Positions 1 through 28,496 of a stretch of DNA of 28,496 bases are shown piece after piece. The DNA is from a virus. Its lineage: Duplodnaviria > Caudoviricetes. The position numbers were made by a program, and so were the translations under genes. Location: positions 1-28,496 of IMG/VR virus record IMGVR_UViG_3300020352_000028; one strand, given 5' to 3'. Below the pieces are notes generated by a model. That model was given only the letters and a program-made list of their open reading frames with translations. It made no database searches and was not told the DNA's origin. Within the stretch, counting starts at the first letter, position 1; each line of letters begins with the position of its first letter.

Positions 1-13
1 ACAGCTTCCACCA

Positions 14-220
14 ATGGCAAGACAAATGCCATTGGATATGAACATGGGGCAACTCAATGATGCTTACCTGCAAGAGCAAGAGCAAGAGAAGCAACGTTTA
101 ATCCAAGAACAACAAGCACAATCTGAATTGAATGCTTCGATGTTTGGTGGTAGTCAATATGGTCAAGCTGATCAGTATCCAGCTACAGGTGCTGGCTTCC
201 AAGCAAAATATGTGAGTTGA
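14..220 (+). CDS. Q/E-rich hypothetical protein (frame is open to the window edge, so it may be the 3' part of a longer gene)
   Basis: 68-aa ORF whose stop lies 1 nt before the next ATG (222). There is no in-frame stop between position 2 and 14. Confidence 0.6.
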   Translation: MARQMPLDMNMGQLNDAYLQEQEQEKQRLIQEQQAQSELNASMFGGSQYGQADQYPATGAGFQAKYVS

Positions 221-221
221 C

Positions 222-509
222 ATGGCAGAAAACGATTCAAAATACACGAAACCAGATCTTCGTGAACGGATTAAAAACCGTGTCATGAAAGGAACTAAAG
301 GAGGTAAAGCTGGTCAGTGGTCAGCACGTAAAGCACAACTCGTAGCTTCCGAGTATAAGAAAGCTGGTGGCGGGTACAAAGGTGGAGAAGGTAAGAAGCA
401 AAAATCTTTAAAGAAATGGGGTAAGGAAGATTGGCAAACTAAAGATCAATATGAAAAAGGTAAGAAAGCTGCTACTGCAGCCAAAAAAGCTAAGGACAAA
501 AGATCATGA
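222..509 (+). CDS. Lys-rich basic protein, N-terminal half of a DUF5872-like family
   Basis: Motif YTKPDLRERIK...KGGKAGQWSARKAQLVASEYKKAGGGY...LKKWGKEDWQT, recognised from memory of the family. Tightly packed with both neighbours. Confidence 0.75.
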   Translation: MAENDSKYTKPDLRERIKNRVMKGTKGGKAGQWSARKAQLVASEYKKAGGGYKGGEGKKQKSLKKWGKEDWQTKDQYEKGKKAATAAKKAKDKRS

Positions 510-628
510 AACAAGCTAAAAAAGATTTACAGAAAATCTCTAAGCAATTGAAAGGTAGTGCCAAGATGCACGCCAGCCAAGCCAAGAAGCTTGACAAGCT
601 TGCTGGTAAGTATATGGAGAAAAAGTAA
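506..628 (+). CDS. small basic protein, 40 aa (MKQAKKDLQKISKQLKGSAKMHASQAKKLDKLAGKYMEKK); not in the ORF track
   Basis: ATGA overlap with the upstream stop (506-509) and TAATG overlap with the downstream start (626-630), so it fills the gap exactly. Confidence 0.7.
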   Translation: MKQAKKDLQKISKQLKGSAKMHASQAKKLDKLAGKYMEKK

Positions 629-1317
629 TGGGTTTAGCAGGAAAGTTTTTACCAGCTTTTAAACGTGAAGGTACTGCCTTTGTGCCTACACAAGAAATGA
701 ATAATGTAATAAATTTAATGCAAAGCAAAACAAATATTCCTATTAATATTCAACCTGCACCATCTGTTATAGCTGATATAGATGGAATGGGAATGTGGGG
801 ATCAGGAGGAGGAGTGAACTTTGGCGTCGGAGGTGAAACTTATGTTGATCCTGTTTTTGGCGATGTAACGGTTGCAGCACATGAAGCTGCTCATCAAGCT
901 TTTCCAAGTAGTCTTGCAACTGATCCAAATACGCCTAAAAAATTTCAAGAACTACTTGCGACCAGGATGACTCCAGAGATGGTTAATTCAGGAGCAGCAA
1001 TGCGAGCCGGATATGAAAATTTTGGTAAACACAGTCTCATAGAAGAAGCTAATGCACAAGGTGTTGCATATGAAGCAATGAAGCAAGCTGGCTATGAACC
1101 TAATAAACTTGGGTGGTCAACAATGCTTAGTTACCCTGCAGAATATAGTTTTGGTGGGCGTTACGATAAGGCTAAACCCATATATAAAGAAGTATTTAAT
1201 AAACCTGGTTTAGCTACTTTAATGCCAAAAGAAGCAGCTGAATTGGATAGAATACAAAGTTCTTTTGTTCCAGCAATCGAAAGACAATTTGGTTATGGTC
1301 GGAGCAGGCTTAGATAA
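628..1317 (+). CDS. putative zinc metallopeptidase (zincin-like)
   Basis: HEAAH (HExxH) motif preceded by beta-strand-like segments, with a downstream EEANA providing a possible third ligand. TAATG coupling at both ends. Confidence 0.6.
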   Translation: MGLAGKFLPAFKREGTAFVPTQEMNNVINLMQSKTNIPINIQPAPSVIADIDGMGMWGSGGGVNFGVGGETYVDPVFGDVTVAAHEAAHQAFPSSLATDPNTPKKFQELLATRMTPEMVNSGAAMRAGYENFGKHSLIEEANAQGVAYEAMKQAGYEPNKLGWSTMLSYPAEYSFGGRYDKAKPIYKEVFNKPGLATLMPKEAAELDRIQSSFVPAIERQFGYGRSRLR

Positions 1318-1526
1318 TGGCAGACAAAGCAATCCAATCTGACGGTACGACCAAACGTTACCTACCCAAGAAAGCATGGGCTTCTCTTTCCAAAGAAGAA
1401 AGGGAAGATACTGATCGTAAGAAACGAGAGGGATCTCGTAAAGGCAAACAATTTGTCAAGAATACTGAGAAAGCAAAAAAGGCTGGTAAAGCTGCTAGAA
1501 TGTATAAATCAAAATCTGGGAAATAA
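1317..1526 (+). CDS. Lys-rich basic protein, C-terminal half of the DUF5872-like family
   Basis: Motif DGTTKRYLPKKAWASLSKEEREDTDRKKREGSRKGKQFVKNT. TAATG coupling at both ends. Confidence 0.7.
   Translation: MADKAIQSDGTTKRYLPKKAWASLSKEEREDTDRKKREGSRKGKQFVKNTEKAKKAGKAARMYKSKSGK
1493..1501 (+). promoter_or_regulatory. putative extended -10 promoter element (TGcTAGAAT) upstream of the portal gene
   Basis: Matches TGnTAnAAT and ends 24 nt before ATG 1526. Confidence 0.35.
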
Positions 1527-3883
1527 TGTCTGAAGTAACTGGTCGTATTAAAGAGATTATTGATTCCTACATCGAGCGCGATGGTGGACAGTATGTTGAT
1601 ACGGGCATTGTTGCCAGTCATATTGCACAGATGAAACTCTTTGGCATTCGCCAAGGTGTTGAATTTTTTCCTGCACAAGATAACTTCGGTAATCAGCGCA
1701 AGGATTTTATTAGTAAAGTAGTTAAATACAACAAATTAGATACACGGTTAGATTCGGTTTGGGATTACTTTCTTTGTGATGGAAAAGGGCTTTTTTACAT
1801 CCGGCCTACTGAAACTAATTATCGTCTCTATTTTTTCCGTAGCCATGAGTATCGCAGTTATTACAATGTCGATGGCGAACTAGAAGAAGTTGTAATTATC
1901 TATAGCTATAAGGTAAAGACTGGTAAAGCAAATATGTACCAGGACATGGGCCTTGGTGGTCTTGATTCAGTTCAAGGTACAAAACCAGGTGATACTCCAG
2001 GTCAGAAACGTTATATCCGATTGTCGATTAAAGCGACCACAATTGAAGAGACACACTCAGAAGGTGAGATGTCTTTTGATAATGTCAATGGAATGATGCC
2101 AGGGAAAACAAAGAAATTTCCTAATCAATTACGCTTTATTCCTTGTGTTGAGATCTTCAACAATCCAAAGGGATTCACGATGGATGGTAGCGGTGAATTT
2201 GATCAGATGGCAAATCATATTGTTGCTCATGATGATCTTGTTCGCAACATGAAGAAGAACTTACAGTTCTTTGGTAACCCTACGTTGCTATCGTCCAGAC
2301 CTAAGACAGATCTAATGGAGCCTGGTAATTCTGAGTCTGGTCCGCAACGACCATCGATTGCAGCAAACTCAGGTTTCACAAGTATGGCTTCGATGAGCCG
2401 ATCTACTTTTAAACAAGATCCTATTACTCGTGGACTAGATGGTCAGATGCGTGTGCCACGGGTCATCGCTAACCTTGAACCGAATGATCGTGTTGGTTAC
2501 ATTGTTCCAGATGCTATCTCAGGCGACCAAAATGCTTTCGTACGTCAGTTCAGAGAAGAGATCTTAACTTCCTTAGGTGGTGTAGACGAACTCTCTATTT
2601 CCGCTGGTGTGACTGCAACTGAGTACAAATCACTATTCGGACGTGTTGCAGCAACTAGCAAAAAGAAAGCTAATTCTATTTACACACATGGTATCTGCCG
2701 TTGTTTAGAACTTATTATTTATCAAGAAGAACAGCTATTCAAAGATACGTTAGCTGCAGCTGCAAAGTTTGAGAAGCCTATTCCACCATCAGAGAATGCA
2801 GGTCCAGAAGAAGAGCAGCAATATCAACAAGCAATGGTTCAATACGAAGCAATGCTCAAGAAGCTATTGATGGCTTGCGTGGAAGCAAAGATGATTCCTC
2901 CTGGTGTTAAAGGACTGATTCCTGATGGTGATATTACAATGCAGTGGCGTTGGTTAGGCCCTGTTTATGAAGAATCAACGCAAGATGTTTTAAATAATTC
3001 AATTGTTGTACGTAACCTACAGGAGTTAGGTGTTGATAGCATTGAAGCACTGAAATATCTTTTCCCATCAAAAACAGATGAGGAAAGAGCGGAGATGCTT
3101 TCGGGCTTCCCGTTCAGGATGGTAAACGAATTACAAGGAGCTTATTCAGCTTTTTCTCGTTTGGTAGGGGGCATGATGCAGACCCCTCACCCTCAGGCCC
3201 CAGATCTGCCCATGGCGGCAGACCCAAGGTTAGACCTAACACCTTATCTGTATCGAACACTAGAAGCGTTACAAAAGGAGATGAGTTATGCAGGACGCTA
3301 CCGTCCAATCGATCCCACAGATGAGCCCTCAGTCCGTGGCACCAAGCAATTACGTGGCGGCAGCCCCGCAAGCGCCGGTGGCACCAGCGACTCAGGCTCC
3401 GGTGGGAACGTACTACCCCCAGGCGGTTCCCCAGGCGGCACCTCAGGGAACTACCAGTTACCAATCCGTCCAGTCTCAATCCGTCCCCCAATCCCAGGGC
3501 TCGACGGCACCTCAGGGGAATCCATGGGAATCGGCCTTCAACAAGGTAGTGAACCTGTTGGGCAGCCCGGTGCAATCCCCGTTCCAGGGAGTACCATCAC
3601 AGGTCCAGGATCAGGCTCCGATTCAGTATACCCAGGCAAACTGGGGTACTCAGGCAGCTCCAGCCCAGGCTCCAACTTGGGGGCAATCGGCTCCTCAGAC
3701 CTCGCAAACAAGCCAGACCTCATACAACAACTCTTCCCCAACCTACTCAGTCAGCTCGTTGGCGGACGTAGCGGAAGTCCTGGATTGGAGTCCAGAGAGT
3801 CGGATGGTGGTGGAAAACTACGGGACCGAAGCACCAGCGATTCTAAACCAGTACGCTCTAAATCTCGAAGGCGTAGTAGATAG
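1526..3883 (+). CDS. putative portal protein with a ~200-aa low-complexity C-terminal extension overlapping the next gene
   Basis: 785-aa ORF in the canonical position upstream of scaffold and capsid genes. The ~590-aa globular core is portal-sized and includes portal-like segments (IPCVEIFNNPKG...GEFDQM, FFGNPTL). Confidence 0.65.
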   Translation: MSEVTGRIKEIIDSYIERDGGQYVDTGIVASHIAQMKLFGIRQGVEFFPAQDNFGNQRKDFISKVVKYNKLDTRLDSVWDYFLCDGKGLFYIRPTETNYRLYFFRSHEYRSYYNVDGELEEVVIIYSYKVKTGKANMYQDMGLGGLDSVQGTKPGDTPGQKRYIRLSIKATTIEETHSEGEMSFDNVNGMMPGKTKKFPNQLRFIPCVEIFNNPKGFTMDGSGEFDQMANHIVAHDDLVRNMKKNLQFFGNPTLLSSRPKTDLMEPGNSESGPQRPSIAANSGFTSMASMSRSTFKQDPITRGLDGQMRVPRVIANLEPNDRVGYIVPDAISGDQNAFVRQFREEILTSLGGVDELSISAGVTATEYKSLFGRVAATSKKKANSIYTHGICRCLELIIYQEEQLFKDTLAAAAKFEKPIPPSENAGPEEEQQYQQAMVQYEAMLKKLLMACVEAKMIPPGVKGLIPDGDITMQWRWLGPVYEESTQDVLNNSIVVRNLQELGVDSIEALKYLFPSKTDEERAEMLSGFPFRMVNELQGAYSAFSRLVGGMMQTPHPQAPDLPMAADPRLDLTPYLYRTLEALQKEMSYAGRYRPIDPTDEPSVRGTKQLRGGSPASAGGTSDSGSGGNVLPPGGSPGGTSGNYQLPIRPVSIRPPIPGLDGTSGESMGIGLQQGSEPVGQPGAIPVPGSTITGPGSGSDSVYPGKLGYSGSSSPGSNLGAIGSSDLANKPDLIQQLFPNLLSQLVGGRSGSPGLESRESDGGGKLRDRSTSDSKPVRSKSRRRSR
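3276..3280 (+). promoter_or_regulatory. Shine-Dalgarno site (AGGAG) for the scaffold gene, inside the portal CDS
   Basis: AGGAG 7 nt upstream of ATG 3288. Confidence 0.6.
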
Positions 3884-4283
3884 TGCTCTTGCTTGGGGAT
3901 CTGAAGCCCAACATCAGTTTGCTCGTGCAGCTGATTTCATGATCACTGAGCATCAGGAGAATCTCGCTTATAACGAGATGCTTACTAATCCTGATATCTT
4001 GAGTGACTATACACTTAAGTTCTTTGGTCCTGAAGGTCCATACCCCGTGTATGAATCTGAAGCTGAGTTAGCTACTCCTGGTTATCCAACTGCTGCTGTT
4101 CCTATGCAGCAAAACAATGTTGCTGGTCTACCTGCTCCCCCACAAGCAAGTGCACCACAAGCTCCCCAAGATTTCTGGGGTTCTTTCAAGCAACAGATGG
4201 ATCAAGATCCTAGCCAAGCCTGGCGTGTCATCAACCAAGCCTCTCCTCAAGCGATTGCTAATAAGCTTTTCGTAATGGAGTGA
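3288..4283 (+). CDS. putative capsid scaffolding/assembly protein
   Basis: 331 aa, Q/P/A-rich and acidic with a helical C-terminal part. Has its own SD and lies between portal and capsid. The 3' third has typical phage T-ending codon usage. Confidence 0.65.
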   Translation: MQDATVQSIPQMSPQSVAPSNYVAAAPQAPVAPATQAPVGTYYPQAVPQAAPQGTTSYQSVQSQSVPQSQGSTAPQGNPWESAFNKVVNLLGSPVQSPFQGVPSQVQDQAPIQYTQANWGTQAAPAQAPTWGQSAPQTSQTSQTSYNNSSPTYSVSSLADVAEVLDWSPESRMVVENYGTEAPAILNQYALNLEGVVDSALAWGSEAQHQFARAADFMITEHQENLAYNEMLTNPDILSDYTLKFFGPEGPYPVYESEAELATPGYPTAAVPMQQNNVAGLPAPPQASAPQAPQDFWGSFKQQMDQDPSQAWRVINQASPQAIANKLFVME

Positions 4284-4287
4284 TTTA

Positions 4288-4812
4288 ATGAGACAACTTG
4301 CAGGTCGTTTTTTAAACGGTATTACAAGTAGTCCTCTTCAGTCAGCAGCAGCCGGTGGTCTTGCTACCGCCGGTTTATCTGTTGGAGGAAACCTCGCTTC
4401 TGAAGAAGGACGTGAAAAAGGTGCTGCACGTATTGCTCTAGAAGCTTTAGGTGCTGGTGCATTAGGAGCTGGTGTTGGCTCACAAATTCCATCGTTAAAA
4501 AAAGAGTATGCATCTGTTGACGGTGCCAAGGTAAGGAGAGGGCTAGATAAAGTCGTTATTCCTGAAACTCAGCAACAAGTCGTACAACAAGATCGCTTAA
4601 TTAATGCAGTGCAACAAATTAGTCCTTATGCGGGTGGCGCCGTTTCTGGACTTGGTTTATTAGCTGCAGGTGGCTTAGGTGGACAGATTGGTGGTGGTGT
4701 AGCCAACCTTGGAAACATGGCTGGTCTCGCTATTGACCCTGAATCACCTGGATCAAGCAACACACAAGGCTCGCGTATGAGTATGCGAACCCAGCAGTTA
4801 CCTATGTATTAA
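4288..4812 (+). CDS. Gly/Ala-rich protein with glycine-zipper-like hydrophobic segments (probable virion protein)
   Basis: 174-aa ORF with GxxxG-rich hydrophobic stretches, located in the head module. Confidence 0.65.
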   Translation: MRQLAGRFLNGITSSPLQSAAAGGLATAGLSVGGNLASEEGREKGAARIALEALGAGALGAGVGSQIPSLKKEYASVDGAKVRRGLDKVVIPETQQQVVQQDRLINAVQQISPYAGGAVSGLGLLAAGGLGGQIGGGVANLGNMAGLAIDPESPGSSNTQGSRMSMRTQQLPMY

Positions 4813-4832
4813 TCAGTACATGTATTACAGAC

Positions 4833-4905
4833 TGCTAAAATTTAATGTAGATAGGACTTTTTGTCCGATCTTTCATCCGACAAAACTATTCCTGCGAACT
4901 GGAGG
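4833..4905 (+). promoter_or_regulatory. capsid gene upstream region: extended -10 (TGcTAAAAT, 4833-4841), 5' hairpin (4859-4885) and SD GGAGG (4901-4905)
   Basis: Motifs read directly. The hairpin is TTTTGTC-c-GAT-ctttc-ATC-c-GACAAAA. Confidence 0.5.
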
Positions 4906-4915
4906 ATAAAAGACT

Positions 4916-6079
4916 GTGTTCTTAGACAACGATTTTCCTAAGATTTTAGGTGCGGAACTATACCGCCCCCATCCTGCTTACATTTGCGAGATGGCCGTTG
5001 AGCCTGTGGTCGTTCATGACTTCACCTCACAGCCTGGTCAAACTGTACAGTTGGATCGCTACAAGTTCTGGGGAACGCCCGGCACCAAAGATAGCCGCGA
5101 GCGTATCTCAGACCAGACTATTGGTACTGCTAATAGCCGCAACATCACTAAAGAAAAAGTGCTTGTTGTGCTTAAGGAGTACACCGGCCCTGCGGACCCA
5201 GGTGATCCTACACAGCCTTCTACCTTTAAGATTGCTCGTGAAACTCTGATCACTGCTCAGCGTTTGCTGCTTGATACCGGCAACCTGAACATGTTCCACC
5301 AGTCCATCGGTAGCTTGACGCTGCTTGATGACTATCGTCGTTGGCGTGACCGCGTCTTCATTGACGAACTTGCCAAAGCAGAAGCACAAGGTCAATCATC
5401 TTCTACGCAAGGTGGTTACTACTTCGCTGGTGATAAGGCCAAAGATACACAAGGTCGTGTTTCTTACACAGCTGCAGAATATACTGCACAAGTACAACAG
5501 TTCTCTGTCCGTACTGACCTTCTTGAAGTCGTAAAAGATCTTCGTAAGCGCAACGTACCTACCTTCGCAGATGGTTTGTATCGTTGTATTTGCGATCCCG
5601 TGTTCATGATGCATCTGCGTCGTGACGAAGACTTCCGTGAGATTGCGCGTTATGCAGGTAATCCTGGTCAGGGCATGTATATGTCCAACCCCATGATGCC
5701 TAACAACAGTAGCTTCTACATGGGACCACAAGCTGGCCAAGGTTACTTCCTTGCTGGTGAGCCCGTCATGCCTACTGGCGTTCAGTTCGAGGGTGTTAAG
5801 TTCTTCGAGTCAACTAACTTCCCCAATAAGAGTCTTAGTGCATCGTTTGATGCAGGTGCTAATTATGCTTCTGAGGAAGTTGCACAAGGCTACTTCTTTG
5901 GTCCTCAGGCAGTTGGTGTTGGTATCGGCGGTCCAAACGCACAAGTGCTCATCAACAACAACGATGACTTTAGTCGCTTCATCATCCTGATTTGGCAGCT
6001 TTACGCAGGTTTCGAGGTTCTGAACAAGGACTTCATTACCAATGCATTCAGCTTCCTGTCTGACGATGGCGTGGTGTAA
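4916..6079 (+). CDS. major capsid protein (HK97 fold, N4-gp56-like)
   Basis: 387 aa with GTG start and strong SD. High-expression codon bias (TTC/AAC/TAC/CGT). Segments DFTSQPGQTVQLDRY, DLRKRNVPTFADGLYRCICDP, GVQFEGVKFFES and FFGPQAVG...DDFSRFIILIW resemble this capsid class. Confidence 0.85.
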   Translation: MFLDNDFPKILGAELYRPHPAYICEMAVEPVVVHDFTSQPGQTVQLDRYKFWGTPGTKDSRERISDQTIGTANSRNITKEKVLVVLKEYTGPADPGDPTQPSTFKIARETLITAQRLLLDTGNLNMFHQSIGSLTLLDDYRRWRDRVFIDELAKAEAQGQSSSTQGGYYFAGDKAKDTQGRVSYTAAEYTAQVQQFSVRTDLLEVVKDLRKRNVPTFADGLYRCICDPVFMMHLRRDEDFREIARYAGNPGQGMYMSNPMMPNNSSFYMGPQAGQGYFLAGEPVMPTGVQFEGVKFFESTNFPNKSLSASFDAGANYASEEVAQGYFFGPQAVGVGIGGPNAQVLINNNDDFSRFIILIWQLYAGFEVLNKDFITNAFSFLSDDGVV

Positions 6080-6111
6080 GTTAAATCTATAAACCTCTAT
6101 TGAGAATGTAA

Positions 6112-6882
6112 ATGGCATACTTATCTGCTAAGAAAATTTATCCAGCCGATATGGCTGAGCCTCTTAACGGTTGGTATCAAAATATTGATACCAACGAAAG
6201 TGGAACCAACGATAGCTCTAAAGGCGGCCCTACTTCTGTATTGGCTAATCCCGGCTGGCGCTTTTTCCAGCTCCGTGGTTACGTTCCTGTAACCAATGCT
6301 TCTGGTGACGGTTATGTCACTACTGCTGAAGTCATCATCCCTTCTCCTTATAAGAATGATGATACTCGTGTAAACATCACTGGCATGGTTGTCGGCGCTA
6401 CTGCTGACCGTCCTGCTTATGTTTACCGTTCTTCTGTTTCAGTTGCCCAAGGCTGGGGCGACGGACGTGTCGCACTTGATGGTCTCACCACTTCAGGTGC
6501 TACTCAGGTGATCGGCTTTGGTCCTGGTACCGCTAGTGCTCCTACCACCTTCTCTGGTGTTGTACAAGGCGCTAACGTTACTGCTGTATCGAACAACATC
6601 GCTGCAGGCACAGGCGGACTGGGTACTAACCCCTTCCAGACTGCTACGACCTTGACAGCCCCAATGCTCTATAAAGAGTACACAGCTGATCAAACGTTCC
6701 GCGTCTATTCAAAGGCAGCTACTAACTCCACCGCTACTAACGGTGGTTGGGCTATCTCTGATGCTGACAAAGCAGCTGGTCGTTATGGCTACATCCTGGT
6801 TGAAGTTTGCTTTGTCCAGCCTGATGTATCTGTTGAGTACGACGATCTTGAGCAGTACCTCCCTTACAAAATTGCTTCCTAG
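6112..6882 (+). CDS. virion structural protein (capsid decoration/minor capsid candidate)
   Basis: 256 aa, T/G/A-rich and beta-type, directly after the capsid gene with similar high-expression codon usage. Confidence 0.6.
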   Translation: MAYLSAKKIYPADMAEPLNGWYQNIDTNESGTNDSSKGGPTSVLANPGWRFFQLRGYVPVTNASGDGYVTTAEVIIPSPYKNDDTRVNITGMVVGATADRPAYVYRSSVSVAQGWGDGRVALDGLTTSGATQVIGFGPGTASAPTTFSGVVQGANVTAVSNNIAAGTGGLGTNPFQTATTLTAPMLYKEYTADQTFRVYSKAATNSTATNGGWAISDADKAAGRYGYILVEVCFVQPDVSVEYDDLEQYLPYKIAS

Positions 6883-6943
6883 TAATTTTGTAAAAGTGCA
6901 ATAAATAAAGCTAAGATAGGACCAGTAAATAAATGCTGGTCCT

Positions 6944-7354
6944 ATGCTTTATAAACATAACAGAACAGGGGCACGACTTAAAGTTGTAACTGAATGGGAT
7001 GAAGGAGATTGGTTCATGGTCGAAGATCAGGACGGTAAGGTCTTCACTGTATATAAAACAGAACTTGTCCCAGATGAGCAAGCGACGAAACAAGTCAAAA
7101 CTCTTCAAGTTAAAGATGCAGCAAAAGGTGACGAACCACGCAAGTTCCCAACTGAAACTCGTTTAAACATCAATGGCGCAACTGCTCAAATGATCGCTGA
7201 TCATATTAAAGGAGTTGGTATAAAAACAGCCAGAGATATTAAAGATTTGCAATCTTCTTTGTCGGGTGAAAGATTTAACAATCTTGAACAGTTGCGACAG
7301 ATTTCACGAGTTGATTGGGACTCTGTGTTTGCTGCAGACCTTGTTCGTGTTTAA
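6944..7354 (+). CDS. helix-hairpin-helix (ComEA/HHH_3-like) DNA-binding protein with a small N-terminal beta domain
   Basis: RLNINGATAQMIADHIKGVGIKTARDI...FNNLEQLRQI matches the ININxA...L.GIG...A..I...F..LE.L pattern. Confidence 0.75.
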   Translation: MLYKHNRTGARLKVVTEWDEGDWFMVEDQDGKVFTVYKTELVPDEQATKQVKTLQVKDAAKGDEPRKFPTETRLNINGATAQMIADHIKGVGIKTARDIKDLQSSLSGERFNNLEQLRQISRVDWDSVFAADLVRV

Positions 7355-7356
7355 TC

Positions 7357-7377
7357 AAAGCCCTTCGGGGCTTTTTT
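7357..7377 (+). terminator. rho-independent terminator
   Basis: AAAGCCC-TTCG-GGGCTTT stem with a cUUCGg tetraloop and a T run, 2 nt after the stop at 7354. Confidence 0.9.
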
Positions 7378-7408
7378 AATTTATAATGAAAGGATACGGT
7401 TGTGGAAA

Positions 7409-7891
7409 GTGTCACAGTTATCCGATTTCAATAAGAGTCGTATTAGATACCATCTGGGTTACTACATTGTTAGTATTCCAGCAGGTGACTATGCGAGCTT
7501 AGAGGAAGCAATGAATTCCGTACCGGATTCAGTGTTTGCAGATAAACTTGTTTATCAAATTGGACGTTGTGATGCAGCTGAACGTAAGACGCAATTAGCT
7601 TCTTTTGAAACAGATTTCCAACCACCGAGTACAAGAGTTGAAGGCATTGTTGGAGACGTTGATCGTACGATCCGTTCTAGCAATGTCAAGGAAGCTTTAA
7701 AAGTATGGGACGAAGTGTATCTGTATGAGACTAATCGTCTTGCACAGATTCTTTACGTACCTAACTATAAAGATCCTTTCCAGGCACGTTATCGATACGA
7801 GCGTTCCGGAGCAGAGTTTATCATGGCTCTACCTGGACCTGCAGATACAGCTGTAGGTGCCAACCTCTACCTCCACGTTAATTATAGATAG
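7409..7891 (+). CDS. putative head completion/head-tail adaptor protein (start GTG 7409, or TTG 7400)
   Basis: ~160-aa helical protein beginning LSDFNKSRIRYHLGY, located downstream of the capsid genes. Function inferred from position and size. Confidence 0.5.
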   Translation: MSQLSDFNKSRIRYHLGYYIVSIPAGDYASLEEAMNSVPDSVFADKLVYQIGRCDAAERKTQLASFETDFQPPSTRVEGIVGDVDRTIRSSNVKEALKVWDEVYLYETNRLAQILYVPNYKDPFQARYRYERSGAEFIMALPGPADTAVGANLYLHVNYR

Positions 7892-7893
7892 TC

Positions 7894-9336
7894 ATGTCCC
7901 TTAAAAGACTCGGTAAACTCTTCGTCAGATATGGCGGTCCAACTGTTAAACAAGGACTGGATGTTGTAACGAACCCTAAGACATATCAAGGTCTTGCTAA
8001 AAATGTTGATGATGTTTTGCAGCGCAAGATACCACAAGCAGGTGTAAATATACAGAATGCACCAATGAGTTTACTTGGGAAAGTAAATGATATCTTTGAT
8101 ATGGCTCCTGGTAGTGCAAAAGAAGCTGCTAGAAACCAGCTGCAAAGAAATTTCAGAATGGCTGACCGTCTTTCACAAGGTGCTCCTGTGCCTAGAGGAG
8201 GGTTATCTTCTACTGGAGCGTTACAAGCACCTAGTGTGGGACCGCAAACATTACGGCGTACAGGTTTATCTCCAGGTTCAGCCACACCGCCTAGACCTAG
8301 TTTTAACGCACAGGATTTTAGAGATATTGGTGGACCACAACTAAGATCATCTTTGCGACCCAAGCCAACAGGTACTAAGCTTGCTGGTAACCTTTCACTT
8401 TTAAAACGCATTCCTAAATTAGGTACAGTAGGTGCTGTTGGTTCTGGTCTTTATGACCTTAAAGAAGAGTTAGATGCAGGAAGAACTCCTGTTGATGCAC
8501 TTGGACGTGTGGTTTTGGGCACCGCAGGTGGAATAATAGGTGGAGGAATTGGTACTGCAGCAGGTATAACGTCAGGCCCTGGGCTATTTGCGACTGGTCT
8601 GGCGGGTAGTGTAGCAGGATACGAAGCAGGAGCAGGTCTTTATGATTTCCTGAAAGGTGAAATGTACCCTGAGGTTCCAGCTGATATTATTGCAATAAGA
8701 GAAAGACGTTTAGCTAAAGAAGGCAATACAAACAAAGAGTCAAATAAAACAAAACAACCATCACCGATGTATGGAACAATTCCTTCATCAGTAAACACTA
8801 ATTTAGGAGCATATGATCCAGGTGTTACACTCCCTGGTGGACGCAGAAATACTGTTGAAGAAATTGTTTTAGATGATAATAGTCCTTTCGTTCCTACCCC
8901 TAACAACCTACCGTCTTCTCCTGAAGCACTCTTAGCTAATCCACTGCAGCAAAAGATGGCTGAATATGAACAGGGCAGAGCTAAGGCAACGACGCAAGAA
9001 GAGATGAATGCTGTTAGAGACATGGGAATGGCAATCTATCAAGCTGCTAATCCACAGATGTATGAAGAGTCTTATAACCCTCTGATGGCAGCTACCTTCC
9101 CTGAGCGTTATACCAAAACACCTGAAGATTTTATTGTTCAAGGAGGTATTCAATCACCAAGAGGTATGACAGAAAAAGATGCAGCAGAAGCCACTGCTTT
9201 TGGTAATAAGGTACAAGCTATTGAAGGATTAGATGTTGACCCCAGGTATAATCTTTTTGAAGCAGTGTCACGTGACCCTGTAAGTCAGTTTGAAGCAGCT
9301 AAGTTAGCAGCTGCCTATAAACTTATTAACCCCTGA
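7894..9336 (+). CDS. putative internal virion/DNA-ejection protein
   Basis: 480 aa with a basic N-terminus, a central glycine-zipper hydrophobic region and an acidic C-terminus. Precedes two cell-wall hydrolases. Confidence 0.5.
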   Translation: MSLKRLGKLFVRYGGPTVKQGLDVVTNPKTYQGLAKNVDDVLQRKIPQAGVNIQNAPMSLLGKVNDIFDMAPGSAKEAARNQLQRNFRMADRLSQGAPVPRGGLSSTGALQAPSVGPQTLRRTGLSPGSATPPRPSFNAQDFRDIGGPQLRSSLRPKPTGTKLAGNLSLLKRIPKLGTVGAVGSGLYDLKEELDAGRTPVDALGRVVLGTAGGIIGGGIGTAAGITSGPGLFATGLAGSVAGYEAGAGLYDFLKGEMYPEVPADIIAIRERRLAKEGNTNKESNKTKQPSPMYGTIPSSVNTNLGAYDPGVTLPGGRRNTVEEIVLDDNSPFVPTPNNLPSSPEALLANPLQQKMAEYEQGRAKATTQEEMNAVRDMGMAIYQAANPQMYEESYNPLMAATFPERYTKTPEDFIVQGGIQSPRGMTEKDAAEATAFGNKVQAIEGLDVDPRYNLFEAVSRDPVSQFEAAKLAAAYKLINP

Positions 9337-9383
9337 TTGTTTTGAATTTTCTTTGTGGTCTTTTATCAATTGTTACCTGTGTT

Positions 9384-10028
9384 ATGCCTAATACTCTAAA
9401 TAACAAAACAGTAGCAAACCTACTTAGGCAAGCAGGTTTTGATGAAGCAACTATCCCAAGGATGGTTAGTATTGCTAATGCAGAATCTAGTTTGAACCCA
9501 AGGGCACATAATCCCAATGCAGCAACTGGAGATAACAGCTATGGGTTGTTTCAAATTAATATGCTCGGTGGAATGGGAAATGAACGTAGAAAAAACTTGG
9601 GTTTAGAAAGTAATGAAGCTTTATTTGATCCTTTAACTAACGCTAGAGCTGCTAAAGCTATTTATGATCAGCAAGGTTTAGGTGCTTGGTCAGTACATCG
9701 TTCGGGTGCAGCAGACAAATTTACACCAACAGCAGAAGAAATCGGACCATCAATTATTAATCCAGATGGTTTTCTTGAAGGCTATAAGGGTAATGTGACA
9801 ACACAAATTCCTGATGGTTACTCAGGTGCTGTGACCGTTAATAATTATTATGGAGATGGCACTGAAACAAAACAGAAAAAGACTAAGGATCTTACATCAT
9901 CTTTACTGACTTCTTTAATTACGCAACAAAAGCAGAGTCAGATGGCTAGCCCACTAAAGCTAATAATGGAGCAGATGCTTAAAAAAGGCAGTGGAAAGCT
10001 CGATCCTCTTATGTTATTTAACCCTTAG
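9384..10028 (+). CDS. lytic transglycosylase (SLT/lysozyme-like) with a shared C-terminal tag
   Basis: IANAESSLNPRA (catalytic Glu), SYGLFQIN, LFDPLTNARAA and GLGAWS motifs. ATG 9384 preferred to TTG 9342. Confidence 0.85.
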   Translation: MPNTLNNKTVANLLRQAGFDEATIPRMVSIANAESSLNPRAHNPNAATGDNSYGLFQINMLGGMGNERRKNLGLESNEALFDPLTNARAAKAIYDQQGLGAWSVHRSGAADKFTPTAEEIGPSIINPDGFLEGYKGNVTTQIPDGYSGAVTVNNYYGDGTETKQKKTKDLTSSLLTSLITQQKQSQMASPLKLIMEQMLKKGSGKLDPLMLFNP

Positions 10029-10037
10029 AATAAAACA

Positions 10038-10760
10038 ATGACTTTCTATCGTCCTGTACAAATTGGTGTAACTGGTCCTAAGGGAAGAATGGGCGCAGGT
10101 ACGGGATACCACATTGATAGTAAGTATTCTTCTTCTCTTCCATGGGAAGATATTGTTGGTAGGTTTGATTCAAAGGCTAATCTGTACAGTCAACAGGGGC
10201 GCAATATTGTTTTCTCTAACCAAGGGATGGACTATGCCGCGTACAACCCTAAGGCTGAGATGGCAGCAAAAGTAGCCTTACTACAGAAAGCAGCCGGAGC
10301 ACATGCACCTAGAGAAGGCTTCCGTTCCTTTGATTACTTTGCGCCAAAGGGTACAGACGTTTGGGATAAGAGTGCAGAAGGTGCACCTATTTATTTAGCA
10401 GTAGAAGATGGTCGTGTACCGACTATTTCTCAAGCACCTGACTATGGTGTCTATGGTTCTGTCGCTGACCAACAAGGAAACGTGCTAGGTAAATCAGGGC
10501 ATGGAGATACAAAATATGCAGGACAGACATATGAAATGCCAGACGCAACAACTAGTCAAACCACTGGACCATTAACGATTAATAATTACTATTCAGGTGA
10601 AGGTAAAAAGAAAAAACAACAACCTAATTTAACTAACCAATTGTTTGCGTCTTTAATGCAACGAAAGCAAACGAAAGATCCGCTTACTGCTATGATGGAT
10701 AGTATGTTTGCATCTGGATCAGGTAAGTTAGATCCCTCTGCTCTTTATAATTTTCTCTGA
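10038..10760 (+). CDS. M23-like peptidase (apparently circularly permuted) with a shared C-terminal tag
   Basis: DYFAPKGT...GAPIYLAVEDGRV...DYG...GH resembles the M23 N-half. QIGVTG...GTGYHID at the N-terminus resembles the M23 C-terminal IG..G.TG.STGPHLH. Confidence 0.5.
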   Translation: MTFYRPVQIGVTGPKGRMGAGTGYHIDSKYSSSLPWEDIVGRFDSKANLYSQQGRNIVFSNQGMDYAAYNPKAEMAAKVALLQKAAGAHAPREGFRSFDYFAPKGTDVWDKSAEGAPIYLAVEDGRVPTISQAPDYGVYGSVADQQGNVLGKSGHGDTKYAGQTYEMPDATTSQTTGPLTINNYYSGEGKKKKQQPNLTNQLFASLMQRKQTKDPLTAMMDSMFASGSGKLDPSALYNFL

Positions 10761-11554
10761 TGACTGCTACTAATACCAACAAGCAACCAGTATTTGTTGA
10801 TCGTCCGCTCATTGCAAGAGCTAAAATCACTAATCAAATCGTTGGCACACCTAATGATTTAAATGTACAGGGTGGACAGAACCCTGCTTTAGTCGTTGAT
10901 ATGGATGCAAACCTCAGCTCTGATAATAACAGTGGAGGTATTATTGATGCTATTCGGATTGTAAGAGACAATTACTCAAATGTTTCTCAGCAAGACTATG
11001 TGATCAATGCGTCTACTTCAGGAGACAATATTAGTCTTGTTAGTGGACAGGTGGTTTATGTAGAAGATTCGACAGTATTAACACGAGTACCGGAAAGTGG
11101 TGTTGGTTACTATACCTTTACTGGTTCTGTTATTTATGAAGGACCTAATACAGGTATTACTTTTAGTGGCTTATCTACTGCTACTACATCAGGTTTTAGT
11201 TACAACTCCTTAGCGCAGACAACTCTTCCAATGGTAACGTTCGTTTGTTACCATACACGTGGCACGTCAGTACCTATCCCAGCAGATGGAGATTATACTG
11301 TTCTCTTCAGTAAAACTGTGCCCTTGAATTCCGGTAGTGTTGATTGCAGTGATGTGATGCCTGAACTGTTAGCTCCTATTCCAGCTGCTGGTAATACAGC
11401 TGGGTTAGGCCCCGCCACTCCATTGAAAGAACGTGGAATAAATCTTCAACGTGGTGATCGTCTTTACGTAGGTGTTCTCCAGCAGGGTGTCTACAACAAC
11501 ACCTCAGGTTATATTCCAGGTGCTCATGTGATTGCTCAAGGCGGTTACTATTGA
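10760..11554 (+). CDS. putative virion structural protein
   Basis: 264 aa, T/S/G/V-rich and beta-type. TGATG coupling to the upstream gene. Confidence 0.6.
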   Translation: MTATNTNKQPVFVDRPLIARAKITNQIVGTPNDLNVQGGQNPALVVDMDANLSSDNNSGGIIDAIRIVRDNYSNVSQQDYVINASTSGDNISLVSGQVVYVEDSTVLTRVPESGVGYYTFTGSVIYEGPNTGITFSGLSTATTSGFSYNSLAQTTLPMVTFVCYHTRGTSVPIPADGDYTVLFSKTVPLNSGSVDCSDVMPELLAPIPAAGNTAGLGPATPLKERGINLQRGDRLYVGVLQQGVYNNTSGYIPGAHVIAQGGYY

Positions 11555-11555
11555 G

Positions 11556-13247
11556 ATGACACGGAAAAGACCTGGAGGAAACTTTGGAAACTTTGGGTCT
11601 TCCTCGTTTAGTAAAGATGAAACCCCAAAGCTAAAGAAGTACAAAGTAAAGCCTGTACAGGGAGCTTTTGGTGGCAGTGTTCCAGACTCTCTTTATACGA
11701 GTAATAAAGAATCAGCCTGGGCAAGATGGAGAAGAGGATGGGAACTGGCTGCAGCCAATGGAGTCCTTCGTCCTTTCTTTTATGACTTTAAATATAAAAT
11801 CCCTGGAGACCAAGATACGATCATTGGTAATCGGTCACCTTTTTTAAGTGGCGCATTGCAAGGTTTTCTTACAGAAAATAGCGAATATGGAATGCACTGG
11901 GCAGGAAGAGTTAATGCAGGTAACTTACGTTTTGATAATTTAAAAGATCAATTTAACGTAAGGCTTGCAATATCAGGAGAAGTACCCTATGAAACACCTT
12001 TTCTTAGTAGTGGCCAAGACAACACAAACTTTTGGTATGTTCAACTAAGTGGTACTTTTGATGCAACAAATCCATTACCACCACCACTATTTGTTACGCT
12101 ACCGCTTGGTGATCAAATTAAACCAATTAAAGGCGATATTTTAGAAGATACAATTATTACTGTCTCTGGTGAGCCAGTAGATTCGGACACAAGAGATCCA
12201 GCAACAGCTAAACGTTATGGTTTTGTTCAAGCTGTTTTAACTGATTTAGATCAAAACCAAGGTATTTTAAAAGTAAGAAAATTAGGCTCAGTGCAATCTA
12301 CTATCGATGGTGTGCTTCAAACACCTTCAAGAATACCTTTTGAATCAGGTAGATTTCTTCAGACAGGTGCAAGATATGCTTGTAGTTGTCAAGATTTTAC
12401 ACGTCGCAACTATGCATATCTTTCTTCATTAGGTTTACGTACAGGTCAAAAATTTGCCCATAGCAAATGTGCAACTATAAAACCTGGACGTGAAGAAGAA
12501 ATGAAACTTCAAGGACAGATATTAAACGCAGCCCAAACTGAAATTTTGGATGGCGTAGTTAAAAATAGATTAATGACAATTGTTTACCCAAGTGGTGAAA
12601 CATTTGATTACCCTTTACCTGGTGTAACGTTCACAGAAACAGGAAAAGACATACGTAATCCAAATACTTTATATAGAGATTTTCCTGCTGTATTTCAAGA
12701 GTTTGGTAGTATTTACCAACGGGGTTTTGGTGATAAACCAAACCCTAGTGGTGTAGCGGAAGGAATGCCAAAATATGGAGACTACAAACAAAGCGGTCTT
12801 GCTATTACAGAAATATCTGATTTTTGGACTTATACCTTAGATCAATATCGTTACTGTAAACACATCTATGCAATGCGTTATGCGGACGGTGTATTCCCGA
12901 ATGAGCCATCAGATTTTCCAGTTGAAGTAGGTTTAATGTCAGAGTGGGAGGGAAGGCTTGTAGAAAAAACAAGGAATTCACAAACCAAAGCATTTGAAAA
13001 ATTAGCTTATTATGGGTTAGGTTATATGGATACACCGCCTTTCAATCTCCAATCACCAAGAATGACCCCAATGATTCAAAGACTAATCAATATCCCACAG
13101 GATTTTATTGATTTGCAAAACTTTTCCATGGTGGATAAAGATGGTAGTACTTATAATATTGCCTCTGGACAAGTTCCTACCAGTGCAGGGCAACCCAGTG
13201 GATTCCAAATCAGTAATTGGGATTTCCCGTCAGGTACTAATTACTAG
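11556..13247 (+). CDS. hypothetical protein with a SWIM-type zinc finger interrupted by a long insert
   Basis: YACSCQDF (12375-12398) and YCKHIYAM (12852-12875). ATG 11556 lies 1 nt after the upstream stop. Confidence 0.65.
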   Translation: MTRKRPGGNFGNFGSSSFSKDETPKLKKYKVKPVQGAFGGSVPDSLYTSNKESAWARWRRGWELAAANGVLRPFFYDFKYKIPGDQDTIIGNRSPFLSGALQGFLTENSEYGMHWAGRVNAGNLRFDNLKDQFNVRLAISGEVPYETPFLSSGQDNTNFWYVQLSGTFDATNPLPPPLFVTLPLGDQIKPIKGDILEDTIITVSGEPVDSDTRDPATAKRYGFVQAVLTDLDQNQGILKVRKLGSVQSTIDGVLQTPSRIPFESGRFLQTGARYACSCQDFTRRNYAYLSSLGLRTGQKFAHSKCATIKPGREEEMKLQGQILNAAQTEILDGVVKNRLMTIVYPSGETFDYPLPGVTFTETGKDIRNPNTLYRDFPAVFQEFGSIYQRGFGDKPNPSGVAEGMPKYGDYKQSGLAITEISDFWTYTLDQYRYCKHIYAMRYADGVFPNEPSDFPVEVGLMSEWEGRLVEKTRNSQTKAFEKLAYYGLGYMDTPPFNLQSPRMTPMIQRLINIPQDFIDLQNFSMVDKDGSTYNIASGQVPTSAGQPSGFQISNWDFPSGTNY

Positions 13248-13255
13248 GTAACATC

Positions 13256-13672
13256 ATGATCCATCGTCAGCTACCTTCTGATCAACGCATTGTAGATTTA
13301 GTCTTCTCAATTTCTGCAATGCCAAGGGCAAAGAAGTCGGCCTGGTTACTTTCAATGATTGCGACCTATGGTAAAACACCTAAACAATTAAAAGGTTTTA
13401 CCTGGAATAAAGACAATACAATTAATATACTTTCAAAGAAAAGACCTGTTCGCCCACTGCATCCTCAGTGGGTATTTTTATTTCAGCTCAAAGAAAAGCA
13501 ACCCTCTAATTTAGAAGGTTGCTGGGCAGCTATGACGAAAGATTTAAAAGACACAATAGATAAAGATACTTTATCTTTGTCTATTGAGCATCTACTTCTT
13601 TCTTATAAGGTCAGGAAGATTTGCTATGCACCACTCAAGCAACAGCTGTTGCATCTGACGCCATCTTATTAA
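13256..13672 (+). CDS. degenerate, truncated cyanobacterial-type tyrosine recombinase-like protein
   Basis: RQLPSD..I, W...MIATYG, PLHPQWV.LFQL and L..SY.VR match recalled cyanobacterial integrase blocks. Catalytic residues are absent. Confidence 0.6.
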   Translation: MIHRQLPSDQRIVDLVFSISAMPRAKKSAWLLSMIATYGKTPKQLKGFTWNKDNTINILSKKRPVRPLHPQWVFLFQLKEKQPSNLEGCWAAMTKDLKDTIDKDTLSLSIEHLLLSYKVRKICYAPLKQQLLHLTPSY

Positions 13673-13853
13673 GAACTGCTCGTACAGCAGGAAGGTTCCA
13701 ATAGTAGGTGTCTCTACAGCGCGTAGAAGGGCCTGCTCCATAGTGCTTGCCTAGCTTGAATATGCTTTTGTTGCACATTGCATTAAGCTCTTTACGGGGA
13801 ATGTCCAAGTCCTTAGCGGCCTTGTATGCTGGAACCCAGTTGGTAATAGCCAT
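13635..13853 (-). CDS. excisionase-like winged-helix DNA-binding protein
   Basis: 72 aa with WV.A.KAAKDLDI....L..M....F.LGKHY.....Y.WNL.AV, a small wHTH pattern. Has its own upstream promoter. Confidence 0.6.
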   Translation of the reverse strand: MAITNWVPAYKAAKDLDIPRKELNAMCNKSIFKLGKHYGAGPSTRCRDTYYWNLPAVRAVLNKMASDATAVA

Positions 13854-13877
13854 GTAGCTTAAGTTGCTTACCCATTA

Positions 13878-13905
13878 AAAATAAAGGGTTTTTCCCTAAT
13901 GTCAA
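13878..13905 (-). promoter_or_regulatory. sigma70-type promoter TTGACA-N16-TATTTT for the Xis-like gene
   Basis: On the - strand, TTGACA at 13905-13900 and TATTTT at 13883-13878, 24 nt before the ATG at 13853. Confidence 0.5.
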
Positions 13906-13983
13906 ATTCTTTACAGAATTTTCTCTTATTGTTAGGTTTCTTAAGGATAGGCAGTTTTAAACTGAGATAACGGCTAGATTGCT

Positions 13984-14355
13984 ATGTTCAAAACGGAGAA
14001 CGAACCTCTCGCACTCCTACTTGAATTACGGCCTAAACACGCAAAGAAACGCTTCCGAGACGAGATATATAAAGCCTGGAATCATAACTGTGCTTATTGT
14101 GGTAAGCCTGCAACAAGTCTTGATCATATTGTTCCACGGTTTAAATCAGGCTCTAGTAACTGTTACAACTTAGTCCCGGCGTGTAGAACATGCAATTCTA
14201 ATAAAGCATCAAGCCCTATGGAAGAATGGTATCAAAGCCAACCGTTCTTTGAAGAAGCTAGGTTAGCAGCAATTAAAAATTGGATGGACGATAAGATTGT
14301 TTACATATTAGATAATGAATTAGAATCGTTAGACATGATGTTTAAACCAGCATAG
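13984..14355 (+). CDS. HNH endonuclease
   Basis: CAYCG...LDHIVPRFKSGSSNCYNLVPACRTCNSNK: CxxC, DH, N and CxxCN motifs intact. Confidence 0.92.
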   Translation: MFKTENEPLALLLELRPKHAKKRFRDEIYKAWNHNCAYCGKPATSLDHIVPRFKSGSSNCYNLVPACRTCNSNKASSPMEEWYQSQPFFEEARLAAIKNWMDDKIVYILDNELESLDMMFKPA

Positions 14356-14358
14356 ATA

Positions 14359-17300
14359 ATGGCAAGACATAGCTTAGCCTGGCATGCACAAAATAAGGGG
14401 GCTGGCCCAAAGATGGGTCATAAATCTTGGGTATCAGCCTACAATGACGGCTACTCTAACGACGATATAATCAGATGGATTGATGGTGATAGCGGTAATC
14501 GTAAATCAACTGATTTGTATACCCAAGCAAAACAATTACAAAGAATAGCTGGATCAGTACCAGGTACAGTTGATCTACTTTATCTTCAAATACTTGGTAG
14601 ACCGTCAGACTCTGGAGGCCAAAGCAATTACATAAGAAATTTTGAAAAGCAATTTATAGAAGAAGGAAGGATGAATAATACTTGGTCCTCAGCAAAGAAA
14701 AAAAATAATGTCTACGATCAAATGCGCTCGGATTTAAGTAATAGTGGCGAAGGGCGCAACAAACAACAAGTTGCTAAAAATGCTTATCAAACGTTTCTAG
14801 GTAGAGCATGGACACCAGCGGATGGACAAAGCGCGTTAAAGCAAACCGCTAATACCATTATGAATAGTACAGAAGCAGTACAATTTAGGAACTCTTTAAA
14901 TTCTTATGGGCAAAAATATGGAGGTGGTACTACGGTTAATTACGATGCTTCTCAAGCAGAGGGCTATGTGGGAAATGGTTATGAGTTAGGTCTTGTAAAA
15001 AAGTGGAAAGAAGTAGGTAGGAATAGTAATCAAATTATTCCTTCGCAACAAATTGTAATTCTTGATCCAAAAACAAAAAAATTACAGTATACAAAATCAG
15101 CTACAAAACTATTAAGCAACCAAGCTAGAGTAACATACGATGGAATTATTAATGATTTCAATCGATCTTCAGGGGGTAATTACACAGCAGTAATGAGCAA
15201 AATCAACTCTTTAGATGATGTTGGTAAAAACCACTTTATAACTAAAGATAGGGGAAGTGTCGATTCATACTATAAAACACAAGTAATTAAGAAACCTTGG
15301 GATCCAAGTACTCAAGCAATAGCTCCCCCCACGGGGGGCTTTGATGCGACTTATTATTTAAGTAACAATGCAACTATAACAGAGCAATGGAACACAGCAA
15401 AAAATAATACAATAGCCGGTTATAGTATTCCTGACTTAGATATTACAGGTCGTTACACTAACCTTGATCTTTATGCAAATGCAGATTACAGCCAAAGAGT
15501 AAAAAGCGAACCTACCTTAAGAGCTAATGCTGTAATTAATATTGACACATACAGTGAAGCATACGAAGATCTACCTGATGCAATAAAAGCCACTTATCGT
15601 GATGATTTACTTGGCTTGACGTCTAAAGGAGCCAGCGGAAATCTGTCAATTGATTGGACAGATGGAGGCTCTGTTCTTGAAGATCAAGTTAATTTAAATT
15701 TTTCAGGAAGAGAACTTTTAGAACAAGATAAATTTGGTACGTTAACGCAAGACTCTTTAAAATTTGCTGCAGATGAATTAAAAAAACAACAACAAGCTAA
15801 TCAAAATTTAGACCTATATAAAAACATCCCTGGTTTTAATGAAATTTATTCTGCTAACGAGACGCTCGCTAATTCGATCTTAGGTGATAGTGGCATTGGG
15901 GGTTACTTAGCAATGCTTGGAAAGGATACAGAAGCAATACAAGAAAATTTAGAAGACCAATTTAGCGGCGTTACAGGAATCTCATCTAGTAACAGTACAA
16001 TCTTTAATTGGGAAAAATGGTACGAAGATAAATTAGTCAAACGATATGAAGACATGGAGAACGTCACAGTTGAATTTGAAGCTACCCTTTTAGACATTGA
16101 TAGAAGTACAGAAAGTGGGAAAAAGGCTTTTCAAATTCAACTTGAGCGAATGGGGATTAACCCTTTTAACAATCAAGGAAACTTAATCTCAAAGAAAAAT
16201 GCGTTAAAACAACTTGAAGAAAATAATTTTCAACGCACATATGAAATCGATGAAGCTTTTAGAACTAATTTTATAGATAAATATTTAAAGCCTAGATTTG
16301 ATACGTCCAGATCTATGGATGAATTTATTAGTTATATGGATGTACAAGAAAATGAACAAAATATTTTTCAAACTCAAAGTGCATTGGATAGCTTAAAGAC
16401 TTCTGCAAGCAATCAAGCAAAATTAAAACTTGATCAAATTAAAAGTGAATCAGGTGCTTTTGACTATGAGTTTTATTTTAAGCCTATTAAAGAAGAATAT
16501 GGTAAAAACTCAGCCAAAGAAGCAGTTTACGATAGGCAGGCAAGATTAGTACAAGAGGACTGGGATAAAGCGAAAGCCAATGGTAATTCAAGGCCCAGAG
16601 GACAAAAAGCTGATACACAAGGTACTAATTACACTTGGAATCAATGGGCATATTTTTATGGTGCTGATTTAAATGATCCAAATTCTTTTGCAAAATTACA
16701 TTATCAAGTAATCGGTGCAGCAGAAGGTTTTGATCCAGCGGACGATATCTTAACTAAAGAAGATGTTGATAGCTATATATTTGATACAGTTCTTCCTGCA
16801 TTAGATGAAGCAAAACTAGACCTGGGCAGTGCAACTTTTATGGATTTTGTTACGCCTGAGCAGTTTGCAGATGAAATACTGCGTGGTGTAGATCCACTAG
16901 AAAATGAAGAAGATTGGAAAAAAATCCTGGAAACGTACGGACTAGACGAAAATGCAGCAATTGATGAAGTACGTGGTTATGTTATTGAAGCTGTACGGAC
17001 TGGTGCTGCTAAAGATATACGAGAAGGCATTAAATATTTAAATGAGAAACGAAAAAAACCTACACAAGAAAAATTAGGTATCTCTTATATTGAAAGAGAA
17101 GAAGACGAAAAAGTAATAGAAGATGAAAATGCAAGTGAACTTTATAAGACATTTCAAAATGCAGGTTACTCAGGATCTGAAGATGAGTTTTTTGATACCT
17201 TTATGCCTGATGCAGATCGAGCTGATATAAGCTTTATCCAACGGGGATTAAGTGGTGACTTTAATTTAAAAGATATTTCTTCGGAGGATCCGTTTGAAAC

Positions 17301-17487
17301 TCTCGCTAATGTAGGTAGTTTTTTAGGAGATGAGGGCGGAAATATTTTTGGAGAAACAGAGAAAACAAAGGAAGACAAAGATGAAGAAAGCAATTATTTT
17401 AGTTTGTTTGATGATGACGATGACGAAGATTACGCCAGTGAAGCAGGACGTTCTATAATTGATGGATATACTGATTTCTTTAAATAA
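14359..17487 (+). CDS. large (1042 aa) hypothetical protein, probably virion-associated
   Basis: Long ORF with LY.QILGR..D..G..Y and AYQTFLGR repeats (DUF4214-like), an FDATYYL..N motif and a strongly acidic C-terminus. Confidence 0.7.
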   Translation: MARHSLAWHAQNKGAGPKMGHKSWVSAYNDGYSNDDIIRWIDGDSGNRKSTDLYTQAKQLQRIAGSVPGTVDLLYLQILGRPSDSGGQSNYIRNFEKQFIEEGRMNNTWSSAKKKNNVYDQMRSDLSNSGEGRNKQQVAKNAYQTFLGRAWTPADGQSALKQTANTIMNSTEAVQFRNSLNSYGQKYGGGTTVNYDASQAEGYVGNGYELGLVKKWKEVGRNSNQIIPSQQIVILDPKTKKLQYTKSATKLLSNQARVTYDGIINDFNRSSGGNYTAVMSKINSLDDVGKNHFITKDRGSVDSYYKTQVIKKPWDPSTQAIAPPTGGFDATYYLSNNATITEQWNTAKNNTIAGYSIPDLDITGRYTNLDLYANADYSQRVKSEPTLRANAVINIDTYSEAYEDLPDAIKATYRDDLLGLTSKGASGNLSIDWTDGGSVLEDQVNLNFSGRELLEQDKFGTLTQDSLKFAADELKKQQQANQNLDLYKNIPGFNEIYSANETLANSILGDSGIGGYLAMLGKDTEAIQENLEDQFSGVTGISSSNSTIFNWEKWYEDKLVKRYEDMENVTVEFEATLLDIDRSTESGKKAFQIQLERMGINPFNNQGNLISKKNALKQLEENNFQRTYEIDEAFRTNFIDKYLKPRFDTSRSMDEFISYMDVQENEQNIFQTQSALDSLKTSASNQAKLKLDQIKSESGAFDYEFYFKPIKEEYGKNSAKEAVYDRQARLVQEDWDKAKANGNSRPRGQKADTQGTNYTWNQWAYFYGADLNDPNSFAKLHYQVIGAAEGFDPADDILTKEDVDSYIFDTVLPALDEAKLDLGSATFMDFVTPEQFADEILRGVDPLENEEDWKKILETYGLDENAAIDEVRGYVIEAVRTGAAKDIREGIKYLNEKRKKPTQEKLGISYIEREEDEKVIEDENASELYKTFQNAGYSGSEDEFFDTFMPDADRADISFIQRGLSGDFNLKDISSEDPFETLANVGSFLGDEGGNIFGETEKTKEDKDEESNYFSLFDDDDDEDYASEAGRSIIDGYTDFFK

Positions 17488-17492
17488 TATAA

Positions 17493-17789
17493 ATGTCTAA
17501 AGCAAAAAAAGCAGCTAGTGCAGCTAAATTACATAAAGATAAGATGGCATGCAATAAACCAAAGAAAACTCCTGATCATAAAACTAAATCACATGTTGTA
17601 AAAGCTTGTGATAAAGGTAAAGAAAAGATTATTCGCTTTGGCCAACAGGGTGTAACAGGAGCTGGAAAAAATCCCAAAACAGCTAAGGATAAAGCACGTA
17701 AGAAATCATACTATGCAAGACATAACGCTCAAGATAGTAAGCCAAGTAAAATGAGCGCACGTTACTGGTCGCATCGTGAAAAATGGTGA
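17493..17789 (+). CDS. Lys-rich conserved phage protein
   Basis: KIIRFGQQG...KARKKSYYARH...SARYWS..KW pattern, recalled as common in aquatic phages. Confidence 0.75.
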   Translation: MSKAKKAASAAKLHKDKMACNKPKKTPDHKTKSHVVKACDKGKEKIIRFGQQGVTGAGKNPKTAKDKARKKSYYARHNAQDSKPSKMSARYWSHREKW

Positions 17790-17796
17790 CTCTAGG

Positions 17797-17979
17797 ATGG
17801 ATGATCAATTTCAAATCACTCTAAATACTACTGTCTGCAGGACTCTATATCAAGCAGTCTGTGATGCGTTAGAAGCTTGGCCAGGATCACCAGCTAGACC
17901 AGCAGAGCAACAAGAACAATATCGACAACTAAAGCTACTTTTATTCAGTATAATTTGTGAAGTTAATTACGAGCTATGA
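17797..17979 (+). CDS. small hypothetical protein (WPGSPARP motif)
   Basis: ATG 17797 lies 7 nt after the upstream stop. ATGA coupling to the next gene. Confidence 0.6.
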   Translation: MDDQFQITLNTTVCRTLYQAVCDALEAWPGSPARPAEQQEQYRQLKLLLFSIICEVNYEL

Positions 17980-18089
17980 ACAAAGACGGCAGCTACATCC
18001 AATCCAGGCCAAAAAAAACAAGGCAAGGTACTGGTAAGCATTCCAAGCCCAATCACGGACGGAAACAACCTAGAGGCCAAGGAAAGTAA
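17976..18089 (+). CDS. small basic protein, 37 aa (MNKDGSYIQSRPKKTRQGTGKHSKPNHGRKQPRGQGK); not in the ORF track
   Basis: ATGA overlap with the upstream stop. The KKTRQG.G.HSK...RGQG(K/R) pattern is recalled from other cyanophage small proteins. Confidence 0.7.
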   Translation: MNKDGSYIQSRPKKTRQGTGKHSKPNHGRKQPRGQGK

Positions 18090-18118
18090 GCTATTATTAG
18101 ATAACTTATCGTAATGAA

Positions 18119-18778
18119 ATGGTGCCCTTTAACGAAGCGATTCAATTAATCAAAACGTTTGAGGGTTTCCATGAGAAAGCCTGTGGCGATTCCACAACAG
18201 ATAGAGAAGCTTTTATCATTGGCTTTGGTACAACCTATTACCCTGACGGCTCTCCGGTCCGCCAGGGTCATCTCTGCACTAAAGAAAAAGCTCTTGAATA
18301 CTTGAATGATGAAATCAAAATCATCTCAACTCAAATCATTGATTTAAATTTAGGCTTAGACCTTCAAATGTTAAATGCTTTAATTTCTTTTGTTCATTCA
18401 GTCGGCTGGGAATCCTTTCTCTATAGCAACATAGTTGATTGCTGTGAGCGCGAAGAATACAGCCAAGCAGCAAAGGAAATGACCAAGTGGATCTATGATG
18501 TCGACTATAACGTTATCGGCGGCCTCGTGGAACGCCGCCGTAAAGAGGTCAGGCTTTTCTTAAGTGAGCTACTGGATGATTCTTGGATAGGCTCTGACAT
18601 TCTTTTGAAAGCCTTTAGAAATTATGTAGCTTCTCCTGCTCAGGTTCGATCTATTCGCAAGCTACAGGAAGCGATAGATCCTTATGCTCTCTCTAGTTTC
18701 GCAAATGATTTTGAAATAGATTCTGATCCATACGTAGAATATAGTAATTCTGAGTACGACACAATCTTTAACCTGTAG
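18119..18778 (+). CDS. GH24 phage lysozyme (endolysin) with a C-terminal extension
   Basis: LIKTFEGF...D...IGFGTT.YPDG, ALISFVHSVG and KW......GLVERRRKE motifs. Confidence 0.9.
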   Translation: MVPFNEAIQLIKTFEGFHEKACGDSTTDREAFIIGFGTTYYPDGSPVRQGHLCTKEKALEYLNDEIKIISTQIIDLNLGLDLQMLNALISFVHSVGWESFLYSNIVDCCEREEYSQAAKEMTKWIYDVDYNVIGGLVERRRKEVRLFLSELLDDSWIGSDILLKAFRNYVASPAQVRSIRKLQEAIDPYALSSFANDFEIDSDPYVEYSNSEYDTIFNL

Positions 18779-18802
18779 CCTACAATATTAGAAACAGAGA
18801 AA

Positions 18803-19099
18803 ATGAGCATGAATAACATTGGTACAAACGAAGAATATGATATGCCTTTGCATTTGCAGCTAGCCATGAGAAAAGCTGAGCTTGACTCCCAAGAAATGAC
18901 CTGGGATCAGTTGCAAATTGCCTTGTTATGCCTTTTTCATAAACGTTTAATTGAAACGCAAGCAATCAAAGACATGCTGGCTGGTGAGAATATTGATATT
19001 GAATTCGATATTCCCACTGATTTTGAACTCACGCAACTAGCCTTAACTATGATGCGTGATGATGATGATGATGACGAAAGTAACTATCAGCCTTTCTAG
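18803..19099 (+). CDS. nblA: NblA-like phycobilisome degradation adaptor with an acidic tail
   Basis: MPLHLQLAMR...QEMTWDQL...L..LF.......AIKDML aligns without gaps to the recalled NblA pattern LSLEQQF..R....Q.MS.DQA..FL..LY.......Y..LL. Confidence 0.5.
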   Translation: MSMNNIGTNEEYDMPLHLQLAMRKAELDSQEMTWDQLQIALLCLFHKRLIETQAIKDMLAGENIDIEFDIPTDFELTQLALTMMRDDDDDDESNYQPF

Positions 19100-19101
19100 G
19101 T

Positions 19102-19335
19102 TTACTTCTTTTTCTTTCCAACCATCCCACGGAGCCTAGCCATCTTATCCTTCATGGATTCTTTTGGCCCACTGGTTTTTTTATCTTCTCCGTTTCCTCC
19201 TTTTTTTAGACCACGGACTTCTGCACGAAGTTTTTTGTTTTCTTCTCGTAATTTAGATTCGCCAGTTTTTTTACCTGCTGCGGCCTTGGCAATAGGACGC
19301 TTGTTACCTGGGGCAGGTTTTTTAATTGGTGCCAT
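19102..19335 (-). CDS. Lys-rich basic protein with a short coiled coil
   Basis: MAPIKKPAPGNK...LREENKKLRAEVRGLK...KDKMARLRGMVGKKKK. ATG at 19335. Confidence 0.65.
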   Translation of the reverse strand: MAPIKKPAPGNKRPIAKAAAGKKTGESKLREENKKLRAEVRGLKKGGNGEDKKTSGPKESMKDKMARLRGMVGKKKK

Positions 19336-19367
19336 TGTCTGTAAGCAATTACCTTTTAATATTACGG

Positions 19368-19562
19368 CTACCAACCAATTGGTGGAGCTACTCCTGGACC
19401 TAAATTAAAAACACAACGTTTGGCTAAATTATTCAATACCTTTCTTTTGTCTTCCTCACTAAGTACAGGTGTATGAATAATCTCCCACGCCACTTCAGAG
19501 CAAAGCTTTACAGGTAGCGGAGGAGGTGGTTGATAAGGAATTACTAGAAGAGGAATCACCAC
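19368..19562 (-). CDS. small hypothetical protein
   Basis: 64-aa ORF abutting the hli stop and filling the gap. Exact start uncertain. Confidence 0.5.
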   Translation of the reverse strand: MVIPLLVIPYQPPPPLPVKLCSEVAWEIIHTPVLSEEDKRKVLNNLAKRCVFNLGPGVAPPIGW

Positions 19563-19747
19563 AAGCCTGGGATTAAATCTCCAGTTAATGCATATGCTCC
19601 AAGAGCAGCAATGATTCCTAACATCGCAAGCCTGCCGTTAAGACGTTCTGCTTTTGCATTGTGGTTTTCGGTCACTGCAATCACCTCCATTGTTGGTTCT
19701 TTGGCAAAGACGTTTGTTTGTCCGTGCTCATTTGTTGTAACTGTCAT
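19556..19747 (-). CDS. hli: high-light-inducible protein (chlorophyll a/b-binding family)
   Basis: AERLNGRLAMLG chlorophyll-binding motif, TG.LIPG.W end, and the N-terminal TT.E.GQ.N.FAKEP typical of marine Synechococcus/cyanophage HLIPs. Confidence 0.95.
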   Translation of the reverse strand: MTVTTNEHGQTNVFAKEPTMEVIAVTENHNAKAERLNGRLAMLGIIAALGAYALTGDLIPGLW

Positions 19748-19787
19748 GATAATCAAAAAGGTGGCTTTAGTCTACCTTGATTAATTT

Positions 19788-20321
19788 TTATTCAAGTAAA
19801 CAAACCAACCGAGATAAGTACCACTGCGCCTTGCGAAGCGACTCATTACCACCTTTATGTTTTTCTCTCCATACGTATTTTGCTACATTACCTTTAATGT
19901 AACCACGGTATTCTTCTGGTGTTAGTTGAGCTTCAATTGCTTCAATACATTCAATCCCCCCACCTGCAGTGTAATGTTCTGGGTGATTCACATTATCTGT
20001 GAAAGCTTGTTGATGTTTTTCTGTATAAGTATCCCAAACCGTTTCTTGATAGGTCTTTTCTTCAGGCTCTTTCTTTGCCCATGGAACAGGGCAGATACCA
20101 TCAGGGCAATCTGAAATCTCTTCTTGACTCAAATCGCCAGATTCTGCAGGACTGACCCCGATCGGTTTAAACCAGCCCGTAGCTTCCTTTGGTTGGTCGT
20201 TGCCACTGCTTGCTCTTCTGGGGAGAGCTGACCCATGTCCACCAAGAGTTGTCGTGGTTGTGGGGTTGCGCCCTGCATCATACCCTCTTCCGCTGATGGA
20301 ATTGTTCCCGTTACTCCGCAT
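19788..20321 (-). CDS. DUF3310 domain protein (start either ATG 20321 or TTG 20132)
   Basis: DNVNHPEHYT.GGIECIEAI...Y..GNVAKYVWREKHKGG.ESLRKAQWYL is the DUF3310 signature. Confidence 0.85.
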   Translation of the reverse strand: MRSNGNNSISGRGYDAGRNPTTTTTLGGHGSALPRRASSGNDQPKEATGWFKPIGVSPAESGDLSQEEISDCPDGICPVPWAKKEPEEKTYQETVWDTYTEKHQQAFTDNVNHPEHYTAGGGIECIEAIEAQLTPEEYRGYIKGNVAKYVWREKHKGGNESLRKAQWYLSRLVCLLE

Positions 20322-20524
20322 CTTGGTTGTGCTCTTGGATCTATAGCCAAGTTAACACGATCTGACATATCTTGCTGCGTTACTGCTAAACCAGTGTTGT
20401 ATTGGTCGTACATAGGAACATCATTGGCTTCATTATCTAATGGTTGCCCAATATCATTCATGTCAACCATGCGCTGACGAAGAGTATCATTCTCTTCCAT
20501 AAAAGCACTAAGAAAGCCGTCCAT
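20129..20524 (-). CDS. hypothetical protein
   Basis: 131-aa ORF with ATG and a TATAAT on the - strand at 20558-20553. Confidence 0.6.
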   Translation of the reverse strand: MDGFLSAFMEENDTLRQRMVDMNDIGQPLDNEANDVPMYDQYNTGLAVTQQDMSDRVNLAIDPRAQPRCGVTGTIPSAEEGMMQGATPQPRQLLVDMGQLSPEEQAVATTNQRKLRAGLNRSGSVLQNLAI

Positions 20525-20572
20525 TTATCTATTCGCTGGGAGTATACTGTTAATTATAAGTTATATAAGCCA

Positions 20573-20899
20573 ATGGCAATAGGCAGCTCAGGTAGTGGTA
20601 TTAGTGACTTAAATCCTGAGAGAGCTTATGACGTAGACGTGCGTCGTCTCGACAAGACTGAGCGTAGGATCGACCGTGTTGCGGACACTCAAGGCGAACG
20701 CAAGCAAGATCGTGTTGGTAAGTTTCTGAAATCAGCACGTTCCGCTGGAAAGTTTCAGCAGAAGAGACAAATCGATGCACCATGGAGAAATCGTGAAGGT
20801 CAAATGCCTGCGTTTACTGAAGGAGATCAGTTTGGCAGGGCTGGTTCAACAAACTATGCAGATAAACCACAACCGTCAACCAGTAAGCTTTATTACTAA
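20573..20899 (+). CDS. hypothetical protein
   Basis: ATG 20573, divergent from 20524(-), preceded by TATACT at 20543-20548. Phage-like codon usage. Confidence 0.65.
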   Translation: MAIGSSGSGISDLNPERAYDVDVRRLDKTERRIDRVADTQGERKQDRVGKFLKSARSAGKFQQKRQIDAPWRNREGQMPAFTEGDQFGRAGSTNYADKPQPSTSKLYY

Positions 20900-20918
20900 A
20901 GCCTACTTAACAGTCTAA

Positions 20919-21503
20919 TCACACTTTTGACAAAACAACTTTATAAGGTTGTTTGTTGTACTTTCCTTTTCTTTCAAGATAAGACACATCACAAGGGTCG
21001 CCTTGATAAAACAAGAGCTGGCAGATGCCTTCATTAGCATATATTTTATTAAACAAGCTAGTGCAGTTACTGATCTCTAGCGTCAGATGACCCTCCCAAC
21101 CTGCCTCCGCTGGAGTAATGTTGACGAGGATGCCTGAACGTGCATACGTACTCTTCCCAACCGCAACAACTGTAACGTCCCTGGGAAGGCAAAGACGTTC
21201 CATAGCAACGCCAAGACAATAACCATATGGCGGAATAATGAAGTATTTTCCTTTCTCATCTTCATGTAATTCGGTCTCCTTTAAAATTTCAGGATCAAAG
21301 TTTTTAGCGTCACATACACCGTGTTGAACACCGCCAAAAAGAAGGCACTGACTAGGAGACAACCGAATATCGTACCCATAGCTCGATAGACCATAACTTA
21401 AAATTGGTGTGTTGTTTTCATTGCTTATCAGTTTATTTTGGAAAGGTACAATCATACCGTTTTCTGCAAACCCTTTGATCTGCTTATCGCTTAAAACTGA
21501 CAT
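20919..21503 (-). CDS. dcd: dCTP deaminase
   Basis: LSD..I, SYGLSSYGYDIRL, GKSTYARSG, TPAEAGWEGHLTLEISN, IYANEGICQLLF and SY..RKGKY motifs. Confidence 0.95.
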   Translation of the reverse strand: MSVLSDKQIKGFAENGMIVPFQNKLISNENNTPILSYGLSSYGYDIRLSPSQCLLFGGVQHGVCDAKNFDPEILKETELHEDEKGKYFIIPPYGYCLGVAMERLCLPRDVTVVAVGKSTYARSGILVNITPAEAGWEGHLTLEISNCTSLFNKIYANEGICQLLFYQGDPCDVSYLERKGKYNKQPYKVVLSKV

Positions 21504-21527
21504 GCTTGCTGCTTGAGTGCTCCAACT

Positions 21528-22124
21528 CTACAGCAAGATCCTTCCTTTTTCACCGTAGATATTGCAGAAATCTTCAGTAGCTTTCTCAATATTATCTTTA
21601 GGTTGTAAGTAGATAACTGCACTCGCTCCTGTGGTACGTGAATCAGTTTCTTCTTCACCAAAGTAATGTCTTAGAAGCTTAGGACGAGACTTTAAAAGAC
21701 ACACAGGATGATCAAAGATATCCTGTGAATACATCACGAGATCAATATAATTGGTAAAATAAATAGCTTGTTCAACATTCCCCTTTAACCACTGTTGCTT
21801 TAAAGTTTTCCACCAGATAGCAGAGCCTGAGGTCAAAGTAGGAGACAAACCCCTGGTTGGAATCCATCTTGCTTCTCGTTTGTTGTAGTAAAGGCAAGCC
21901 GGTGGATGAAAGCAATAGACCTTACCAAACCACTCTGCGTCATTGATCGGATCATCTTTAGCAGTAAAGAAGTGATCAGCTCCTACGTGACTGTTGGCAA
22001 ACTCTGAACTAGCAGGATCCAAATCAATGTTACCCATAAGTAAATGAGCACTGTCGATAAGGTCACGATTAGAAATCCATTCATAACCTTCTACGCGACG
22101 GTTGTCTCCTCTACGGACGGTCAT
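21528..22124 (-). CDS. phage DNA N6-adenine methyltransferase-like protein with a non-canonical catalytic motif
   Basis: EW.S...., G.IDLDPASS..AN..V.A..FFT..DD....W.GKVY.F.PP pattern. HPPA replaces NPPY. Confidence 0.7.
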   Translation of the reverse strand: MTVRRGDNRRVEGYEWISNRDLIDSAHLLMGNIDLDPASSEFANSHVGADHFFTAKDDPINDAEWFGKVYCFHPPACLYYNKREARWIPTRGLSPTLTSGSAIWWKTLKQQWLKGNVEQAIYFTNYIDLVMYSQDIFDHPVCLLKSRPKLLRHYFGEEETDSRTTGASAVIYLQPKDNIEKATEDFCNIYGEKGRILL

Positions 22125-22492
22125 TCTGATGCCTGGTTATAGTCGATTGCAAAGTAACGCATCCCTTGATGGTCGTTGATAATATAGCCTGCGCCAGCTG
22201 CAGGGTCGATCTTTTGAGCTGCTTCAAGGATGCTTTTAAACGTTTCTTTGAGTTCACCATCTGTGTTTTCCTGTGCATTGTGGAGTTCTTTTAAGGTTAG
22301 CCAGAACATTGACCTTTCGCTATTATTTGGCTGAAAGCACATGACTCCAGGGCCTTCTGTCTCCCAGAATTTAATGGACTGTTCGCCCATATCACCTAGC
22401 AATAGCTTGATAGTTGCATCTGCATACTTGGCACTGGCTGGATCCATCTCTTTGCCAATGACTGATGCTAGTAAATCTTCGCGTCTACTCAT
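22121..22492 (-). CDS. hypothetical protein
   Basis: 123-aa ORF overlapping both neighbours by a few nt, consistent with operon packing. Confidence 0.7.
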   Translation of the reverse strand: MSRREDLLASVIGKEMDPASAKYADATIKLLLGDMGEQSIKFWETEGPGVMCFQPNNSERSMFWLTLKELHNAQENTDGELKETFKSILEAAQKIDPAAGAGYIINDHQGMRYFAIDYNQASE

Positions 22493-22946
22493 GGCTCAAT
22501 AGTTTTTGGCGGTTTAAAACAGTAATCATCTTAGGTAACGGCTCATAAATAACAACCATTTTGCCTAACACACCCCGTTTTTTTATTAGCTTACCATTAT
22601 CGTCACGCATTTTAGATAATTCACCAGCTCGGATAAGATACTCGGCAACACAACGCAATCTACGTTTTAAAGGCAAGTCAGCATTAGGGAAACGACTACA
22701 GATTGTTTCTGGATTCATATCTGAAAAAGCCAATCTCAAACGATTGGCCAAAGTCATATTGCTATTTGGGTCTTCAATTTCAAAATCACGAATCATTTGG
22801 ATGTAACGACGGAGAGTTGCGTCATCAAATGACCCAGTAGGTGGCAAGAAAGGTGCTACTTGAAGGCTTAGGCTATTGGGCAAATACGCTTCGTAATTAT
22901 CTATTGTTAATAGATCAATCAGAATTGTGTCAAAACGATGTTTCAT
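22485..22946 (-). CDS. hypothetical protein (possible winged-helix-like C-terminus)
   Basis: 153-aa ORF in the operon, with a basic helix followed by a beta hairpin at the C-terminus. Confidence 0.7.
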   Translation of the reverse strand: MKHRFDTILIDLLTIDNYEAYLPNSLSLQVAPFLPPTGSFDDATLRRYIQMIRDFEIEDPNSNMTLANRLRLAFSDMNPETICSRFPNADLPLKRRLRCVAEYLIRAGELSKMRDDNGKLIKKRGVLGKMVVIYEPLPKMITVLNRQKLLSHE

Positions 22947-22951
22947 TTGGG

Positions 22952-23395
22952 TTATCCTTTTTCTTTTTGTAGATTTTCAAAGAAATCGCGCTTGTTTTCG
23001 TAGAGATTTGTACCGCGATCATTATCAAATGTACGCAAGCTCGCCTCTGGTCCTTTGGAATAACTTAAAATCAATTGGTTCCATGGGATACGAACCATTT
23101 CTTTTTTGGTCCCTACCGGAATTACAATGTAATGAACACCTTGGATCCACCCTTTAAACCTAGGGTCTACTTGTTTTTTCTTTCCTTGTAAAATCCAATT
23201 ACGTATTGTTTGATCAGTAACACCAAGTCTCTTGGCACACTCTTCAGTTGAGATGTATTCTTCTGCATAAATCTCAGGGCTTACTTGGTCTGTTTCATCG
23301 TTTGAGTAACGAGAGTGCCAAATAGAAGCAAGAATATTCCTGATTCCTTTTAGTTCGGAAGCAATTGCTAACAGTTCTTTATTTGCCTCAGACAT
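22952..23395 (-). CDS. helix-turn-helix DNA-binding protein (excisionase/MerR-like HTH)
   Basis: YISTEECAKRLGVTDQTIRNWI...W..GVHY motif. Confidence 0.8.
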   Translation of the reverse strand: MSEANKELLAIASELKGIRNILASIWHSRYSNDETDQVSPEIYAEEYISTEECAKRLGVTDQTIRNWILQGKKKQVDPRFKGWIQGVHYIVIPVGTKKEMVRIPWNQLILSYSKGPEASLRTFDNDRGTNLYENKRDFFENLQKEKG

Positions 23396-23437
23396 TCTTG
23401 ATTAATGTTACACTCATACAAAGATACAACTTTATCC

Positions 23438-23887
23438 GTGGAAGAGCAAGTACCTGCAAGTCAACCTCCTGGGAATTACTACGAAAATCCTGAAGGTCCG
23501 AGATATCAAAATCCAGCTGAATTCAACCAAGCAGCTGCACCTGAACCACAACCAGCTCAGCAACCTGGGGTTATTTTCAATAGGCCAGATTTTCAAGCAA
23601 TGCGAGAACAAGCTTTGCAAGATGCAATTGCACAAGTAACGCAACGACAAGCTACTGGTGAACTACCGCAACAATTTGTTCAAGCTCCCGTACCACAGCC
23701 GGCTCCTATTCCACAATCTTTTGCTCAACCAGTAGCCGAACCTCAAGTTATTTATGTAAAACGAAACCTTACCATAGCTGAAATTATCATTGTTTTTGCA
23801 ATCACAACCGGTTGTGTACTAGGTATTCAAGGTATCTGGACCTTAGCAACAGACATTTTACCAAGGATTGAAATTAAAGATAAATAA
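23438..23887 (+). CDS. Q/P-rich protein with a C-terminal transmembrane helix (start GTG 23438 or ATG 23405)
   Basis: Low-complexity Q/P/A region followed by hydrophobic IAEIIIVFAITTGCVLGIQGIW. TGtTACACT extended -10 at 23406-23414. Confidence 0.65.
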   Translation: MEEQVPASQPPGNYYENPEGPRYQNPAEFNQAAAPEPQPAQQPGVIFNRPDFQAMREQALQDAIAQVTQRQATGELPQQFVQAPVPQPAPIPQSFAQPVAEPQVIYVKRNLTIAEIIIVFAITTGCVLGIQGIWTLATDILPRIEIKDK

Positions 23888-23927
23888 GCCAGCTTATAAT
23901 TAAGTATAAGACTTGGCTTAAAGTAGG

Positions 23928-26147
23928 GTGGCAAATAAGAAAATTACACAATTCCCGGCTATTAATCCGGTTGACATTGTAGATCAAGACCTAGTTACGC
24001 TTGTCTCAGTTTTTGAGATTGATCCTGCTCTACGTAATAAAAAATTAAATTTTAGTGGTCTTCGGGTTTATCTTGACCAATATTACATTAACCAAGGTGA
24101 GACGGATCCTTTTACCGTAGGTAATGTTCTTGTCACTGGTGATGCTTCAATTTATGGAGATCAGGATTTACGTGGAAACTTAACGGTATCAGGCACTAGT
24201 GTATTTGAATCAAACGTAGAAATAAATTCAAATTTATTTATCGGTAATAATGTTTCAGTAACAGGAAATATTACTACCAACCAAGTAGATGCTCAGAATT
24301 TACTTGGAGATTATCTTGAGGTAACCTCAGGAAACTTTACTATTGCCACTGGTACGGTAAGTGACTTTACCAGCGGCTACTTTGACTATGCTTCCGGCAC
24401 CACAATCACTGGCGATAATGTTGGTATACAAAGTGGAACTGTTGTTGACCTGACCGTCACACGTGGCATTGATGCTGTCAGTGGTTATTTTGATTATCTG
24501 ATCGTTGATGAATTTGTAGGTTCTGGTGTCGCCGTTACAGGTGATATCAATGCTAACAATATCAATGCAACAGGGACAATTTCAGGAGCCACCATTACTG
24601 GTGACATCGGTCAGTTTACTAATATAACTGGCATACTTGGTGTATTCGCTACAGTTTCAGGTGCCACTATTACTGGTGACACGGTTTTATTCACAGAAGC
24701 AACAGGTACTAATTTACGTGTAAATTCGGGTAGCTTTAATCAGCTAGTAGCTAGCGGTTTTTATGGGGAGACTGTTACAGGTATTGTAGCAACTTTTACT
24801 GATGTATTTATACAGAATGATTTAACAATCACAGGTAATTTAAATATCACAGGTGATTTGATTGTTGATGAAATCACTGCAATCAGCGGAGATTTTTCTT
24901 ATATCTCTGGAACCACAATCACTGGAGATACCATTAATGCTGATTTAATTAACGTAGATACATTAAACGCAACTAACTTAAGTTTCTCCGGGGACCAAAC
25001 GGTTAGTGGAAGCTTTACCATTGTTGAAAACTTGTTCCTCAACGGATCAGGTTTTATTGGTGGTGATTTGTCTGTCACTGGATTAATTTCTGGTACAACA
25101 ATCACAGGAACCAGTGGTACTTTTGACACTTTTGTTTCTGCACCTACCATTAGTGGTACAGATGGTTTCTTTGATGTCTTAGTAGTCTCTCAAACTGCCA
25201 CGATTACGGGTGATCTACAAGCACACGACATTACGGCAACTGGAAACCTTGATGTCACTAGTGGTTTAGTTGTTAAAGGAACAACAGAACTAAGTGGAGA
25301 CCTGAGCCTGAGCGGTGATTTCTCTATCGTCAGTGGCAATATTACAGGCGATGGTGATACTACTATTAGTGGTATTGAATATATTTATGCAGCTAGTGGC
25401 TTATTTACTAACGATCTAGATGTTGATGGCAACGTAATTATTTCAGGGAATCTAGACGTAAGTGGGACAACAACTTTTGATGAATTAAATATTTTAAGTG
25501 GACTAGTTGTAAGTGGTGACCTATTTGTTTCTGGTCAAGTCATTGTTGATGACAATGTTATTGTCAGTGGAAATATTACTGCTATTACTGGTATCTTTAC
25601 AACAGTTACAGGTAATGCTGCAAACTTTACTTCAGGTAACTTTGTTGATTTAAAAGCTATTACGGTTAGTGGTACAAATTTAAATTATACAAATGTCACG
25701 GGAATCACTATTACTGGTGAAAACTTCCTAGGCACTAACGGTACATTTACTCAGTTAACCGGTGTAACAATTACTGGTACAAATATTTCAACAACTACTG
25801 GACACTTTGGTAATTTATTAGTTGATAATCAAATTATTATTGACGCAGATTTAAGCGTCAGTGGAAATGCTTTTGTCACAAGTGGAGTAAATGTCGGAGG
25901 TGATGTCACTGTTAGCGGAACAGTTACTTCACACTCTGATTTTATAGTACTCTCAGGCCAAGCTGAATTCCCCTGGGGCACTCAAACTGAACCAGGTATT
26001 ACTTTTACAGGTGATTTAAATACTGGTTTTTATAACCCATCCGGTGAAATGATTGCTGCAACAGTCAATGGTAAACGAGGCTGGACAATTGAATCTGGAA
26101 CTGGAAACAGCGCAGGACGACATGTCTTAACGATTTGGAATATTTAA
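23928..26147 (+). CDS. tail fibre/spike-like protein with beta-repeat shaft
   Basis: 739 aa with N-terminal ANKKITQFP, many (S/T)G(T/A)TITG(D/T) and G.L.V.G repeats, and a C-terminal P.I.F..D.NTG.Y.P module. Confidence 0.75.
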   Translation: MANKKITQFPAINPVDIVDQDLVTLVSVFEIDPALRNKKLNFSGLRVYLDQYYINQGETDPFTVGNVLVTGDASIYGDQDLRGNLTVSGTSVFESNVEINSNLFIGNNVSVTGNITTNQVDAQNLLGDYLEVTSGNFTIATGTVSDFTSGYFDYASGTTITGDNVGIQSGTVVDLTVTRGIDAVSGYFDYLIVDEFVGSGVAVTGDINANNINATGTISGATITGDIGQFTNITGILGVFATVSGATITGDTVLFTEATGTNLRVNSGSFNQLVASGFYGETVTGIVATFTDVFIQNDLTITGNLNITGDLIVDEITAISGDFSYISGTTITGDTINADLINVDTLNATNLSFSGDQTVSGSFTIVENLFLNGSGFIGGDLSVTGLISGTTITGTSGTFDTFVSAPTISGTDGFFDVLVVSQTATITGDLQAHDITATGNLDVTSGLVVKGTTELSGDLSLSGDFSIVSGNITGDGDTTISGIEYIYAASGLFTNDLDVDGNVIISGNLDVSGTTTFDELNILSGLVVSGDLFVSGQVIVDDNVIVSGNITAITGIFTTVTGNAANFTSGNFVDLKAITVSGTNLNYTNVTGITITGENFLGTNGTFTQLTGVTITGTNISTTTGHFGNLLVDNQIIIDADLSVSGNAFVTSGVNVGGDVTVSGTVTSHSDFIVLSGQAEFPWGTQTEPGITFTGDLNTGFYNPSGEMIAATVNGKRGWTIESGTGNSAGRHVLTIWNI

Positions 26148-26187
26148 AGTAGAATACATTTATATGTGTTAAGCGCAAGGTAAAGAA

Positions 26188-28428
26188 ATGGCTCCTCAGT
26201 ACGGCGAAGCTCGCGTTGATTATATTACTTACACCACTGGAGTTGTGCCCAATGAAGGCAATGCGACTGCCTACGTATCTGGCTTGATAAATAATCCTAC
26301 TTTTAGTGGTAACGTAATAATAGAAGGCAATGCCACAATTAATGGTAATTTAAATGTATCTGGTGATATTAATGCCAGTGGTGTAGTTATATCTGGTATC
26401 ACAGGTCTTTTTGATGCTGGCACTGAAACACTACCTTCTATTGCTTTTGCGCTTGATCCAGATACAGGTATTTATAATCCAACTGCAAATGAAATAGGGT
26501 TTAGTACGGGAGGTGCTGAAAGAGTAAGAATTGACAATACGGGTAACGTCGGCATCGGCACAGATATCCCAGGCAGGAATCTAACGATATTTGGTGCTAG
26601 TTTCCCTACCCTACAAATTGCTGATACTGCTGCAGGCACTGCTGCAACTGACGGTACTCTTATTCAACACGGTGGTGGTGACACATACTTAGTAAATAGA
26701 GAATCTGGAAACTTCCGTTTTGTAGTTGACGCATCGGAGAAAGTTCGTATCGATGCCAACGGCAACGTCGGCATCGGGTCTAGCACCCCTGATCAAATCC
26801 TTGATCTCCAGGCCAACGCAACTGGCAGCGTTGCCGGTCCCTTCCTCCGTTTTACTGATGGTTACAGCGGGGGTTGGACCGCCAATACCGACAGTAGTGG
26901 GCTTGAGTTTTTCTCTGCAGATCCTAGTGGTCCTGGTATTGGTGTTCGATCAAAGATTGCAAACACTATTGAAGATACATCCGGAGCAGCGCAGGCTCTT
27001 ACATTTTGGACAACAACTAATACAAGTGGGCAGGCTTTAACTGAACGTCTGCGTATTGCCCACGACGGCGACGTCGGCATCGGCACGACTAGTCCGGATG
27101 CAAAGTTAGAGGTTTCGGGGACCAATGTTACAGCAAAAATCAGACTAACTAGTATATCAAACGGAAGAAACACGTTTGACCCAGACGAAGCAAGTATTAG
27201 TCTGACTGCTGCTTCAATGAATACCACAGCCAAATATACACCTTCAATTAACTTTGGATCTACTGACTCAGCATTTACAACAACAAACCCTAAGTTCGGC
27301 GCTGCTATTAATGCTACGGCAGCTACCTCATATACAGCTGATAACAAAAGAGGGATGGACCTAAATTTCTGGACGGCTACGACGGCCAACGGTACTGATC
27401 ACGGTTTAGTTCAGCGAATGATAATCGAGGCCAACGGCGACGTCGGCATCGGCACGACCAATCCAGCATCTTCCTTGCATATTGCTTCATCTAGTCCAAG
27501 ATTTACTCTTACCGATACCGATACAGGTGTTAATCATCGTATAAACGCTGATTCTAGTGTAGGAAATCTTGCATTTGATGTTGATTTAAACAGCGCGACA
27601 TCTGCACCTTCCTGTATATTTAACATTAAAGGCTCCGAGCGCGTGCGAATCGACAGCACGGGCAGGCTCTTAGTGGGCACGGCTACTGCGTATTTCACCC
27701 CAACTTCCACCATAAATGCGCCGTTGTTGCAAACACATTCGACCAATCCCAACGCTGCCCAGTGCATGGTCACAAGTTGGTCAACAGGGACGAATGTGGG
27801 CGCAAGTTTATCTTTGTGTCGGTCAGACAGTGGAACTGTTGGAACATATTCCCCAGCAATAGGGTCCAGCGATGTTCTTGGAAACGTGCGATTTAACGGG
27901 TCTGATGGAACTAAGTTTATTGAAGGCGCCCGGATTGCGGCATCTGCTGATGGAACATGGGCCACGGACGATGGCCCCGCGAAATTAACGTTCTTCACTA
28001 CTGCCGATGGTGCGTCGAGCGTTACGGAGCGGATGACGATCAACAGCTCGGGCCGTGTCACTGTCAACTCAGGCTTTATTACATTAAACGGCAACAAACT
28101 TGGTGCTATTAGAGTAGTTATTGCTAGTGATGCTTTTGCTACAATTACACCACCAAGAGCAGGTTGCGGATACGTTACAGTTGTAGAAGGTGGTGATGAG
28201 ACATTTCCAAATGCCAACTGTCGTGGATTTCTTTATGCAGACTGGAACAGTTCACCTGTTGCTACTGGGATAGACCTTGGCAGCGCATTTGAGACAAGTA
28301 CAGCCGGGCCGCCTACTGGAACCACAGGCTCTGATTCCCACGCTACTTTATTCGTAGGTGGAGTCGATGGCACACTTTACTTAGAAAATCGATTGGGCGT
28401 TAGTATATTTTTTGTTAACTTCATCTAA
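26188..28428 (+). CDS. tail fibre protein with repeated ER.RI...G(N/D)VGIGT modules
   Basis: 746 aa with four G(N/D)VGIG repeats plus ERVRIDSTGRLLVGT and ERMTINSSG, typical of cyanophage fibres. Confidence 0.85.
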   Translation: MAPQYGEARVDYITYTTGVVPNEGNATAYVSGLINNPTFSGNVIIEGNATINGNLNVSGDINASGVVISGITGLFDAGTETLPSIAFALDPDTGIYNPTANEIGFSTGGAERVRIDNTGNVGIGTDIPGRNLTIFGASFPTLQIADTAAGTAATDGTLIQHGGGDTYLVNRESGNFRFVVDASEKVRIDANGNVGIGSSTPDQILDLQANATGSVAGPFLRFTDGYSGGWTANTDSSGLEFFSADPSGPGIGVRSKIANTIEDTSGAAQALTFWTTTNTSGQALTERLRIAHDGDVGIGTTSPDAKLEVSGTNVTAKIRLTSISNGRNTFDPDEASISLTAASMNTTAKYTPSINFGSTDSAFTTTNPKFGAAINATAATSYTADNKRGMDLNFWTATTANGTDHGLVQRMIIEANGDVGIGTTNPASSLHIASSSPRFTLTDTDTGVNHRINADSSVGNLAFDVDLNSATSAPSCIFNIKGSERVRIDSTGRLLVGTATAYFTPTSTINAPLLQTHSTNPNAAQCMVTSWSTGTNVGASLSLCRSDSGTVGTYSPAIGSSDVLGNVRFNGSDGTKFIEGARIAASADGTWATDDGPAKLTFFTTADGASSVTERMTINSSGRVTVNSGFITLNGNKLGAIRVVIASDAFATITPPRAGCGYVTVVEGGDETFPNANCRGFLYADWNSSPVATGIDLGSAFETSTAGPPTGTTGSDSHATLFVGGVDGTLYLENRLGVSIFFVNFI
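26546..27458 (+). repeat. four exact 13-bp repeats ACGTCGGCATCGG (26546, 26765, 27071, 27440); the last two extend to 25 bp (27065-27089, 27434-27458)
   Basis: Read directly from the sequence. Confidence 0.9.
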
Positions 28429-28439
28429 GGAAAACTTTC

Positions 28440-28496
28440 ATGGCATCACTTTACACCGCACAACGAATCGCCGACACTGAAAACGGTTGGCTGGTC
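28440..28496 (+). CDS. 5' part of a CDS truncated by the window end (MASLYTAQRIADTENGWLV...)
   Basis: ATG 28440 preceded by AAGGA, 11 nt after the fibre stop, and open to the window end. Confidence 0.6.
   Translation, partial: MASLYTAQRIADTENGWLV

Follow-up and report, generated by a model that had tools for sequence, protein, structure and literature searches.

Two core head genes of an aquatic tailed phage, those of the portal and of a scaffold-like protein, appear from our sequence comparisons to be encoded by the same DNA over 596 nt, in an overlap that is dual-coding, ancient and family-wide. In tailed phages it is unusual for core head genes to have so long and so old an overlap. In the window (the whole stretch of 28,496 nucleotides that was analyzed) the portal ORF extends from 1526 to 3883 (785 aa) and the scaffold-like ORF from 3288 to 4283 (331 aa, +1 frame). 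Both ORFs confirm the 596 nt in common that an earlier note on this DNA had claimed, together with the AGGAG at 3276–3280 and the ATG at 3288. The parts of the two genes are as follows:

1526–3286, + strand: portal core, residues 1–587 (PHROG profile matches, ESM Atlas cluster)
3287–3883, + strand: portal tail, residues 588–785, G/S/P-rich and predicted to be disordered (sequence composition, model and selection)
3275–3280, + strand: scaffold Shine-Dalgarno sequence AAGGAG, 7 nt upstream of the ATG (junction conserved in close loci)
3288–4283, + strand: scaffold-like protein, 331 aa, +1 frame (synteny and AF2 architecture; it matches no known family)
3522–3563, + strand: predicted scaffold amphipathic helix NPWESAFNKVVNLL, residues 79–92, within the overlap (selection, helix in the AF2 model)
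3831–3986, + strand: predicted long scaffold helix, residues 182–233, coiled-coil-like (AF2 pLDDT 69–78 by block)
4173–4277, + strand: three predicted short helices at the scaffold C-terminal, residues 296–330 (AF2; kept across clades)

Portal and scaffold-like proteins

The portal core matches phrog_20475 (E 7e-256) and, weakly, the portal family phrog_64 (E 0.0036). The portal identity given in the earlier note is borne out by the relatives, as phrog_64 is matched by 12 of 17 distant relatives (best 1.7e-9) and by 6 of 15 in another set, and by the ESM Atlas, in which the SPP1_portal cluster scores 0.96 with the portal core. The Pfam family SPP1_portal (PF05133, cut-off 25.5 bits) gave no match with the portal of the window and only 14.5 bits with the protein P0134. 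An AF2 model of the portal, built with 44 close sequences, has a pLDDT of 37 and gave no match in Foldseek, and no sequence match was found in the PDB. The portal gene is located after the terminase and before the capsid genes, as seen in S-EIV1 and in the distant locus L261.

The label 'scaffold' is given here on the basis of gene position and architecture. Searches of PHROG and Pfam matched no named scaffold family, and Foldseek with the model found no match. The scaffold-like gene sits between those of the portal and the major capsid protein; L261 has terminase, portal, scaffold-like gene and capsid in this order. The AF2 model (mean pLDDT 51; helices 63–78) predicts a disordered N-terminal half with the helix 79–92, the long helix 182–233 and the three C-terminal helices. 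Such a predicted protein, disordered and elongated with a helical C-terminal end, is scaffold-like in architecture as well as in position, which agrees with the function proposed before. The C-terminal helices are likely to be the coat-binding end, a role that we assume by analogy with P22.

Composition of the overlap

The GC content of the overlap is 0.589, versus 0.417 in the portal-only part and 0.468 in the scaffold-only part, and the counts reported earlier (43/60 at 3361–3420 and 29/60 at 3901–3960) are exact. T-ending scaffold codons make up 0.16 within the overlap vs. 0.46 beyond the portal stop. A synonymous T before AA, AG or GA is used in 1 of 24 scaffold codons of the overlap, the one being the portal stop itself, and in 15 of 20 beyond the portal stop. 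The loss of T-ending codons, which had been read as avoidance of portal-frame stops, was therefore found at these positions, but T is also scarcer at harmless third positions (30/129 in the overlap vs. 46/76), so that the signature reflects the amino-acid needs of the tail as well as stop avoidance. By this pattern, the third codon position of the scaffold acts like the first position of the portal.

One explanation for the long open frame is that the tail is a by-product, since the Q, P, A and S codons of the scaffold leave the other frame open. Given the scaffold residues, the chance of a portal frame open for 198 codons is 1e-6 with the phage codon usage, 3.5e-4 with uniform codons and 1.2e-2 with GC3 = 75%, and it is this last value (1.2%) that speaks for a by-product. 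The openness of the portal frame also held in a codon-order shuffle, as proposed in the earlier note, with a chance of 0.0038, and in 16 other gene stretches alternative frames stayed open for at most 104 codons. Two long open frames beyond chance, as dual coding demands, are found here.

Conservation among relatives

In the first locus set (80 loci, S-EIV1 and the window) 76 loci reached the junction and 6 had no junction match. The portal–scaffold junction is present in 76/76 close loci and is identical save for one T/C, and every one of the 69 complete tails has 168–214 codons. Among the best 120 of 2193 proteins, 119 have the junction pattern and 115 a tail of 164–214 aa; the 4 short-tailed proteins are each on a single contig. 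Representatives at 50% identity yielded 296 matches in a further search, and 74 of the 150 listed were at least 540 aa long; 67 of these 74 distant portals, among the matches listed, have tails of at least 80 aa. Among 50,697 phage records S-EIV1 was the sole match (four queries).

The wide set included 254 loci and the window, with 244 callable junctions and 224 complete tails, of which 178 were distinct. The overlap is at least 300 nt in 172 of the 178 distinct complete loci, with portal-core identity down to 34%, and the +1 frame continues beyond the portal stop in all complete loci. It can be said that the portal frame stays open across the 5' region of the scaffold in the homologs, a point on which the earlier note had asked for a comparison. 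In the 172 loci with tails of at least 130 aa the +1 frame is always open, while the third frame is open in 2 and closed in 170, which stands against a by-product of scaffold composition; the same open-frame test on the portal core gave 0/172.

Five lineage-D loci have short overlaps (65–86 nt in L162–164, 146 nt in L166 and 179 nt in L168) and short tails without the tail motifs, and the long tail is thus dispensable in some lineages. Another exception to the 300-nt overlap, L223, looks like an indel error. In a quick tree the loci with short overlaps sit on two branches within a single clade, the other branches of which carry long overlaps; this suggests, as far as an unrooted tree can, that the short overlaps are losses. 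In the most distant group (~30% identity; 6 of 80 loci inspected, most of the others being closer clades) 4 near-identical loci retain the T-ATG junction, their overlap being 272 nt, and the two genes also overlap in L255 and L261.

Selection on the two frames

Selection was tested on disjoint pairs of extant sequences, scaled by fourfold sites, with 28, 18 and 20 pairs in clades A, C and B, where clade A is the clade of the window. In this order, the observed/expected ratio is 0.29, 0.40 and 0.42 for changes in the tail only, 0.21, 0.33 and 0.42 for changes in the scaffold only, 0.12, 0.16 and 0.25 for changes that alter both proteins, and 0.87, 0.87 and 1.46 for doubly silent changes. Purifying selection was found on each frame separately in the three clades, with bootstrap intervals below 0.5, and the view that both frames are under selection, put forward from the window alone, is upheld (tail-only 0.29–0.42 and scaffold-only 0.21–0.42 of neutral). 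Portal stops that are silent in the scaffold were observed 1.5 times vs. 127.9 expected in clade A, 0.5 vs. 26.7 in C and 3 vs. 62.4 in B, the fractional counts coming from multi-hit codons; over the three clades 5 were scored and 217 expected.

With scaffold-silent tail changes at 0.29–0.42 of neutral, doubly silent changes at ~1 and stops nearly absent, the pairwise test refutes the by-product explanation unless the alignment or the neutral rate is badly off, and we give this explanation almost no credence. The neutrality of the doubly silent sites also argues against an RNA-level cause. Along the overlap the constraint switches between the frames. At the scaffold helix NPWESAFNKVVNLL scaffold-only changes are at 0.02–0.07 and tail-only changes at 0.44–0.51 of neutral, and at the tail motif IGSSDLANKPDLIQQLFPNLL tail-only changes are at 0.16–0.31 and scaffold-only changes at 0.49–0.50, the values at the tail segment DLIQQLFPNL being 0.16 and 0.50. 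Indels in a frame-blind nucleotide alignment (30/46 multiples of 3) were uninformative. Regarding the age of the frames, the codon-usage correlations were 0.07/-0.09, 0.31/0.38 and 0.01/-0.32, and the portal-tail and scaffold frames show the same range.

The portal tail and its possible function

The portal tail contains three segments of interest:

3575–3595, + strand: tail motif IPVPGST (PxPG; frequency in distant portals, register with the scaffold Trp)
3686–3748, + strand: tail motif IGSSDLANKPDLIQQLFPNLL, predicted amphipathic helix (selection, LFPxF frequency)
3821–3880, + strand: basic C-terminus of the tail (K+R excess over the expectation from scaffold residues)

Of the 74 distant portal tails, 46 contain PxPG (mean of 18 and maximum of 30 when shuffled) and 18 contain LFPxF (shuffled mean 0.33), and the tail motifs are kept among portals of 29–55% identity. 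The spacing from the scaffold Trp to the tail PxPG is 18 codons in 147 of 177 loci; of the remainder 25 are without a match and 5 have other spacings. The QLFP motif is absent from several clades. In the last 20 residues of the tail K+R is 7.3 vs. 3.35 expected from the scaffold residues and is above expectation in 160/167 loci. To judge from these counts, the basic end is itself under selection, and the amphipathic segment and basic end pointed out in the earlier note thus correspond to a conserved QLFP motif and a selected C-terminus.

A mechanism that fits these data, and toward which we lean by a small degree, is that short motifs in the disordered portal tail bind coat or scaffold and so seed the procapsid at the portal. 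By analogy with P22, twelve tails would leave the portal crown and point into the head, as P22 residues 600–725 do. The tail would remain disordered and act as a tether, the PxPG(S)T and DL..P..L.QLFP motifs would dock on coat or scaffold, and the basic tail end may bind acidic scaffold or DNA. Far more scaffold would be produced, by use of its own start and, in the clade of the window, of an internal promoter. That the overlap has lasted is probably due to the tolerance of two disordered regions for the coding demands of one another and to the interleaving of their motifs, and not to the setting of stoichiometry.

A broader scenario, possible though doubtful, is that of an ancient aquatic tailed-phage lineage in which the portal carries its own overprinted scaffold arm. 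The twelve disordered tails, written over the true scaffold gene, would each bear a terminal helix (DL..P..L.QLFP) that mimics the coat-binding end of the scaffold and nucleates the shell, and the scaffold's N-terminal half and the tail would have grown by mutual overprinting from one T-ATG junction. A profile comparison of the portals (A3) with the scaffolds (A8) found no common motif (probability 0.2%), so such mimicry is without sequence support.

Another option, which we consider rather unlikely, is that the tail acts on the genome and, in the manner of the P22 barrel, binds or organizes its DNA at the portal as it is packaged or ejected. SPP1 gp7 is a portal-bound protein that may be likened to a DNA-handling tail. 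The selection on the basic end (160/167 loci) fits this option, as do the 44 of 47 distant long tails in which 4 or more of the final 20 residues are K or R, and there is a precedent in P22 in the C-terminal portal extension within the head, as described in PMC5290284. However, the most conserved tail motifs are hydrophobic or proline-rich and not basic, and the tails of L021 and L022 end before the basic C-terminus yet keep these motifs; moreover, a G/S/P tail is unable to form a helical barrel like that of P22. The DNA-handling and assembly-seeding roles are not exclusive.

Scaffold start and expression

Three elements in and around the portal gene may bear on its expression and that of its neighbours:

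3026–3057, + strand: nearly invariant block within the portal gene, holding TGATAGCAT (3034–3042; clade-A motif conservation)
1493–1501, + strand: extended -10-like motif TGnTAnnnT, 33 nt upstream of the start of the portal (clade-A conservation)
4833–4841, + strand: extended -10-like motif upstream of the gene for the major capsid protein (45/51 distinct clade-A loci)

The pattern TGnTAnnnT was drawn from the portal-internal site and the capsid leader, and its occurrence upstream of the portal was found afterwards. Inside the portal gene it is present in 50/50 clade-A sequences and in 0/100 elsewhere, many of these coding the same peptide. In distinct clade-A loci it is also found at most 90 nt upstream of the portal (59/59; background 4.4%) and ahead of the capsid gene (45/51; background 8.2%); TGNTAVVAT is not enriched window-wide (10 vs. 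12.2). It is fairly likely, from this conservation, that the portal-internal block is a promoter for the scaffold in clade A. RNA contigs that start near the block in three runs (X3 at 3061, X4 at 3073 and X7 at 3080) are only a weak hint of this promoter, because X4 and X6 also have contigs that span the site and X17, a run of unspecified kind, likewise breaks at 3023–3032. RNA contigs cover the overlap, and such contigs show neither strand nor translation.

Some 250 nt ahead of the overlap silent changes fall, to 0.48 (A), 0.66 (C) and 0.92 (B) of neutral, the value of 0.48 applying to the last ~96 codons of the portal core. A third gene upstream, in the +2 frame or antisense, including ORF 3114–3575, was rejected, as stops close it in many relatives. 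Neither a third gene nor a covarying structure accounts for the nearly invariant block. Rfam gave 0 matches in 2800–5000, and RNAalifold with 30 sequences gave a covariation term of -1.97, with a double change in 7/60 pairs. More invariant silent sites were seen within 3100–3290, around 3109–3122 and 3245–3257, where no covarying structure was found. In the clade L176–L247 the junction reads TAC AGT GGA with AAGGAG upstream, which fits a GTG start 3 nt later, and another clade retains the scaffold ATG without a clear Shine-Dalgarno sequence.

It could be argued that the overlap mainly couples expression, with portal-frame ribosomes that open or block the scaffold start and so set the portal:scaffold ratio. 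The invariant junction and the suppression of silent sites before it are in line with this, and so is a possible stem that encloses the scaffold ribosome site (z -1.94). Yet this stem has 0 compensatory changes in the 30 sequences, coupling needs no conserved tail residues, and a promoter-like element within the portal gene would uncouple the genes. Stop-restart coupling cannot apply, since the scaffold start lies ~600 nt before the portal stop. The stoichiometric coupling suggested in the earlier note was not sustained, given the scaffold's own Shine-Dalgarno sequence 600 nt before the portal stop and the promoter-like element, and we see coupling as improbable.

The same note had also raised a frameshifted portal–scaffold fusion. 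A programmed frameshift within the overlap could produce it, and public assemblies hold a fused protein of 913 aa (P0299) and a locally shifted one (P0024). However, each of these is on one contig, and the listed cluster mates of P0024 have a normal tail or one other shift. No slippery heptamer X XXY YYZ was found in 3281–3883, the tail is under selection to its last motif, and a TGA in the +1 (scaffold) frame lies 5 nt upstream of the junction. The fusion was therefore set aside as very improbable, even more so than coupling. The seeding of the procapsid by the tail motifs is still the function that we favour.

Neighbouring genes

Two genes follow the scaffold-like gene in the window:

4288–4812, + strand: accessory G/A-rich ORF between the scaffold and the major capsid gene (locus comparison)
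4916–6079, + strand: major capsid protein (phrog_1357, E 1.4e-15; 86% identical to S-EIV1)

Of 25 listed loci, 7 lack the accessory ORF and have the capsid gene 115–121 nt beyond the scaffold. Its product is hydrophobic and fast-changing and could be an internal virion protein. In L011 there are 1507 nt between the scaffold end and the capsid match and the usual leader is absent upstream, possibly due to an intron or other insertion.

Elsewhere in the window, a 229-aa ORF at 628–1317 has no PHROG or Pfam match and bears what we take to be an HExxH-like motif, and a free-standing HNH endonuclease gene is found at 13984–14355. On the - strand, the ORFs 20129–20524 and 19788–20321 have a 193-nt same-strand overlap; the first ~65 residues of the latter are of low complexity, which may be the result of a mis-set start or another overlap.

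Comparison with known systems

A relative of the phage is Synechococcus phage S-EIV1 (KJ410740), which has the same genes, with portal 65% and capsid 86% identical and an overlap of 554 nt. In its record the scaffold annotation is limited to the final 133 aa, both genes are called hypothetical and the overlap is missed. Of the major capsid gene (L081:8314–9465) the record likewise covers just the end, and it adds an opposite-strand shadow ORF. The S-EIV1 terminase (L081:1535–4075) contains an intein (PF14890, E 1.4e-11), within which a second frame (L081:2118–3077) encodes an unannotated 319-aa HNH endonuclease (PF01844, above cut-off); a homing endonuclease thus lies out of frame inside the intein.

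Overlapping genes in general are already known as a kind. Schlub and Holmes report that 84% of annotated viral overlaps are shorter than 50 nt (PMC7017920). The classic overlap of tailed phages is that of the two-component spanins (lambda Rz/Rz1, P2 lysB/lysC), which are embedded or overlapped (PMC6139136). As described there, they resemble the portal/scaffold pair in being same-strand and out-of-frame in tailed phages, with the downstream gene in +1, and in having products of one pathway, one of them proline-rich, that were overlooked by gene callers (PMC6139136). They differ in that they are lysis proteins, with a mature lambda Rz1 of 40 aa, whereas the overlap here spans ~200 codons and belongs to two core head genes.

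In phiX174, the proteins B and D are scaffolds. Its overprinted genes, treated in Pavesi's review together with the link between overlap and disorder, include the D/E overlap of 279 nt and that of B (PMC8227390). The likeness lies in dual-coding DNA with scaffolding genes and in an overlap marked by the loss of T-ending codons. However, phiX174 is a small ssDNA phage with a capsid-limited genome and without a portal, while here the phage is dsDNA of ~79 kb, and, unlike in phiX174, codon usage does not reveal which frame is older.

The P22 genes are not known to have a long overlap. The P22 scaffold is similar in being disordered, with a C-terminal helical coat-binding end, and in nucleating at the portal (10.1101/2022.12.13.520362). 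According to PMC5290284, the P22 portal C-terminus is inside the head and unfolded in procapsids, and its extension forms a barrel of residues 600–725, which is the likeness to the tail described here. The barrel differs in being helical and mildly acidic, whereas the tail here is G/S/P-rich with a basic end, and there is no sequence match. In our literature search no paper on a portal–scaffold overlap was found; the original S-EIV1 paper, which may be relevant to the annotation of the portal and to the virion proteins, lay outside its scope.

Among tailed phages, most of what is known of long out-of-frame overlaps under selection comes from the spanins. The overlap described here involves two essential head genes, reaches 644 nt and is found in lineages whose portals differ down to ~30% identity. 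Since gene callers truncate the scaffold in phages with this overlap, its annotation in public records is wrong. Models of dual-coding evolution can also draw on the locus as a large natural data set, of ~180 sequences in this analysis. How a single portal enters the procapsid is a long-standing question, and a motif-bearing portal tail makes it testable in the cultured phage S-EIV1.
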